64,000 bases of DNA from contig JAVJWO010000047.1 of NCBI GenBank assembly GCA_040222015.1, forward strand, positions 96,001 to 160,000. Direction: 5' to 3'. A model generated the notes under the pieces. The model saw nothing but the letters and a program-made list of their open reading frames with translations, searched no databases and had not been told where the DNA came from. This DNA comes from Coleofasciculus chthonoplastes F2-STO-03 (lineage in GTDB: Bacteria; Cyanobacteriota; Cyanobacteriia; Cyanobacteriales; Coleofasciculaceae). Positions 1-64,000 of the stretch are shown one piece after another (positions within the stretch are counted from its first letter, which is position 1; the number at the start of each line of letters is the position of its first letter). A program made the position numbers and the translations under genes.

Positions 1-1409
1 GATCGTATCTGTTTTCTGAGTGGTTCCATTTACGCCTATCCCAGCGTCATTATCAAATGTGTTCTGTGTCCCTGTCGCAAAAAGTCATGTGTTTGACAGG
101 ACGCTTTTCCCTATTTCGGGCGGAGGCGGCGCTGCATCCTACATTTGCGGATCAGTTAGAACTGGATACGTTGGATGATTGGTTGTGGGGACAGTTTAAA
201 TTCCTCTCTGGCGACGATAAAACGACGTGGTATTGGCTACTGCGCCGAGGTTACGATATGCTTTATATCCCCGATGTGATTGTCTATTCCATTGAGACGA
301 TTTCTGGGTCATTAGTTGATCGCGCTTACCAGAATATGCGCCGTTGGTATGGGAATATGCTGCGGAACAGCGATCGCGCGATCGGCTTGGGTCCGGGTAA
401 GGCGGGATGGTTTATGTGGTATTGTCTCCTGGATCAACGGATTAGTTACTGGACGACTCTAATCACTCCCGGTTCGTTATCAATTTGTTTAGTTCAAGGA
501 TATTGGTTAGCCGCTGGACTCATTTTCTGTTGGATTCTTTGTACTCGACCGATCATTTTAACCATCATTTTCTGGGGGCGACAGTCTCGGCTTAAACCGA
601 TTCATTTACCTGTCTTTTTAATCGCCCAGTGGAGTTCCTGCATTATCAAAATCTGGACTCAGATGAACCTTGCCCAACAAAAGTGGTCGAATCGAGGCAA
701 TCAAAGTATATCAGCCGCCGGATCGGGGTTGGAACGGTTGGTTAAAGTGAGTGTGTCTCGTTTTCTTTATGTCTCCCAGTTATTTGGCTTTGTGATTATT
801 TTATGTTGGTTTGCTAGCCTTCTCAGTCCCTTACAAGATGTGGTAGGTTTATGGTCAAACAGTAGCTGGGCGATGAGTCAATCGGTTCCCCCTCAAATTA
901 TTGAAGCGATTGATCATGGAATTATTCCCAATGATGGTAAAGATGATGCCAAATCCCTCCAGGCGTTAATTAATCGTCTTTCGGGGGAAGACCCGGTTCA
1001 GATTAATTTACCCATTGGTGAAATTGATTTGTTTCATCCCATCGAAATTAATCGCAGTCACACGATTATTAAAGGGCAAGGGATGCGGCGAACGATTTTA
1101 CAAGCGCATATTAGTAAACCCGATACAGAAGCCGTTCTAGTCATGCGACCCCTAATCGAAAAACTGGATTCTCATCAGAATCGGATTCAGGATATACATT
1201 TAAGTGGATTTACACTCCGGAAAAAATCACCCAACTCAACTGAAAATATATCTGCTGTTAGCAGTATCATTTTGGAAAATGTAGTAGGGTCTTCGCTGAG
1301 AAACCTTGATTTAGCAAACAGTAGGAATCGGGCTTTAATCCTGCGTAATACGGAGGATGTAACTGTCGAGTATGTGTTGCCAGAGACAGCAATAAAGAAA
1401 AAGGAATAA
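1..1409 (+). CDS. Alg8-like processive GT2 polysaccharide synthase (5' end outside window) with C-terminal pectin-lyase-like beta-helix stub
   Basis: CLTGRFSLFR, SGDDK and NMRRW (QxxRW-like) motifs, several TM segments, C-terminal GIIPNDGKDDAKSLQALIN motif; frame is open from the window edge. Confidence 0.75.
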   Translation, partial: SYLFSEWFHLRLSQRHYQMCSVSLSQKVMCLTGRFSLFRAEAALHPTFADQLELDTLDDWLWGQFKFLSGDDKTTWYWLLRRGYDMLYIPDVIVYSIETISGSLVDRAYQNMRRWYGNMLRNSDRAIGLGPGKAGWFMWYCLLDQRISYWTTLITPGSLSICLVQGYWLAAGLIFCWILCTRPIILTIIFWGRQSRLKPIHLPVFLIAQWSSCIIKIWTQMNLAQQKWSNRGNQSISAAGSGLERLVKVSVSRFLYVSQLFGFVIILCWFASLLSPLQDVVGLWSNSSWAMSQSVPPQIIEAIDHGIIPNDGKDDAKSLQALINRLSGEDPVQINLPIGEIDLFHPIEINRSHTIIKGQGMRRTILQAHISKPDTEAVLVMRPLIEKLDSHQNRIQDIHLSGFTLRKKSPNSTENISAVSSIILENVVGSSLRNLDLANSRNRALILRNTEDVTVEYVLPETAIKKKE

Positions 1410-1508
1410 AAAGAATCTGATTTTCATATTCTTCAGGCTGACTACATCAAGTCCGGGCAATCGTCTGATCAGCCAACGCAATATGGCTCCGTTAAAGTTT
1501 TCGTCATT

Positions 1509-1595
1509 GGACTTACGCAAAACCTCTATGTGTAGGGTGTGTTAGCGTAGCGTAACGCACCTTTGCCACGATATGTGGTGTAGCTGCATAAGTCC
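1509..1595. mobile_element. MITE-like element GGACTTACGCA...TGCATAAGTCC; second copy at 58943-59026
   Basis: Imperfect terminal inverted repeats; core GTAGGGTGTGTTAGCGTAGCGTAACGCACCTTTG identical in both copies. Confidence 0.75.
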
Positions 1596-1630
1596 TGCGT
1601 CAGTCAAAAGACGCACTTGATATCAGCTCA

Positions 1631-1744
1631 CTAGTGCAGCGGGCGTAGAAATAACTAACTAGTTAACAAGCTACCTAAAAGCAGCTACCATAAGCCTTCT
1701 AGCCTTCTGCCCTCTGCATTCGGACTTCTGCCTTCTTGTACTAG
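1631..1744. mobile_element. CTAGTGCA...TG(C/T)ACTAG MITE-like element; related copies at 26344-26467 and partial at 15254
   Basis: Shared CTAGTGCAGCG start, inverted CTAG-bounded ends, internal short tandem repeats. Confidence 0.6.
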
Positions 1745-1946
1745 GTATTGATGGCGAGCAAGGAGACGTTGCCTGAGATTAACCAAGTTATAGTTTTGAG
1801 CCAGTTCCTGTCTGTGCTGTTGAGCTTTTTGGCGATTAACATGATTTTTTTTATTTTGACTTGACAAAGTGGCTCAAAACGGTAAGCTAATTAGCAATTG
1901 TATATTTTGAATCCTTTCGGTCGTCGTTGCTTTTGATCGCATCCAT

Positions 1947-2462
1947 TTGATCGCATCCAATGGACTTCTATCCGATGACAACCTTGCCATGCCAAGTTTA
2001 ACCTTGGCGAGTCTGAATCAACCAAGTGAAGAGAACTCTGATTCACTTGAATTGGATTGCCTCAAGTGGGAGGCAGAATTCTCATTTATCAGTTATGGGG
2101 TGCGTATTGGCGTTCGCGTCAATGAAGCAAGGATGCTGGAATGTCTTCCTGATTATTTGCCCCCCGGTTGGGAGCCTTCTACCTCACCCGATGTAGATCA
2201 ACTGTACTCGCTGATTGGTGATGAATCGAATTATCAACTCTGGCGCGATCGCGAGATACTGGCTGAAGCGAGTTTACCGAGTGTTGTTTCTGGTACTTTC
2301 CGGATGGCAGGGAAGCGGGGGGAAGCCGCAGCAGTAGCGGTAGCGTTGTTGCACCAATTGGATGATTGGATTGAGGATTCCTCCGATATTGCACCTGTCG
2401 CTTTAACCATCAAACCCGCGAACCTCCCAGAAGAAAAAAGAAAAGAAATGCGATCGCGCTAA
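1947..2462 (+). pseudogene. Probable internally deleted HPr-kinase-like protein
   Basis: N-terminal SYGVRIGVRVN...LPPGW and C-terminal GKRGEA resemble the two ends of HPr-kinase-like proteins; no P-loop between them. Confidence 0.4.
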
Positions 2463-2504
2463 TATTTAAGTTTTGAGATGGAAGCAAGCAACTGAGGAAA
2501 AATA

Positions 2505-3107
2505 ATGACGACGCTGCTAATTCAAACCCAAAGTGTCCCCCTGACGGTGAATTTTCCTGCTCTCAAATCGATTAGTGTTGAACAATTCTACGAATTCTGT
2601 CTAGCCAATCGCGATTTGAGAATCGAGCGTACTGCCAGTGGGGAAGTTATTATTATGCCACCAGCCTTTTCAGATACAGGGAATCGCAACATGAAAATTG
2701 CTCAACAAGTTGCGAACTGGGCAGAACAAGATGGTACGGGTGAAGTGTTTGACTCCAGCGCTGGCTTTACCTTACCCAATGGAGCAATCCGCTCCCCTGA
2801 TGGTTCATGGATTAAACTAGAGCGCTGGGATGCCTTAAGTGAGGAACAAAAAGCCTCTTTTGCACCGATTTGTCCAGATTTCGTAATTGAGTTACGTTCT
2901 CAGAGCGATACCCTTAGTGGATTGCGAAACAAAATGCAGGAATATATTGACAATGGTACATTACTCGGCTTGTTGATCGACCGCAAAAACAGAAACGTTT
3001 ATATCTACCGCCCCAATCAAGAACCGGAAATCTTGGAGAATCCTGAAACAGTCAGCGGTGAGCCAGTGCTACCAGGATTTGTCTTGCGGATGGCAAAAAT
3101 TTGGTGA
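2505..3107 (+). CDS. Uma2 (DUF820) family endonuclease
   Basis: ERTASGEVIIMPP, FDSSAGFTLPNGAIRSPD, PDFVIELRS motifs. Confidence 0.95.
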   Translation: MTTLLIQTQSVPLTVNFPALKSISVEQFYEFCLANRDLRIERTASGEVIIMPPAFSDTGNRNMKIAQQVANWAEQDGTGEVFDSSAGFTLPNGAIRSPDGSWIKLERWDALSEEQKASFAPICPDFVIELRSQSDTLSGLRNKMQEYIDNGTLLGLLIDRKNRNVYIYRPNQEPEILENPETVSGEPVLPGFVLRMAKIW

Positions 3108-3157
3108 TTGACTGTCCTAACCGTTGTGGCGGTTGCAATACAATCCAACATCCTATC

Positions 3158-3772
3158 TTAATGCAAATTTTGTTCACATCGCTGAAAAATATAGCGCAGC
3201 AACCCTAAAATCTCGTCGAGATGAGCAATTCCATAGAGTAATGTTTCATACACCTCACCTTCAGTTGTTAATTTATAAAACCGCCAACCATCTCCATTGG
3301 TAACGATTCCAAACACATCAATCTCCTGCTCGCGTTGGCGATTTTGCCAGGAACACGCTTGCATTTCTACTAAACACTCAGCTAATCCTTGCTCAAAGTT
3401 ATCTTTTTTGGCTTCAACAATACAGAGATAAGGAGATTCAATATAAGCCTTACGTTCAGTAATCAAATAATCAACATTTCCTGTAGTGATATCAGAGTCT
3501 AGAGCCGCCCCTTTCCATATTTTTAGTTTTTTATAGGGTTGGATAGCTTCTTCGCAAATTGCGTCAATCACTATTTTTTTAGATTCTTCATACTTTTGTA
3601 AATCAAAACATTGTAATCTAGCCCAGCGTTCTTGGAAAAAGGGACTGGGTGTAACAGGTTTACTATCAATATTCCAGGGTAATAATTCACTGATGCTTAA
3701 TTGCTTGAAGGCTTCTGTGGTATTAAAGCTAGCAAAGTTTTTTTTCTTTCGCTTTTTGGCATTTGACGACAT
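3158..3772 (-). CDS. Stand-alone PD-(D/E)xK protein, type I restriction R N-terminal-like
   Basis: GNVDYLI...IVEAKK...GIVTNGDGWRF motifs. Confidence 0.75.
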   Translation of the reverse strand: MSSNAKKRKKKNFASFNTTEAFKQLSISELLPWNIDSKPVTPSPFFQERWARLQCFDLQKYEESKKIVIDAICEEAIQPYKKLKIWKGAALDSDITTGNVDYLITERKAYIESPYLCIVEAKKDNFEQGLAECLVEMQACSWQNRQREQEIDVFGIVTNGDGWRFYKLTTEGEVYETLLYGIAHLDEILGLLRYIFQRCEQNLH

Positions 3773-3863
3773 TTTGCGCCTTCCTGGTTAAAAAATACGC
3801 CGAAGGGTGAGGGCTTTAGCTTAGAGTGAATGGCACACTCCTCGTATTCTGGTGGGCAATGCT

Positions 3864-3925
3864 GCTTTAATCATGCGTCATACGGAGGATGTAACTGTCG
3901 AGTATGTGTTGCCAGAGACAGCGAT
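3864..3925 (+). repeat. 62-bp copy of the 3' end of the alg8-like gene (1332-1393)
   Basis: Manual alignment, 3 mismatches. Confidence 0.95.
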
Positions 3926-4004
3926 TCGGGGAGAGTATAGCGGTTCTCAATTGCTAATACTATACCAAAAATCCGGTAAAATTATAAGTTAGTTTGATGA
4001 AGAG

Positions 4005-4289
4005 ATGAGCAACCTTAGTCCAAACACGATCCGGCGTCTCGCGACGCTCTTCGCTCCGGAAGATGCCGATGAAGCTACTCGGCTCCTCGAGCAAATAGAG
4101 GTCGGGAGTGGGTATGCCTATACCCGTCTTTGTGAGAGAATCTGTACTGCCGCGCTCAAAGTCAGCCAGGGCGACCTAGCGGAACTACGGAACGCGATAA
4201 AATTGGCTAAGATCGATTGGAGGGATCTGCTGGTCGAGGCTGGGTTCGCGGAAGACCCGCTGTTGCACGAGACCTGGTGGCCAGATTGA
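4005..4289 (+). CDS. Hypothetical 94-aa protein, GC-rich relative to its flanks
   Basis: ATG start; helical protein ending DWRDLLVEAGF...TWWP. Confidence 0.65.
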   Translation: MSNLSPNTIRRLATLFAPEDADEATRLLEQIEVGSGYAYTRLCERICTAALKVSQGDLAELRNAIKLAKIDWRDLLVEAGFAEDPLLHETWWPD

Positions 4290-4291
4290 AG

Positions 4292-4404
4292 GCAAATGTT
4301 GTTCACATCGCTGAAAAATATAGCGCAGCAACCCTAAAATCTCGTCAAGATGAGCAATTCCATAGAGTAATATTTCGTACACCTCACCTTGAGTTGTTAA
4401 TTTA
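4292..4404 (-). pseudogene. 113-bp copy of the 3' end of the 3158-3772 gene (3163-3275)
   Basis: Manual alignment, 5 mismatches; encodes LLYGIAHLDEILGLLRYIFQRCEQ. Confidence 0.9.
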
Positions 4405-4460
4405 GGGCTTGCTGCATGAGTGTGGAAGATAGACCAGATATAGTTTTGACCGCTACCTAA

Positions 4461-5636
4461 TTAACCCAAGATACTCGTGTATACCTCTTCCAGGCAAGCC
4501 GTGTTCCGCTGCAGACTAAATCGTTGCTCTACGCGCTGACGTGCCGCGATCGCAAACGCTCCCCTCATCTGTGTATCCTGCACCAGAATCAAGATACATT
4601 TTGCCAGATTTTGCCAATCCCTTTCTCGAACCAGAAACCCTGTTTCGCCATCCACCACAGCTTCAGGAATCCCCGCACTCCTAGAACTCACCACAGGTAA
4701 TCCCATCGCCATGGCTTCTAAAATAACTATCGGCAGCCCCTCTGTCTCTCCCCGATCAGTCGTGATACTTGGCGCACAGAGTACAGAAGCACAATTCATC
4801 CACATTTTAACCGTTTCTGGTGCTTGTACTCCCAGGAAACGGTAGCGACTTAATCCCTTTTTCGCTAACGTTTCTAAACTCTGACGCAGAGAACCATCGC
4901 CAATCATCACTAACTCGACATCGGGTCTAATTTTTTGCACCTCAGCCATTGCCCGAATTAAATAGTCGCACCCTTTTTTTTCAACCAAACGCCCCACAAA
5001 CAAAACCGTTGATTCTCGCTGAACCTGGGAATCCGGCATAAATTTATCGACATCAATGCCAATATAACCAACTTTCACCTTGTCCGCTGGACATCCTTTT
5101 TCTATCAGTTGAGAACGGATAAACTGGGAAACCGCAATTAAACAATCGGCTTCTCGAAAAAGTATCTCGCGCCTTCTCCCATAAAACTCCCGAAAAAACT
5201 GCCCCCGTCGCTGGAAAAAATCTTCCCCATATTCATACCACGTTTTTCCGCTTACCTCGATTTCCGCCGTGGCATAATAGCCATGGAATGTAACAACTAG
5301 CGGAATACCTAACTTCCGAGCTAAAGGTAATGCTAAAACGCCATCCAAGCCAAAATGAGCGTGAATCAAGCTAGGTGATAAATTTTTGATTCGCCTCAGC
5401 CAATTTGGATGAAGTACGCCAGCTAATTTATACGCTGTCTTCCACAAACCGGGCAAGGGTTTTTCATCATCCAAAACCAGGCAATTTTCCTTTAGTACCA
5501 TAGATTTAGCACTAGGCAGATAGGAAGAACCAACGTAGAACCCTTGATAAGACGTAAAACTTTCAACTTGAGCCGGAATAAACGTTTCTGAATAAGGTAA
5601 CAGTTGGTCGCGGTAAATAAGAACTATTTTTTTCAT
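4461..5636 (-). CDS. GT4 glycosyltransferase (WcaL-like)
   Basis: SETFI, HAHFG, FVGRLVEKKG, EGLPIVILEAMAMG. Confidence 0.92.
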   Translation of the reverse strand: MKKIVLIYRDQLLPYSETFIPAQVESFTSYQGFYVGSSYLPSAKSMVLKENCLVLDDEKPLPGLWKTAYKLAGVLHPNWLRRIKNLSPSLIHAHFGLDGVLALPLARKLGIPLVVTFHGYYATAEIEVSGKTWYEYGEDFFQRRGQFFREFYGRRREILFREADCLIAVSQFIRSQLIEKGCPADKVKVGYIGIDVDKFMPDSQVQRESTVLFVGRLVEKKGCDYLIRAMAEVQKIRPDVELVMIGDGSLRQSLETLAKKGLSRYRFLGVQAPETVKMWMNCASVLCAPSITTDRGETEGLPIVILEAMAMGLPVVSSRSAGIPEAVVDGETGFLVRERDWQNLAKCILILVQDTQMRGAFAIAARQRVEQRFSLQRNTACLEEVYTSILG

Positions 5637-5648
5637 TAATGATTTAGC

Positions 5649-6557
5649 CTATTTCGGCAGCAGAGGACGCAGGATCGACTTAGCTAGACTGCGAATTAAC
5701 GGAGGACCAGTCAACGGAGAGAAAGCCAGTTCTGGTGCAACGTTAGACGCTTTTAAATAACTCTGCCAAGCCGTTCTATAGTTCCCCTTTCTATATTCAT
5801 TTTCCGCGCTTTGCGACAAACGAGCGCTTTCTCGAATCCGGTTTCCCTTGGGTTGCTCTGTAGCCGGAAGGCTATCAATAAACTCCTGAAACACTTTTTC
5901 TCTGAGTTCTTCTATATTTTTCGGTCGCCACTGTTTACCGTGAACGCGGTAATCTAGTACAATATCTGGAATAAGAGCAACTTTACCCAATTTAGCCACT
6001 TTCAGCCAGAGTTGCCTATCCTCACAGATTATCAGATCGGGTCGATAACCCCCCACTTCTCTAACAACCGTTGTTCGGTATAAATTCTGACCTGAAATCG
6101 AAGACCAACCCGCCAGCAATTCCGACCAAATGAATTTCTCTAAATAAATGATTTGATGTTCTATTTTCAGGGCATAGTCACCCGCTTTAAATTTCCATCT
6201 TGCACCAACTGAAGCCACAAGGTTGTGATTTTTAACCAAAGGTTTGACTAAATTTGCTAAAGCATTTTGACGCAGTAAATCATCATCATCAAGAAACATG
6301 ATGAACTCTCCTCTAGCCTCTTTTAAGCCTCGGTTCCGTGCTGCCGAACGTTCATGATTTTCGGGTTGCTTAAATATCCTAATATTAGGTTGATTTCTGG
6401 TGGTTAGCCACGTCCAAGTTTCGTCTTCAGAAGCATCATCGACAATCAGAAGTTCCCAATTTTTAAAGTCTTGGGCTTCAACGCTAGCGACAGCTTCTTT
6501 GAGAAATTCCAGCCGATTATAAGTTGAAATTACCACAGAAACCAAGGGATGATGCAT
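5649..6557 (-). CDS. GT2 glycosyltransferase
   Basis: VSVVISTYNR, VDDAS, ARNRG, FLDDDD. Confidence 0.92.
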   Translation of the reverse strand: MHHPLVSVVISTYNRLEFLKEAVASVEAQDFKNWELLIVDDASEDETWTWLTTRNQPNIRIFKQPENHERSAARNRGLKEARGEFIMFLDDDDLLRQNALANLVKPLVKNHNLVASVGARWKFKAGDYALKIEHQIIYLEKFIWSELLAGWSSISGQNLYRTTVVREVGGYRPDLIICEDRQLWLKVAKLGKVALIPDIVLDYRVHGKQWRPKNIEELREKVFQEFIDSLPATEQPKGNRIRESARLSQSAENEYRKGNYRTAWQSYLKASNVAPELAFSPLTGPPLIRSLAKSILRPLLPK

Positions 6558-6567
6558 TACTTTTACC

Positions 6568-7470
6568 TCAAACGGTTAACCAGCTTGTTAAATCTTTATC
6601 AAGAAGCTCTTGAAGCTTCAATATGTCTTCTCGATACTCTTCTATCAGTTGTTTACGAACCTCTGGAAGCAGGGGAGGCTTGGGACGGCGGTTAAGGTTT
6701 AATAATCTGGATTTTACCGACTTACGTAATTCAGGTGAAACAAATTTACGCAAAAATGTACTGGTTGAATTGCGAGGATCGAGAACCTGACTTAGGGTTT
6801 TATTTTTAGGGATGTAAGTAACATTATGTTGCTTAGATACATCAGGAATAAAATTATCATCTACTTGCAAAAAAAAGAATATATCTTTCATCACGACATT
6901 AGGATCATTATTCAAGTCTTCATACAAATAAACCTTAATATGATCTGGGTCAAAAATATCAAAATAGCGTTTGATCTGACGGTAATAAAATCCTCTCTGT
7001 TTATAGTGCCACCAAGGCAACCAATTTTGATGAATCCTTTCTTTTTCTGCGACCAAAGCTTGAGCAAAATCTTCTATGAATTCGCGATTTTCCGCAATCA
7101 TATAGGTAAACTGTGAATAAGCTCTCTCAACTGGATCACGCAATATGGCAATTAATTTAACATTAGGAATGTAATAGTTAATACGTTCTGCTGCCTGGGG
7201 CTGATAAAGATACCAAGTTGAAGCCTCACCAATGGCAATTTCTGTTGATACATTTTCAAATAGACTTAGGTAGGCATTGAGGGTCGCATATCTCTTAATT
7301 TTTTCTACACCAGGACCTTGAAAATTTTCTACTGCTTGCCCATCAAGAGCAAAAAAATAAGGTTCTTTAACAGGACTCATATAAATTTGTGGGTGCTGCT
7401 CTAAGAAACGATAAAGAGCAGTTGTTCCTGCTTTTGCTGCACCGATAACTAAAAAATTAGGAAATGTCAT
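6568..7470 (-). CDS. Sulfotransferase
   Basis: PAPS-binding GAAKAGTT; KEPYFF; LRDPVERAYS. Confidence 0.93.
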   Translation of the reverse strand: MTFPNFLVIGAAKAGTTALYRFLEQHPQIYMSPVKEPYFFALDGQAVENFQGPGVEKIKRYATLNAYLSLFENVSTEIAIGEASTWYLYQPQAAERINYYIPNVKLIAILRDPVERAYSQFTYMIAENREFIEDFAQALVAEKERIHQNWLPWWHYKQRGFYYRQIKRYFDIFDPDHIKVYLYEDLNNDPNVVMKDIFFFLQVDDNFIPDVSKQHNVTYIPKNKTLSQVLDPRNSTSTFLRKFVSPELRKSVKSRLLNLNRRPKPPLLPEVRKQLIEEYREDILKLQELLDKDLTSWLTV

Positions 7471-7503
7471 ATTTTTGGGGTTTTGCTAATGAGATTATCT
7501 TAT

Positions 7504-8715
7504 TTATTTACCTAAAAGTGTATTAATTTTGGTTTGACCAATTCTGGCTCGTTTACACAAATCGTAGAATGCGGCTAAAAACTGAGATTGATTATGGTTG
7601 GCTAGAACCCATTCTCTACCTTCTTTACCTAAGCGAGTTCGTAACTCCCGATCCTCTATCAGGCAAGTCAAACCGTCAATAAACTTAGGAATACTGTCCA
7701 TCCCACTCCCATCCCAACGCCCCACATAAATCCCGAACCGAGACACGACATCTTGAGGATTAACACAACTTAACAAAGGAGTTTCACATTTGAGTGCTTC
7801 TTGGAAGCTGACAGCTAATCCTTCATGAATAGAGGTGTTAACCAAGACCCAGGCTGAAGCCAGAAGGCGAACTTTTTCTTCTCCTTGAACATGACCCATT
7901 AGTTTCACATTATCAGGTAAGTTATCGGGTTGCCAAGCCCCCTTGCCTTCAAAATGAGGTTGTCCCATAAAGATAAACTCGACATCCGGAAAATGGCTGG
8001 CTAATTCGGCAAAAAGCCAAGGGCGTTTATAGGGGTCAAGACGGGCTAAAAAAATGACGCTTGGTTTTTCACTTTTGACAATCTCTCCCGGTTCTATATC
8101 AATAATATTGGGCAAAAAATAAACTTCTGGCGGTTGTACTCCGTAAGTTCCTAAAACTTTATCTTTGAGAAAAGGTGCAGGAGTGGCAAAGAGAATCCGA
8201 CGCCCCATCCATTTTGATTGGTTAACGACTCCAGCAAAGGATGTACAGTCAAAGCATTTTAGCCCTAAGGGCAACATATTTTCTTGCCCCGGAATGCGTA
8301 CTGTATTAATTTTTTCGACATCTTCTGGCGGACGCGGATCACGTACCCAAAGAACGATAGGTGTGCGCGGTAGCAGCCAAAATAAAGGGCGATAATTTGG
8401 GCGGTAGTCAATCGATAGGATTAAGTCGATTTTTTCACTCCAAATGCGACGAGCATAAGCCCATTTATTGGGCTGACGCAGGATGAGAGGTGTTTGATGA
8501 ATTCGGGAATCGGGTTGACTAGATTGAGCGTAGGATTCACCCGCAATAAAGACGACATCCACGCCTAAGTTGGGATTAGCGTTAAAGCAGTTAGCCACTT
8601 GCCGTGTCGCCCAGCCAAATCCGCCCATGCGACTGACAGATAGATCGAAAAATTCGTTAGCAATTACACCTACTTTTAGATTTCCTTGGGAATGTTTGGG
8701 AGTTGATTGGTTCAT
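7504..8715 (-). CDS. GT4 glycosyltransferase
   Basis: FLARLDPYKRP, TSIHEGLAVSFQEA. Confidence 0.88.
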   Translation of the reverse strand: MNQSTPKHSQGNLKVGVIANEFFDLSVSRMGGFGWATRQVANCFNANPNLGVDVVFIAGESYAQSSQPDSRIHQTPLILRQPNKWAYARRIWSEKIDLILSIDYRPNYRPLFWLLPRTPIVLWVRDPRPPEDVEKINTVRIPGQENMLPLGLKCFDCTSFAGVVNQSKWMGRRILFATPAPFLKDKVLGTYGVQPPEVYFLPNIIDIEPGEIVKSEKPSVIFLARLDPYKRPWLFAELASHFPDVEFIFMGQPHFEGKGAWQPDNLPDNVKLMGHVQGEEKVRLLASAWVLVNTSIHEGLAVSFQEALKCETPLLSCVNPQDVVSRFGIYVGRWDGSGMDSIPKFIDGLTCLIEDRELRTRLGKEGREWVLANHNQSQFLAAFYDLCKRARIGQTKINTLLGK

Positions 8716-8748
8716 GAAATTAATAAATAATTAAATTTAGCGCCAAAA

Positions 8749-9690
8749 CTAACGTTTTCTCAAATAGAAAGGACTTGCTAAACTATTAACTAGCAATGAC
8801 ATTTCACTCGCAGCTACGATATCAGTCGTCATCACCCGGCGGTATTTTAACCAATGAATTGCGAGGCGACGAAAATCGTTAATCAGATACAAGAAAAACA
8901 TAAAGGGACGTTGCCATCGTTTATATCGTAGCATACGAGTATGATGGCGACCCCTGCCGATTCCCTGAAAAAACTGCTGTAAGTATTGCTTTTCCAAGCG
9001 GGTTTTGGGAATGTAATGCTCGATATGCATTTCCGAGTTATACCAAATTTCCCAGCCAGCTTTTTGTATGTAGATAAGGGCTTCTATATCTTCACCTTTT
9101 GCGGCTAAGGATTGACCAACTGGTCCTTGTAAAATCAAATATTTGGGGATGCAGTCTAACCAAGCCTGTTGGCGAATGACTAATCCAGCACCGGGGGGTA
9201 ATACTCCCTTGGCTCTGTAGGTGTTGAAACAAATGGTTTGTTGACGTTCAACGATAGGCAAAAAGCCAGCAATGCGTTCAAAGTTTTCCGGTGGAGGAAC
9301 TTCAAACGTTCCATGAATTTGACTGCCGTAAGCACCAGATTGGGGATGAGACTGAGCAAATAAGTAAGCTTGCGCTACCCAGTCTAATGCCGGTAAATTA
9401 TCGTCGTCTAGAAAGCCAATCAGAGGAGATTGAGCTTCTTGAATGGCGCGTTGCCTTGCATAATAGGCTCCTGGCTGGGATTCAAAAAAGTATTTGAGCG
9501 GAAATGCTTGAGTCCAGTTGCGTTGATAGTCTTGAATAATCTTTGCTGTATTGTCTGTACTGTTGTTATCGACGACAATAATTTCCCAATTGATATTTTC
9601 GGTGTCGCGCTGTGATCGCAGTCTTTCCAACAGGGCTGGTAAGTAATTTTCACGATTGTAAGTGCGAATAGCTACAGTAAATTCAGGCAT
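8749..9690 (-). CDS. hpsE: GT2, hormogonium polysaccharide glycosyltransferase HpsE-like
   Basis: FTVAIRTYN, VDNNSTD, FLDDDNLP, LPPGAGLVIR, GEDIEA. Confidence 0.75.
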   Translation of the reverse strand: MPEFTVAIRTYNRENYLPALLERLRSQRDTENINWEIIVVDNNSTDNTAKIIQDYQRNWTQAFPLKYFFESQPGAYYARQRAIQEAQSPLIGFLDDDNLPALDWVAQAYLFAQSHPQSGAYGSQIHGTFEVPPPENFERIAGFLPIVERQQTICFNTYRAKGVLPPGAGLVIRQQAWLDCIPKYLILQGPVGQSLAAKGEDIEALIYIQKAGWEIWYNSEMHIEHYIPKTRLEKQYLQQFFQGIGRGRHHTRMLRYKRWQRPFMFFLYLINDFRRLAIHWLKYRRVMTTDIVAASEMSLLVNSLASPFYLRKR

Positions 9691-9836
9691 TGAGTTTATT
9701 ATTTACTAATAATTTTTTGGGAATAGCATCATTAATTCAATGGTAATTTTTTTGGTTTGGGAGAAAAATAGTTTTCCGAAAATTTAATGAAAACTTCACA
9801 AAATAATCGCGATAAGTAGGTAGACACAATTAAGTA

Positions 9837-9942
9837 GAATGCCACTGACTGGTATGTTGGTGGGCAATGCCCACCCTACGGTATATCAAAGGTTTTGGTG
9901 ATTCCCTCTTTTTACTGGGGAGTTCTAAATTCAGTGCTATTC
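9837..9942. mobile_element. MITE-like element carrying the GGTGGGCAATGCCCACCCTAC palindrome; relatives at 60618-60712, ~16660-16738, ~29299-29344, truncated at ~3826-3862
   Basis: Near-identical cores; inverted ends GAATG(C)CACTGA...TCAGTGC(T/C)ATT. Confidence 0.75.
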
Positions 9943-9957
9943 GAGTGAATTTTTCGG

Positions 9958-10860
9958 CTAGTTGTTGACGTCTGAAACAGAAAAATCAGCAAAATCGACA
10001 TACACATCTTTCGGAGTTGCCCAAGAGGGATCACCACCGCCAAAAAAGGTGGAGAAGAATATGCCATCAATTTTGAGATCATCAACGGTACGGAATGTTA
10101 ATCCTTGCTCATCTAGAACCATAGTTCCATCTAACCAAACTTTAACCTGACCATTAGCTTGACCCGGTTCATTCAGGACAACCTCCTGCTCAATATGATG
10201 CCAAGTTCCGGGGATAAATTGCCAATTTCCCCGACCAATTGATGTGCCGTATTCGTCACTGGTGGGTAGATAGGCATACAGTTCCCCATCGCCATTTCGT
10301 CTCCACATGAAGCGCGTCGAAAATCCATCGGTTCCATCAGGCGTTTTTCCGCCACTAGCACCGTCACCGCCGTAAAGTCCTGGCAATTTCCCCCCCTTAA
10401 CAAAGTCAAAGTCGTCGGAAAAACGAACATAATAACTCAAGCGCAGAGAATCTTTAGCGGGTAAACCTAAATCCGCATAAAACTGCGTACCTCCTAAGGG
10501 GGCGTCATTTTTTCGAGAAACCGTAGGGCTAGCTGAACCAGCCGGATACTTCACCCGCAGCACCATCTCAAATCTGCCGTCGGCGTCTTTAATTACTTCA
10601 CTATTTTCTAAACCCCACTGTTTCTCACTTTTAAAATTCCAAGATTGCTGCCAATCCGTTGCTGCAAAGCTATCTGACCAAAGCGGGGTAACATCAGCGT
10701 TAGAGGCTACATCTTGACGGGTTTCTGTGGAATTGCTTAAGGCAGAAGAGGACTCTATTTCATTTGAAGCAGTCTGAGCGCAACTATTCAGCATGATGAC
10801 TAAAAAAGCTGCACTTAATAATTGACCTGAAGCGCTTAGATGCTTAAATTTGATTGACAT
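9958..10860 (-). CDS. Polysaccharide lyase (PL14/alginate-lyase-like) lipoprotein
   Basis: Lipobox LNSC; FDFVKGGKLPGLYGG, FSTRFMWR, FFSTFFGG. Confidence 0.85.
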   Translation of the reverse strand: MSIKFKHLSASGQLLSAAFLVIMLNSCAQTASNEIESSSALSNSTETRQDVASNADVTPLWSDSFAATDWQQSWNFKSEKQWGLENSEVIKDADGRFEMVLRVKYPAGSASPTVSRKNDAPLGGTQFYADLGLPAKDSLRLSYYVRFSDDFDFVKGGKLPGLYGGDGASGGKTPDGTDGFSTRFMWRRNGDGELYAYLPTSDEYGTSIGRGNWQFIPGTWHHIEQEVVLNEPGQANGQVKVWLDGTMVLDEQGLTFRTVDDLKIDGIFFSTFFGGGDPSWATPKDVYVDFADFSVSDVNN

Positions 10861-11057
10861 GGGTTTGGCTTAAACGTGCGGGATAGTGTAGAGTTTTGAG
10901 CATTTTCATCTTGATGCACCCTCAACCATCCAATTTAATCCTTGCTCTCGGCTTTTGTCAGCCCTTGACTGAAGGTCGGATATTTAATTTCTTGTCCCCC
11001 AGCTTCTCCTGCTCCCAGACGCGCCATGGCGCGTCTCTACCTTGCCCCCCAGCTTTC

Positions 11058-12869
11058 CTACTGGGGTTCGAGGCGCAATACTGCCATAAATGCTTCCTGA
11101 GGCACATCAACTGTACCTAAAGATTTCATCCGCTTTTTCCCTTTTGCCTGCTTCTGCAACAATTTTTTCTTACGGCTAATATCCCCGCCGTAACATTTAG
11201 CGAGTACGTCTTTCCGTAATGCAGGAATATGTTCGCTGGCAATTACCCGACTTCCAATTGAGGCTTGCAGAGGAATTTTAAATTGGTGACGGGGAATTAA
11301 TTCCCGGAGTTTTTCCACTAACGCCCGACCAACACTGTAGGCTTTATCCCGGTGGACAATCATTGCCAGAGAATCCACTGGATCACCATTAATTAACACA
11401 TCGAGGCGAACCAGAGTGTTTTCCTGATACCCAATCAGGTGATACTCCATACTGGCATAACCGCGCGATCGCGATTTGAGTTGGTCAAAAAAGTCAGTCA
11501 CGACTTCCGCCAGAGGTAATTCATACACCAAGGTGGTTCGCCCTTGGGTTAAATACCGCATATCTTTAAACTCACCCCGCCGCGTTTGGCACAGTTCCAT
11601 CAGCGTCCCCACATAAGTTTCTGGGGTAATCATCTCGATGCGAACATAAGGTTCTTCAATTTTCTCCCGCTGCTGGGGTGGAGGGAGTAAGCTGGGGTTG
11701 TCAATTTCCAAAACCTCCCCATCCATATTCGTGACTCGATAGACCACTGATGGAGCGGTAATGATTAAATCTAAATCATACTCCCGTTCTAACCGCTCCT
11801 GGACGATTTCCATGTGCAATAAGCCCAAGAAACCACATCGGAAACCAAACCCCATGGCGCTGGAGGTTTCGGGTTCATAGTTGAGAGCCGAATCATTGAG
11901 CTTGAGACGGTTGAGAGCTTCGCGTAAATCTTCGTACTGATCCGCGTCGGTGGGGAATAAGCCGCAGAACACCATAGGTTTGGCTTTCTTATAACCCGGT
12001 AAGGGGTTATCGGCGGGTTCAGCAGCTAGGGTAATTGTATCGCCGACACGGGCATCTTCTACGGTTTTAATCGCCGCCGCTATATATCCCACTTCTCCGG
12101 CGTGGAGTTGATCAACCTGGATTTGCGTCGGTGACAATACACCCAGTTCATCAATTTCATATTCTTTTTTGGATACCATCAGGCGAACTTTTTCCCCAGT
12201 TCTGACGCTACCATCCATCACCCGGAAATAGACGATGACGCCTCGGTAGGGGTCATAGTAGCTATCGAAAATCAAGGCTCGCAGGGGCTGATTGATGGTA
12301 TCCTGGGGAGATGGAACCAGATGGACGATGGATTCTAAAATTTCATCAATGCCAATTCCCTCCTTTGCCGATGCGAGAATGGCTCCGCTACAATCGAGAC
12401 CAATGATCTCTTCGATTTCTGAGATCACTCGTTCGGGTTCTGCTCCTGGGAGGTCAATCTTATTCAGAACCGGAATAATTTCGAGGTCATGCTCCAAGGC
12501 TAAATAAACATTTGCCAGAGTTTGAGCTTCAACCCCCTGAGAGGCGTCTACCACGAGCAATGCGCCCTCGCAAGCGACCAGCGATCGCGAGACCTCATAA
12601 GAGAAATCCACATGACCCGGGGTGTCAATTAAATTGAGAACGTATTGCTCACCATCTTGCGCCCGATAGTTCATGCGAGCGGCTTGCAGTTTAATGGTAA
12701 TCCCGCGCTCCCGTTCCAATTCCATGTTGTCCAGGAACTGTTCCTTCATCTGGCGATCGCTCACCGTACCGGTTGTCTGTAAGAGGCGATCGGCTAAAGT
12801 GGATTTACCATGATCAATGTGGGCAATGATGGAAAAATTGCGAATGCGAGAGACAGGAACATCAGTCAT
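11058..12869 (-). CDS. lepA: Translation elongation factor 4 (LepA)
   Basis: [38 protein letters not shown]; start moved to [11 protein letters not shown]. Confidence 0.98.
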
Positions 12870-13069
12870 AGAATTATCGGGTGACAAAAAATCGGAAACA
12901 CGGAATGGATGGTTCTTAATGTATTTTAATGTTTCTTGCCAAAATGGGGACAATACTCCTGATACTCTAACTCCAGAGAACCTTTTCGGGCTGATTGCGT
13001 CACGAATCTCAGGTGGCAAGGAGCAAGTTGTCGTAAACTGTAGTGTAGGGGAACACCAAAACGCTGAAA

Positions 13070-13300
13070 ATGAATAATCATGCCATTCATCGAGAGCATT
13101 CAACAAACAAGGAAGAAATATCTATCCTCATGGATGCTCAACTGTTAGACCAAATCAAACACTTAACCAATGATCCGTCTAAGGTGATAGAAACAGCCAT
13201 TCGTCAATGGCTAAGAGGAGAGCGCGATCGCGATGATGAGCTAACCCGCACCTTGAGACGAAATCCACCAGTACCGCCACGAGGCGAATGGAACGATTGA
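13070..13300 (+). CDS. Small hypothetical protein, ribbon-helix-helix/CcdA-like
   Basis: [14 protein letters not shown]...[12 protein letters not shown] pattern. Confidence 0.6.
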
Positions 13301-13425
13301 GAGCCAATAGGTTCGTCGCTTTAATAGTTCGCCTGAGGCTCCAGGGCGTTAAGGGGTTGCATTTATGTCTGTCTTGGTGCGAGCGCTAATCCTTTCGCTG
13401 CTTGTAGTTTCCCGGTTTCTTGTAG

Positions 13426-15135
13426 ATGATTGCTCCTGCTGATTTCCACCATCCTCGATTTGGGTATACCACTATGCAATCTACTACTGCACAAGGCAAG
13501 TCCAGCTTTTTGCAGGAGTTAGAGGTTGAGCTGATGTGTAGCCAAGATGCATCAGGTCAGTATCACTCCTTTTATTGGCGACAAGCCGAGCAGTATGATT
13601 TAACTCAAGAACAGGTTATTGGGGTTCCCCTCAACGAAACCTTTCATCCCATTGCTATAGATGCTTATCGGGATCGAATCCAGCGGATTCTAGACAACCG
13701 CACCCCAGAACGCTGCATCCATGACTTCTGTTATGGCGATCAAGTTTTTCCCTTTGAACTGGTGATCAGCCCAATTTTACAAGCAGACGGTCAGGCAACT
13801 CAGGTTTGGGTGATGGGTCATCTGTTACCTGAGGGTTCGGTGCAAAAAGTGATCGATTCGCTGGTACCGTTAAGTGTCGATCCCAATCAAAAACTACTCA
13901 CCCAAATTGCCCGCCGGATTCGCCGGACGTTAGACTTAGATACAATCTGGCAACAAACGGTAGACAGTTTAGGGAAAGCTCTACAAGTCAGTCGCTGTAT
14001 TATCTGTTCATACAAACCCGACTACATTGATGTCAAGGTGGAAGCAGAGTATCGCCAAGAGTCATTAGAGGAAATGTTGGGGATGACGCTGGAACTAGAG
14101 TCGGAACTGATAATGAAACAAGCGATGTGGAGTTCCGAACCCGTTGTAGTTGACCAAGTCGCCCCGAGTCGGTTTCAAGAAAAATCGCTGCTGGTGGTTT
14201 CCACGTCCTATAAAGACGAACCCAATGGGTTAATTAGTTTACAACAGTGCGATCGCCACCGTCAGTGGAGTGATGCGGAAATTGAGCTAGTGCGGGAGTT
14301 AGCCGAACAAGTGGGAACCGCGATCGCTCATGGTACTCTCTATAAAGAACTGGAACTAGCCAGAGAACAAGCTGAAGAAGTATCCCGTCTCAAGAGTGAA
14401 TTTCTTGCCAGCACGTCTCACGAATTGCGGACGCCCCTAAATGGGATGATTGGCTTTCTCAAGCTGATTCTGGAAGGAATGGCGGATGACCCCGAAGAAC
14501 AGCGAGAGTTTATCCAGGAAGCCCATAATAGTGCCTTACACCTGCTCAACATCATCAACGATATCTTGGATATCGCCAAGATTGAAGCCGGAAAAATGGA
14601 GCTGGAGTTTAGTCCAGTTGAGTTAGAGTATCTATTTAATAAGGTCTATGATTTTACCGCGCAGCAAGCCCATCACAAGAACTTGAGTTTCACCCTGGAA
14701 ATTCCCGCCGTCTACGATGGCATTGTTATGTATGGGAACTATCAACGGTTGCTACAGGTGATGCTAAACCTAGTGGGGAATGCCATCAAATTCACCGATG
14801 AAGGGGGAATTACCATCAGCGCCGAAGTCATTCGCAAGAAAGTCCATTTTCAGGGACAGGAGTTTCCTGGACATGTGAAAGTGCGGGTTGCGGATACAGG
14901 GATTGGGGTATCCTTGGATAAGCAAGACAAACTCTTCCAATCTTTTAGCCAGGTACATGGTGGACTCAATCGTCCTTACGGGGGAACCGGGTTAGGGTTA
15001 GCTATTTCCCAAAAGCTAGTGGAAACCATGGGCGGTGTCGTACATTTCTTCAGCATGGGGGAAAACTTAGGTTCAACTGTGACATTTACTGTACCCCTTT
15101 ATCAAGAACCCGTGATGGTGTCGCGCACAGATTGA
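13426..15135 (+). CDS. PAS/GAF sensor histidine kinase
   Basis: GAF (IRRTLDLDTI...WSDAEIELV), H-box SHELRTPL, N/G boxes NLVGNAIKFT, DTGIG, GTGLGL. Confidence 0.93.
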   Translation: MIAPADFHHPRFGYTTMQSTTAQGKSSFLQELEVELMCSQDASGQYHSFYWRQAEQYDLTQEQVIGVPLNETFHPIAIDAYRDRIQRILDNRTPERCIHDFCYGDQVFPFELVISPILQADGQATQVWVMGHLLPEGSVQKVIDSLVPLSVDPNQKLLTQIARRIRRTLDLDTIWQQTVDSLGKALQVSRCIICSYKPDYIDVKVEAEYRQESLEEMLGMTLELESELIMKQAMWSSEPVVVDQVAPSRFQEKSLLVVSTSYKDEPNGLISLQQCDRHRQWSDAEIELVRELAEQVGTAIAHGTLYKELELAREQAEEVSRLKSEFLASTSHELRTPLNGMIGFLKLILEGMADDPEEQREFIQEAHNSALHLLNIINDILDIAKIEAGKMELEFSPVELEYLFNKVYDFTAQQAHHKNLSFTLEIPAVYDGIVMYGNYQRLLQVMLNLVGNAIKFTDEGGITISAEVIRKKVHFQGQEFPGHVKVRVADTGIGVSLDKQDKLFQSFSQVHGGLNRPYGGTGLGLAISQKLVETMGGVVHFFSMGENLGSTVTFTVPLYQEPVMVSRTD

Positions 15136-15148
15136 GCAAAAGGCGAGG

Positions 15149-15251
15149 TATAGCAATCGCCATAGCGGTTAGGACGCATCTTATGGTAGAGACATTGCAT
15201 TTTAGTCTCTACAACAGTTCGTTTGTCCTAATCGATGTGTCTACTGCTATA
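15149..15251. mobile_element. TATAGCA...TGCTATA MITE-like element with an internal GTAGAGAC...GTCTCTAC palindrome
   Basis: Nested inverted repeats; partial relatives near 3113-3140 and 49440. Confidence 0.6.
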
Positions 15252-15552
15252 TCCTAGTGCAGCGTCGCAGAAATAGCCTTAAATCAGTACCATTCCGTTA
15301 GGTTGGTAGCTGGAAAACTTATTGAATTGAAAAGACTTACTGGCGAAGGCATTTCCTGTTCCCTGTTCCCTATTCATTCTATTTTATTCAAAAAGTTAGG
15401 GGAATCCCCTAAGTCTGACACCTTCCCCTAACTGTTTATTTAAGATAATCACTACCGTCCAGCCTCTAGAGGATACTGTTGGCATAAGGAAAGTTCTGCC
15501 AACTATTCTGAACTCAACGTAAGCGATTAGAGTTGAGTCAGGAACATTATCT

Positions 15553-15924
15553 ATGAATACTCAGGCTGGCATAGTATTAAACCTAATTCTTTGGGGAACG
15601 GTTTTGAGTCAGCCTGTCATTGGCATTCAACCTCATCAACGTTTCCTGATGTTACAGTTTCACCCTCAAGCTGGACAGGATTTATTATTAATCCAAAAAA
15701 ACGTCATCCAAGTAGACGAACCCCCACTCAATCCAGGTTCTCCCGATGAACGGATACCAGCAGGAACCCACAAGGGCAATAGTTTGGCTGTTTTGCCAAC
15801 ACGGAAGGATGGGGTAAGAGTGGAAGACGAACCGACTCCACCAAAAGAGCAGATACCAGGGGGTAGTCGGTGGATTACACAGACAGATCCCCGACTTTTC
15901 CAAGAAGTCGGGGATCTTGCTTAA
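15553..15924 (+). CDS. Small putative secreted proline-rich protein
   Basis: Hydrophobic N-terminus; two related motifs PDERIPAGTH and PKEQIPGGSR. Confidence 0.55.
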   Translation: MNTQAGIVLNLILWGTVLSQPVIGIQPHQRFLMLQFHPQAGQDLLLIQKNVIQVDEPPLNPGSPDERIPAGTHKGNSLAVLPTRKDGVRVEDEPTPPKEQIPGGSRWITQTDPRLFQEVGDLA

Positions 15925-16750
15925 GGCTGTACTTCATCAACCTGAAATCTGCTGTAAATCAATCTTAAGGAAGAGGCAGATGCGGCGACAATTTTTTAAT
16001 AAAAATCATCCGATCCTTCTAGGACAAATCTATGTAATTTGATAGAAAACCTAAACCCGATCGCTTTGTTAACCTGATCACAGTGGTGGTAAAGAGGCTC
16101 ACTGGAGATTGAACAGCCCCTCGGCTGGAACAAATAGATTAGCACTGGTGTAGGGTGCGTTAGGCGCATAGTTTTTTATTCACTTTTATTTCCCACAGAA
16201 CACTCATGCGCCGTAACGCACCACCTTGGTTGGTGTGTTACTAACGCACGATGGCGGACTGACACAGCTAAAATTGTGGAATAGATTTGACGTTTAAACC
16301 GGGCGCAAGTCCTTGCGCCCCTACAATTATAATCCACCAAATAAGGTGTGCTACGCCACTACCCAAATTACAATTAATGAGGCTTTTTACTCGCGATATC
16401 TTGACATTAATAATTTATAAATAAGGCATAAGATAGAAGAGAAAGATTGGCAAATGTAAACCCGCGCAGGCGGGTTTTGTTTGTGTAGCTGCGGTTTCTA
16501 ACCGCCCAGCTAAATTGTTGTGGGGAATTTTTTATGATCACTTCGGTTAGGGCGCACGTCCGTGCTACGGGATTGTGGTATTGTTATCCTCATTAACGGA
16601 ATTGCGATCGCGAAGATGGGAAATCCCTTCCGGATGGCAAAACCTATAAGGATGTAATGCTGGTGGGCAATGCCCACCCTACGGTATATCAAGGGTTTTG
16701 GCGAGCGGAACATGCAGAAGGCGAGCGTGCCATTCAACTTAAAATCCAGA

Positions 16751-17467
16751 TTAGCTCAGGGCGCGGCGTTGAGCGTCTAACAACTCCTTAATGCCTATTT
16801 CTGCCATATCAATTAACTGATTTAGCTGAGTCCGACTAAAGCTTTCTTCTTCCGCCGTCCCCTGAATTTCAATAATATTTAATTCGTCGTTCATGACAAT
16901 ATTGAAATCCGTTTGCGCGGCGACATCTTCTTCGTACTTTAAATCCAAAAACGGCTCACCCGCCAACAGTCCCACCGAAACCGCCGCGATTTGGTGACGG
17001 ATTGGCGATCGCTCTAATTCTCCAGCTTGGACTAATTTATCTAACGCCTCAGCCAGGGCGACGTATCCCCCAGTAATCGAAGCGGTGCGAGTTCCTGCAT
17101 CAGCTTGCAACACATCCGCATCCACAAACACCGTGCGTTCTCCTAAGGCGGTTAAATCTACAGCCGCTCTTAAACTGCGTCCAATCAATCGTTGAATCTC
17201 TTGAGTTCGACCCGATAGTTTGAGTAATTCCCGCGTTTGGCGTTGGGGTGTAGCGCCGGGAAGCATCCGATACTCGGCGGTTAACCAACCACTACCCGTT
17301 CCTTCCAGAAATCGCGGGATTCCCGGCTGAATGGTGACATTACACAACACCTGGGTATCACCACACTTGATTAATACAGAAGCTGGTGCAAATTTAGTGA
17401 ATCCGCGTACAAAACTGATGGGACGCAGTTGGTTGGGTTGGCGATGATCAGGACGTTGCCAAGACAT
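16751..17467 (-). CDS. rph: Ribonuclease PH
   Basis: [38 protein letters not shown]. Confidence 0.97.
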
Positions 17468-17628
17468 GGTAGTTAAGTAGGTGTGAACAATTAAAGTTAA
17501 CGGTGGGGATTGTCATTCGTCATTCGTCATTCGTCATTTGTTTATGTAAGGGTTTGAGGACTATTGACATAACTTGTCGGGTGTTAGGTTTATTTCCACT
17601 AACCTACTTATTTCCGATTCAAAAAATT

Positions 17629-18252
17629 TTAATCGTCCAGTTCAAGTTTGTGCAAGATATTCTGCTGAACTTGCTCTGGCGGTTGGTCGCCGTTGATCGT
17701 CAACAGCTTTTGACGATAGCCATAGTACTCCAGGATGGGAACCGTGCGCTCGTAGAATAACTCGATGCGGCGCGGGACAATTTTGGGATGGTCATCCAGA
17801 CGAGACTTAGTTGATGGGGTGCTATCTTGAGCCTGGTTTTGGGTTGGCGGAGTCTGTTCCGAAGGAACGTATCGCGCCACGGAACGAGTCATCATCACCG
17901 ATTCAGGTACGGTTAAGTAAATCGCCCAATTTAGCTGCTGATTTAAGTCCTCAAGCAGAAAATCCAATTCCTCGGCTTGGAACGCGGTACGGGGATACCC
18001 CTCTAACACCCAACCTTTCGCCGTGTCGGGTTGCAGCAGGCGCTGGCGCATGAATTCGATCAGGATTTCATCCGGGACTAATTCTCCCTTCTCGACGTAG
18101 GGCTGCGCCTTATGACCTAAGTCGGTTTGAGATGCGATCGCACGACGCAAAATGTTACCACTGGAAATCTCCACGATCCCCAAATGGCGACACAACTGTC
18201 GCGCCTGTGTGCTTTTCCCTGACCCTGGACCTCCCAGAATCACTAGTCTCAC
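17629..18252 (-). CDS. Adenylate kinase family protein
   Basis: GGPGSGKSTQ, GELVPD, LEGYPRT; likely GTG start at 18252 after GAGGAG. Confidence 0.9.
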   Translation of the reverse strand: MRLVILGGPGSGKSTQARQLCRHLGIVEISSGNILRRAIASQTDLGHKAQPYVEKGELVPDEILIEFMRQRLLQPDTAKGWVLEGYPRTAFQAEELDFLLEDLNQQLNWAIYLTVPESVMMTRSVARYVPSEQTPPTQNQAQDSTPSTKSRLDDHPKIVPRRIELFYERTVPILEYYGYRQKLLTINGDQPPEQVQQNILHKLELDD

Positions 18253-18754
18253 GATAATAGCTCCTCTGTTCCTAGCCTGGACAAGTCTTTCATCAATGTT
18301 GCACAAATCCTTTGCATCTGGGCAGGTTTTGACGCTACTGACCGTCATTTTGCCACGAATCCCCCTGGATGAACATTCTCCGGGACTTACTCTTGACGGA
18401 CTTGTAGATATGGTGTTTGATTAGGGATGCCACTGAAAAAAATACGCTATATCTTGTTCGCTGCATCGATTGAATTTCTAGTTAAGTTCCTTGAATTACT
18501 TGTAGGTTTTGTGATACAGTGACAATGTAGGCAGGGATAGGGGAGAAGGAAAGAATTATTGGACTTGAGTTAAGTTGTAAACGGCTATAATCCCCAAACC
18601 AAAAGGATTCGGTGGAATAGTAGCAGAAACAGGCGATCGCGAGACACGGTTAACAGCGAATTCTGCCAAAAAGCTGTCTAAAGCGACCATGAGACACTGA
18701 TCGAGGAAAGCTTGAGCAGTGTCCATTAGATTCATTGCTCTTTAATAGTTGACT

Positions 18755-19291
18755 ATGGTTTCCCAGTTAGAAACTCCTACCCTTAATTCAGCGCATCACC
18801 TGACCTACAGCCTAGAAGGGCTGGTACAAGTCTTTACCAGTGCCCAGCGCAGCTTTTTTACCAATGTGATTGCCCAAGGCTTGAGAATCGCTGGACAGGG
18901 GACACCCGTGCTAGTGGTTCAGTTTCTCAAAGGGGGTATTGGTCAAGGACACCAGCATCCGATTCGGTTGGGACAGTATTTAGAATGGATTCGCTGTGAC
19001 TTGCCACGATATATTGATACCCCAGAGTTAGATGAGGCAGAACATAAATCCCTGAAGCAGTTATGGCATCATACTCAGCAGGTGGTGTATGAGGGGAAAT
19101 ATTCTGTCGTTGTCCTTGATGAATTGAGTTTAGCGATCAACTACGGCTTAATCCCCCTCAGTGAAGTCTTGAGATTTCTGGAAAGTCGCCCCAGTTCAGT
19201 AGATATTATTCTCACAGGACCCGATATGCCACCAGAACTTCTAGAGGTGGCTGACCAAATCACAGAAATTCGTCGCAGTCATCAGCCTTAG
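18755..19291 (+). CDS. Cob(I)alamin adenosyltransferase (CobO/BtuR)-like protein
   Basis: VVQFLKGG, VVLDEL, IILTG, ADQITE; P-loop degenerate. Confidence 0.85.
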   Translation: MVSQLETPTLNSAHHLTYSLEGLVQVFTSAQRSFFTNVIAQGLRIAGQGTPVLVVQFLKGGIGQGHQHPIRLGQYLEWIRCDLPRYIDTPELDEAEHKSLKQLWHHTQQVVYEGKYSVVVLDELSLAINYGLIPLSEVLRFLESRPSSVDIILTGPDMPPELLEVADQITEIRRSHQP

Positions 19292-19359
19292 TAGGGGCTT
19301 GGTTACTGTACAATTTTGTACAGGAAAGTGTTTTGTCGCTCATTCTAAGGTAAAGTGAC

Positions 19360-20256
19360 ATGGCAACGGAAGCGAGAGCGGTTCGTTTCCAGATTGGAAA
19401 CATTGAGGTTTCTGGTTATCAGCTAACCTCTGATCAGGATCAGCGTCTGTTGTTCACCCACAGGCAAATCGCCGAAGTCGTGGGTAAAAGCAAGGGAACA
19501 GCGCAAAAGTTTTGTAAATCAAACGAAAACAACTTGCCAGAAACCGTCAAGACTGTGGTTCCGGATAAACCCAGACCGATCGCGTTATCATCCTGGGATG
19601 CAGCCGTAGCGTTTTGGCAACATCAAGCTAATGCTGGGAATGAGACAGCAACAGCTTTGGTAGAAGCAGCGCGTTCCACACCACCAGAGACTCTCCAGAT
19701 TGAACCAGCGAGTGAGATAGAGCCAGTTGAGACATCCTATCCCAAAGACATCGAAGGCGCGATCGCACAATTACCCCAAACCGATGAATTCCCCCTTGAT
19801 AACCAACTCCAGCAACTGGATCAGGGGTTACGGTTAATCGCTAAATGGTTAGAAGAAGCGGGATTGGATCAACGTGCGATCGCGTCTTGGAAATTGAATG
19901 TACTCACCCAGCGTTTTCCGGCTTTAGCCAGTGCTGCGAATCAAGCACAGCAGCTTTTAGTCACCCATTCGGTTGAGGAGCCATCCGGGATGATCGCCTC
20001 CCAAGTGGCTGAGAAGGTGTCAGCGCAATTAGGACGAAAGGTTAAAGCCGCTCAAGTTAACGCCGCACTCCATGAATTAGGCATTCAGGAATGGACTAAA
20101 CCTGGTTCCAGAGAGCGACGACTTACCGAAAAAGGAAAAGAATACGGGCGAGCCATGCTAGCCACATCCAAAACCAATACCTGGAGTGGAGCGCAGTTGC
20201 GATGGTTTGATAATGTTGTTCCTTTGTTATGTGAATATTTGGCAGATTCCAAATAA
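19360..20256 (+). CDS. Phage antirepressor-like DNA-binding protein (KilA-C/ANT-like C-terminus)
   Basis: N-terminal HTH-like FTHRQIAEVVGKS; C-terminal AAQVNAALHELGIQ...LTEKGKEYG. Confidence 0.55.
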   Translation: MATEARAVRFQIGNIEVSGYQLTSDQDQRLLFTHRQIAEVVGKSKGTAQKFCKSNENNLPETVKTVVPDKPRPIALSSWDAAVAFWQHQANAGNETATALVEAARSTPPETLQIEPASEIEPVETSYPKDIEGAIAQLPQTDEFPLDNQLQQLDQGLRLIAKWLEEAGLDQRAIASWKLNVLTQRFPALASAANQAQQLLVTHSVEEPSGMIASQVAEKVSAQLGRKVKAAQVNAALHELGIQEWTKPGSRERRLTEKGKEYGRAMLATSKTNTWSGAQLRWFDNVVPLLCEYLADSK

Positions 20257-20279
20257 AATATGCCCCAGTTCGACCAGCC

Positions 20280-20759
20280 TTAGCCGTAATCTATCGGTAA
20301 TGACAGAGGTTGTGTTGGATTCTCGGTACTCCACTGCTCTAGAATCTTTTGCAAACGAGCTAAGGCATCTTCATCGCTACTAAACTTAATTTCAGCAATA
20401 ACAGTGGGGATACCTCTAGGAAACCGTGATATATTCTTATCTTTTTCGTAAAGTAGAATCAACGGGATATTATGGATTTCTGCATAAGCTAATTCCATCC
20501 CAACGCCAAAAGAAGGACAACCCAGGTAGGCGATGACTAAATCTGACGAACTAACTTGGCGCTTGTCTGTCTCAAAAACTTGTCGAGCGCTAACATCAGG
20601 GTTATTAATCGGATCGGTTTTGAGATGGGGAACATAGACTTGAAATTCCATCGTTTCACAAAGCTCCCCAATCGCTTCATAAAATGCCTTGAGTTTTAAA
20701 GGATTTTCAACTCCAGTTAACGCACCTGAAATGTAAATGTGTGCTTGAGTTTGATTCAT
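20280..20759 (-). CDS. Nucleoside 2-deoxyribosyltransferase/DNPH1(Rcl)-like N-glycosidase
   Basis: YISG, D...SDLVIA, PSFGVGMELAYA with catalytic Glu. Confidence 0.85.
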   Translation of the reverse strand: MNQTQAHIYISGALTGVENPLKLKAFYEAIGELCETMEFQVYVPHLKTDPINNPDVSARQVFETDKRQVSSSDLVIAYLGCPSFGVGMELAYAEIHNIPLILLYEKDKNISRFPRGIPTVIAEIKFSSDEDALARLQKILEQWSTENPTQPLSLPIDYG

Positions 20760-20821
20760 AACTTAATGAATAAAGACACCTAAGTTAATTAGTTAATTCA
20801 GGATGATTTATTTAAAAGATA

Positions 20822-21577
20822 TTATTTGGCTTTTAATATCTCGACAACAAAAGGACTTATACCACCGATAACAGCCGCTAAAGAAGCGCCTATCACTGGA
20901 TTAATTAAAGAGGTTACAATACCAATAGCTAAAGCGACAACAGCAAAAGAAGCCATCCCGAATAATCGATTTTGACGTTCCCGTCTTTCCCTCTCTTTCT
21001 CTTCTTTTATTTCTCGCTCCTGTCGTTGTTTTTCTTGATTAGCCTTCTCTCTAAGCTGCTGTTTTTCTTGACTAGCCTTTTCTATAAGCTGCTGCCAGAT
21101 GTCATCTCTGTCAGGAGGTCTTCCAACAGACACTTTAGCTTGAGAATCTACTCTGAAAAAGCAAACTGTGCAGAAAGAATCTCCCAGTCGAAGTTCTACA
21201 GGACTATCGCGATAGTTGTGGCAAGAAATTAAAAGTTTACCAGTCCATCCGGGATCTACAGTAGTAGAGATGTGAGATAATCCTTGAGAATTAACCCGTG
21301 TAGCCATGGCATGAATAGTTGCTCCCACCTCCCTTGATAAAGTTATAGACTCCAACGTCTCAATAACTACTGTATCCCTAGGTTCAATTTCAATTCCACC
21401 GTCTCTTTCAATATTTTCTTCACGTTTATTATTCCAAGAAAATCCTTTTTTTCCAACTCGCAAATCATAACCAACCGGTGTTAAATACTTTTTATCAAAA
21501 GGCTCTATTGAGATTCCTGTATCTGGATCTCTCTTTTGAGATTCTAGTTGTTTTTCAATATCAACATCGCTAAACAC
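20822..21577 (-). CDS. dCTP deaminase/dUTPase-fold protein with coiled coil and two C-terminal TM helices
   Basis: GYDLRVG, ETLESITL, VDPGWTGKL; E/K/R/Q-rich coil; two terminal hydrophobic segments. Confidence 0.85.
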   Translation of the reverse strand: MFSDVDIEKQLESQKRDPDTGISIEPFDKKYLTPVGYDLRVGKKGFSWNNKREENIERDGGIEIEPRDTVVIETLESITLSREVGATIHAMATRVNSQGLSHISTTVDPGWTGKLLISCHNYRDSPVELRLGDSFCTVCFFRVDSQAKVSVGRPPDRDDIWQQLIEKASQEKQQLREKANQEKQRQEREIKEEKERERRERQNRLFGMASFAVVALAIGIVTSLINPVIGASLAAVIGGISPFVVEILKAK

Positions 21578-21619
21578 AGTTCCTTGACCTCAACTATTAG
21601 TTTGGGTATGAGATAACGG

Positions 21620-22162
21620 TTATACGCTAGCTCTAGCAACAGACGTCGGCTTTAATAAAAATGATGCCGCTCTGTTTGCTGTTTCATCAGATAGCTGAAT
21701 TTTTTTCAGGGTAACTAAACCCTCATTGATAAATGAATCTCTAACCAGAATGCTTCCTCCACTGTTAAAGGGAGTTTCATAAAAGACTTCATGGATGCCA
21801 GCAGAAATGATCAGTTTTAAACAAGAAAGACAAGGTTCTAGGGTGACGTAAATACTGGCATCAGTCGTCGCAATGCCATGTTTAGCCGCTTGTGCCAGCG
21901 CATTGGCTTCAGCGTGAACAGCGCGAGATGGCATCTCTTTACTGGCATCACAGCTACTTAAACCTGGGTAGCAATATCCCTGTTCTGTACAATGAGCTGA
22001 TCCGGCGGGTGATCCATTGTAGCCAGTGGCTAAAACTTGTTTGTTTTTAACAATTACTGCACCAACCGGAAAAGCCAAGCACGTTGAGCGAGTAGCGGCA
22101 AGTTTTGCCAGCATGAGGAAGTATTCATCCCATGTTGGTCGATCTTGATCAAATGGTGTCAT
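21620..22162 (-). CDS. dCMP deaminase (ComEB/DCTD family)
   Basis: RPTWDEYF, ATGYNG, HAEANA, PCLSC zinc motifs. Confidence 0.93.
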   Translation of the reverse strand: MTPFDQDRPTWDEYFLMLAKLAATRSTCLAFPVGAVIVKNKQVLATGYNGSPAGSAHCTEQGYCYPGLSSCDASKEMPSRAVHAEANALAQAAKHGIATTDASIYVTLEPCLSCLKLIISAGIHEVFYETPFNSGGSILVRDSFINEGLVTLKKIQLSDETANRAASFLLKPTSVARASV

Positions 22163-23655
22163 TTACTATCCTGGGTATAGAGCTTATTCGTTTTCAGTGA
22201 TTCAGCGGCTTTCTGTAACTCCATTCCTAAATAAGCGGCATGATCGGGTTGAATAGCTGGGGAAGCTGCACAAATTTCCCTGATCAGCGTTAGGGGATTT
22301 TTGCCTGAATAGCAAGCAACGACTTCACCACTACCCGGAGTTGTTTGTTTAACAACGATTTTGTTGGCGTCAATTTCAATTAAAAAGTTACCCGCCGGGT
22401 CATAAAAGTCTCGATTCCGACAAATTGCAGGATATTGTTTTCGGATTAACTGATCTGCATTTTCCCAGGTATCATCATAAATATGAGCGCTCTGACTGAT
22501 AGTAATCAATGGTCCCATTCGCAAATCATAACTAGAGCGCTGGGCAATTTCGTCTCGGATGTACTGTTGCAGGGCGCGTAGTCCCATGGCGTTCGAGGGC
22601 CACGCCATGTACATATCATTACTGCGGAGAGTCGCAGTCAGGGATAACTCATTATCGACAACCCTCGCCCAAAGGTGATTCAGACAAGGACTACCCCCTT
22701 GTTCGTGATCCTTAACATCCCACAGAGACATCACGGCACTTGCCGCATCAATTTCTCCAATTAATTTAGTAATAATCTGCTCAATTTGGTCTTTGCCAAA
22801 CCATGAACGGAGGCGTTGACCGTAAGTATATTTCACACCTTCTCGATAAGGCGCATCATCTAAAATTTGGTGAATGTACTCCTGAATAAAAGCGCGATCG
22901 CAGGGTAAATAGTTGGGTTCAGGGAAATAGAACCCTGGGGGTTCATCCGTCACCACCGCCATCAAATCAATTAATTCTTGCCATTGCCCATCATAACCCG
23001 TGGGACGAATGGTTCCAGTTGTTTTAATCCGATGAATAATTTTGACCCAGGTTTCAGCAATCGTCTTGCCTTCGATTCGATGTCCGTAGCGCGGTCCCGG
23101 TAAAACTGTTGGTACGGCTTCAGTTAGGGGAAATTCTAGCGGCGCACCCCAGGGTTCAACCCTATCCCTCACCGCATAAGACTTTACCTGACTCACCGCT
23201 TCAGCCATTGATTTCGCCTCTTGCCACTCCACCGATTGCCGGAGAGTCTCCAAAGCATTAGCCTCAATTTCAATATCGATATAGCCAGGAATCGCAGATC
23301 GAATCACCCAACAGCGACGCCCTGTATCGCTGAACCCTTCAGTAAAACCATTGCGGAAGAAGTCTAATAAGCATATCCCACCCCCAGCATTTTTGTCTTC
23401 TTTCGTAGCGTTGAGAACCAGAAGGTAGCGGACATGAGGATTCGCTAATAGATTCCGGATCAGCAGGCTGATACCCCGTGTCGGACTATAGAGTTGACCG
23501 ATAACAGCAAACTCATGAGGTTGTAACTGTTTGGCGATCGCACCTTTAACCGTCCAACCTGTAACCACCGCCGTCTGACCCGTACCGTAAATGAGCTGGT
23601 TGGGCTTGTGTAGGGGTTTGTACTGGAATTGAGTAATCTGAGCGCTAGCTGTCAT
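22159..23655 (-). CDS. Thymidylate synthase (archaeal-like ThyA) fused to an N-terminal MtrA-like domain and a C-terminal DUF4346 domain
   Basis: YTYGQRL, SPCL, RSNDMYMAWPSN, SAHIY; N-terminal RNLLANPHVRYL; C-terminal DPAGNFLI...HAAYLGMELQKA. Confidence 0.85.
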   Translation of the reverse strand: MTASAQITQFQYKPLHKPNQLIYGTGQTAVVTGWTVKGAIAKQLQPHEFAVIGQLYSPTRGISLLIRNLLANPHVRYLLVLNATKEDKNAGGGICLLDFFRNGFTEGFSDTGRRCWVIRSAIPGYIDIEIEANALETLRQSVEWQEAKSMAEAVSQVKSYAVRDRVEPWGAPLEFPLTEAVPTVLPGPRYGHRIEGKTIAETWVKIIHRIKTTGTIRPTGYDGQWQELIDLMAVVTDEPPGFYFPEPNYLPCDRAFIQEYIHQILDDAPYREGVKYTYGQRLRSWFGKDQIEQIITKLIGEIDAASAVMSLWDVKDHEQGGSPCLNHLWARVVDNELSLTATLRSNDMYMAWPSNAMGLRALQQYIRDEIAQRSSYDLRMGPLITISQSAHIYDDTWENADQLIRKQYPAICRNRDFYDPAGNFLIEIDANKIVVKQTTPGSGEVVACYSGKNPLTLIREICAASPAIQPDHAAYLGMELQKAAESLKTNKLYTQDSK

Positions 23656-23706
23656 AGGAGGCTGCGAGTTAAGAAATCTCTAGCCTAGAATAGCAAAGAA
23701 ACGGAG

Positions 23707-24978
23707 TTACACAGCAGGTAAACGCACCTGAAAGCAGCTACCCACCCCAACCTGACTCGTCACCGTGATTTTCCCACCATGACGTTGCGCGATCGCTTGA
23801 GCAATAGCTAAACCCAACCCTGTCCCCCCTTCTCGGCGAGAACGGGCTTTGTCCGCCCGCCAGAAGCGATCAAACACAAAGGGTAATTGTTCTCGCTCAA
23901 TGCCAATTCCTGTATCCTTAACACTAACAACGGCAAAGCGATTATTTTTCGCTAAAATTAGGTCTACTTTCCCTTTAGCAGGCGTGTATTGAATCGCATT
24001 TTCCAGCAAGTTACAAAATAAACGACTCAGTTGTGATTCATCCCCTACCACAGAAACTGTAGCTAGCCACTGAGACTGGATTTTCACCTCTTTGTCTTGT
24101 GCAAAAGGTTCTAATAACTCCAGCAAGTTCTTTAAAATCTTATTCAGAGAGATTGTGATTTTCTCACGGCTAGGCGTTGATATCTTACTATCGTTTCGCG
24201 CTAAAAAAAGTAAGTCTTCTGATAAGTGACTCATCTGATCCGTAGCACTCGCGATCGCCGCTAACTTTTTCGCATCTTTAGGATGAATTCGTTCCGGATG
24301 ATTTCGCATCACATCAACCGATGCTTTAATCGCCATCAAAGGACTGCGTAACTCATGAGACGCATCCGCCGTAAACTGTTTAAGTTGCTGAAAACTTTGC
24401 TCAATTGGCTCCAAAGCTTTCTGTGTCAACCACAGTCCGCCCAAACCCACTAAACCTAACCCCATAACACCACCCATTCCCAATCCCCACAGCATTTGGC
24501 GTTGGAAGATTTGGATATCCTCCATCGATTGTGAGGCACGAATATACCCTTCTAGAGAGGGCTGATTGGGGGTTGAGCCATCTTTAAACACCGAAATTGT
24601 ATACGTGCGAACCTGTCTGGGCTTTTGCTTTTCTTCTTGAGTTTGAGAACCGACTCGGAGTCGAGAGTCCAACTCTAATGCACCTCGACTTGCCAACAGT
24701 TGACCCTTGGCATCAAACCATTCTAAACTTTGCTGATCCCGATTAAAAATATCGCGCCAGGGAACCGCATCCACTTGATTCAGATATCGAGGTCCCTTCA
24801 TTTTGACAGGCGTAAACGAGGCGGCAGCGGCTTGAGCCAGAGTCAATAGTTTTTTATCCAGTTGGTAATAAAGATTGCGGCTAACAAAGACATAAACTCC
24901 CGTGCCAAAGAGACTCAAAATTGCTGCCATTACAGTTAGGTAAGACAACAATAGACGCCAGCGTAAACCTTGAAACAT
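23707..24978 (-). CDS. Membrane sensor histidine kinase
   Basis: 2 TM, FTADASHELRSPL, NLLENAIQYT, GTGLGL; start moved to MFQGLRW. Confidence 0.93.
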   Translation of the reverse strand: MFQGLRWRLLLSYLTVMAAILSLFGTGVYVFVSRNLYYQLDKKLLTLAQAAAASFTPVKMKGPRYLNQVDAVPWRDIFNRDQQSLEWFDAKGQLLASRGALELDSRLRVGSQTQEEKQKPRQVRTYTISVFKDGSTPNQPSLEGYIRASQSMEDIQIFQRQMLWGLGMGGVMGLGLVGLGGLWLTQKALEPIEQSFQQLKQFTADASHELRSPLMAIKASVDVMRNHPERIHPKDAKKLAAIASATDQMSHLSEDLLFLARNDSKISTPSREKITISLNKILKNLLELLEPFAQDKEVKIQSQWLATVSVVGDESQLSRLFCNLLENAIQYTPAKGKVDLILAKNNRFAVVSVKDTGIGIEREQLPFVFDRFWRADKARSRREGGTGLGLAIAQAIAQRHGGKITVTSQVGVGSCFQVRLPAV

Positions 24979-25025
24979 TCTAAGAACCGTATAGATGTAG
25001 CATCCTACGTCTGAGTTTTGATTGT

Positions 25026-25089
25026 GTAGGGGCGGGTTTATGTGCTTTCGTTTCACTATGTATAATAACATTTATTCAAAACCCGCCCT
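25026..25089. repeat. GTAGGGGCGGGTTT...AAACCCGCCC REP-like hairpin family; also ~39855-39918, ~41891-41952, ~50755-50831, ~57663-57726
   Basis: Conserved inverted arms with variable spacers, essentially intergenic. Confidence 0.8.
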
Positions 25090-25127
25090 GTATGATGTTT
25101 AAATTATAAATCTTCCCCAATCACCAA

Positions 25128-25799
25128 TCATTGTTTTAAACGATAACCCAAACCATAAACCGTTTCAATCAAATCACTGGGAGCGCCACCCGCTTCAAGT
25201 TTCTGTCGTAAACTGCGGATATGCGCTTTCACCGTCGCTTCTTCCGGGAGTCGCTCAAAGGGCCACAGGTGTTCTAAGATTTGAGCGCGGCTAAACACAC
25301 GACGACCATGGCGTAAGAAAAATTCTAACAACGAATATTCTTTAGGTGAAAGCGATAGGAGGAGATCTTGATAAAAAACTTCACAGGTACTTGGATCTAA
25401 CCGTAGTTTACCCCACTCCAATACCGGGGGGGCGGTGGAAACACCCCGACGCAGTAAGGCTCGAATACGAGCTGATAATTCTTCTAGGTCAAAGGGTTTA
25501 ACCAAATAGTCATCAGCTCCTGCATCCAATCCCACAACCTTATCAGTAATTGTATCCTTAGCCGTTAGCATCAGAATCGGAGTACTACAGCCTTGGGAGC
25601 GTAGTCGCCGACAAAGTGTAATCCCATCGATTTTGGGTAACATAATGTCGAGCAAAATTAAGTCATAGGTGACAGAATCAGCGAGATTTAACCCCTCCTC
25701 TCCATCATGCACCACATCGATCGCATAATGTTGATCGGTGAGATCTTCTTCTAGGGCATCGGTAATGCGCTCATCATCTTCCACGAGTAAAAGTCTCAT
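25128..25799 (-). CDS. OmpR-family response regulator
   Basis: LLVEDD, LLDIMLP, GADDYLVKPF, IETVYGLGY. Confidence 0.95.
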   Translation of the reverse strand: MRLLLVEDDERITDALEEDLTDQHYAIDVVHDGEEGLNLADSVTYDLILLDIMLPKIDGITLCRRLRSQGCSTPILMLTAKDTITDKVVGLDAGADDYLVKPFDLEELSARIRALLRRGVSTAPPVLEWGKLRLDPSTCEVFYQDLLLSLSPKEYSLLEFFLRHGRRVFSRAQILEHLWPFERLPEEATVKAHIRSLRQKLEAGGAPSDLIETVYGLGYRLKQ

Positions 25800-25869
25800 T
25801 CTGACACCTGTTACTTAATATGACTTGTCACTCCCAAGGTAAGCTGTTCACGTTCTGATCAAGCTATGG

Positions 25870-26097
25870 TTATGGCGTAGCCTCACCGTCTTCCTCTTCT
25901 TCTCCAGGCATAGCCTCAGTTTCTTCCTCCCCAGGCATAGCCTCAGTTTCTTCCTCTCCAGGCATAGTCTCGGTTTCTTCTGCTGGAGTTGGCTCTTCTA
26001 CACCCGTCTCATCAGGTGTAGTTGTATCAGTCTGACAAGCTCCCAGCAATGATGTCAAACCCAACAACAGTGAAAAAGCGATAATCTTCAGCTTCAC
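25870..26097 (-). CDS. Small acidic lipoprotein with MPGEEETEA repeats
   Basis: GGAGG RBS, GTG start, lipobox LLGAC, 27-bp repeats. Confidence 0.75.
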   Translation of the reverse strand: MKLKIIAFSLLLGLTSLLGACQTDTTTPDETGVEEPTPAEETETMPGEEETEAMPGEEETEAMPGEEEEDGEATP

Positions 26098-26477
26098 AGC
26101 ATTACCTCCTAAAATTTTCCAAATTCAACCTTCTTACCGGGGTAATCAAGTTGCTTATACGTTTCTACTTGGCGTTAATCGCCGTTAAACCCTTAAACAG
26201 CCCTGAATTTTTCGGGTTCATCTGCCAAGTTAAACTCAAAAAGTAAAAAACTCGATAAAACCGCCCAATAGTTTCCGTCTTGCCATAAAACCCGTAGCCA
26301 CTCCGGTAGGCATCATCTTGTCATGAGTCCGATCTCCGACGCCCTAGTGCAGCGCGGCAAAAATACTTGAGCAGCTTCGTAGATACGATGAAGCAGGGGG
26401 AGCAGAGGGAGCAGGGGAAGCTGGGGGAGATATTAGCTGTTCAGTTATTTCTGCTTTCTTGCACTAGGTTCAAGTCA

Positions 26478-26605
26478 TAAGCTGTCACACATTTAAATTG
26501 GGAATGGGTAGCGAGCAAGATGCAAAGCCTGCGGCATGGCTTCGCTTAACGCATTACAAGGGTTTTGCCGTTTTTGACATTAAGGTTTAAATGCCGAACA
26601 GCTTA
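26478..26605. mobile_element. 128-bp MITE-like element TAAGCTGT...ACAGCTTA; inverted copy at 49264-49391
   Basis: Terminal inverted repeats, same length, shared core GCAAGATGCAAAGCCTGCGGCATGGCTTCGCTTAACGCA. Confidence 0.85.
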
Positions 26606-26708
26606 CCAGACGGGTGACTTCCATCGATCTGAATTGCTTTGTCGCCAAATTCTGCGGGAGCAACCGTATTGATAAATGCCTGTGCTGTCTTCAGCCGAAT
26701 CCCCTGTA

Positions 26709-28784
26709 TCAGAAATTATCTTGATAAAATCGGTAAAATGAATAATCATCTTGGAATGCATAGTCATCAAGAACATGATGAATAATACCGCTATCAATGA
26801 AAATTTGTCCGATGCGAATCGCTTCTTGTCGAGAACTCTGAGTCCGTTGTGCTAGCCATTCCACGGCTTCTGCACCAATGAAGCATTGAGGATAAAGATT
26901 TCCTCGATAGCGACGATCTTTTATTTCCACACCATCTGCACCCCGCATCGCTGCAACTAATGCTTCAATTTCTGTCTCGGTTAGGGTTTTGGCTGGAGTG
27001 ATTGTCCGGGATACTGATCCGGATATCTCAGTCGTAGACGTGAGCGAGTCTTGCGGTTGAGAATGGGGAGTATGGTTGGATTGATTCTCATTCGCAGGCT
27101 CAATTGATCGAGGAGAAAATGTCGATGAATCCCGATCTAATAACAGATTGAAAATTTCGTCAAGTTTAGGCGATCGCAGATGTAAATCCCGTTGCGGAAA
27201 GGGAATCTCAATCCTATGATGTCGCAGACAGGCTTCAATCCGATAGTTGAGATCGCTTTTAACTTTAAACTGTTTCTTCGGTTCTCCAGTCCACACCAAT
27301 AAATCAAAGTCGAGGGAACTCTCCCCAAACCCCTGAAACCATACCTGAGGCGGCGGTTGCAGCAGCACTTCGGGATGATTTTTGATAGCTTCAAGTAAGG
27401 CGGTTTGCACTTTCTCGATATCTGAACCATACGCCACACCCACAGGAATCCGCAGCCGAGAAATCGGGTTCCCATGACTCCAGTTAATTACCTCAGTCTC
27501 TAAAAAGCGGGAGTTGGGTACGATAATGGTGACTTGATCTAACGTACAAATCTCCGTACTGCGTGCGCCGATGCGTTCTACGGTTCCCAGTAAATCACCC
27601 ACTTTGACAAAATCACCGATTTGGATGGGGCGTTCAAAGGTAATAATAATCCCGCTAATAAAGTTATTGGCAATATTCTGAACGCCAAAACCAATCCCTA
27701 CACCGAGAACACTGGCAAGAATGGTTAAAGACCCAACATCTAAACCCCAAATTTGTAACAGGACAATCCATCCGAGAAAGGTGAGAACATATTGAGTGAG
27801 GACAGTAATCACCTCTTGCAATCTGGGTTCAGCCCCGGTGTGGGCTAAGACATAGGATTTAAACAGCTTAGTCAGAAAACTAACCGCAAACCACAAGCAA
27901 ACAGTTAAGCCCAAAAGCAATAGTAATTCTAGGGCAGAATATTTACTACTACCTAAGCTAATCACAGGCGCATTGAGAATATCAAAAACCTTAGCGATAA
28001 AATCAAATAACTCATAGCGCCAAATCCGACTGGCGGGAAACAAATCGGTCACATAATAGGCGATCGCGATCCATAATCCGCCCTGTAACCCTAGTCGGGC
28101 AAGGCGTACCATGAATTGGGCGGGATCTTCCCAGGCGTGAAACGAGGAGGTGGGTTGTCCTAGCCACACTCTCAAGCGATGAGACACCCATTTTCCCAGA
28201 AACAGTAAACCAACATGAATCGCGATCGCAACCAGTATCGCCCCAAGGACAAAGCCTAACGCCTGACGAATATAGGCGGGCGATCGCTCAAATTCTGCTT
28301 GTACAAATGCCTTTTCCAGAATTCTCTGCCAAATTCGGGCTTGCTGAAGAGCCGTTAGTTCTGGTAGGACATCCTTGTCGGTTACAGTGAGTAAATGGTC
28401 TGACTCAAGCAAGGAAGGAATAGTTAGGGTGGTTTGATCCTCTGTCTGATTCACTTCAACGCTGACAGGTTGAGAGGATTGCACCGCTTGCGCCAAAATA
28501 TCGTTAATCCGCTTTGCCCGATTTTCGGCTGTATAGTTATTATTTAAACTTCTTACCTGTAGTAAAACGCGACCATCTAGCACGATGGGTGCTTTGTCAT
28601 TATGATTGGTTGGGGAGGTTTGGGCAAAGCTGGGAAATGGGTTCAGCGTCAGCAGTAGCGTCAGCAATGCCAACAGGATAAACCGCCAACGTTTTAGAGG
28701 GAGCCAACGTTTTAGAGGGAGCGGGAGCTGGGGGAGCTGGGGGAGCCGGGGGAGCTGAGGGAGCCGGGGGAGCTGAGGGAGCAT
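26709..28784 (-). CDS. MscS mechanosensitive channel with C-terminal DEP domain
   Basis: GIGFGVQNIANNFISG, IVPNS, EIPFPQRD; DEP signature IKDRRY...CFIGAEAVEWL...IHHV...FYRF. Confidence 0.9.
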   Translation of the reverse strand: MLPQLPRLPQLPRLPQLPQLPLPLKRWLPLKRWRFILLALLTLLLTLNPFPSFAQTSPTNHNDKAPIVLDGRVLLQVRSLNNNYTAENRAKRINDILAQAVQSSQPVSVEVNQTEDQTTLTIPSLLESDHLLTVTDKDVLPELTALQQARIWQRILEKAFVQAEFERSPAYIRQALGFVLGAILVAIAIHVGLLFLGKWVSHRLRVWLGQPTSSFHAWEDPAQFMVRLARLGLQGGLWIAIAYYVTDLFPASRIWRYELFDFIAKVFDILNAPVISLGSSKYSALELLLLLGLTVCLWFAVSFLTKLFKSYVLAHTGAEPRLQEVITVLTQYVLTFLGWIVLLQIWGLDVGSLTILASVLGVGIGFGVQNIANNFISGIIITFERPIQIGDFVKVGDLLGTVERIGARSTEICTLDQVTIIVPNSRFLETEVINWSHGNPISRLRIPVGVAYGSDIEKVQTALLEAIKNHPEVLLQPPPQVWFQGFGESSLDFDLLVWTGEPKKQFKVKSDLNYRIEACLRHHRIEIPFPQRDLHLRSPKLDEIFNLLLDRDSSTFSPRSIEPANENQSNHTPHSQPQDSLTSTTEISGSVSRTITPAKTLTETEIEALVAAMRGADGVEIKDRRYRGNLYPQCFIGAEAVEWLAQRTQSSRQEAIRIGQIFIDSGIIHHVLDDYAFQDDYSFYRFYQDNF

Positions 28785-28839
28785 TTTTAGGGATGGGTTA
28801 TTTTCACAAATGACTACTAGCGCCGGATTTAAGAAATCA

Positions 28840-29253
28840 CTAATTGGGTAAATTAATTGGATAAATTTGATGCTTCATAAGCCAGGGTGAAGGATTGTTG
28901 ATCATGTTGACGAAACCTGTTAAAACTTGGTTGTACGTTCCATAAACTTCTCGACCGACTTGAATATCCATATAGCTACATTTAACAGCAAACTCTATCC
29001 AAGTTTGAGTTTCAGCCGCTTCTGCTTCGCAGTCATTTAGTTTAGCGATGAAAGCAGCTTCATATCGTCTTTTACGCCAGGCTTCTGCTAGATTGGCACA
29101 AACTGAGCGAGAAGAACGACGAATCTGGTCAGTTAAAGAATATCGCTCCTCTACAGGAAATTTTTTGGATAACTCGAAAATTATCATGGCTGAATCAAAC
29201 GCCATCTTATAAACTTCTAAGTCTCTATGGCTTTTCAACATGTTTCTACTCAT
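28840..29253 (-). CDS. Four-helix bundle protein (23S rRNA IVP/Avd-like family)
   Basis: HRDLEVY, FPVEERYSLTDQIRRSSRSVCANLAEAW. Confidence 0.93.
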   Translation of the reverse strand: MSRNMLKSHRDLEVYKMAFDSAMIIFELSKKFPVEERYSLTDQIRRSSRSVCANLAEAWRKRRYEAAFIAKLNDCEAEAAETQTWIEFAVKCSYMDIQVGREVYGTYNQVLTGFVNMINNPSPWLMKHQIYPINLPN

Positions 29254-29457
29254 CTTCCTCGACTAAACCAAATACTTACTACTCAAATAAACTATAAGTT
29301 GAATGTCACGCTCCTCGTATTCTGGTGGGCAATGCCCACCCTACTAGCTTGGCAAGGTTAAAACGGTGGTCAAGTATTTTCAAGGAACCCTTATGAGAGT
29401 AGCGATCCAGAAAAATTTTGCCCACAACTTTAAGCTTGCCAGCCTACTATGGTGTAT

Positions 29458-29524
29458 CTTCCCCAGCTTCCCCAGCTTCCCCAGCTCCCCCAGCTTCCCC
29501 CGCTTCCCCCGCTTCCCCCGCTTC
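29458..29524. repeat. 9-bp tandem array (CTTCCCCAG-type), inverted relative to the array at 28723-28782
   Basis: About 7 units read directly. Confidence 0.9.
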
Positions 29525-30071
29525 ATTTCACCAGACGACTACTAGACGGCGCTGTGGGTGAAGGTTGAGGGCGCGATCGCTCTAAAATAGTGCTGGCTAC
29601 TGCCCATGCACCAAATGTGGTTAACAAGAGAACGCCTATCCCAATAGACCAAATCACTACTTTTTGTTGGGGGATAGACTTCACCGACGGTTTAAAACTG
29701 GCTACATTGGGACTCTGGGCGGTGGCGTTCAGGTCATTACTGTGGACTAAGGTGGCGGTCATTTTATAGGGACCCATCCGTAGGGTATCTTTAAACGAAA
29801 TCGGTTGATTGGCTTGACGCAGGGGTCGCCCATTCAGAAATGTACCGTTAGCACTGCGTTGATCGGTAATATAAATTTGGTTATTTGCCACCGTAATCAG
29901 GACATGAAACCGGGAGATCTCTGGGTTAGCCAGTTCTAACCGAGATACCGACTCTCCTCCCCAATACTCTGGCATTTGATCCAATTCTCGACCGATCGCG
30001 ATCGGTGCAGCTAAGAGCGATCGCTTGACTTCCCCCATTTCTGGATCTTCCCAGGTTAATTGAATATACAT
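29523..30071 (-). CDS. FHA-domain membrane protein
   Basis: IGR, ISRFH, SANGTFLNG; C-terminal TM. Confidence 0.9.
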   Translation of the reverse strand: MYIQLTWEDPEMGEVKRSLLAAPIAIGRELDQMPEYWGGESVSRLELANPEISRFHVLITVANNQIYITDQRSANGTFLNGRPLRQANQPISFKDTLRMGPYKMTATLVHSNDLNATAQSPNVASFKPSVKSIPQQKVVIWSIGIGVLLLTTFGAWAVASTILERSRPQPSPTAPSSSRLVK

Positions 30072-30314
30072 AGACGTGGTAGACCTCGAACACCTGCTAT
30101 AGTAATGGTTCCCGTTTTTTGAGTGATCGTGCAGGCATTCACCGAAACTGCAACGCCTGTTGTCACGTCAAGTTTTTTGGGTCGTCGATTCAACAATCGG
30201 GTAAAGGATTTTTGATAACGGTGATGATGATTTGATTCCTATCAAAATCATATCGTTAAAAATAATTACGATAATAGGTTAAGGATGCAGTTTTCCTGTA
30301 ACGAGGGGTAGGGT

Positions 30315-32339
30315 ATGAGTTTCAATCTTTTCCGTCGCTTTCAATCCACGAATACGGATCAACCCCTCGGTGGACGCTATAAAATCGAGCGTCAACTAGG
30401 AATAGGTGGATTTGGTCAAACCTTTCTGGCGCAAGATCTCCATTTACCTGGACACCCTCAATGTGTGATTAAGCAACTTAAACCGAAAACCACTGACCCC
30501 GCCAGCCTAGAAACCGCTAGACGCCTATTTGACACCGAAGCTCAAGTTCTCTATCAACTGGGTAATCATGACCAAATTCCCCGGCTGCTGGCACATTTTG
30601 AAGAGAATCAGGAATTTTATTTAGCACAAGAATTAATTCTTGGCAATCCCCTCACCCAGGAATTGAAAAAAGGTCAACAATGGTTAGAATCTAAAACCAT
30701 TGCCCTACTACAGGATATTCTCCAGGTTTTGGCGTATGTCCATGAGCAAAATGTCATTCATCGCGATATCAAACCCTCTAATCTGATTCGCCGCCAGCCG
30801 GATGGCAAAATTGTCTTGATTGACTTTGGTGCGGTAAAGCAAGTCACCACCCAATTTAGTCATCCTCAATCGGGACAAACCAATTTAACCATTTCCATTG
30901 GTACTCAAGGCTATGTTCCTAAAGAACAGTTGGGTGGACAACCCCGGTTTAGTAGTGATGTGTATGCGGTGGGTCTATTAGGGATTCAAGCCTTAACCGG
31001 GACACATCCTCGATTGCTGCGGGAAAATCCAGAGACGGGGGAAATTCAGTGGCGTGATTTAGCCCCTCATGTTAGTCTCAACTTGGCTGAAATTCTGGAT
31101 CAGATGATCCGGTATGATTTCCGCGATCGCTATCAAACTGCTACCGAAGCCTTAAACGCCCTACAACGTCTATCCAGCGATATTCCAGCCTCCGATACAA
31201 CGCAACGATTACCCGATTCCTCAGACACCACAGCATCGATTCCAGAACATTCAAAGCCTTCTCAAGAGCAGGAGAGAGGTTTGGAGAGAGGTCTTCCAGA
31301 TTCCCCAACTCCATCCCCATCAACCACCAGTAGCACTCAGTTACCCGAAACCTGGCGGAATTCCCAACCCGCATCAGGGAGTTCGGTTCCCACAATCGTT
31401 ACACCGGGTTCAAACCCAAAACGAGGGCTTAATCTTTGGTGGGTTGTAGCAATTTTAGGCATTGTCGGCGGAACGGCTGGAGTCGCGACAACACGGCTGA
31501 TTCCGCAGTTTACCAGCAAAACGACGAATCAGAGTCAGGAATTAACTGTTAATTCTGCGAACTCTGCAACTCAACCATCGCCCACATCATCCCCTGAACC
31601 TTCCCCCACGGATGAGACACCAACGAATCCCAGTTCAGACTCAGAGTCACCTACCTCTGAACAGCCTACTCCTGATACACCAAAAACAGGTGAACAACCG
31701 TCTCCTGTTCCTTCACCGGAATCAACTCCTTCCCCTTCTGTGAAAAAGTCACCCCCAGTAACTCAAAATCCTGCACCCCCCAAACCAGCAACGCCAACGC
31801 CAACTCCCGTAGCGCCAAAGCCAACCAAGGTTCAGCCAACACCATCACCCGTTCCATCGGCTTCTCCTTCCCCTAATACCGCCAACGCCAAAACCCATTG
31901 GCAACGCTGCTATGATTTAAACACCCAGCAGCGTCCCCAAGAAGCGATTCAGGCGTGCGATCGCGCTTTAGCCATTAATCCTGATTATCCGGAAGCCTTG
32001 TGGAGTAAAGGCGCAGCATTAGATCAGTTAGGAAGACACCAAGAAGCGCTAAACCTCTACGAAAAAGCCACAACCCTGAAGCCAGATTTTGCCGAAGCCT
32101 GGATTAATCAAGGTGTTGCTTTAATTTTATTAGGTCAACCGGAGAAAGCGATTCCTATTCTTGATCGCGCCATTCAGCTTAAACCTAATTCTGCCAACGC
32201 CTGGATTAACAAAGCCGAAGCCTATATGGAATTGGAACAGTATGATGACGCGATCGCGTCTATAAAAAAGGCGCTGGAAATTGAACCCAATAACGAATAT
32301 GCTGCAACCATGTTAATCGCAGCAGAAGCGAAAAAATGA
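30315..32339 (+). CDS. Ser/Thr protein kinase with TM, Pro/Ser/Thr linker and TPR domain
   Basis: LGIGGFG, HRDIKPSN, DFG; TPR repeats at the C-terminus. Confidence 0.95.
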   Translation: MSFNLFRRFQSTNTDQPLGGRYKIERQLGIGGFGQTFLAQDLHLPGHPQCVIKQLKPKTTDPASLETARRLFDTEAQVLYQLGNHDQIPRLLAHFEENQEFYLAQELILGNPLTQELKKGQQWLESKTIALLQDILQVLAYVHEQNVIHRDIKPSNLIRRQPDGKIVLIDFGAVKQVTTQFSHPQSGQTNLTISIGTQGYVPKEQLGGQPRFSSDVYAVGLLGIQALTGTHPRLLRENPETGEIQWRDLAPHVSLNLAEILDQMIRYDFRDRYQTATEALNALQRLSSDIPASDTTQRLPDSSDTTASIPEHSKPSQEQERGLERGLPDSPTPSPSTTSSTQLPETWRNSQPASGSSVPTIVTPGSNPKRGLNLWWVVAILGIVGGTAGVATTRLIPQFTSKTTNQSQELTVNSANSATQPSPTSSPEPSPTDETPTNPSSDSESPTSEQPTPDTPKTGEQPSPVPSPESTPSPSVKKSPPVTQNPAPPKPATPTPTPVAPKPTKVQPTPSPVPSASPSPNTANAKTHWQRCYDLNTQQRPQEAIQACDRALAINPDYPEALWSKGAALDQLGRHQEALNLYEKATTLKPDFAEAWINQGVALILLGQPEKAIPILDRAIQLKPNSANAWINKAEAYMELEQYDDAIASIKKALEIEPNNEYAATMLIAAEAKK

Positions 32340-32367
32340 AACTGCTATCTCAACAGGTAAGACAAAT

Positions 32368-32790
32368 TTATCTTTTGCAATGTCGCATCAAAGCTGTATA
32401 ACCTGCCTGTACAAAGTGCTTATCATAAGCTAGAGCCTCAAAAATAGATTGTTCTTCCATAATTTTGAATGAGACACAATCTGTCTGACTCCATCCCTTA
32501 TCAGGACGTTGTTCGTATAAAGTTAATGCTGCCTGAAATTGAAGGCTGGTCTGAGGAATAATGGTGGTGTTAGGATGCTGATAAAGACTTTTTATCAGCT
32601 TAACAGCCACTTGGCGAAAATACTCGCCTCTAGCTGAGAAGTCATTCAATACTTCAGTCAATACCATTTCACTCGTAACGATATGAGCCGGTTGAATCGC
32701 TTTTGAAAGATTGACAGCTTTATCATACAAATCATCCTTAGGATTGAGCAATGCCACCCAATAACCCGTATCCGCAAACAAAATCCTCAT
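32368..32790 (-). CDS. PIN-domain (VapC-like) toxin
   Basis: FADTGYW, VLTE, SQTDCVSF, AYDKHF acidic tetrad; ATG overlaps the upstream TGA. Confidence 0.9.
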   Translation of the reverse strand: MRILFADTGYWVALLNPKDDLYDKAVNLSKAIQPAHIVTSEMVLTEVLNDFSARGEYFRQVAVKLIKSLYQHPNTTIIPQTSLQFQAALTLYEQRPDKGWSQTDCVSFKIMEEQSIFEALAYDKHFVQAGYTALMRHCKR

Positions 32791-34436
32791 CAATCGTCCT
32801 TGTGCTTCTGTTGCTGATAATAATCGAACCTCCTCGCTAGATCAGTAGGTAACTTTTCCCATTCTTCATCAGGAACTTGAGCAGAAATTTCGGCAACCAA
32901 TTCCCAAATGGGGGGCGCATCAGGATCGAAAGATAACCCTCCAATTTCAGGAACTTCACCAACTGCTTGTGTTTGATTTTCAACACTTCTACCCTTCGCA
33001 ATCAAGTTTTCTAGCTTACCGATAGCATCTTGCTCCTTACGCCAAGCTTGATCCCGTAAAGCATTGGCTTTGAGAACTAAATTGCCGATTTCGTCTCGGA
33101 TAGAAGGTTCGGGTATAGGAATAGGAACAGATGAAAACATTTCCTTGTCTACTTCTAGAATTACTGAACCATAGGAATGGCGAGTGATAAGACAGTAACC
33201 ATAATCAGAAGCTAGCCAAGTATATAGGTAGCCTGGATTCATATCTGGTGCAGCTAGAAACCTTGTTACATGTTGGTTAGCTGCCCACTGTGCCATGTAA
33301 GCTGGAATAATTTGCACCCGTCCAATTGTGCCGGAACAGGTAACAGCAATCATATTTTCTTCTAACTGAATTTCCGACAAATCTTTAGTGTGTGCGCCTT
33401 TAGCCAGCCGCTTAACGTCTACTGGAGCAACTTGGAAAATCTGCTTACTGCTAAGTAGAGGAATTCCACCTTTCTCGACATAAACTCGTTTGCGGAATTT
33501 AGTGATTGCTCGAACTTCTCTCGTGACTCGCACATCGCCTACGGTAGTCACTTCCACAGATAAATCGCGCAACTTTTTCTCAGCAGCCAGAGCAATCGGA
33601 TTATGAAAACTACCTTCTAATCGTCCCATCCACTGCGAGGCTTTGATGGTATTAGTCAAGGATTTATTATGATTAGAAACTATTGAGTTCAGATCGGGCA
33701 AATTTAAGCGTTCATGCAGTCGTTTATCTGCCTCATCCAATAGCCGATTTGCTTCATCTCGCAGCTCACCAGCCTTGCACATCTGCCTGCCAATCTCAAT
33801 CCGCCGAATAGCGTGCAAGTCGGGAATTAGAACACGAGTTAGATGCTTAGGTTCAATGTGAACAATAACAGAACCGTAAGTCGCTTGAGTCAGTTGAGGA
33901 TGACCATAACGGCTCCGAAGAAATGCAACAATGTATCCGGCTGTATCAGCGTCTTTTACTCTAAGTCGGATAGCATCTTGGGATAAAGCTTTACCAGCCA
34001 ATATATCTGTTGCCAAACTAACATTACCAATTGTCCCAGAGCAGGAAATTAAAACATCCCACTTTTTGATAATTAGCTTGTCAAGATTACGAGTACGTTT
34101 ACGACTGAGATAACCTGCAAGTCTGGGTTGGACACTAATAATTTCTGAACTCGATAAGAACGGTACACCTTGTTCAGCACTTACATAGATTCTTCTAAAC
34201 CGAAAAGCATTATGAGCCTCTTGGCTAAGTCCTCCTTCACCATAGAGAGGTATGAGTTGTAAACCGCTGTTTTCTAATGCTGTAACTACATTGCGAGCGT
34301 CAATACTAAAAGCTGAGGCTTCCAGACGAACGCCTGCATCAAAAACCTCACTAAGCTTGACCGTTGTAGAAAATTTTTCTAGCTCAGTCTCAGCAGTTGG
34401 AGGTCTATATTCCGGTTGATATGCAAAGTTTACCAT
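32790..34436 (-). CDS. RM specificity (HsdS-like) subunit with C-terminal antitoxin-like extension
   Basis: Two TRD repeats (PFLSS...SCSGTIG...YGSVI and PLLSS...TCSGTIG...YGSVI); tail PIWELVAEISAQVPDEEWEKLPTDLA. Confidence 0.85.
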   Translation of the reverse strand: MVNFAYQPEYRPPTAETELEKFSTTVKLSEVFDAGVRLEASAFSIDARNVVTALENSGLQLIPLYGEGGLSQEAHNAFRFRRIYVSAEQGVPFLSSSEIISVQPRLAGYLSRKRTRNLDKLIIKKWDVLISCSGTIGNVSLATDILAGKALSQDAIRLRVKDADTAGYIVAFLRSRYGHPQLTQATYGSVIVHIEPKHLTRVLIPDLHAIRRIEIGRQMCKAGELRDEANRLLDEADKRLHERLNLPDLNSIVSNHNKSLTNTIKASQWMGRLEGSFHNPIALAAEKKLRDLSVEVTTVGDVRVTREVRAITKFRKRVYVEKGGIPLLSSKQIFQVAPVDVKRLAKGAHTKDLSEIQLEENMIAVTCSGTIGRVQIIPAYMAQWAANQHVTRFLAAPDMNPGYLYTWLASDYGYCLITRHSYGSVILEVDKEMFSSVPIPIPEPSIRDEIGNLVLKANALRDQAWRKEQDAIGKLENLIAKGRSVENQTQAVGEVPEIGGLSFDPDAPPIWELVAEISAQVPDEEWEKLPTDLARRFDYYQQQKHKDD

Positions 34437-36418
34437 CTCAACACCACCTGCTTTTTCCAACTCAAAAACTCATCAGCAATAAATGGAGTGTCATCATCCT
34501 CTACCTTTTGGCGGGGAATAGGTCTAACGGTTCCCTCTCCAGTTGCTGTACGCTCTAGGAGAGGTGTTTCTTCAGGATTAGGGGGAAAAAGTATTTCTTC
34601 TCCCTGATCATCCCGTCGGTAAACGGTATTCCCTCTCTTATCATGCCCTATTGCCTTTACCTGCGCCATAAAAATTTCATAATCTGACAGAATTCCCTGG
34701 TTAATTTCTGCTTCTGTCTTCTTCTGGAGAATTAGCACCGAAGTTTGAGTACCATTGTGAGGCTGGAATGTGTCAGGATGAAGATCAATTGATGCCACAA
34801 TGCGACAGTTTTTAATCATCCAATATCGCACATAGAGTAATCCGGGCGCTCCCAAAATTGCATCGGGTAACACAATCCCCATCCTGCCTCCAGGTTTTAA
34901 GAATTGCCAGCAGCGCTCAATAAATAGTATTTCTGGCGGCGCAGACGTTTGAGGCTGATCCGTAGGTTCCCAACCGGTTGACGTTTCTTGCCAAATATGT
35001 CCAAGTTGATACTGACTGAGTGTTTCCCTGTCTTTGATGGGTAACTTTGAACCAAAAGGAGGATTTGTCGCGATAATATCAAAATGTGCCAAATCCTTAT
35101 AACTTCTTAAACTCTTAAAGTCAATCTTTAAGGCGGCTGCAAGTTCTTGCTTAAATCTACTTTCCCATTGATGAGGATGCAGCAAAGCATCTTGTCTTAA
35201 AATATTTCCAGAGCCATCATTGTTCATTACCATATTCATTTTAGTAGCTTTCACCAGGTCTGGATTAATATCAATTCCAAAGAAACACTGTTTAGCTTTT
35301 TCTTGAATTTTAGAATTTAGAGCATCGCGCATCCACGAACTAGATTGTTCCGTAATTCCTGCGTCTTGTTTCAGCTTTTCAATGACCTCGTTCATCGCAA
35401 TCACCAGAAAACCCCCTGTCCCACAAGCCGGATCTAGAATCATTTCATCAACTTTGGGATTAATAAGCATCCGTACCGTCATGCGCTGTATGTTTCGCGG
35501 GGTAAAAAATTCTCCCCGATCCCCTCGCAAGTTTGCTCCGACTAGCTCCTCATAAGCTTTTCCCTTCACATCAATATGCGTATCGAGGAAGCTGTATCGT
35601 TGAAGTTCTCCCACGATATAGGCTAATGAACGAGGCTGAAGTTTGATTTGTTCGTTAGCCGCAAAAATTGTCGGGTATTGTGCTTTAACAGCATCAAAAA
35701 TTTTGCTAATTCTGTTAAAAACAGTCAAGCGACCATCATTAGTAGATTTTTCACGCGCCGTTGCATAAAACTCTAGCGGATTGGGAAAATTACGTTCATC
35801 ATAAATTTTACAAAAGATGACTTTTAACAGCTCAAAAAAAGCTGGTTGTTTCTGTAATCCATCTGTTACATAAATATGGTCATGGCAAATTTTGAAAGAA
35901 AATAGGAGATTATCACCAACGGCATTCTTTAAAGATTCTCGTGTCGGTCGGTCTACCTCTTCAAGACTACCATCCTTGGATGGAATATCATTCGGTTCAA
36001 TCGTTTCAATAACCTTACCATCCTGGTCACGAATAAATTGATAAACAGCTTTGAATTTGCCATTTGTCCACATTCCCCACTCAGCGCCACAAGCTAAAAC
36101 ATAAGACTTTAGTTGCTCAACACCATCCTTACTAGCTGTAGGCTGTACAGAGTCTTTCTTGCATTCAATGATGATCCAAGCATTTTCCTGCTGATGCGGA
36201 ATTCCCTCGCGAAAAATTACCAGGTCAGCACGAACCCGCCTGCTACCAACCTTTATGGGAAACTCAACCTCAATCTGCTCTGAAAAAAAATTTAACTCCA
36301 GTATTAAACGACGCTCAATATTTTGACGAACGTACTCTTCAGGTGTATCGTTCCGAATTTTTTGATCGATGAAGTCACAGATCTTCCCGTCCGGAAGTGT
36401 TGCCAGTAGCTTAGCCAT
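34430..36418 (-). CDS. Fused restriction nuclease/N6-adenine methyltransferase (type IIB/BcgI-like)
   Basis: N-terminal PEEYVRQ...ADLVIF...IECK nuclease; GEFFTPR, DPACGTGGF, NPPF. Confidence 0.88.
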   Translation of the reverse strand: MAKLLATLPDGKICDFIDQKIRNDTPEEYVRQNIERRLILELNFFSEQIEVEFPIKVGSRRVRADLVIFREGIPHQQENAWIIIECKKDSVQPTASKDGVEQLKSYVLACGAEWGMWTNGKFKAVYQFIRDQDGKVIETIEPNDIPSKDGSLEEVDRPTRESLKNAVGDNLLFSFKICHDHIYVTDGLQKQPAFFELLKVIFCKIYDERNFPNPLEFYATAREKSTNDGRLTVFNRISKIFDAVKAQYPTIFAANEQIKLQPRSLAYIVGELQRYSFLDTHIDVKGKAYEELVGANLRGDRGEFFTPRNIQRMTVRMLINPKVDEMILDPACGTGGFLVIAMNEVIEKLKQDAGITEQSSSWMRDALNSKIQEKAKQCFFGIDINPDLVKATKMNMVMNNDGSGNILRQDALLHPHQWESRFKQELAAALKIDFKSLRSYKDLAHFDIIATNPPFGSKLPIKDRETLSQYQLGHIWQETSTGWEPTDQPQTSAPPEILFIERCWQFLKPGGRMGIVLPDAILGAPGLLYVRYWMIKNCRIVASIDLHPDTFQPHNGTQTSVLILQKKTEAEINQGILSDYEIFMAQVKAIGHDKRGNTVYRRDDQGEEILFPPNPEETPLLERTATGEGTVRPIPRQKVEDDDTPFIADEFLSWKKQVVLRW

Positions 36419-36665
36419 TGCCCTTATACCCAAAAGTGCAGCAATTTATCCTGCTTAATGTTTTACTATAAATTGATGAATTAAAATCAACACATTTATT
36501 TTGCTGTACAGGTTCCCTATTCTTATTATAATATTTAATCTTGTTTTTGAGTCGTTAAGCCAATGCACTTATGTTCGCTTTTGCTTCAAACAGACAAAGC
36601 GATCGCGTATTTGGATAAACTAGATCTAGTTGTATATAGACACCGGCATGGGTCGGAGTATCTCC

Positions 36666-37049
36666 ATGTCTCTGCAAGAGATAAAAGAACAGGTTAACCA
36701 ATTATCGGTAAGCGATCGCCTCGCCCTGATCAGTGCGATCATTCAATCCCTGGAAGATAGCAACCTACAGGAAAACTGGTACTATCTGGTAGCACGTCCC
36801 CATCCGTGGCGACGCCAACTTTACATAAAAGGACGCAAACTCCTGGCTTCAACAGTTTGGCAAGATAAGATTGTCAATAAAATGACGCTAGAACAAGCCG
36901 CAGAAAATTGGGATTTGCCTCTAGCTGCAATCTATGAAGTGATCCATTACTGCGAAAGTAATCGGGATCTGATCAAGCTAGAAGCAGATGAGGAACGGTA
37001 TCGTTTAGAAGAAAAAGGAGTTTCACTTGAGCCTACAACTACTCCTTGA
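36666..37049 (+). CDS. DUF433-like antitoxin
   Basis: PHPWRRQLYIKGRKL...AAENWDLPLAAIYEVIHY; overlaps the downstream PIN-like gene. Confidence 0.7.
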   Translation: MSLQEIKEQVNQLSVSDRLALISAIIQSLEDSNLQENWYYLVARPHPWRRQLYIKGRKLLASTVWQDKIVNKMTLEQAAENWDLPLAAIYEVIHYCESNRDLIKLEADEERYRLEEKGVSLEPTTTP

Positions 37050-37386
37050 TGAAGATTCTCAAGCAAAATACTTGGTCAATTTACTTCAAAAAGTCGGTCA
37101 TAATGTGCTGAGTGTGAATGAAGCAGATTTGATGGGTCAAGCGGATCTAAGGGTACTCAACTATGCTAGACAACAAAGGCGAGTGTTACTAACCCGTAAC
37201 TGCGATGACTTTCAGGAACTTCATCAAGCTAATCCCGTGCATCCCGGTATCTTGGCAGTGTTCCAAAATCCTGATATTGCCAAAAATATGAGTTATCAAG
37301 CCATTGTTCAGGCGATCGCGAACCTTGAACAAGCCGACTATACTTTGGAAAATCAATTAATTGTTCTCAATCAATGGAACTACTGA
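37027..37386 (+). CDS. DUF5615 PIN-like toxin
   Basis: LLLDED, D..VL, LLTRNCDDF, HPGI. Confidence 0.85.
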   Translation: MSLQLLLDEDSQAKYLVNLLQKVGHNVLSVNEADLMGQADLRVLNYARQQRRVLLTRNCDDFQELHQANPVHPGILAVFQNPDIAKNMSYQAIVQAIANLEQADYTLENQLIVLNQWNY

Positions 37387-37614
37387 ACAGGTAAACAAAA
37401 GAAAGTCTTGGCGATCGCAGATGAAAAAATTAACTCCAAGTTTAGAGTTTGTAGTCAGCGATGCCAGCGCTGATGGTACTAAAGTACCAACTACGAACCC
37501 AGTTTGATAACCTGCTTCTCACCTCGGACTTGGGTTCAGGGCATCAGTTCATGACGCAAACGAACATAATAGTATAGTTAGCTCTATCACTGTCGCTCAT
37601 CCCCAGTCACCATC

Positions 37615-38913
37615 GTGTCCCAGGTTGTTCTCGAAAACGTCTACAAAAGCTTTCCTAGTCGCCAGGAGGGGTCAACTGTCGCGCCTGTGACGACAGAACC
37701 CTTGCTCACTCCTAGCGATGAAGCGCCACTGGTAGCCGTTGATTCCTCCTCTCCGTCATCGGGAAGCGTGAATGTTTTGCGGCGGATTAATCTGAGAGTC
37801 TACGATGGCGAGTTTATGGTATTGGTGGGTCCTTCGGGTTGTGGCAAAAGTACCCTGCTGCGGGTGATTGCGGGATTAGAGGAATTAACAGGCGGGAAAA
37901 TTTGGGTGGGCGATCGCATGGTGAATGATTTGCCCCCGAAAGCCCGCAATATTGCTATGGTGTTTCAAAATTATGCCCTCTATCCGCACCTGACGGTCTA
38001 CGATAATATTGCCTTTGGCTTGCGGCGAACAACGGTGGGATTAGCCTACGACAAGTCTACAACCGAGATGCCGCTTTGGGTCGAGAATGCTTTAATTAGG
38101 ATGACGCGATCGCTCCCTAAACGATGGCGTTATCGGTGCGATCGCGAACGGGCGATTGATGACCAAGTTCGCTACGTCGCCAAACTCCTACAAATTGAAC
38201 CCCTGCTGCATCGACTTCCCAAACAGCTATCTGGGGGACAAAAGCAACGAGTCGCCCTGGGGCGTGCGATCGCCCGGAATCCCCAAGTCTTTCTCATGGA
38301 TGAACCCCTCTCTAATCTCGATGCGAAACTCCGGGCCCAAACCCGTAGTCAAATTGTGCGCTTACAACGCCAGTTAGGAACCACCACCCTCTATGTCACC
38401 CACGATCAAACCGAAGCCATGACGATGGGCGATCGCATTGCGGTGATGAATCAGGGAGAAATTCAGCAAATTGCCCCTCCCCTAGAACTCTATAACCACC
38501 CCGCTAATCGGTTTGTCGCCGAATTTATCGGTTCTCCGCCGATGAACTTTATTCCGGTTCAATTTAAAGCGCCCCTCCTGATTCAGCATCGCCAATTTCG
38601 GCTGACGCTTCCAGAAGTTTGGCAACCCTTTCTGCAAGAATATGATGGACGTTCTTTAATTCTAGGAATTCGTCCCGAACATTTGAGTGTCAGTGTTCCC
38701 GCCCCCAAAAACTTATCGGTCAATGTTGAACAAGTCGAAGCCTTGGGAAATGATACCTATTTATTAGTCAAACTGGATCGAAAAACCCGCTTACAAGCCA
38801 GAATTCCCGCCGATAATCTCGTCAAAGTCGGCGATCAAATTTGGTTATCGATTAACGCGGATAAAGTTCATTTCTTTAACGATAGAACAGGTAAAGCCAT
38901 TCGGTCTAATTAG
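37615..38913 (+). CDS. Sugar ABC transporter ATP-binding protein (MalK family)
   Basis: GPSGCGKST, LSGGQ, MDEPLSNLD, C-terminal TOBE region. Confidence 0.95.
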   Translation: MSQVVLENVYKSFPSRQEGSTVAPVTTEPLLTPSDEAPLVAVDSSSPSSGSVNVLRRINLRVYDGEFMVLVGPSGCGKSTLLRVIAGLEELTGGKIWVGDRMVNDLPPKARNIAMVFQNYALYPHLTVYDNIAFGLRRTTVGLAYDKSTTEMPLWVENALIRMTRSLPKRWRYRCDRERAIDDQVRYVAKLLQIEPLLHRLPKQLSGGQKQRVALGRAIARNPQVFLMDEPLSNLDAKLRAQTRSQIVRLQRQLGTTTLYVTHDQTEAMTMGDRIAVMNQGEIQQIAPPLELYNHPANRFVAEFIGSPPMNFIPVQFKAPLLIQHRQFRLTLPEVWQPFLQEYDGRSLILGIRPEHLSVSVPAPKNLSVNVEQVEALGNDTYLLVKLDRKTRLQARIPADNLVKVGDQIWLSINADKVHFFNDRTGKAIRSN

Positions 38914-38933
38914 GGGAAAGCTGAATAAGGGTT

Positions 38934-38961
38934 GTAGAGACGTAGCATGCTACGTCTCTAC
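38934..38961. repeat. GTAG-type REP palindrome GTAGAGACGTAGCATGCTACGTCTCTAC; relatives at ~11016, ~41798, ~44470, ~45418, ~47439/47476, ~57549
   Basis: Perfect or near-perfect palindromes bounded by GTAG/CTAC, intergenic. Confidence 0.85.
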
Positions 38962-39028
38962 CTAGTGAGGGGTGGAATAGATGTATATAATAGTAGCGAA
39001 GACAGCGCAACTACGAACCGCGTTTTAA

Positions 39029-39790
39029 TTACGTCATAATTTGCTGTGCCACTTTTTTAATTTCTAGACTTAAAGGATGACTCGGAAAGCGGACGCAAAA
39101 TACATCACCGCTAGCGAGTTGAATCATCTCTTCTGACAAGGGTAAAATACCTGCAACTGTAGCCTGATAGGTTTGTGCTATATCTTGCTCTAATGCCTTA
39201 AAGTCAAGGGCTTCATGGGCTTTATTCACCATCAACAGTAACTTAGGCACTTGCAACTTACGTGCCACATCAACGGTAACAGCCGTTCCTTGAAAGTCTT
39301 GGCGGTCTGGACGTAGAATAATGAGTAATACGTCAGAGATGGTGATAGATAGTAGGGTTTCTTCATTCAGACCCGGATGAGTATCAATGAAGAGATAGTC
39401 TAGCTTTAAGGCTTGAATTAAATCCTCAAACCCGTCAATTAGCATATTCACATCGTATCCTTCTCGCAAAATCCGGGTAATCTCTCCCATGCGAATACTG
39501 GACGGAATCAGATAGATTTTGCTATTGATTTTGCGGTTTTCTCCGAGAATAGAACTGACATCATACGCCGCATCTTGAATTTGACAACGCCCCCATAAAT
39601 AATCATTTAGGGCGTTTTTCATTTTGTTCTCATCGAAGCCGAAAAGAACGTGAATGCCAGGAGACTGGATATCAGTATCAACAATACCGACTCGATATCC
39701 AGCTTTAGCAACAGTCGCGGCTAGATTCGCTGTAGCATTTGATTTGCCCGTACCACCACGGAATGAGTGAATCGACACAATTTCCGACAT
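39029..39790 (-). CDS. MinD/ParA-family ATPase
   Basis: SFRGGTGKS, DTDIQSPG, IDTHPG. Confidence 0.88.
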   Translation of the reverse strand: MSEIVSIHSFRGGTGKSNATANLAATVAKAGYRVGIVDTDIQSPGIHVLFGFDENKMKNALNDYLWGRCQIQDAAYDVSSILGENRKINSKIYLIPSSIRMGEITRILREGYDVNMLIDGFEDLIQALKLDYLFIDTHPGLNEETLLSITISDVLLIILRPDRQDFQGTAVTVDVARKLQVPKLLLMVNKAHEALDFKALEQDIAQTYQATVAGILPLSEEMIQLASGDVFCVRFPSHPLSLEIKKVAQQIMT

Positions 39791-39956
39791 TTTATACCTC
39801 TAGGATGTCGATTAGTTTTGACCCAACGCTAGGCTCAGGGAACCTGGTGTTTGTGTAGGGACGGGTTTCATTATTATCTATCATTTCTGATTAACCCAGA
39901 TGTGACTAAACCCGCCCTGGCTAAGTTTTGAGTTGATCTATCTTAACTCGACTGAT

Positions 39957-40784
39957 TCACACTTTGCTGCGGTCAGTTAAAATTTCGTATCCATCTGCTG
40001 TCACCAATACGGTATGCTCAAACTGAGCGGATAGAGCATTATCGACGGTTACGGCAGTCCAACGATCGGATAAGATACGGGTAAACTTGGAACCTGCATT
40101 AATAATCGGTTCAATTGCCAGAGTCATCCCTTCCCGTAACTTCACATTGGGCATTTGCCGAGTGCGGAAGTGAAACACAGAGGGTTCTTCGTGCAGGTTG
40201 CGTCCCACGCCATGACCGGTGAAATCTTCCACCACAAAAAAACTATTGGCGTTAACATGATCTTCGATCGCGCCCGCAATGTCAAGCAAGTAGTTCCCCG
40301 CTTTCACCTGTTCGATTCCTTTATACAGTGCGGTTTCTGCGACTTCTATTAACTTGGCAGCGTTGGGTTTAACATTACCCACGGCAATGGTAATACAGGA
40401 GTCGCCATGGAAGCCTTCATAGTAAGCCCCGGTGTCAACTTTCAGCACATCCCCCGCCCGAATCACCTTTTTCCGACTGGGTATTCCATGCACCACTTCG
40501 TTGTTGAGACAGGAACAGATTGAAGCCGGGAAGCCGTGGTATCCTTTAAAACTAGGTGTTGCTCCCATTTCGCGGATGCGCTTTTCGGCATGAGCATCCA
40601 AATCCGCCGTCGTCATCCCCGGTTTAACCTGTTCGGAAATTTCTTTGAGAACGGTGGCGACTATTTTAGATGCCTGCCGCATAATGGTAAGTTCAGACTC
40701 GGATTTAATTTCTATGCCCCGACGTTGTTTTTTCGGACGAGACGGCTGGGCGGGTTTGGAAAGCAGGTTACTAAGAATATTCAT
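39957..40784 (-). CDS. map: Methionine aminopeptidase type I
   Basis: VVHGIP, GFHGDS, GHGVG..LHEEP, AIEP, AQFEHT. Confidence 0.97.
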
Positions 40785-41119
40785 GTAAACGATGAAACCG
40801 AGAATGGGTGAGCGTTATGGGGATATCTCCTTGCCTCTTCCTACCTTGGCAGAAAGCCTGCTGACAAAAAAGGTACGTTCAGGTTTCAATTCCCCGATGT
40901 TGCCGATTCAATCAGTTTCTGTCGGCTGGGCAAGGGTGATCCGGCGACAAAGTTTTATCTTATCATTAGATTAGGCTAACTCCGGCTTATTTGCTAGATA
41001 TCGTGTTAATCAACCCTTCTTTGAATCTGATAAACAGGCACGGCATTGCCGTGCCCCTACGGGTTCGATTCCTTGGGTTATTGAAGTTGATGTCCCCGTT
41101 CCCAATTGTGGTGATAATC

Positions 41120-41734
41120 ATGGTTCAATTCTTACAAAAATCAATAAGTTTCGCTGAATTTATCCAATGGAAGCCAGCCAATAAACGCTATGAACTGCAT
41201 GATGGAGTCATTATTGAAATGCCACAGCCTACAGGTGAACATGAAGACGTTGTAGGATTTTTAGCTGAAAAGCTGACATTAGAATATGTCCGCCTCCAGC
41301 TTCCCTATTCTATTCCCAAAACGGCGCTGGTTAAATCAGCCTCAAGTGAATCGGCTTATTCGCCAGATATCTTGTTGATCAATCGTTTGAATTTGAGCAA
41401 CGAACCCTTGTGGAAAAAAGAGTCTACTTTAATTCTGGCAGCTTCGATTCCTTTGGTGATTGAAGTGGTTAGCAGTAATTGGCGGGATGATTACTACAAA
41501 AAATATGGGGAGTACGAAGGAATAGGAATTCCTGAATACTGGATCGTTGATTATTTGGCTCTGGGCGGTCGTAAATTTATTGGTAATCCGAAACAACCAA
41601 CGGTTTCTATTTATGTTTTAGTGGAGGGAGAATACCAAGTTAGTCAATTTCGAGGGAATGACTGCATCCAGTCAGTTGCTTTCCCTAACTTACAGTTAAC
41701 CGCTGAACAAATATTTCAATCGGTTAGTTGTTAG
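41120..41734 (+). CDS. Uma2 family endonuclease
   Basis: YELHDG, PD, LVIEVVS, GIPEYWIVD; start moved to MVQFLQ. Confidence 0.92.
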   Translation: MVQFLQKSISFAEFIQWKPANKRYELHDGVIIEMPQPTGEHEDVVGFLAEKLTLEYVRLQLPYSIPKTALVKSASSESAYSPDILLINRLNLSNEPLWKKESTLILAASIPLVIEVVSSNWRDDYYKKYGEYEGIGIPEYWIVDYLALGGRKFIGNPKQPTVSIYVLVEGEYQVSQFRGNDCIQSVAFPNLQLTAEQIFQSVSC

Positions 41735-42088
41735 TTCAAGTCAGATATTTTTTCAATCAACCCTTTGAATTTGATAAACAGCTTACAACCCCACCTGTAG
41801 GGGCACGGCAATGCCGTGCCCTTACTCACCCTATAGATGCTGCATCAGTCAAGAAACCTAACGTTTCACCGGAAGTCTAGAAACCTGTATCGGGGCGGGT
41901 TTAGTTATATCTGGGTGCAACCCAAAAGATAGTAGTCAAACCCGCCCCTACACACAGACGCGCCAGTGCCATTCTCTCTAATATGCCATTCAGGGAAAAT
42001 CAGGTTACTATAACTCTATTACAACCCAGCTAAGTTTAACTACATTCCTTTCAATCAAAAAACTTCGATAAAAAAGGACAGATAGCAC

Positions 42089-44443
42089 ATGGCACCCGTT
42101 CAATCTCCCACGCCGAAATACAACGGCTTATATTGTCAATCTCCAGAGGGAAACTCCCTGGTTTTTCCCCTCAAGCATACCGAGGTTGAGGCGAAAATTG
42201 CCGGAAACCTATCACGAGTCGAGGTAACGCAGCGATTTGAGAACCCCTTTACCCAACCCTTAGAAGCCGTCTATGTCTTCCCCTTACCCGATGAAGCCGC
42301 CGTGGATGACATGGAGATTAAAATCGGCGATCGCATAATTAAAGGAACCATTAAAAAACGTGAAGAAGCCCAGCAAATTTACGAACAAGCTAAACAAGAA
42401 GGGCGCACAGCCGGATTACTGGAACAAGAACGTGATAATATCTTTACCCAATCCCTCGCCAATATCAAACCCGGTGAACAAATTGATGTCACGATTCGCT
42501 ATACCAATAGCTTAAACTTTGAACAAGGGGACTATGAATTCGTCTTTCCCATGGTAGTAGGACCCCGATATATCCCCGGTACAACTATTGATGAAAGTGG
42601 CGATACCGATGAAGTCCCCGATGCTTCCAGAATTACACCGCCTATTGTACCCGAAGGAACGCGATCGGCACACGATATCGGTGTTACGGTGGAAATTAAT
42701 GCAGGTGTACCGATTCAAAATGTTCATTCCCCCTCTCATCAGTTGCAGATAGAAACTGAAGGACAAATCGTGCGGGTGCAACTCAGCGGTAATGATACGA
42801 TTCCGAATAAAGACTTAATCCTGAGATATCAAGTCGCGGGAGACAATACCCAAGCCACCGTCTTAACTCAATCTGATCAACGGGGCGGACATTTTGCCCT
42901 TTATTTTATCCCCAGTTTAGATTATCGCCCTGATGAGATTTTTCCCAAGGATGTGGTGTTTCTCATGGACACCTCCGGTTCTCAACAAGGCGCACCCTTG
43001 CACAAATGTCAAGAACTAATGCGACGCTTTATTAATGGGTTAAATCCTGACGATACATTCACAATTCTTGACTTTTCTAATACTGTCCGCCATCTCTCCC
43101 AAACCCCCCTGGCTAATACATCCGAAAATCGGGAATTAGCCATCAATTATATTAATCAATTACACGCCAGTGGTGCCACCGAAATGCTCAGTGGAATTCG
43201 GGCTGCGATTAATGTTCCAGCACCAGAGGGGCGCTTGCGGAGTGTTGTGTTACTCAGTGATGGTTATATTGGCAATGAAAATCGCATTTTAGCCGAGGTT
43301 CAGCAGGAACTTCAACCCGGAAATCGGTTATATAGTTTCGGGGCGGGGAGTTCAGTTAACCGCTTTTTACTCAATCGTATCGCTGAAATTGGACGCGGGA
43401 TTTGTCGGATTATTCGTCACGATGAACCGACAGAAAAAGTGGTAGAAAAGTTTTTCCAATCAATTAATAGTCCCGTGTTAACGACAATTGAACTTAACTG
43501 GAATGGAACCGGAGAAGCGCCGGAAATTTATCCCGCCATCGCCCCCGATTTATTTGCCCAACAGCCTTTAGTGCTATTTGGACGAAAACGCGATCGCATG
43601 GCGGGTGATTTACAGATTAATGGTACTATCGCTGGGGGTGAACGCTATCAAAAGACATTTCACCTCAATTTTAGCGAAACTGGAAATCCAGCCCTTGCTC
43701 AATTGTGGGGACGAGCGCGGATTAAAGACTTGATGAATCAAATGGTTACTTATGAAACTAAATCGGGAGTTGAGGCAGTAACCGATACGGCATTAACCTA
43801 TCAGTTATTGTGTCAATATACGGCGTTTGTTGCCGTTAGTGATGATGTGCGGGTAGAACCGGGAAGCCAATCGATTTCCATGAATGTTCCCGTGGAAATG
43901 GCAGAAGATGTTAGTTATCGAGGCGTTTTCGGTAAAGCAGCACCTCGTCGTTCACTGTCAATTCAATCACAACGACGAGCCTATTCAGCCAGTGCGCCAG
44001 GTATGTCCCTTGAACTCACCACGGAATTTGATGCCATGTATTCGATGAAACCAGATGAGGAGAAAAACCCGACATTTTCATCTAAGGAAATGGTCAGTAA
44101 AGGGATCGATGCAGTTCAACAAAAGTTAGGTCAAAAGCCTTCGTCTCCAGCCGCTAATAATACCCAGTTAGAAGTAGTTAGCGTCACTGGATTGGAGCAA
44201 GCTGACACCCTTTCATTGACCCAATATTTGCAACATAAGAATTTACCCGCTAATTTGAGTGGTGAAATCGTCTTCGAGTTTATTCTAACTAAAGGGCGCG
44301 TCGGGCGGATTATGTTAAATGAGGAAGCTTCAACCTTGAAAACGGCAAATGTGATTGAGTTAATTAAGCGAAGTTTGATCAAGTGGCGTCCTTCTCAATC
44401 CGTTAGTAGTACCGTGGTGTTAAGATTGCGAATTCAGTCGTAG
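42089..44443 (+). CDS. VIT + vWA domain protein
   Basis: EAVYVFPLP VIT domain; MIDAS DTSGS, LSDG. Confidence 0.92.
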   Translation: MAPVQSPTPKYNGLYCQSPEGNSLVFPLKHTEVEAKIAGNLSRVEVTQRFENPFTQPLEAVYVFPLPDEAAVDDMEIKIGDRIIKGTIKKREEAQQIYEQAKQEGRTAGLLEQERDNIFTQSLANIKPGEQIDVTIRYTNSLNFEQGDYEFVFPMVVGPRYIPGTTIDESGDTDEVPDASRITPPIVPEGTRSAHDIGVTVEINAGVPIQNVHSPSHQLQIETEGQIVRVQLSGNDTIPNKDLILRYQVAGDNTQATVLTQSDQRGGHFALYFIPSLDYRPDEIFPKDVVFLMDTSGSQQGAPLHKCQELMRRFINGLNPDDTFTILDFSNTVRHLSQTPLANTSENRELAINYINQLHASGATEMLSGIRAAINVPAPEGRLRSVVLLSDGYIGNENRILAEVQQELQPGNRLYSFGAGSSVNRFLLNRIAEIGRGICRIIRHDEPTEKVVEKFFQSINSPVLTTIELNWNGTGEAPEIYPAIAPDLFAQQPLVLFGRKRDRMAGDLQINGTIAGGERYQKTFHLNFSETGNPALAQLWGRARIKDLMNQMVTYETKSGVEAVTDTALTYQLLCQYTAFVAVSDDVRVEPGSQSISMNVPVEMAEDVSYRGVFGKAAPRRSLSIQSQRRAYSASAPGMSLELTTEFDAMYSMKPDEEKNPTFSSKEMVSKGIDAVQQKLGQKPSSPAANNTQLEVVSVTGLEQADTLSLTQYLQHKNLPANLSGEIVFEFILTKGRVGRIMLNEEASTLKTANVIELIKRSLIKWRPSQSVSSTVVLRLRIQS

Positions 44444-44524
44444 GATTTAGCTGAATCAAACAGCAAACTGTAGGGGCGCATGGCGTGCGCCCATAAAATT
44501 GACAAATCTAATCCACAATTGTAG

Positions 44525-45346
44525 CTATTCCAACTGTAAAAACTTCTCCAACGCCATCACCATCGCGGGGGGCCAACGGCGGATATTTTCCACCCAATCG
44601 ATGTCTTTATAGCGCTGATCTAACCCGATCGCAGCTACCCAGTTACTCTCGGCTTCTCCTTGATTCCCGTTAACCCACAAGGCGGCGGTGAGTGAGGCGC
44701 GGACATCGGGAAATTGGGGATATTTGCGGATTAGTTTGCGGAGTTCCAGGATTGCCTCTTTTTTCTCGCCAATTTGATAGAGGGCGAGGGCGTGGTTAGC
44801 CCGGGCGAAGGCAAAATCCGGGGATAAATCAATGGCTATCTGGTAATTCGCGATCGCGGCTTCCCATTCTCCCTTTCCCGCTTTAGCGTTTCCCAGGTTG
44901 TTGTACGCCATCGCGTCATCGGGGTTAATCTGCAATACCTGTCGATAATCTGCGATCGCATGATCCCATTCTCCCTTTCCTTCATAAGCTGTCCCCCGGT
45001 TCAAATAGGGATCAGGTGCGTTAGGCGCTAACTGAATCGATTGATTAAAATCTGCGATCGCTTCGTCTAATTTATTCTGACTGACTCTGGCATTTCCCCG
45101 ATTACTCCAGCCTACGGGATTATTGGGTAAAAGTTCAATCAGTTGTGTCCAATACGCTTCAGCCGTGGCAAACTCACCCAGTTGTGTCGCCGTAAACGCT
45201 TTTTGCCGCAATTCGTTGAGCCGCTCAATCTGAGCCTGGGTTAAATCAGGGATTTGGGCTTGTGCCATCACTGATGGCGTTATCCACAATCCAGAGCATA
45301 CCAGCACTAGCACGATACCGAATAAACTGACAATCCAACGTTTCAT
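44525..45346 (-). CDS. TPR-repeat exported protein
   Basis: Signal-like N-terminus, repeated NRG/NLG TPR units, RRWPP tail. Confidence 0.9.
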   Translation of the reverse strand: MKRWIVSLFGIVLVLVCSGLWITPSVMAQAQIPDLTQAQIERLNELRQKAFTATQLGEFATAEAYWTQLIELLPNNPVGWSNRGNARVSQNKLDEAIADFNQSIQLAPNAPDPYLNRGTAYEGKGEWDHAIADYRQVLQINPDDAMAYNNLGNAKAGKGEWEAAIANYQIAIDLSPDFAFARANHALALYQIGEKKEAILELRKLIRKYPQFPDVRASLTAALWVNGNQGEAESNWVAAIGLDQRYKDIDWVENIRRWPPAMVMALEKFLQLE

Positions 45347-45934
45347 GAGAATGTTCAAATCACAGAGGCTATTGATCACTGTACAAGCAATTGGCTCCCC
45401 CATCTCCCCCAGCTCCCAGACGCGCCATGGCACGTCTCTACATTGCTGCCCCAGCTCCCCCATCTCCCCCAAACTCCTTTTCACTCTATCTTTACGGATT
45501 TCTCACACACTCTTTACACACACGCTACTGAAACCAGTCGTCGCCTCTGTAAAAAGGAACATACCCAAATAAATTGATAGTCTTTCTCAACAAACTTTGA
45601 TTAGCTTAAGACTATTTCCCTGAGGGGCATTGGGTAAATTGAATTGAGAAAATGCGAATGAGTTATCAAGAAATCCGCTGGTGGACAATCGCTGTTTTAG
45701 AGATTGCGATACTGGTGAGTTCGCCGTTCTTAATCCGTATATTTTATCACTTGCCGTAATCTGGAATAACAATACCCCATTGAATTTCAGCTCTGAAACT
45801 ACTGTGTGGACATACCAAACCACTCTTGGTACAACCCTTGGTATGTCCCATCTTTCATCAACTTTAATAATGTCAAATTTTAGATTTTAGCATTTTAAAT
45901 TCACTAAAATCTAAAATCTTTGTTCAAAGAGCCG

Positions 45935-46375
45935 TTAGCTTACCAGCTTTATCCCTCTTACATTAGCGTCCATTAAATAGACTTTACTCAACTTTGCCCC
46001 CCTCAAATCAGCACCTCTGAGATTAACTCGGCTCAATTTGACCCCCCTCAAATCAGTACCTCTTAAATCAGCATCCGTTAAATCGGCACCCTTAAAGTCT
46101 GCATTTCTCAAATCTGCGCCCCTGAGATCAGCACCGATTAAATCAGCCGCTAGCAATTCAGCACCCCTGAGTTGGGCGCGGGTCAATTTGGCGTAGCTGA
46201 GGTTGGCTAAGCTGAGGTCAGCACCATTGAGATTAGCGCCCCGTAAGTCTGCTTCACTCAAGTCAGCGCCATTCAGGTCAGTCCTTTCGAGGATAGCACC
46301 CCGCAGGTTAGCCGCCGTTAGATCCCTGCCACTGAGGTCTTTTCCACTTAGATTGATCTTCACAGGCTTTTCCAT
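45935..46375 (-). CDS. Pentapeptide repeat protein
   Basis: A(D/N)LxG repeats. Confidence 0.92.
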   Translation of the reverse strand: MEKPVKINLSGKDLSGRDLTAANLRGAILERTDLNGADLSEADLRGANLNGADLSLANLSYAKLTRAQLRGAELLAADLIGADLRGADLRNADFKGADLTDADLRGTDLRGVKLSRVNLRGADLRGAKLSKVYLMDANVRGIKLVS

Positions 46376-46656
46376 GGTTTTGTTATACAGGCTTATCTTT
46401 AATTGTTATTCATCCCTAGGGATATATTTCATCAGCCATCTGTCGCAAATGGCTTCAGTAAAATTGCTGAATATTTTGAATCTAGGGGAATTGAGTGGCT
46501 GAAGAGGAGAGATTTTAAATTAATGAAATCTTAAGGATAAGTAAACCCGCTTAAGCGCCAAACTCAGCTCTTGCACTCCTTCTAAGAGTTTAGACGGATT
46601 CATAATTTTTTCTAATCACATCAATAAGGAAAGAGTTGGCAGCTTAACGGTAATCG

Positions 46657-47301
46657 TCACTCTGATGGTTGATCACTAATTGATACATCTTTGATTTTGC
46701 GGGACTCCAACCAAATTGAAACTCCTATCCAAGCAATCACCAACAGTAGTACCGCGATGCCAAATTTCGCCATCCAAGAGACTAGAGTTTCTAGGGGAAT
46801 AATCCGTCCCACAAAGAAGGATAAACTGACCATAACGGATGCCCACACAGCAGCCCCCGCTAGGTTACACAAGAAAAATTGAGAGTAGGGCATTTCTGCA
46901 ATTCCTGCCATCGGTCCAGCAAAGATGCGTAGGAGTGCCACAAATCGTCCAAAAAACACCGCTCTAGCGGCATTTTCACTAAACTGGCGTTTGACTTCTA
47001 CAAGCTGGGGTTCTGGAATGCGAAAGAAACCTCCTAATCGCAATAAGAATGACCAACCGCCTATTTTGCCAATCCAATATCCACAATTATCACCCAGGAC
47101 AGCTCCAGTAATGGCAGTTGCCAGCACAAACCAATAATTGAGTTCACCACTTCCAGCTAAGAAACCACCTACCAGAGTAATGGTTTCGCCAGGGAGGGGA
47201 ACTCCAGTATTTTCCAAAGCAATCCCAGAGAAAATAACCCAATAGCCGTACTGATGTGCCAGTTCCTGGATTGTCTCCAGTGATAACAGCTCAAAAGACA
47301 T
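46657..47301 (-). CDS. DedA family membrane protein
   Basis: LENTGVPLPGE, GDNCGYWIG, GRFVALLR. Confidence 0.93.
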   Translation of the reverse strand: MSFELLSLETIQELAHQYGYWVIFSGIALENTGVPLPGETITLVGGFLAGSGELNYWFVLATAITGAVLGDNCGYWIGKIGGWSFLLRLGGFFRIPEPQLVEVKRQFSENAARAVFFGRFVALLRIFAGPMAGIAEMPYSQFFLCNLAGAAVWASVMVSLSFFVGRIIPLETLVSWMAKFGIAVLLLVIAWIGVSIWLESRKIKDVSISDQPSE

Positions 47302-47608
47302 CCAGTAAACCCTTTACAAAAATTTATCACCTATCACATTTTCACGTATTTTGGCAAATTATGTCAACTCGAACAGGACTTACGCCCTAAGGTTATCGGT
47401 TGAGACAAGGTATGGGATGGGGTGTGTGGCATGATACAGTAGGGGCGCAAAGACTTGCTTGCGCCCGATTTAACTGTAGGGGCGCAAAGACTTGCGCCAA
47501 GTCTTAGCTTGTTCGATGACTTTAGGGCTACTAAAAACCCAGACCTCAGCTCTTAGCAGGTCTGGGTAGTTTATTATGTCAAAAGCGAAGTTGTTTTGAT
47601 ACAACTCC

Positions 47609-47857
47609 TCAAGTTGGCACCAACTCACCTGGACGCAGTTTTGCCCATTTGCCCATTTCTTCCTTAAAGCTGTTACATCCGACGACATCCCATTCCATCT
47701 CGACAAAATCCGCTTGAGGACGGATGTTGACATTGATGGTTGGTTCAATCGGCTCAAAATCTGGCGTTTCCGTCAGATGGGGTTGCTGATGCTGGGTTTC
47801 CACGGCATTATAGGTGGTGCATCGGTCTACATAGTGGCAGTTAACGCAAATACACAT
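47609..47857 (-). CDS. ycf34: Ycf34 family protein
   Basis: MCICVNCHYVDRC...EWDVVGC. Confidence 0.92.
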   Translation of the reverse strand: MCICVNCHYVDRCTTYNAVETQHQQPHLTETPDFEPIEPTINVNIRPQADFVEMEWDVVGCNSFKEEMGKWAKLRPGELVPT

Positions 47858-47983
47858 TGCCCAAACTCCAAGTCCTTTTTGTTAGCCTAGCTTAGACCAG
47901 CCCTAGATTGACCACTATTTAAATGGATTTTTTGATTTGTCCGATGTCATTCGTCCTTTGTCCCCCAGTATTCGTTACTCACG

Positions 47984-49225
47984 ATGAATTCTGACTTATC
48001 GGTTCTGTCTCCTGAAAGGTTTCCCTTCAGTCTAGAGTGGCTACCGCCTCAAGCCTGCTTAGTCGGTGGTGCGGTACGAGATGCGTTGCTGGGGCGACAG
48101 GCTGACTATTTGGATTTGGACTTTGTGGTTCCCCATGACGCGGTGAACATCGCCCGTAAGCTGGCAAGTCATTACCAAGCTGGGTTTGTGGTGCTGGATG
48201 AAGCGCGACAGATTGCCAGAGTTGTTTTTGATACCGCCACGGTTGACATCGCTCAACAGCAAGGGGAAACCCTACAGACTGACCTGTATCGACGTGATTT
48301 TACCATTAATGCGATCGCGTATAATCCCCAGACCCAGCAAATTATTGATCCGTTGCAAGGTGTAGCCGATTGTCGTGCAGGTATAATCCGCATGGTATCC
48401 CCGGCGAATCTCCAGGATGATCCCTTACGATTACTGCGGGCTTATCGTCAAGCTGCTCAACTGGGTTTTACGATAGAACCCACCACTCAATCCACAATTC
48501 GCCAATTTGCTCCCTTCCTGGCAAACATGGCAGCCGAACGAGTACAAGTTGAATTAAACTACCTACTGCAATCGCCTCAAGGAACACCTTGGCTTACCGC
48601 CGCTTGGCAGGATCAATTACTTTACCATTGGTTTCCTGATACAAAGGCTGATAACTTCACCCAAATCGCTGCAACGGATAACGCCGCGATTCTAGTGGCT
48701 CAAACATGGCAGACATTAGCCAGCCAACTGAAAACCCCAGTCAGTGGCAAATCCTTATCGTGGTTGAGTTTAGCGAAATTGACGAACGTATTACCCTCTG
48801 AGGTTGAACCAGCAGAAGCCCAACTTTTACGGTTAAAATACAGCCGCGCCGAAATTCGGGCAGTGTTGATTATGATTCAATACTTACCCCAACTTTTATC
48901 TCATATCACCTCACCCATGAGCTTAAGAGAGCAGTATTTTTTCTTTCAAAATGTCGGCTCAGTTTTCCCCGCTTTAGCGGTTCTAGCCATTGCCGAAGGA
49001 CTATCTGTTGAGTCAATCGCTCCCTTAATTCATCGTTATTTAAACCCAGAGGATCAAGTCGCTCATCCGACTCCCTTAGTCAAGGGTCATGATTTGATGC
49101 AACAGTTAAAGTTACCACCGAGTCCTCAAATTGGCGAGTTACTCACAGAGATTCAAATTGCCAGGATTGAAGGCAAAGTTTCGACTCGTGACAAGGCGTT
49201 AGCATTTGCCAAGCGACTTCTATAA
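47984..49225 (+). CDS. tRNA nucleotidyltransferase/poly(A) polymerase family
   Basis: VGGAVRD, DLD, RRDFTINA, DDPLRLLR. Confidence 0.93.
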   Translation: MNSDLSVLSPERFPFSLEWLPPQACLVGGAVRDALLGRQADYLDLDFVVPHDAVNIARKLASHYQAGFVVLDEARQIARVVFDTATVDIAQQQGETLQTDLYRRDFTINAIAYNPQTQQIIDPLQGVADCRAGIIRMVSPANLQDDPLRLLRAYRQAAQLGFTIEPTTQSTIRQFAPFLANMAAERVQVELNYLLQSPQGTPWLTAAWQDQLLYHWFPDTKADNFTQIAATDNAAILVAQTWQTLASQLKTPVSGKSLSWLSLAKLTNVLPSEVEPAEAQLLRLKYSRAEIRAVLIMIQYLPQLLSHITSPMSLREQYFFFQNVGSVFPALAVLAIAEGLSVESIAPLIHRYLNPEDQVAHPTPLVKGHDLMQQLKLPPSPQIGELLTEIQIARIEGKVSTRDKALAFAKRLL

Positions 49226-49550
49226 ATTAGGACACGATGGTATCGTGTCCCTACCGAATCAATTAAGCTGTTCGGCATTTAAACCTTAATGTCAATAATG
49301 ACGAAAGGATGGTAGTGCGTTAAGCGAAGCCATGCCGCAGGCTTTGCATCTTGCTCGCTACTAATACCCAATTTAAATGCATGACAGCTTATCCCTAAGC
49401 TGCGGTAGGCTTGTAGTAGGGAACCTTAGCCCTATATTCTATAGCAACCGCCACGCCAATTAAATCGGGCGCACGTCGGTGCGCCCCTACAGTGTTTGGA
49501 TGTAAGCGTTATCCACTACATTAGTTGTGCCACTCCATTTCCCTTGTTTC

Positions 49551-50405
49551 CTAGCTGACTAACTTTAAACCATGATGCCGTTCGCTATCTTCCTCAACCG
49601 TATTTTGAACAGTATACTGATTTGACTGTAGCGCCTGTCGCATGGAGATAATTTGTGCCATCATTTGTTCGAGTTGATGGTCTATTTTCTCAACGTCTGA
49701 GGGTGTTGGCGATGACGGTTGTGCATCTTGGGCTGGGGTATTACCGAAGACAGCTTGAGCTGATGCTAAGGATACTGCGAGTGCTTGCATCGAGTTCACT
49801 TGAGCGGAGGTAATCGGTTGCTCGCTAATAACCTGCGGTTCCACTGGCAGCGTCTCAATCACATCTACTGGTGCTGAATTCGCTTGAGACGATATCTGTT
49901 CCTCTAATGCGGTTTGCAACGATACTTCTTCTATCTCTGGAGTGTCTTGCTCCATCGCGTTTACGGGTGCAGGTGTCTGAGTGTTTTGATTTACGGTTGT
50001 ACTGGTTAATTCTGTCGCCTGTTTATCCAACCAGTTTTGTAGCCCAGAAGCATCTAACTGAGATTGTGAGCTTCTGATGTTATCCAGCAGTTTTTGCTTT
50101 TCGTCTAAAGTCTGGGTTAATTGGGCAAGTTTTTGTTCGACGACAGCCGATTTCCGATTTGACTGTTGCCACCCCATCATCGCTACACTTGTGAGTCCCA
50201 TACCTGCGCTCAGTAAGCCCGCTACCCCTAGATACTGAGGTGCAAAGTCTTTCAATTCGCCAAAAAAAAGCGGTTCTTCTTGAACTTGAACCGTCACAGG
50301 TTTGGAACCGAATAGATTGAGGGGTAGAGTCAAGGTTGCAAATACGGCTGCTGAAAGTGCCACGGGTGTAAGAATGAATTTGATGGCAGTTGCACTGGTT
50401 GTCAT
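49551..50405 (-). CDS. Hypothetical membrane protein with coiled coil
   Basis: 284-aa ORF with two N-terminal hydrophobic segments. Confidence 0.7.
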   Translation of the reverse strand: MTTSATAIKFILTPVALSAAVFATLTLPLNLFGSKPVTVQVQEEPLFFGELKDFAPQYLGVAGLLSAGMGLTSVAMMGWQQSNRKSAVVEQKLAQLTQTLDEKQKLLDNIRSSQSQLDASGLQNWLDKQATELTSTTVNQNTQTPAPVNAMEQDTPEIEEVSLQTALEEQISSQANSAPVDVIETLPVEPQVISEQPITSAQVNSMQALAVSLASAQAVFGNTPAQDAQPSSPTPSDVEKIDHQLEQMMAQIISMRQALQSNQYTVQNTVEEDSERHHGLKLVS

Positions 50406-50785
50406 TGGTAGTTCCCTCTAAAAGTTACCTGCGTTTGTGGTGATACCTAAGATGTATCAGCCGTGTTCAACGGTTTTGCAGATTACCCCTGTTTATGAAT
50501 TAACGGCTTTAACCCCGAAAGGAGTATGAAGTTGTAGTGCACCTGATCTTAAAGAGCAGTTCCTTGGAGCCGTATAAAGTTCATCGGATAGATGAATGCT
50601 TTATGTACTTGATTTGAGTTTGCTCTCTCTTTTACTTAATTTAATATAAATTTCGCTAATTGTATATAAAGCTTTTATGAAGAATTTATTCAGGGTATAA
50701 ATACCCAATGAATTTATTTTCACAGAGAAAAAATTTCATGATGTTTTTTTCGGAAACCCGCCCTTACCAAACTGGGCAGGTTTAG

Positions 50786-51862
50786 TCATATCTGGGTGCA
50801 GCAAGAAAGGATAGTAATCAAACCTGCCCCGACAACACTTATGACTTGATCGGGCAAGGAAAGTTGCCGCAATTGTTGATTTATCTTAACGGCTGCGGCT
50901 AATCCAGACTTCATCGCACTTTCAATTAAATTATTCCCACACCAATCGCCACAACAGACGAGGGGTAAGGGTGTAGTTGTCACCAGACAATCTTTATCGG
51001 CGGGAGTTCTGGGAAAGGCATAGCGCCAGCGATGGATTTGGAACCAATCTGGAGTCTTGAGCCAAGGAACGAGGATTTGAGCCGCATGAGTGAGTAACTG
51101 TTGACCCGCTTCCTGTAAATCGGCAGCCTCTAGATAATGTTGAGCAAATTCAGCCGTACTATGAAACACATAGATTGGTGAAGTCGAATCAGACCGTTTA
51201 CTGCTATCTAAACCAATCCAGGCTAAATTATCATCGGGTGAACAGTTGATCGAGCCTGACGTTAATGGCGGTTGCTGGGGATTAGAATAACCCGCCATGA
51301 TACTTAAACAGGGGTTAAATTCCACTGCCCCTAGACTCTCTAAGAAATTAGAGGGGAACTCTTTTTCTAGGGGTTCCAGCACTGTTAACGCTTGGGGGGC
51401 GGGAATCGCCATAACCACGGCGGCGGCGGTTAAGTTGTTGTCAGTTTTCTCAGGTGTATGATAGGTAATCTGCCAGGTTTGTTCAGGAGTTGGCGCGATC
51501 GCACAGACGCGACAGGAGAAGCGGATATCTAAATTATGAGCCAGATATTTGGCAATAGCGGTCATGCCTGTGGGGGCGACATACCGAGGAGATGGGCATT
51601 CAGACTGATCTTGATTATCCATCCACAGGTGCAGAATGCCGCGATCGCACAATGTCTCAATTAGTTGCTGGGATAACTTGCCCTTCGCCTCTAGAAACGG
51701 CACACCATGATCCACAGGGGTTCCCTGAATGCGTCGAGTTGCCACTCGCCCACCAACGCCACGAGACTTTTCTAAGACAACAACTCGATACCCAGCTTGG
51801 TACAATTGTTGAGCGCAGGTTAGTCCTGCCATACCTGCACCGATAATCGCAATATCAAACAC
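50786..51862 (-). CDS. Renalase-like NAD/FAD-dependent oxidoreductase
   Basis: IGAGMAG, EKSRGVGGR, DHG, HRWRYA, CGDW; GTG start after AGGAG. Confidence 0.9.
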   Translation of the reverse strand: MFDIAIIGAGMAGLTCAQQLYQAGYRVVVLEKSRGVGGRVATRRIQGTPVDHGVPFLEAKGKLSQQLIETLCDRGILHLWMDNQDQSECPSPRYVAPTGMTAIAKYLAHNLDIRFSCRVCAIAPTPEQTWQITYHTPEKTDNNLTAAAVVMAIPAPQALTVLEPLEKEFPSNFLESLGAVEFNPCLSIMAGYSNPQQPPLTSGSINCSPDDNLAWIGLDSSKRSDSTSPIYVFHSTAEFAQHYLEAADLQEAGQQLLTHAAQILVPWLKTPDWFQIHRWRYAFPRTPADKDCLVTTTPLPLVCCGDWCGNNLIESAMKSGLAAAVKINQQLRQLSLPDQVISVVGAGLITILSCCTQI

Positions 51863-51945
51863 TACAGAATCTCCTGTCCGGTTGATGCTTAGTATACAGG
51901 TAGAATAGAGAACAGTAGGGCTTATAGGGGTTGGAGGGAATACCA

Positions 51946-52788
51946 TTGGATGAACTCAGAAGCGCCTTAGAACTGGCAACGGAAGACGAATTACAACAAC
52001 TGACACAAATTTTGTTCCGTCGTCAGTTTAATCCCCTAGACTATCTGCAAACCCCTGAACCCATCGACGTTCAAAGTCAAGATCGGCAGGTGTGGTTGGA
52101 TAATCTAGAGCAACGGTTTCGCTTTTTAGCCGCCGATGGGATGACTGTGCTTAAGGGACGCACCAATGACTTCACGTACCGACAAGCATTGATTCAGGTT
52201 TGCCGTTACCTGAAGATCCCTTATTCCCAAAAACTATCCACCACGGATCTAGAAGCAGAAATATTTCTTAACCTGATGAGTCGCGCCTGGAAAAAATTAC
52301 CCCAGGCTGAACAAAAATCGCTTACCGTGCGGGTACAACGCTCATTAGCCCAGTCGAATCAATCCCAACCGTTACCCGCACATATCCAGCACAATCCGAT
52401 GGATTTGTTGATTAAGGGGGGTTCGGCGTTAGCGGTGTCTTCCATTGTCAAGCCAATTATTCTTAAACAGGTAGCGCGTCAGTTTGCCATCCATTTTGCC
52501 CGCTATCAAGTGGCAAAACAAGCAGCGGTTCAGGGAGGAGCAGCAGCGGCGACTCAGTTTCAGAATTACCTGGTGCTGCAAACGGCGAAGCGGGGAATGG
52601 CAGCGAATGCAGCACGTTATGGGGCAACTCGCACCTTATTTGCTTTTGTCGGACCCGTATTGTGGGGCTATTTCTTCGCCGACTTAGGCTGGCGTGCGAT
52701 CGCGACAAATTACGGTCGGATTATCCCCACTATCTTAGCGTTAGCCCAAATTCGCCTACTCCGGAGCGAGTGTTGGGAACCGGTGTAG
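51946..52788 (+). CDS. YaaW-like conserved protein
   Basis: LDELRSALELATEDEL start after GGAGG; NYGRIIP..LAQIR tail. Confidence 0.75.
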   Translation: MDELRSALELATEDELQQLTQILFRRQFNPLDYLQTPEPIDVQSQDRQVWLDNLEQRFRFLAADGMTVLKGRTNDFTYRQALIQVCRYLKIPYSQKLSTTDLEAEIFLNLMSRAWKKLPQAEQKSLTVRVQRSLAQSNQSQPLPAHIQHNPMDLLIKGGSALAVSSIVKPIILKQVARQFAIHFARYQVAKQAAVQGGAAAATQFQNYLVLQTAKRGMAANAARYGATRTLFAFVGPVLWGYFFADLGWRAIATNYGRIIPTILALAQIRLLRSECWEPV

Positions 52789-52913
52789 CCTCGTTTTCCG
52801 ATTAATGCCAATATTTTTAGGGGAGGGAACTCGAACGGTTAAAATCGCTGAACGAAACGAAGTCCGCCTCGGCGGACTCAGGAAAAATTAGGGAATTATT
52901 CACCATTTACCAT

Positions 52914-53555
52914 TTACAGAAGTTTGACATTTGAGAAGTTAAACTCCTGAACGGACTCTTTGCCATCGGTTTCTGTGCGAATAATGCGCTGGGTCAGAAT
53001 AAAATAGTCGCCAACCTTTTCGTAATTATCTTCAAACACACTTTTACCGCCCTTTTGTTCACCCGTTTTGGGGTCATGGTAGACTGAATCATAACGGTGA
53101 GAAAGATAACCTTCCCCCGTGTTGTGGGAACTAAAGGTGTTAATCGTGACGACAACGCCGTGAATGTGACGGTGGACGTGGGTTACTTCATTATCACGGA
53201 CTTTGTAGCGATCGCCTTCTGCTTTACCACCCATTAAGAGTTCCACATCACCTGTCTCATCGGTATCCCCGAAGGAGAAGGTATTCTTCCCGTGGGTGTC
53301 TTCAAAGGAACGGCGAACCCGGTGAATCGCAGTTTCCCAGAGTTGAGAGTGAATCGCTTGCTTGGCGTCTTCGTCTTCGACATCAAAGACTTCGGCTTTC
53401 ATATCCGGGTTAACCCGAACCTTCCCTGTAACTACCTGATCATCCTGTTTGAATGTCACATCTGCGGTGTAACCGGGGAAGTTGTTATCCCAGGTGTAGC
53501 GGTTCTCATACGCCGCCCGAAAGAAATCACGAGCTGATGTTTGAACTCCAACCAT
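52914..53555 (-). CDS. DUF3386 family protein
   Basis: FRAAYENRYTWD..FPGY. Confidence 0.8.
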   Translation of the reverse strand: MVGVQTSARDFFRAAYENRYTWDNNFPGYTADVTFKQDDQVVTGKVRVNPDMKAEVFDVEDEDAKQAIHSQLWETAIHRVRRSFEDTHGKNTFSFGDTDETGDVELLMGGKAEGDRYKVRDNEVTHVHRHIHGVVVTINTFSSHNTGEGYLSHRYDSVYHDPKTGEQKGGKSVFEDNYEKVGDYFILTQRIIRTETDGKESVQEFNFSNVKLL

Positions 53556-53746
53556 CTGCTTCTCCTATATGTTTACTTTTGCGTTGCTGTAAACTAGCAT
53601 AGTCGGGACTATCCAGCCTGTATAGACCCCAAGTGGGTACTGTCTGCATCAACTACGCCACTGGGGAGCAGGGGAAAATAGTGAATGGTGCAAGATATGA
53701 GTTAAACGGCAAAGATTTTAACATCAACCCCGTTTATTTACAACTT

Positions 53747-54868
53747 CTAATTTATAGGTGCGACAATTTTTAACGTTTTAACCACAGGAATTATAGCTTC
53801 AGTTGTCAGGATAAATTGCTTTCTAATAAAAGGAGAAGTCATCGCGGACAGAAGACCCCCGTAATCCAGGTTAAAATTCACTTCATCTCCAACTTGTAAG
53901 TTGTGGTTCTTGCCGTCGAGAATAATATGATCACTGCTAGCTCCGAGTATTTCTAGCTTTTTCTTCGATTTCAAGCTAGATACCAGAACGTCCTGCCTTC
54001 CCAAAGCAATAATCACTCTCTGGCTAATTCCTCGATCTGAGAAACTAGGAACGTTTCCAAAAGCATCTTGACAGATCTCGCCAAATGGTATGGAGGGCTT
54101 TTTCTTGGACTCAATAACTTCGGCAACGAGTTTGAATGCCTCTGTGTGTAAACCTGGAATCGCTTTTCGGTTCACAGTTTCGCACCCTAAAAGGATGGAT
54201 TCACCCAAGCGAAGATTGTTGATATTGCCGATATATTGAGCAGATTTATACCATTCATAATTAGCCGAATTTCCGCCGGATATTATTTCCAAATTAATCT
54301 GAAATTCTTTTTGGATGCCATTAACCAGTTCAGACAATTTATGCATATTTTTATTGTCTGGCTTTACTCCACCATAACAAGCCAAATTGCAGCCAATACC
54401 AACAATTTTTATACGGGATAGAGAAAGAGTTTTTCTGATAAATTGAGAAAGATCACCAGGAAGTACCCCTTCCCGCAGATCTCCTAACTCTACCATCACA
54501 ATTATTTGATGATTTCTATTATGTATTTTTGCATAATAGGAAAGTTGCTTAATCGTCTCGATTTCAGTGTTTAGACTAATGTCTACACTGGTAACCACAG
54601 CTTCCGCCTGACTTAAAGGAGTGCGTAGAAGCACAAACTGAGTGGATATCCCAGCATTTTTCATTTTTTGAATGTTTTCAAGGCGAGAGTCAGCAATAAA
54701 TCTGACTCCACCTTGAATCATTGCCTCGACAATAGAAGGTTCTCCTAGCACTGCTTTGGAAACTCCCATCAATGAAATCCCTCTCTGCCCATAAAGTTCA
54801 CATAGCATTCGGGCATTGTCCCGTATTTGAGATAGGGAAATTTCTATCCTTGGCATAAACAATTTCAT
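53747..54868 (-). CDS. Alanine/ornithine racemase-family PLP enzyme
   Basis: GVSK PLP lysine, ADSR, ELGDLREG, SGGNS, LRLGES, GASSDH. Confidence 0.88.
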   Translation of the reverse strand: MKLFMPRIEISLSQIRDNARMLCELYGQRGISLMGVSKAVLGEPSIVEAMIQGGVRFIADSRLENIQKMKNAGISTQFVLLRTPLSQAEAVVTSVDISLNTEIETIKQLSYYAKIHNRNHQIIVMVELGDLREGVLPGDLSQFIRKTLSLSRIKIVGIGCNLACYGGVKPDNKNMHKLSELVNGIQKEFQINLEIISGGNSANYEWYKSAQYIGNINNLRLGESILLGCETVNRKAIPGLHTEAFKLVAEVIESKKKPSIPFGEICQDAFGNVPSFSDRGISQRVIIALGRQDVLVSSLKSKKKLEILGASSDHIILDGKNHNLQVGDEVNFNLDYGGLLSAMTSPFIRKQFILTTEAIIPVVKTLKIVAPIN

Positions 54869-54891
54869 TGATTATTTCCAGACGATTACGT

Positions 54892-56013
54892 CTACCTCAT
54901 TCCCAATACAGGCATTTTTTCTAAAGTTTTCTGCTTGATGGTTTGATTCAGGTTGGGAAAATGATCACCTAAGGCTTGAATGATTTTTTGGCATCCATGT
55001 TTCAAGACATCCATTGTCGGCAATTGAAACTGTCTCTCATAATCCTCTATGATTGTCAAAATCTCTTCATCTGCTAGGTTTTCATGGCTTAATGCAATCG
55101 CCATAACTTTAGCTTGAGAAATCGCTTCAATCAGTTTAATTTCGCTCTCAACAGTTGGCATTGGCAAATGAGGAAAATCGCACCGAAATTTCCTAGCTGG
55201 TGGATGTTGAAGGATAATACCATCGGGCATACTTCCTTTCAAGATGCCGAGAGAACTCATAAAAGCGGGATGACTAACGGCACTCTGTCCCTCAACTAAA
55301 ATGATGTCGGGACGTTCGTTCTCAAAGGCTTGAATAATAGAGTGTTCTATTTCACCAATCACAAATTGGGAAATCAAAGCATCAATCGATATGCCATACA
55401 TTGCTCCCTGCATCAAACCAGTTTGACCCGTCGCTATCAATACTGACTTTATGCCGAGAGTCTTGAGGGACTTGTTGAGTTCTATTGCGGTTGTCATTTT
55501 GCCGCAAGCACAATCTGTACCTAATATGGCGATTACAGGAACATTAATTTTAGAGAGTTGACCCGTAAAGACGTGCAAATCTTGTAATTGTGGAGGTTTT
55601 CTGATATCTTTAATTTGGATATTATGTTGGGCAGCCATCTGGGTAAACTCTTGATCTTCAGAGAAAAACTGATGAAGACCGTTAATGATATCCATTCCTT
55701 TTTCCATGGCTTCTAAGATAAGAAACCGTTCTGCCGGGGATATAAAGGCATCTAAAGGAGCTTTGCCATAAATGTAACAGTTGGGAACCTCTGAAAGGTT
55801 AATTAATGCTTCATTTAAATTAGAAAAAATGGGTATACCATTCTTTTCTTGCCCTAATTCTTCCCCTGCGTCTTTACCCGCTCGTGAACTATCAATCACC
55901 CCAACAATTGTATACCGTTCAGAGTGTCGAACCAACCCAGCGGCAGTTTTTCCGTCGGCTAAACTAAATTGATTTTCGCAGTAAATTAAAGCCGTTTCTT
56001 TTCTGATTGTCAT
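54892..56013 (-). CDS. DUF1611 protein (DgcN-like, P-loop)
   Basis: GKTAAGL, NGLH, GTDCACGKMTT, ATGQTG, VEGQ. Confidence 0.88.
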   Translation of the reverse strand: MTIRKETALIYCENQFSLADGKTAAGLVRHSERYTIVGVIDSSRAGKDAGEELGQEKNGIPIFSNLNEALINLSEVPNCYIYGKAPLDAFISPAERFLILEAMEKGMDIINGLHQFFSEDQEFTQMAAQHNIQIKDIRKPPQLQDLHVFTGQLSKINVPVIAILGTDCACGKMTTAIELNKSLKTLGIKSVLIATGQTGLMQGAMYGISIDALISQFVIGEIEHSIIQAFENERPDIILVEGQSAVSHPAFMSSLGILKGSMPDGIILQHPPARKFRCDFPHLPMPTVESEIKLIEAISQAKVMAIALSHENLADEEILTIIEDYERQFQLPTMDVLKHGCQKIIQALGDHFPNLNQTIKQKTLEKMPVLGMR

Positions 56014-56185
56014 TTCAATTAGTTTCTTTTAACTTTTTTTTTCACTCATCAGGAGACTTTTTGGTAATTGCCAAGTATCTCGACAATTTATAATTTTCTC
56101 TACATACTTGAAATCATTTCCTGGCAAGCTTCCTGTTAAATCGTCCCGGTTAAATCGTAGTTAAATCGTCCCGGTTAAATCGTAG

Positions 56186-56425
56186 TTAAATCGTATTGGA
56201 TAAACTTCTGTTTAAGCTAGCCATTTCAACCACAGCCTCTCGGTGAAACTGAATCACACAAGAGGCTGATTCCCGATAATGGACACGGGTACAGGTAGAT
56301 ACTTTTAGTGTGATTGTGTTGGGGGTCGAATCGAGTAACCGTTGCACCGTACAGGGTTGCCTCTTATTCTTGCAGTAGGCAATGATGCGATCGCCAACTT
56401 TAATATCGAGTGCTTGAACGTTCAT
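56186..56425 (-). CDS. Small hypothetical protein
   Basis: Strong RBS AAAGGAGGAG before the ATG; DIKVGDRI beta-rich start. Confidence 0.65.
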   Translation of the reverse strand: MNVQALDIKVGDRIIAYCKNKRQPCTVQRLLDSTPNTITLKVSTCTRVHYRESASCVIQFHREAVVEMASLNRSLSNTI

Positions 56426-56818
56426 TAATACTCCTCCTTTGGGTCAATGAATGGGTCAATGAATGGGTCAATGAATTGTCTGTGTCAGTCGTATCCAGCA
56501 CGAAAAACGGTTTATCGGTACGACTCAACCGAGGGACCATTAATTGTCTTGGAGGTGTCGTGATTGGCTAAGGCTTTTATTGCTCAAAGCCCGTCAGATC
56601 ATCAAGAGTAGATTTCTCGCTCCTAGCTACTCTACTGTTGTAGTACCTCTTCAGAGTAGCATATAAAAATTGCAAATTATATCAAAGTTAAAATTTTATC
56701 GTCAAGATAATGTCGCTATACTGTAATTACTGTTCACCCCGATCAAAAAATCGGCTCTCCTAAGCGTTCAGGTTAAACCATGCTGACTTATTTAACAATT
56801 CGTTCAAAATGATAGATT

Positions 56819-57553
56819 ATGACCGTGCCAAGTACGATGAACCGTTCTCTCCACAGTTTCTTCCAAGCGATCGCAGATGCTCGTGATGAGCAGGAACTTC
56901 GCCTGCAAATTATGGACGAATTAGGGGAGCATTTTCAGGCGCAGTATTGGGGGCTGTGTCTGCTCAACGAAGATTCTCACGCGGCTGAGGTGCAGATGCA
57001 AGGGGGAGCGGATACGGAGGGGTTTGTCGCCGATTACAATAAGCTGGCGCGAAAGGTCGATCCGGTGTTACGCTACGTCATCGAACACCATGCTCCTGCC
57101 CATGAACAACTGGTATTCTCTCCAGAGGTTTGGAAACAATCTGAACTGTACCAGAATTGTTATGCTCGCTACGATCACGAACATGTGATGATGGGTCCGA
57201 TTGTCAGTGGGGGGCGTTTGATGGGTGGGGTATATTTTGCCCGTGCTTCTGATGCACCTGCGTTTGATTATAAAGACTTGGCTGATTTAACCGGATTATG
57301 CTTGCATTTATCATCACGTCTGGCTACCTTGCGATCGCAAGCCAAAAAATCCCAGTCTCTCGTCGCCAATCGCCTCACTCCACGGGAACGGGAAATAGCT
57401 GATTTGGTTGCCAAGGGGTTGACAAATGCGGAGATTGGTGCTAAACTTTGGATTACCCAAAATTCAGTAAAACAGGCGCTGAAACGGATGTTCCGCAAGT
57501 TGAATGTATCGGCGCGTGCTGAATTGGTGGCGCGATTGCAGGATACGGTGTAG
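56819..57553 (+). CDS. GAF-like sensor + LuxR HTH regulator
   Basis: DPVLRYV; LTPREREIADLVAKGLTNAEIGAKLWIT. Confidence 0.9.
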   Translation: MTVPSTMNRSLHSFFQAIADARDEQELRLQIMDELGEHFQAQYWGLCLLNEDSHAAEVQMQGGADTEGFVADYNKLARKVDPVLRYVIEHHAPAHEQLVFSPEVWKQSELYQNCYARYDHEHVMMGPIVSGGRLMGGVYFARASDAPAFDYKDLADLTGLCLHLSSRLATLRSQAKKSQSLVANRLTPREREIADLVAKGLTNAEIGAKLWITQNSVKQALKRMFRKLNVSARAELVARLQDTV

Positions 57554-57777
57554 AGACATTACATGCAACGTCTCTACAATCGGGTAAGAAAAGGGTTCAA
57601 TAATGTCATACAACCCTAGATATTGCCAGAAAGAAATTAGTTTACAGGAAAATTAATAAAATGTAGGGGCGGGTTTAGGGACTCAATGAACGGGTAAATC
57701 CATACATTTTATACAAAACCCGCCCTGAACCCAACCGATAACCTCAATCTAAAATCCACCCATTACGGTTAAGAAGA

Positions 57778-57953
57778 GGGCGGATTTCGTTGTTTTGTTT
57801 GAGGTGTGTCTACCGATTTAATCCCTAAAGGAAGCCCCTACATATTGGGGTGCGATCGCGGTGGGGATTAGGGCGGGTTTCGTTGTTTTGTTTAGGGTGT
57901 GTCTACCGATTTAATCCCTAAAGGAAGCCCCTACATATTGGGGTGCGATCGCG
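57778..57953. repeat. Two-copy tandem duplication, period 93 bp
   Basis: Units start at 57778 and 57871; each ends in a HIP1 site. Confidence 0.9.
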
Positions 57954-58077
57954 GGTGGTGGGAAATGGGCAGGTTTGGTTATCAATGGAGTCAACTCGAT
58001 TCGGTATTACTAGCTTGGAGGAGAAGGAGTATCCTGAACAGTTTGCTAAACTAAGGTTAACCAATAGACAGCAACAG

Positions 58078-58713
58078 ATGGTTACGGGTGTAGGGATTAC
58101 AGACACTATAAAAAGCTTAAACGATCTGCGGGTGCGCTGTAATTTGCGTCAGACAGATGATGATCGGTTTTTCCACGAGTGGGTTGATGATTTACCTGAA
58201 CTCGACGAACGGGAACAGGCGGGTGTTGTTCGGATTAAGCAACGCTATGATTATCATCGCGGCGATGGTTTGTTATTGGAAGGTACGATTAATTTGGTGG
58301 TAGTTTCGCCACTTTTGGAACTTGCAGGGTTTCTTGATCCGCCTTTCCGCATTCGTTCGCCTTATGGGGTTGGGTTAGAACTTGATGATCCTGAAGAAAC
58401 GATTCGCGGTTTTATTGATACGTTGGTTGTACAAGAACAACTTTGGATTTTGGTGATTGAGTCGAAGCGAACAAGTATTCCAGTTCCGGCGGCTTTACCG
58501 CAGTTATTAGCTTATATGTTAGCGAGTCCGCAGAGGGAGCGCCAAGCGTTTGGTATGGCGACAAATGGGGATGAGTTTGTGTTTTTAAAGCTTAGTCAAG
58601 GAGATAGTCCAGAGTATGATGTATCACGGACATTTTCGCTGTTTCCCAGGCGACATGAGTTGGGTGAGGTTCTACGGATTTTGAAGCGGTTGGGACAAGG
58701 GGTGGTGGAGTGA
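58078..58713 (+). CDS. Stand-alone type I restriction R N-terminal-like PD-(D/E)xK protein
   Basis: GFIDTLV...VIESK...PQLLAYM...TNGDEF. Confidence 0.8.
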   Translation: MVTGVGITDTIKSLNDLRVRCNLRQTDDDRFFHEWVDDLPELDEREQAGVVRIKQRYDYHRGDGLLLEGTINLVVVSPLLELAGFLDPPFRIRSPYGVGLELDDPEETIRGFIDTLVVQEQLWILVIESKRTSIPVPAALPQLLAYMLASPQRERQAFGMATNGDEFVFLKLSQGDSPEYDVSRTFSLFPRRHELGEVLRILKRLGQGVVE

Positions 58714-59121
58714 GAGTATTCTTCGTAAAACGGCAAAAGTAATAAATTGTGCTACATTTGTCGTGAATATGGTAAATTTTATTTCGCAAATGATGTTGTT
58801 TTTTATAACAGAGGCATAGATCACTACAATATTCTCGATTAAGTCACCTTGATTTTTGTTGCCAACCCATTTTTCTATTGATAGGTTTGATAGGAACATC
58901 ATGCGGCTAGTTGGTCAAAGTAATCCAATAATTATTAGGATAGGACTTACGTAAAGCCTCTATTCGTAGGGTGTGTTAGCGTAGCGTAACGCACCTTTGT
59001 CATCATAAGTGGTGTCGCTGCGTAAGAGTAAAGGGCGACCCGATCAAATTGAGTGGATACTGTTGTTAATTTGTGCAGCGGGTCGCCCCTACGATAAACT
59101 ACATTCTGGAGCGATCGCGCC

Positions 59122-59445
59122 CTATCCTTCCTCCGGCTTGCGACCTATAATGGTACGATGTCGCGGGTCACTCGCCACAGTGACACGATGTTCAAATCCC
59201 ACCGTCTGCATCAATTCTTCTACATCCAAGGTGTAATAATCATCTGACCAAGGTTCAGTGCTTTTCATCAGGGTAAAAAGTACAGGTGGCAAATTTTGGA
59301 TGACGGGAGATTTGGGGTTATTATCGACTATCGCAACATAACCCCCAGGACGCAAAAGTCTCAGTATTTCCTGGAAAATCGCCTGAGTTGCTTGACGCGG
59401 GAGTTCATGAATCACGAATTGCAGTGTCACTAAGTCACTGATCAA
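59122..59445 (-). pseudogene. C-terminal fragment of a class I SAM methyltransferase
   Basis: DLVTLQFVIHELP...LLRPGG present; SAM-binding motif I missing; only ~30 bp to the upstream gene. Confidence 0.75.
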
Positions 59446-59477
59446 AGCACATCCCTCACAATCGCAATCTTTTTATT

Positions 59478-60479
59478 CTAATGCTTCAATACCAAGCGAT
59501 AGCGAGGTTTACCATGGCGCAGCTTTTCCATCGCCTCATTCACTTGTTCAAAGCTGAAGGTTTCGGTAATTGGCTCAACGCCCTGTCGTGCGGCAAAATC
59601 GAGCATCCTAGCAATGGTGACTGGACTCCCTAAGGGACTGGCTGAAATTGACTTTTGACCGGCAATCAGGGGGAAAATTTGGGTGGATAGGGGATTGGGT
59701 ATTACTCCAACGAAGTGTAACCGACCTTTGGGACGTAATGCAGCAATGTAGGCGTTCCAATCGAGGTCAGCATTCGCTGTAGAGATAATAAAGTCAAAGG
59801 AATTCTGCACGGATTCTAAGGCTTTGGGATCAGCCGAATTGATAAAATGAGTGGCTCCCAATTCCCGTGCTTCTGCTTCTTTGTCAGGACTACTGGAAAA
59901 TGCCGTGATCTCACACCCCCAAGCCTGGAGGAAACGCAAGGCGATATGACCTAATCCACCAATACCAATTACGCCAACGCGATCGCTGGGTTTAATGTCA
60001 AACTGGACGATGGGGTTAAATACAGTAATCCCGCCGCAGAACAAAGGACCTGCGGTAGCGGGATTTACCGCATCGGGTAAGGGAAACACCCAACTGTGAT
60101 CAGCGCGAACTTTATCCGCGAATCCACCATGACGACTGACAATTGTCCCTTCTACGTTCGAGCAAAGGTTGTGATTCCCTGACATACACCATTCGCACGT
60201 CATGCAGGAACCCGAAAACCACCCTAATCCAACTCGTTGTCCTAGGTTGAGTGTGGTAACTTTATCACCCAATGCAGCAATTGTACCCACAACTTCATGA
60301 CCTGGAACAAAGGGGTACTCGGTCATTCCCCACTCGTTGTCCAGCATACTTAGGTCACTGTGACAAATCCCGCAATACTCGACATTAATCTCTACGTCTT
60401 CATCACCGAGACTACCGGGATCGTACTCGAAGGGTTGGAGTTGTCCTCCGGGTTCATGAGCGGCATACGCTTTAATCAT
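59478..60479 (-). CDS. Zn-dependent NADPH aldehyde reductase/alcohol dehydrogenase (Ahr/YjgB-like)
   Basis: CGICHSD, GHE, CxxCxxC structural Zn site, GIGGLG. Confidence 0.93.
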   Translation of the reverse strand: MIKAYAAHEPGGQLQPFEYDPGSLGDEDVEINVEYCGICHSDLSMLDNEWGMTEYPFVPGHEVVGTIAALGDKVTTLNLGQRVGLGWFSGSCMTCEWCMSGNHNLCSNVEGTIVSRHGGFADKVRADHSWVFPLPDAVNPATAGPLFCGGITVFNPIVQFDIKPSDRVGVIGIGGLGHIALRFLQAWGCEITAFSSSPDKEAEARELGATHFINSADPKALESVQNSFDFIISTANADLDWNAYIAALRPKGRLHFVGVIPNPLSTQIFPLIAGQKSISASPLGSPVTIARMLDFAARQGVEPITETFSFEQVNEAMEKLRHGKPRYRLVLKH

Positions 60480-60735
60480 GATGAAATCTGTAATAGTTAC
60501 TGTTGATCATTTTACCGGAATAGCGATGGTGCAGGCTCCCCCGCGTTTCAATCGGTCGCGATATACTAGACGGATAAGTTGACTATCTCCTTGGTGATGT
60601 CTCTTTATCCCTAAGTCGAATGCCACTGACTGGTATGCTGGTGGGCAATGCCCACCCTACGGTATATTAAAGGTTTCGGCGATTCCCTAATGCACGCTTT
60701 TCAGTGCCATTAATCCCTAAGTCCCCTTGAGGCTA

Positions 60736-62403
60736 ATGGAACAGGACGTTTTCCGCGAACTTGCTAACACGCTGCGATCGGCAATTGGTTTGCTGGATGG
60801 GGAACAGAACGCCCAACTCCGCCAAGACGCGATCGCACTCTGCGATTATCTGGAGAATCCAATTTTCCGTATCGCTGTTTTTGGTCCGTTTAATTACGGG
60901 AAATCGACTCTACTCAATGCTTTACTAGGGAAACGTACCCTACCCATCGATTTAATCCCCACCACAGGCGCGGCGATTCATATCCGCTACGGGAGTGAAT
61001 TACACACGCGCATTACCCTCTCCAATGGTCAACACATTAGCGAAAACGGTACCGATGTCCTGAAACAGTTTGCCATATTAGATGACCAACGGCGGATGCG
61101 GGAGGATGTCACTAATGTTGAGGTATTTTGTTCCCATCCTTTCCTGAAAACGGGCGTAGAATTGCTGGATTTACCGGGAACGGATGACCGCGAAGCCCAG
61201 GAAGCCTTAGTTCGCGACCAACTGCTCACCACTGATTTAATTGTTCAGGTGCTGGATGGTCGTAAGTTGATGACATTAGGGGAGCGAGAACACCTGAGAG
61301 ATTGGTTATTGGATCGGGGAATTACTACGGTTGTTTTTGTGGTGAATTTCCTGAATTTATTGGAACCCGACGAGCAGAAGCAAGTCTATAACCGTTTGCT
61401 GTTTGTGGCAGAAAGTTTCCGATCACAACTGCCGAATAATATCAGTAATATCTATCGCGTCGATGCTCTCCCCGCCTTACGCTATCGACTCAAAGGCGAT
61501 ACCGCTGCCGCCCAAACTACGGGGTTAGATATGCTGGAATCGGCGCTGCAAAGCATTGTCGCCACGCGCCATGAGAGCCTCGCATTCCGCTTTCCCCGTG
61601 TGCAGGCGATCGCGTCTCAAATCCAACAGGCTGCAACTGTGAAAGTGCAAGCCATTTCTGCTGAAATTACGGTAGCTCAACAAAAGCATCAAACGAAATT
61701 AGAGATTAAACAAAAAGCACAAAACTTAATTAAAAAAGGATTCGCCGCCAGTGTTTCTGATTTCCAAGGATGGCTGTATTTACCGAAACTTTTAGAACGC
61801 TATCAATCGGAACTGGTTTCGGCGCTACAACAGGGTACATTTAATCTGTGGGAACAAGGCGGTTTTAAAGAGGCGATTCAGGAGCATCAACAGGGAATTG
61901 TTAAATGGGTACATCAAGCGGGTGAATTTTTTGATCGCCAACCCCCTACAGATCTAACCATTCCCTTTCCCAAACCTCCAGAAGTCCAGCTTCCGGAACC
62001 CCCACCCCAAGCCAAGGGAACTAAGGGTGTTACCCCAGTGGCGATCGCGACGGGATTGGGTTGGGTATTTGGTGGACCCGTTGGCGCGGCGGTTGCGGGT
62101 GGGGCGACGTATTTGTTAAACAAAACTCCCAGGGATTCTGCACCGCCAAAGTCTCCGACGGCTTATGTCGAACAAGTAACTCAAGCGTACACCAATGCAG
62201 CGACAGAGTACCTAACTTGTTTTAGCCGCGAGGCGGTTTCTGCATTGGAAACTTATGAGAAATTGGCGGAAATGGTGATTAATGTTAATTTTACGAATGA
62301 ACCGTTAAAACTTACAATTGAGCATCATCAGTTACAGTTATTGCAAAATGTTTTAGAGAATTTGGAGCAAGAATTGGAGCGGGTGAAGTTAGCCCTGAAC
62401 TAA
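60736..62403 (+). CDS. Dynamin-family GTPase
   Basis: GPFNYGKST, PTT, DLPG; Gly-rich hydrophobic paddle. Confidence 0.88.
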   Translation: MEQDVFRELANTLRSAIGLLDGEQNAQLRQDAIALCDYLENPIFRIAVFGPFNYGKSTLLNALLGKRTLPIDLIPTTGAAIHIRYGSELHTRITLSNGQHISENGTDVLKQFAILDDQRRMREDVTNVEVFCSHPFLKTGVELLDLPGTDDREAQEALVRDQLLTTDLIVQVLDGRKLMTLGEREHLRDWLLDRGITTVVFVVNFLNLLEPDEQKQVYNRLLFVAESFRSQLPNNISNIYRVDALPALRYRLKGDTAAAQTTGLDMLESALQSIVATRHESLAFRFPRVQAIASQIQQAATVKVQAISAEITVAQQKHQTKLEIKQKAQNLIKKGFAASVSDFQGWLYLPKLLERYQSELVSALQQGTFNLWEQGGFKEAIQEHQQGIVKWVHQAGEFFDRQPPTDLTIPFPKPPEVQLPEPPPQAKGTKGVTPVAIATGLGWVFGGPVGAAVAGGATYLLNKTPRDSAPPKSPTAYVEQVTQAYTNAATEYLTCFSREAVSALETYEKLAEMVINVNFTNEPLKLTIEHHQLQLLQNVLENLEQELERVKLALN

Positions 62404-62525
62404 AGCCCTGAACTCAATTACTGGCTCAAAGCTAAAACCCGTTTAAACGGGTTCAAATCTTTTAATGTAGTAAGCTCGATTCTTACTTAAGCTTTAGGTT
62501 CCGGAAATTTATTTCCCGGCTACTA

Positions 62526-62714
62526 CTACTTTTGATAACGCCATTTTTGCGCCCGAAACACGCCCACTAATTTAATCCCACTCTCAATTTGAGCAAATCG
62601 CTCTTGTTTGACGGATCGCGCTGAACTCTCTTGCATGGAGGTTAAACTAAAACTCAGGAGTGCCAAGACTAATGCCGTGGCGGTTAAATTACACGTAAAT
62701 CTTATGTTAAACAT
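62526..62714 (-). CDS. Possible small secreted protein
   Basis: Signal-peptide-like hydrophobic N-terminus only. Confidence 0.35.
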   Translation of the reverse strand: MFNIRFTCNLTATALVLALLSFSLTSMQESSARSVKQERFAQIESGIKLVGVFRAQKWRYQK

Positions 62715-63012
62715 TGCCCTGAAATAACCTTACTCAATCACTGGCAAGACTCCAGTGGTAAACACTATATGACTTAGTGATGGAAAAAATTTCCAGCCTG
62801 AATATAATACCCAAAAGCATCACAATCAGAACAGATTCCATAACTAAATCTCCCGCTGTCGATACTTCAACAGTAGAAAAATATAGTTTTGTTTAGGAAA
62901 ATAATAGGTAACTCTTTTGATCGACTATTAAATAACCAATCCATCTCGCCTAATCTGTAGCTTTGGCAACATCTGGATATGTACAGTTTCCCAATTGGCA
63001 CGGCTACTATAT

Positions 63013-63053
63013 TTCCTGTTCCCTGTTCCCTGTTCCCTATTCCCTATTCCCTG
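63013..63053. repeat. Heptamer tandem repeat TTCCCT(G/A); also ~15352-15372, and GTCATTC repeats at ~17513-17540
   Basis: Read directly; typical cyanobacterial STRR. Confidence 0.85.
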
Positions 63054-63059
63054 TGGGGA

Positions 63060-63491
63060 TTAACTGATGTCCTTTCCGTACCTCGTAGTGCTATATAACC
63101 AATCAATCATCCCATCTGGCAAGATAATTTTAGTGCGAGTGTTCGTATCAATACAAACATGGCGAGTTAAGGCATCTGCTAGGTGTCGTTGCGGTGAATC
63201 AGCATCGATAACCTGATACTTAATTTCAAACTTGCTATCACTTAACCGTTGAGGTATCCCATCAATCAGCAGCTTGTCCCCACAAAACATGGGCTGAAAA
63301 AAGTCTACACGACTGTGGATAATTGGCACAGCCACAGCAGCGTGGCTAAAAAATGTCTTGAGATTAATACCCACCTTGGCTAGAGAATCTTCATAGGCTT
63401 CGTGACACATCGCCAAAACATTGGCAAAGTAAACGACGCCAGCAGCATCGGTATCTTGAAAGCGGACGGTGCGGTTATAGGTAAAGGACAT
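63060..63491 (-). CDS. Hotdog thioesterase, probable 1,4-dihydroxy-2-naphthoyl-CoA hydrolase
   Basis: RTVRFQDTDAAGVVYF, CHEAYE. Confidence 0.85.
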   Translation of the reverse strand: MSFTYNRTVRFQDTDAAGVVYFANVLAMCHEAYEDSLAKVGINLKTFFSHAAVAVPIIHSRVDFFQPMFCGDKLLIDGIPQRLSDSKFEIKYQVIDADSPQRHLADALTRHVCIDTNTRTKIILPDGMIDWLYSTTRYGKDIS

Positions 63492-63634
63492 ACAGTGAAC
63501 TACCGCGACTACGTTAAGGCTGGTGGGTTTCGACTTCGCTCAACCCACCCTACGGTATATCATGAATTTTGGTGATCAAAAAAAGTAGGGGTTTGGGAAC
63601 CAAATCCCTACTCTCAGTGGGTTGACTGTTCTCT

Positions 63635-64000
63635 TCACTTAGAATTTCCCAATGGCGGTTGACTTGGACGCCGCCGCTTTTTTTCGCGCCGTTGTTTCCA
63701 GTGCCGAATGGCAATCGCCTCTTTTGCGGCGGGAGTGCGATAACCCTTGCGGCTACTTTCATCTTGATTGGCTGATTTGTCAGTCATCGGGTGGGGTTGT
63801 TTGACTAAATACTGCGCCAGATCATCGTAGGGTGATTTAAAATTCAGGTCTTGCAGAATGTGCCGAACTGAATGATAACGATTCGTCAGCGATACATTCG
63901 TCATTTTCCGCAGCACTTGCGTAAATGGCTGACTGATATGAACTAAGCGTTCCCAGTATAAGGCACCGGTTTGGCGATCGCTCTCCAAATCCATAGGCGC
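63635..64000 (-). CDS. C-terminal end of a Ser/Thr protein kinase (5' part outside window)
   Basis: TGALYWERLVHISQPFTQVLRKM...NRYHS resembles the end of cyanobacterial kinase domains; frame open to the window edge. Confidence 0.6.
   Translation of the reverse strand, partial: APMDLESDRQTGALYWERLVHISQPFTQVLRKMTNVSLTNRYHSVRHILQDLNFKSPYDDLAQYLVKQPHPMTDKSANQDESSRKGYRTPAAKEAIAIRHWKQRREKKRRRPSQPPLGNSK

Follow-up and report, generated by a model that had tools for sequence, protein, structure and literature searches.

A putative Dcd-fold membrane sensor and a DNPH1-like N-glycosidase beside a housekeeping thymidylate synthase fusion in Coleofasciculus chthonoplastes

Four co-oriented genes lie close together in the 64,000-nucleotide stretch of the Coleofasciculus chthonoplastes F2-STO-03 genome analysed here (contig JAVJWO010000047.1, positions 96,001 to 160,000; the window), at the following positions of the window:

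22159-23655, minus strand: thymidylate synthase (TS) fusion (MtrA-like/TS/DUF4346), ORF of 498 aa
21620-22162, minus strand: dCMP deaminase, ORF of 180 aa
20822-21577, minus strand: DcdTM, ORF of 251 aa with a GTG start
20280-20759, minus strand: NDT, a DNPH1-like N-glycosidase, ORF of 159 aa

The ORF list agrees with the layout described in an earlier note on this DNA: the TS fusion and deaminase genes overlap by 4 nt, and gaps of 42 and 62 nt separate the genes that follow. Pfam profiles identify PF00303, PF14251 and, weakly, PF04208 (MtrA) in the TS fusion, PF00383 in the deaminase (94.9 bits), PF22769 (DCD) in DcdTM, and PF05014, above cut-off, in NDT. A scan for promoters and terminators returned chance-level counts (6 versus 6.9 and 5 versus 3.3, respectively). 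The locus is built in two layers, a housekeeping pair composed of the TS fusion and the dCMP deaminase, and an accessory pair composed of DcdTM and NDT. The earlier note had offered such a two-gene cassette, docked onto a housekeeping thyA-dCMP deaminase pair, as its alternative, and had named failure of the DcdTM and NDT genes to co-occur as part of what would refute its proposal; among 221 genomes of the phylum, NDT was found in nine and adjoins DcdTM in all nine, which supports the alternative.

The AT-richness ascribed to the last two genes is confirmed for DcdTM (GC 0.390; GC3 0.254, about the 1st percentile of the genome's 3797 long ORFs) and is milder in NDT (GC3 at about the 7th percentile of the same ORFs). 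Both genes also lack HIP1, as the note stated, but this absence carries no weight, since the deaminase and cobO genes lack it equally, as do 39% of 5000 random 1.3-kb windows from the same genome; HIP1 depletion was therefore rejected as a sign of foreign origin. The DcdTM-NDT cassette recurs at the same site in many cyanobacterial families and thus is no recent arrival.

The TS fusion is the genome's only dTMP source and, judged from its sequence, a housekeeping dTMP synthase. It joins an MtrA-like N-terminal domain (residues ~42-163), a short archaeal-type TS core (~194-407) and a PterinBD-DUF4346 region (419-496), and is the sole PF00303 match in a genome that is 99.99% complete and in which no ThyX was found. 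The ThyA signature is present, with the catalytic Cys C324, the RSxD motif R344-S345-N-D347, Asn N355 and the H-x-Y pair H391/Y393; among 16 homologues, C324, R344 and N355 are invariant and S345, D347, H391 and Y393 nearly so. We take C324 to be catalytic, N355 to specify dUMP, and the RSxD and H-x-Y motifs to act as in ThyA. The fusion alternates with ThyX among 61 relatives (fusion 26, ThyX 30, both 0, neither 5), and it is this alternation, together with its status as sole TS and its dUMP-type residues, that supports the housekeeping assignment. A fold search returned TS-superfamily matches only and is thus informative for the TS core, not for the extra domains; dN/dS is 0.06-0.07. This ThyA-type synthase, which takes the place of ThyX in roughly half of the relatives surveyed and occurs here in a genome in which PF00186 DHFR was not found, represents an unstudied housekeeping enzyme; a three-domain TS is not described in the titles and abstract openings that made up our literature coverage. 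The deaminase is a stand-alone Zn-dependent dCMP deaminase (HAE...PCxxC), assigned as the supplier of dUMP to TS, and it is carried by 19 of the 61 relatives, adjoining TS or ThyX.

DcdTM comprises a Dcd/dUTPase-fold domain (residues 1-150), a long helix (155-225) that includes TM1, and TM2 (227-248). Beyond a charged coil, hydropathy rises to 2.29 over residues 211-229 and to 1.83 over residues 229-247. Of 133 family representatives, 124 were found to carry a TM segment, as were 78 of the 80 locus proteins of at least 200 aa. The predicted structure (AF2 pLDDT 92) falls within the Dcd/dUTPase beta-fold, and its closest structural matches are the archaeal dUTPases 9ln3/8y1w (rmsd 1.2 A over 149 columns). 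DcdTM also is predicted to trimerize, with a trimer model score of 0.87 versus 0.00 for the best control. Among proteins of solved structure, 20 of 30 that were solved as pairs attain this mark, against 1 of 23 solved as single chains. At least 89% of contacts agree among the trimer runs, pLDDT is at least 84, and residues 231-246 of TM2 make contact from one copy to the next; the result may stem from resemblance to Dcd/dUTPase trimers of known structure.

The residues of the domain indicate that DcdTM is probably a pseudoenzyme, i.e. a non-catalytic nucleotide-binding protein. It scores below cut-off with both the Dcd (TIGR02274, 71.6 < 92.8) and the dUTPase (PF00692, 14.5 < 22 bits) profiles. 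Residue S118 aligns with the E138A position of 1xs4 (E. coli Dcd; catalytic Glu), and in this column 225 family sequences carry A (49%), S (20%) or T (14%), with E outside the top five. Also lost is the RSSxxR motif, which holds the functional residues Ser111 (S111) and Arg115 (R115) of Dcd; the corresponding stretch reads MAT.V.S, the family shows [KR]V[ST], and Ser occupies the Arg column in 63%. The Arg-Ser of dUTPase motif 2 and the C-terminal motif 5 are absent, the tail being coil and TM helices. A family-specific pocket is nevertheless kept at the sequence level, with H89 (78%), S90 (86%), H102 (79%), T105 (95%) and N121 (98%) conserved across the 225 sequences. H102 aligns with H121 of E. 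coli Dcd, presumably part of dTTP inhibition. The residue terms S111, R115 and H121 are not mentioned in PMC10733785. Residual hydrolase activity is possible, because the motif-3 Asp (D108) of dUTPases is kept in 80% of the family and active dUTPases are the nearest structural matches.

NDT is proposed to be an Rcl/DNPH1-type N-glycosidase acting as an eraser or sanitiser. Residues Y9, H45, D65, E89 and S111 are invariant in 13 homologues; the His, Asp, Glu and Ser align with Rcl, giving the NDT fold its catalytic set, and Tyr9 presumably equates with the DNPH1 Tyr. Rcl is the best PDB match of the NDT profile (E 6e-7), yet Rcl, BlsM and MilB all match (E 6e-7 to 1e-3) and a single-sequence search places MilB first; similarity is low to each, so the substrate is not assignable from likeness.

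The neighbourhood survey that the earlier note called for revealed a pyrimidine-nucleotide enzyme within 800 nt of DcdTM for 110 of 140 distinct proteins from several phyla, and in 28 of 41 clusters formed at 50% identity. The partners NDT, dut and Nudix swap inside well-supported clades of a quick tree built without bootstrap, and one locus (L052) has an HAD partner and a neighbouring ParB-CE gene. Fusions of NDT with the deaminase also exist (L015/L106, L024, L133). Canonical dut and dcd both adjoin DcdTM in L059-L061, L077 and L093, and dut alone does so in L057, which argues that DcdTM is no simple stand-in for either. DcdTM was not found in 15 of the 26 TS-fusion genomes and is disrupted in L040, L047, L077 and L139, marking it as accessory.

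Mobile and defence settings were also encountered. DcdTM occurs in prophage-like loci (L018/L019, and L020, with DcdTM and dut after a lysin), in the plasmid arrangements SIR2-DcdTM-dut and DcdTM-dut, with DcdTM-dut pairs on Bacillales plasmids, inside type I R-M loci (L095, L067), and beside full-length kinase-deaminase genes that match PADLOC dCTPase (L072, L213, L219/L220); the list of defence neighbours was hand-picked without a background control. In L058 there is an HD-CE gene four genes upstream. PADLOC models, another check suggested in the note, gave no match to DcdTM (best E 0.011), nor to four further Dcd-fold TM proteins at 1e-5. DcdTM had no match among 50,697 GenBank phage records, and IMG/VR yielded 3 loci with one alignment and none with another.

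The reading we favour, at a probability of roughly one half and by analogy with type II Metis, is that DcdTM is a membrane effector gated by a dU nucleotide and guarding the dTMP pathway, with NDT as the eraser. DcdTM would form a trimer in the inner membrane, and its Dcd-fold head, on the cytoplasmic side, would bind without turnover a deoxynucleotide of the dU type, either dUTP or dUMP, or possibly a 5-hydroxymethyl-dU nucleotide in NDT-paired clades. The long helix would pass the binding event on to the bundle of TM helices, damaging the membrane and stopping the infected cell. The signal would rise when a phage floods or blocks the pathway, whether through host DNA breakdown feeding dCMP via the deaminase faster than TS consumes it, TS inhibition, or phage-made U- or hmU-type nucleotides. 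NDT would keep DcdTM off by hydrolysing basal dUMP or hm-dUMP, the role played by dUTPase or Nudix partners in other clades. The earlier idea that the TM protein senses and the hydrolase resets gains support from this partner swapping, and together the two proteins may sound an alarm on the build-up of uracil-type DNA precursors, e.g. during virus infection. Several observations run against the guard model: in cyanobacteria the module occupies a constant housekeeping position close to cobO-adk-rph and no defence island, 30 of the 140 DcdTM proteins have no detected partner, two of five inspected plasmid loci lack a nucleotide-related neighbour, and DcdTM is under purifying selection (dN/dS 0.20-0.26), with no positive selection seen in pairwise comparisons. 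An NDT acting on dUMP also would compete with TS.

Other readings must be weighed against this one. The earlier note had favoured one dedicated four-gene signalling system, with the TS-like fusion making a modified nucleotide for the TM protein and the deaminase as a dedicated part. A gene order kept in many cyanobacteria would suit such a system, as would the extra MtrA-like and DUF4346 domains without a detected DHFR, ThyX near the fusion in three Nostoc records (L031, L035, L047), and a phage dCMP hydroxylase at the top of the Foldseek ranking, although scores there are near-equal across the TS superfamily. Such a system is nonetheless very unlikely, given that the fusion is the only TS, co-occurs with ThyX in none of the 61 genomes, retains the dUMP-type Asn355 and often occurs without DcdTM, which itself also adjoins ThyX; DcdTM likewise was not found in 10 of the 19 deaminase-bearing genomes.

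A minority possibility of more substance is that DcdTM is a membrane-tethered active enzyme, a divergent pyrophosphatase resembling dUTPase and acting on dUTP or a modified dNTP, which with NDT and the deaminase would form a sanitation or depletion pathway (e.g. hm-dCMP to hm-dUMP to base and sugar phosphate) without membrane damage. Retention of D108 and of R157 (73%), the archaeal dUTPases as best folds, and the deaminase-NDT fusions point this way, and excerpts of PMC13184875 describe a mammalian route in which the deaminase DCTD and DNPH1 clear hm-dCMP. No dUTPase (PF00692, PF08761) or other DCD-family gene was found in this genome, but dut absence is normal here (canonical dut in only 7 of 61 relatives) and canonical dut often adjoins DcdTM elsewhere. 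An enzyme is further at odds with the replacement of the motif-2 Ser by Val in 90% of 225 family sequences, the missing C-terminal motif and Asn in place of the motif-3 Asp in 15%, and would leave the near-universal TM anchor unexplained. It is improbable, though less so than the four-gene system, that DcdTM instead monitors dTTP or dUTP status as a metabolic regulator, signalling at the membrane or scaffolding a partner to tune dTMP supply without killing. In the phylum sample, 19 of 20 DcdTM loci adjoin TS, thyX, dcd, dut or deaminase genes, and the long residence at a core locus, the H102-H121 alignment and purifying selection are all compatible with that role; a patchy and disrupted gene, a GC content below that of TS in 24 of 24 loci, plasmid and prophage copies accompanied by dut alone and the lack of any conserved signalling partner seen are not.

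Extending the guard reading, it is enticing to speculate that DcdTM is the founder of a cross-phylum group of immune effectors, each built on a dead dUTPase/Dcd trimer that gates a lesion of the membrane when it meets dUTP or dUMP, ordinary intermediates of metabolism, and that guards the essential thymidylate pathway from inside a housekeeping operon, the eraser (NDT, dUTPase or Nudix) being swappable and the dTMP route (ThyX and Dcd versus TS fusion and dCMP deaminase) being exchanged between congeners under phage pressure. We advance this tentatively, as a possibility rather than an expectation. If the guard reading itself is true, defence would reside inside a core operon and be missed by island-based searches; many proteins annotated as dCTP deaminases probably are no deaminases. 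Titles and abstract openings in our coverage do not describe a Dcd-fold TM effector. Work by Nicastro in 2023, Iyer in 2013 and Burroughs in 2015, all in NAR, reportedly concerns related nucleotide-centric systems and may already mention the Dcd-TM architecture.

Each component has known relatives. DcdTM shares its fold, a DPGW motif and the predicted trimer with archaeal Dcd-like trimeric dUTPases (9ln3, 9ln0, 8y1w) and dCTP deaminase (1xs4, TIGR02274), but has lost the RSS motif and the Dcd Glu and carries a coiled coil and two TM helices in place of the C-terminal lid or arm. NDT has the fold and aligned residues common to Rcl/DNPH1, MilB and BlsM, yet is of low similarity to each and genomically tied to a TM protein. 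The TS fusion has the core and catalytic residues of short archaeal-type ThyA (TIGR03283, 124.8 bits versus a cut-off of 174.55), joined here to MtrA-like and DUF4346 domains. The deaminase has the same Zn-deaminase domain as the anti-phage dCTP deaminase (NF041025, PADLOC dCTPase) but, at 180 aa, lacks the kinase domain of that kinase-deaminase fusion and falls outside the family (91.1 versus a cut-off of 400). Kongming, CBASS and Pycsar pass a nucleotide signal to an effector and include TM effectors, a logic shared with the DcdTM model; CBASS and Pycsar use a dedicated cyclase and Kongming an operon of ADA, HAM1 and SIR2, and no cyclase, HAM1 or SIR2 was found among the ORFs scanned at this locus. 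Closest in logic is type II Metis, as described in excerpts of its report (10.1101/2025.11.05.686725), where the three-TM effector MisC is triggered by m6dAMP and the HAD protein MisB serves as eraser: on the guard model, DcdTM and NDT would likewise pair a mononucleotide-triggered membrane effector with a remover of basal signal. By that description DcdTM stands apart from MisC, having a Dcd/dUTPase-fold sensor with two TM helices, a partner that is NDT, dUTPase or Nudix, a ligand that would be a pyrimidine, and a place inside a housekeeping operon. The Metis authors, in the same excerpts, anticipate further types, including methyl-cytosine sensing, and the guard reading, if true, would extend nucleotide-sensing immunity by a novel sensor fold and by a pyrimidine signal, a type they foresaw.

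The open reading frames of the window bear out the layout claimed in the earlier note, four genes with a 4-nt overlap and gaps of 42 and 62 nt, encoding a thymidylate synthase (TS) fusion, a deaminase, DcdTM (a Dcd/dUTPase-fold protein with two transmembrane (TM) helices) and NDT (an N-glycosidase-like protein). The host is a filamentous cyanobacterium (genome G000, 7.7 Mb, 99.99% complete), and the closest named DcdTM relatives are Coleofasciculus records at 80–83% identity. The operon lies in a core region, between a two-component pair on one side and ORF298-cobO-adk-rph on the other. ORF298 (298 aa; 90–93% identity in the congeners checked; only weak HTH/transposase-like similarity) borders a slot in which different cassettes occur within the genus, G008 being broken at this point:

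Window 19360-20256, + strand: ORF298, no Pfam family, left border of the exchangeable thymidylate slot
Slot after ORF298: TS-deaminase-DcdTM-NDT in G000, G002 and G007; G006 is cut by the contig end
Slot after ORF298: dcd-thyX in G001, G003 and G004
Slot after ORF298: dcd-DcdTM-thyX in G005

At this thymidylate locus, an intein-like insert interrupts thyX of congeners (L010:2214-3470, L098-L100), and an intein lies in dcd of G038 (L082:7879-8937). The third codon positions of DcdTM are very AT-rich (about the 1st percentile of a mechanically called genome ORF set), and its GC content falls below that of the adjacent TS in 24/24 cyanobacterial loci; the absence of HIP1 from the last two genes, once offered as a further signal, proved uninformative.

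The 498-aa TS fusion has an N domain resembling MtrA and a TS core of the short archaeal type, followed by PterinBD-DUF4346; its catalytic Cys, RSND motif and dUMP-type Asn are all conserved. It is the sole PF00303 match in G000, where no ThyX, PF00186 DHFR, or PF00692 or PF08761 dUTPase was found. Across 61 related genomes, whose kin are not independent, 26 carry the fusion, 30 ThyX, none both and five neither (three of these five are <90% complete); three Nostoc records outside this sample have fusion and ThyX together. G000 has a ThyA-type synthase with no PF00186 DHFR found, and cofactor recycling may be performed by the MtrA-like and DUF4346 domains or by another reductase. A second TS-like protein, 568 aa with a long C-terminal extension, adjoins the fusion in two genomes; its PC motif is seen in the G038 copy and missing from that of G060:

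L082:4634-6340 and L106:865-2571: 568-aa TS-like protein, beside the TS fusion (G038 and G060)

The deaminase gene product, a stand-alone dCMP deaminase, scores far under the anti-phage cut-off. It is present in 19/61 genomes, in 10 of which no DcdTM was found, and adjoins thyX and dut in two; DcdTM was likewise not found in 15 of the 26 TS-fusion genomes. A dedicated system of all four genes, as the earlier note first proposed, is accordingly very improbable.

Its prediction that DcdTM and NDT co-occur held: all nine NDT genes in 221 phylum genomes lie within ~1 kb of DcdTM (one family without matches contributes 100 of the 221). Among the 61 relatives, a sample sharing G000 and G042 with the former, 9 carry NDT, near DcdTM in eight, while in the ninth a TM tail of the DcdTM type lies at the contig edge. 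Rcl/DNPH1 is the top match of the NDT profile, followed closely by BlsM and MilB. DcdTM itself occurs in 20/221 phylum genomes, 19 times beside TS, thyX, dcd, dut or deaminase genes. Neighbours were counted for 140 distinct proteins from all fetched loci (≥200 aa, a TM segment, E <1e-12), a set without shorter or TM-less matches and biased toward cyanobacterial queries; a pyrimidine-nucleotide enzyme lies ≤800 nt from DcdTM in 110/140 (86/99 with full flanks), namely TS (49), NDT (43), deaminase (43), dcd (22), Nudix (19, labelled from the Atlas at a score of 0.98), dut (17) and ThyX (11). The Nudix-like family (~210 aa; L053:7686-8330 and relatives) partners DcdTM in bacteria and Bathyarchaeota and has no Pfam or NCBIfam match. 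A quick tree shows NDT as a partner in two separate DcdTM clades; within clades, the partner switches among dut, Nudix and NDT. Because dUTPase, an enzyme specific for dUTP, interchanges with NDT and Nudix, DcdTM may bind a ligand of the dU type.

In the AF2 model of DcdTM (pLDDT 92), whose nearest structures are archaeal dUTPases, a Dcd/dUTPase domain is followed by a helix of 70 residues that extends into TM1, and then by another TM helix. When DcdTM is aligned with E. coli Dcd E138A, S118 falls at the position of the Glu and H102 pairs with H121. Across 225 sequences of the family, 84 of them from loci and 141 representatives, the Glu position holds A/S/T, Val stands at the motif-2 Ser position in 90%, the motif-3 Asp is retained in 80%, and H89, S90, H102, T105, P109 and N121 form a signature. 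A three-copy model scores 0.87 versus 0.00 for the best control (contact agreement ≥89%, pLDDT ≥84), with the signature residues and TM2 at the predicted subunit interfaces; the mark was reached by 20/30 solved pairs and 1/23 solved monomers, and passing it shows likeness only, since Dcd trimers are already solved.

DcdTM is under purifying selection but evolves faster than TS (pairwise dN/dS 0.20–0.26 versus 0.06–0.07, five comparisons). TS proteins 82–83% identical to that of the window are accompanied by DcdTMs of 49% (G025) or 18% (G060) identity and therefore imply module exchange. Damaged copies comprise an IS-interrupted one (L040), an in-frame deletion into NDT (L047) and two split genes (L077, L139). 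A profile search returned 420 representatives at 1e-30 and 8723 at E ≤0.001, the latter taking in ordinary Dcd. Outside the thymidylate locus, G017 encodes a more distant Dcd-fold TM protein (L017:1201-2052) whose neighbours are MazG_C and DUF1643 genes.

DcdTM-dut pairs follow the lysin in prophage-like L020 and lie inside a type I R-M operon (G018). Five of 10 plasmid matches were inspected: two Bacillales plasmids carry candidate DcdTM-dut pairs, one adjoined by a SIR2 gene, a third has a uracil-DNA glycosylase gene nearby, and no nucleotide-related partner was seen at the other two. A PADLOC scan of 82 hand-picked proteins gave matches for 25 of them at 1e-5 and for 14 at 1e-30, the 14 including an ABC ATPase that is probably housekeeping; with no background control, these counts are suggestive only. 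Matches include three dCTPase-like kinase-deaminases, R-M genes, ThsB, CARF and PDC models, and DcdTM itself matches no PADLOC defence model. A Bacillota operon, DcdTM - HAD - ParB-CE - three-domain TS (L052:5959-9479), links the DcdTM family to 'CE' conflict systems; the TS fusion thus also occurs outside cyanobacteria.

We give a probability of about one half to DcdTM and an eraser partner forming a membrane effector that would be gated by a dU nucleotide and would guard the dTMP route, the eraser being NDT in the window. That DcdTM is instead an active tethered pyrophosphatase, or part of a sanitation pathway, would sit with the retained Asp and the dUTPase-like fold; set beside the replaced motif-2 Ser, it appears unlikely. 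A non-lethal metabolic sensor, which the thymidylate neighbourhood would also suit, seems distinctly improbable next to the prophage and plasmid copies. No description of a DcdTM-type system was found in the literature searched, three relevant NAR papers lying outside that coverage. In its proposed working, the gated DcdTM module would resemble type II Metis, but it is not a member of that system.

Follow-up and report, generated by a model that had tools for sequence, protein, structure and literature searches.

A degenerate dUTPase-fold protein with a membrane tail in a cyanobacterial thymidylate cassette, a putative nucleotide-sensing membrane effector

Three described defence systems provide the closest precedents for the protein considered here. 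In Kongming (KomA-KomB-KomC), KomB is a dead house-cleaning HAM1 pyrophosphatase with a retained pocket that senses dITP, and KomBC is not activated by dUTP (10.1101/2024.12.20.629578). Thoeris ThsA of the TM-macro type joins a nucleotide-binding domain to transmembrane (TM) helices and undergoes ligand-driven clustering, and the NDT-type active site is noted to resemble TIR sites (PMC11204291). In Clover (CloA-CloB), a phage-driven change in pyrimidine dNTPs is the trigger and a partner enzyme restrains the effector (PMC13434031). The roles of motifs I-V and of the inter-subunit sites in dUTPases follow a further account, in which motif V closes the active site of the trimeric enzymes (PMC12524310). 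The closest solved structures to the present protein are those of archaeal Dcd-like dUTPases (P45: 9ln0 and 9ln3; Thermococcus pacificus: 8y1w), which are soluble and keep the RSS motif.

The window analysed here is a stretch of 64,000 nucleotides from Coleofasciculus chthonoplastes. It contains a cassette of four genes on the minus strand, in the order thymidylate synthase, dCMP deaminase, pseudo-dUTPase and NDT/Rcl-like N-glycosidase:

20259..23706, no strand given: swappable dTMP-supply cassette (blastn flanks stop at 20258 and restart at 23707)
22159..23655, minus strand: MtrA-like, ThyA-type thymidylate synthase and PterinBD-DUF4346 parts in one protein (Pfam and NCBIfam profiles)
21620..22162, minus strand: dCMP deaminase, Zn, ComEB-like, 180 residues (PF00383, E 3e-27; TIGR02571 under cut-off)
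20822..21577, minus strand: DCD/dUTPase-fold pseudo-enzyme with a charged helix and two TM segments, 251 residues (open reading frame list, GTG start)
21134..21574, minus strand: DCD/dUTPase-fold domain of that protein, residues 2-148 (PF22769; Foldseek 9ln3, TMt 0.87, rmsd 1.2)
20280..20759, minus strand: partner gene, NDT/Rcl/MilB-like nucleotide N-glycosidase (PF05014, 33.9 bits against a cut-off of 28.8)

The 251-residue protein has the fold of trimeric dUTPases and dCTP deaminases (PF22769), found by Foldseek (E 9e-16), by hhalign (99.6%) and by Pfam, which matches the DCD profile to residues 17-142 (E 9e-14, 52.2 bits against a cut-off of 27). Against TIGR02274, the dCTP deaminase equivalog, it scores 71.6, under the cut-off of 92.8. 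The AlphaFold2 monomer (mean pLDDT 94.3) consists of a beta-fold to residue ~142, a continuous helix at 155-225 and a second helix at 227-250. Kyte-Doolittle windows mark hydrophobic segments at 211-229 (2.29) and 230-248 (1.79), both preceded by a very hydrophilic, strongly charged stretch at 163-195; here and below, TM segments are those called by a hydropathy scan, not by a dedicated TM predictor. The charged coil and two hydrophobic helices that a first-pass annotation had read from the letters are thus borne out by both the scan and the model. Weak matches of the coil and TM part to DUF4337, SseC and other Pfam or NCBIfam entries were rejected as compositional.

The first-pass annotation had also held that the protein keeps the YDLR and DPG motifs of dCTP deaminase, that GRSS has become AMAT and that the catalytic Glu has become Ser. 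The alignment to E. coli Dcd (phmmer, 1xs1/1xs4) places each of these where it had been expected: YDLR occupies residues 37-40, D108-P109-G110 lies on D128-P129-G130, A90-M91-A92-T93 on G109-R110-S111-S112, and S118 on E138. Nine canonical Dcds give the same register, and the canonical deaminase residues are absent. E138 is the catalytic residue of E. coli Dcd, as the titles of mutant PDB entries indicate, and S111 and R115 are functional too; the RSS..R motif to which these two belong reads AMAT..N/S in the 251-residue protein. The conservation of the relevant positions was assessed in a set of 260 homologues, made up of 120 listed out of 127 and 140 new identifiers drawn from the top 150 of a further 1,464 matches at E<=1e-10:

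21458..21469, minus strand: YDLR, motif I, D38 (column Asp in 231 and Asn in 20 of the 260 listed homologues)
21299..21310, minus strand: AMAT at the position of GRSS, motif II being lost (Ser111-equivalent column Val in 216, Ala in 37 and Ser in 2 of the 260)
21224..21256, minus strand: DPGWTGKLLIS, with Asp108 of motif III retained and Ser118 at the place of the deaminase Glu (D108 in 257 and Glu in 0 of the 260)

The protein therefore retains the motif I Asp, the motif III Asp and the aromatic residue of trimeric dUTPases, P45 type included (Trp or Tyr at 111 in 250/260), and has lost two other features, the Arg-Ser of motif II and the C-terminal lid of motif V, each of which survives in two of the 260 listed homologues (P0244 and P0251). 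P0251 keeps both and yet has a hydrophobic tail, which makes it a possible intermediate; the C-terminal end of P0244 is DUF5678. The pocket hairpin, S104-T105-T106-x-D108-P-x-W-x-G113, is the most conserved part of the family and, together with N121 and T137, is kept in 229-259 of the 260 listed homologues (S104: 236, T105: 251, T106: 235, G113: 258, N121: 259, T137: 252). Position 91 divides the set, being Met in 75 and Ile in 24 of the 120 near homologues and Lys or Arg in 116 of the 140 distant members listed. Across eight related pairs, the head gives dN/dS values of 0.10-0.32 and the TM part values of 0.08-0.39; both are under purifying selection. Degeneracy and membrane fusion are conserved features of the family, not the marks of a decaying gene.

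The step from a missing Glu to a dead enzyme stands only in part. Loss of the Glu disposes of deamination, and such activity in the 251-residue protein is very unlikely. However, the nearest solved structures are dUTPases that lack the Glu, so its absence alone is no proof that the enzyme is dead; the argument against dUTPase activity comes instead from the lost RS motif and the lost C-terminal Y-G-YQ lid. Some pyrophosphatase activity may persist through D108, as the first-pass annotation had allowed.

Beyond the head, the chain runs through a long linker into the membrane tail:

20966..21115, minus strand: charged linker helix, residues 155-204, with conserved R157 (AlphaFold2 monomer; R157 in 222 of the 260 listed homologues)
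21026..21091, minus strand: 33-bp stretch of the linker (11 residues) repeated in tandem and in frame (the two units agree at 29 of 33 bases)
20903..20962, minus strand: TM helix 1, residues ~206-225, with conserved G219 (hydropathy, AlphaFold2 and conservation)
20843..20896, minus strand: TM helix 2, residues ~228-245, in which positions 230, 234 and 238 hold small residues (Gly, Ala or Ser in 83-85% of 120 near homologues per position)

Of 102 near homologues in which the spacer between W161 and G219 could be measured (18 of the 120 lack an anchor and were left out), 92 have a spacer of 36, 47 or 58 residues. The helical phase between head and membrane thus appears to be preserved by steps of 11 residues, as judged from length classes that rest on few events, since the 36 and 47 classes may each be a single one. 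By a crude hydropathy scan, 157 of the 260 listed homologues have two TM segments, 75 have a single one and 28 lack any, many of the last being fragments. In one sequence (P0146), the degenerate head carries an adenylate/guanylate cyclase (PF00211, E 2.7e-5) instead of the TM tail. No further fusion was found among proteins of 561-2000 residues, which is weak evidence. At another locus, a DCD head is fused to NDT without a TM segment (L035:6001-6798, 265 residues), perhaps through a deletion.

The partner gene encodes a putative NDT/Rcl/MilB-type N-glycosidase, to judge from its PF05014 match and its catalytic Glu. Its Y9, D65 and E89 are invariant in 44 aligned copies, and weak PDB matches link it to MilB (4jem) and Rcl (2khz), with E89 aligning to the MilB Glu. 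The NDT/Rcl family cleaves nucleotide monophosphates, which is consistent with these matches. A natural fusion of NDT and dCMP deaminase, 336 residues long, occurs elsewhere (L010:5315-6325). The pseudo-dUTPase and NDT genes have GC contents of 0.39 and 0.40, set in a genome of 0.454. Apart from the pseudo-dUTPase gene, profile searches and tblastn of this genome (99.99% complete) found no PF22769 match, and neither PF00692 nor a dimeric dUTPase nor ThyX turned up. The three-part protein, whose ThyA portion is short and of archaeal type, is the only thymidylate synthase found. We saw no mention of DUF4346 together with thymidylate synthase in the literature searched.

Within the genus the cassette is exchanged. 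A sister-species genome (G287) carries dcd and a thyX with an intein, bounded by identical flanks; one genome (G422) has the same cassette; in another (G340), dcd and thyX are accompanied by a member of a different subfamily; and in a fourth (G258) the contig ends before the cassette. The family gene is present in two of the four other genomes. The three-part thymidylate synthase (22159-23655) likewise swaps with thyX. Between cobA and the cassette lies a 298-residue open reading frame (19360-20256), conserved in the genus, which has no Pfam match and only weak matches to IS-transposase-like HTH domains. The thyX and dcd genes found at this locus often contain inteins bearing HNH or LAGLIDADG nucleases (L117:6416-7771, L099:6759-8123, L096:3876-5969, L110:7172-8551). 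Mobile elements concentrate at the cassette locus. Scans for promoters and terminators stayed at chance level (5 against 6.2 expected and 5 against 3.5 expected, respectively). The one RNA run found contains 0.05 of the query words; its contigs span the flanks and not the pseudo-dUTPase or NDT gene, which indicates that the RNA came from a relative without the cassette.

Among 301 genomes of the order, the family is present in 28 at E<=1e-15, and a diverged one-TM form in six more brings the count to at least 34. The family alignment detected diverged members of the kind that the PF22769 genome search missed (G189, G107, G101). Eighteen of the 301 genomes carry a close NDT homologue: 11 are among the 28, six have an adjoining diverged form of the family, and the eighteenth (G435) has a 142-residue family remnant, according to our reading of its sequence. 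The family gene therefore co-occurs with a close NDT homologue in 17 of 18 genomes, in one of which (G229) the two genes are on different contig ends. At 20 dCMP-deaminase loci from genomes with no or only a weak PF22769 match, five have both genes and 15 have neither. Broken copies, as expected for an optional gene, are found (L027:6506-7525, L103:6010-6501, L225:4062-4490); they have been disrupted by an IS insertion, a premature stop or an internal deletion. Sixteen genomes from eight genera, all at least 99% complete, have dCMP deaminase and match neither PF22769 nor PF00692 nor the family alignment; those without a detectable trimeric dUTPase or dCTP deaminase include G147, G139, G077, G181 and 12 more. 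Cyanobacteria can evidently live without such a fold, and the pair is an optional insert. A role as stand-in housekeeping dUTPase, which the lack of any other dUTPase fold in the genome had suggested to us, is weakened by these 16 genomes.

We have considered whether the protein might still be an active enzyme, a dUTPase or another dNTP pyrophosphatase tethered to the membrane, whose phosphate site has been rebuilt and which serves to supply dTMP or to clean the pool. Hydrolysis might proceed through the retained D38, D108 and W111, with R94 and R157 replacing the lost phosphate contacts; the Glu-less archaeal dUTPases are the nearest structures, and this is the only DCD/dUTPase-fold gene found in the genome and sits among dTMP genes. 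We regard such an enzyme as unlikely, since the motif II Ser and the lid, whose counterpart closes the dUTPase site, are lost in 258 of the 260 listed homologues, many family copies lie directly beside an intact dut or dcd, 16 cyanobacteria have no such fold at all, and the genome also carries MazG and UDG genes.

Of the 171 rows in a quick tree, the 119 that belong to the family fall into a single clade that excludes canonical Dcd and Dut (SH-aLRT 95), and at least four separate cyanobacterial lineages sit at dTMP genes; the tree uses few columns and leaves out P45-type sequences, so that descent from archaeal dUTPases rests on similarity only. The family is found in bacteria, in archaea and on plasmids, and outside this setting its partners are Dut, NUDIX, Dcd, ThyX or AvcD-like genes. 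We reduced 156 loci to 126 at 90% identity and labelled neighbours by blastp to our own reference set, so the counts that follow are lower bounds, taken over kin that are not independent and with no control set. A dcd, dut, thyX, thymidylate synthase, dCMP deaminase, AvcD-like or tmk gene lies within two open reading frames at 83 of the 126 loci, and at 99 when NDT and NUDIX are added. The corresponding numbers are 57 and 58 of 59 for cyanobacterial loci and 26 and 41 of 67 for the others; 26 of these 67 show no labelled nucleotide partner, many of their contigs being short. At 115 non-redundant loci the next gene downstream is visible, and at 55 of them it is a dut, NDT or NUDIX gene on the same strand within 400 bp. 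Three related members are directly upstream of AvcD-like genes (~296 bits, under the cut-off of 400 for NF041025), and two loci are inside type I restriction-modification (RM) operons. Six plasmid records match; of three examined, two place the family gene directly before dut and the third has no dut-type partner, and one dut-paired plasmid copy lies behind a SIR2 gene and one plasmid copy near a type I restriction gene. In an archaeal-looking clade (L172, L178, L180, L184-L186), a one-TM member is directly upstream of an intact dcd, and in a Bacillota locus (L039:5959-9479) the family gene, a HAD hydrolase, a ParB-CE protein and the same three-part thymidylate synthase stand in a row.

PADLOC 2.0 (2023) matched only 18 of 99 chosen non-cyanobacterial neighbours (97 picked from 154 listed plus two AvcD-like; no control set), including pAgo, SIR2 and a restriction enzyme, with several generic methylase or radical-SAM matches. 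The 251-residue protein itself gave only a chance-level match to LeoB (E 0.011), and four family members gave none at 1e-12. No relatives of the family were found in the viral contigs and phage records searched.

These neighbourhoods could also suit a device or scaffold with no part in defence, nucleotide-gated and membrane-bound, that exports or imports deoxy-pyrimidines or bases, or that anchors or regulates the dTMP enzymes. Repeated landing at dTMP loci in at least four cyanobacterial lineages, the 83 of 126 loci with dTMP-type neighbours and the lack of a defence-library match speak for it. We doubt this reading, as the gene is present in about a tenth of genomes, is swapped within a genus and has copies on plasmids and within RM operons, and two short helices joined by a 3-residue loop would be small for a transporter. 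Least probable of all is a protein-sensing decoy, in which co-assembly with a trimeric Dut or Dcd of host or phage, or the trapping of a phage dUTPase inhibitor, would trigger the TM bundle: it draws on a fold that builds its sites between subunits (PMC12524310) and on the many copies beside dut or dcd, and is at odds with the lack of a second Dcd/Dut-fold gene found in this genome to pair with, with a constant partner here that is an unrelated N-glycosidase and with a pocket hairpin that is the family's most conserved part.

The reading that we prefer, at roughly even confidence, is a pseudo-dUTPase that senses a deoxyuridine nucleotide, is coupled to a membrane effector and is held off by a partner enzyme, in the logic of Kongming and Thoeris. 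A dead or nearly dead trimer of the dUTPase/Dcd fold would bind a deoxy-pyrimidine nucleotide at its inter-subunit pockets, most likely dUTP, dUMP or a modified form such as hm-dUMP, and the signal would pass down the register-locked helix to the bundle of TM helices. The product of the adjoining gene (here the NDT/Rcl-type N-glycosidase, elsewhere Dut or NUDIX) would act as a brake by keeping the ligand low in the healthy cell. The ligand would rise and trip the effector when a phage skews or floods the pool of pyrimidine dNTPs or, in other hosts, through the action of an AvcD-type deaminase; we infer that membrane damage would follow and that the role is anti-phage. The conserved pocket without catalytic groups, the phase-locked helix, the TM hairpin, the cyclase swap, the optional presence and the neighbouring cleaner all fit such a partner-restrained sensor-effector, and the position of the cyanobacterial copies at a housekeeping locus and not in a defence island counts against it. 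So do the lack of a PADLOC match for the family, the low share of neighbours matched by PADLOC, the 26 of 67 non-cyanobacterial loci that show no labelled partner, the lack of relatives in the viral records searched, the retention of D38, D108 and W111, the many members with a single TM segment or none, and the restriction of the cyclase fusion to one sequence. The ligand sensor proposed in the first-pass annotation is upheld in part: conserved degeneracy and membrane fusion, gene context, patchiness, the cyclase swap and the 11-residue linker steps suit a sensing module, while the ligand and the trimer with six clustered TM helices, which the annotation also proposed, remain candidates. For the protein of the window, a monophosphate (dUMP or hm-dUMP) is plausible, because the cassette enzymes act on monophosphates and the near clade has lost the Lys/Arg at position 91, a correlation within one clade; dCMP deaminase makes dUMP and thymidylate synthase uses it. 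More tentatively, the family may form a cross-domain class of anti-phage guards, in which a dead dUTPase trimer serves as a membrane pore gated by dUTP, dUMP or hm-dU nucleotides within a thymidylate operon and is paired, module by module, with a silencing cleaner (Dut, NDT, NUDIX) or a feeding deaminase (AvcD-like), deoxyuridine nucleotides being the immune signal.

The family is widespread and apparently undescribed. We found no description in the literature searched, where preprint supplements with tables of candidate systems could hide one, and the available parts of PMC10733785, PMC1802613 and 10.64898/2025.12.03.692087 do not mention it; database entries name its proteins dCTP deaminase or hypothetical. 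If our reading is right, the dUTPase fold would be a further house-cleaning enzyme, after the HAM1 and macro domains, to have been turned into a sensor for immunity. Deoxyuridine nucleotides would become a signal, and phages that reshape the pyrimidine pool could be detected directly; phages with dU-DNA raise dU precursors with their own deaminases (PMC12697855). Defence-like genes inside an essential operon, annotated as dCTP deaminase, would have been missed by searches of defence islands.

Comparison with known enzymes and systems sets these features in order. With the archaeal dUTPases the protein shares its fold (TMt 0.86-0.88, rmsd 1.2-1.9, 31-35% identity), GYDLRVG, DPGW.G, the lack of the deaminase Glu and the hairpin length; unlike them, the family has [KMI][VA][ST], an invariant ISTT hairpin, no lid, a long helix and TM helices. 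dCTP deaminase and DCD-DUT (E. coli: 1xs1, M. jannaschii: 1ogh, M. tuberculosis: 2qxx) have in common with it the PF22769 fold, the motif I Asp and DPG, but the equivalents of E138, S111 and R115 are all replaced, the TIGR02274 score is below cut-off and a membrane tail is present. AvcD (NF041025) is an unrelated Zn-deaminase plus kinase fold, and the 180-residue deaminase of the cassette has no kinase domain. The protein is a member of none of Kongming, ThsA TM-macro and Clover. Clover has a soluble dGTPase effector with an NTase brake and no homology to the family. As in ThsA TM-macro, a putative nucleotide-binding domain is joined to TM helices; the putative ligand is a metabolite of the dNTP pool and not an NAD-derived signal, and no TIR gene or macro domain of type II Thoeris was found in the cassette (Pfam, PADLOC). 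The cassette genes likewise include no HAM1, SIR2 or ADA. Kongming has a HAM1 fold, dITP and a SIR2 NADase where the protein of the window has a dUTPase fold with a fused putative effector; the likeness lies in a cleaner turned into a dead, pocket-keeping putative sensor beside a nucleotide deaminase. By anatomy and context, we suggest that the protein is a candidate for a new variety of nucleotide-sensing membrane effector.
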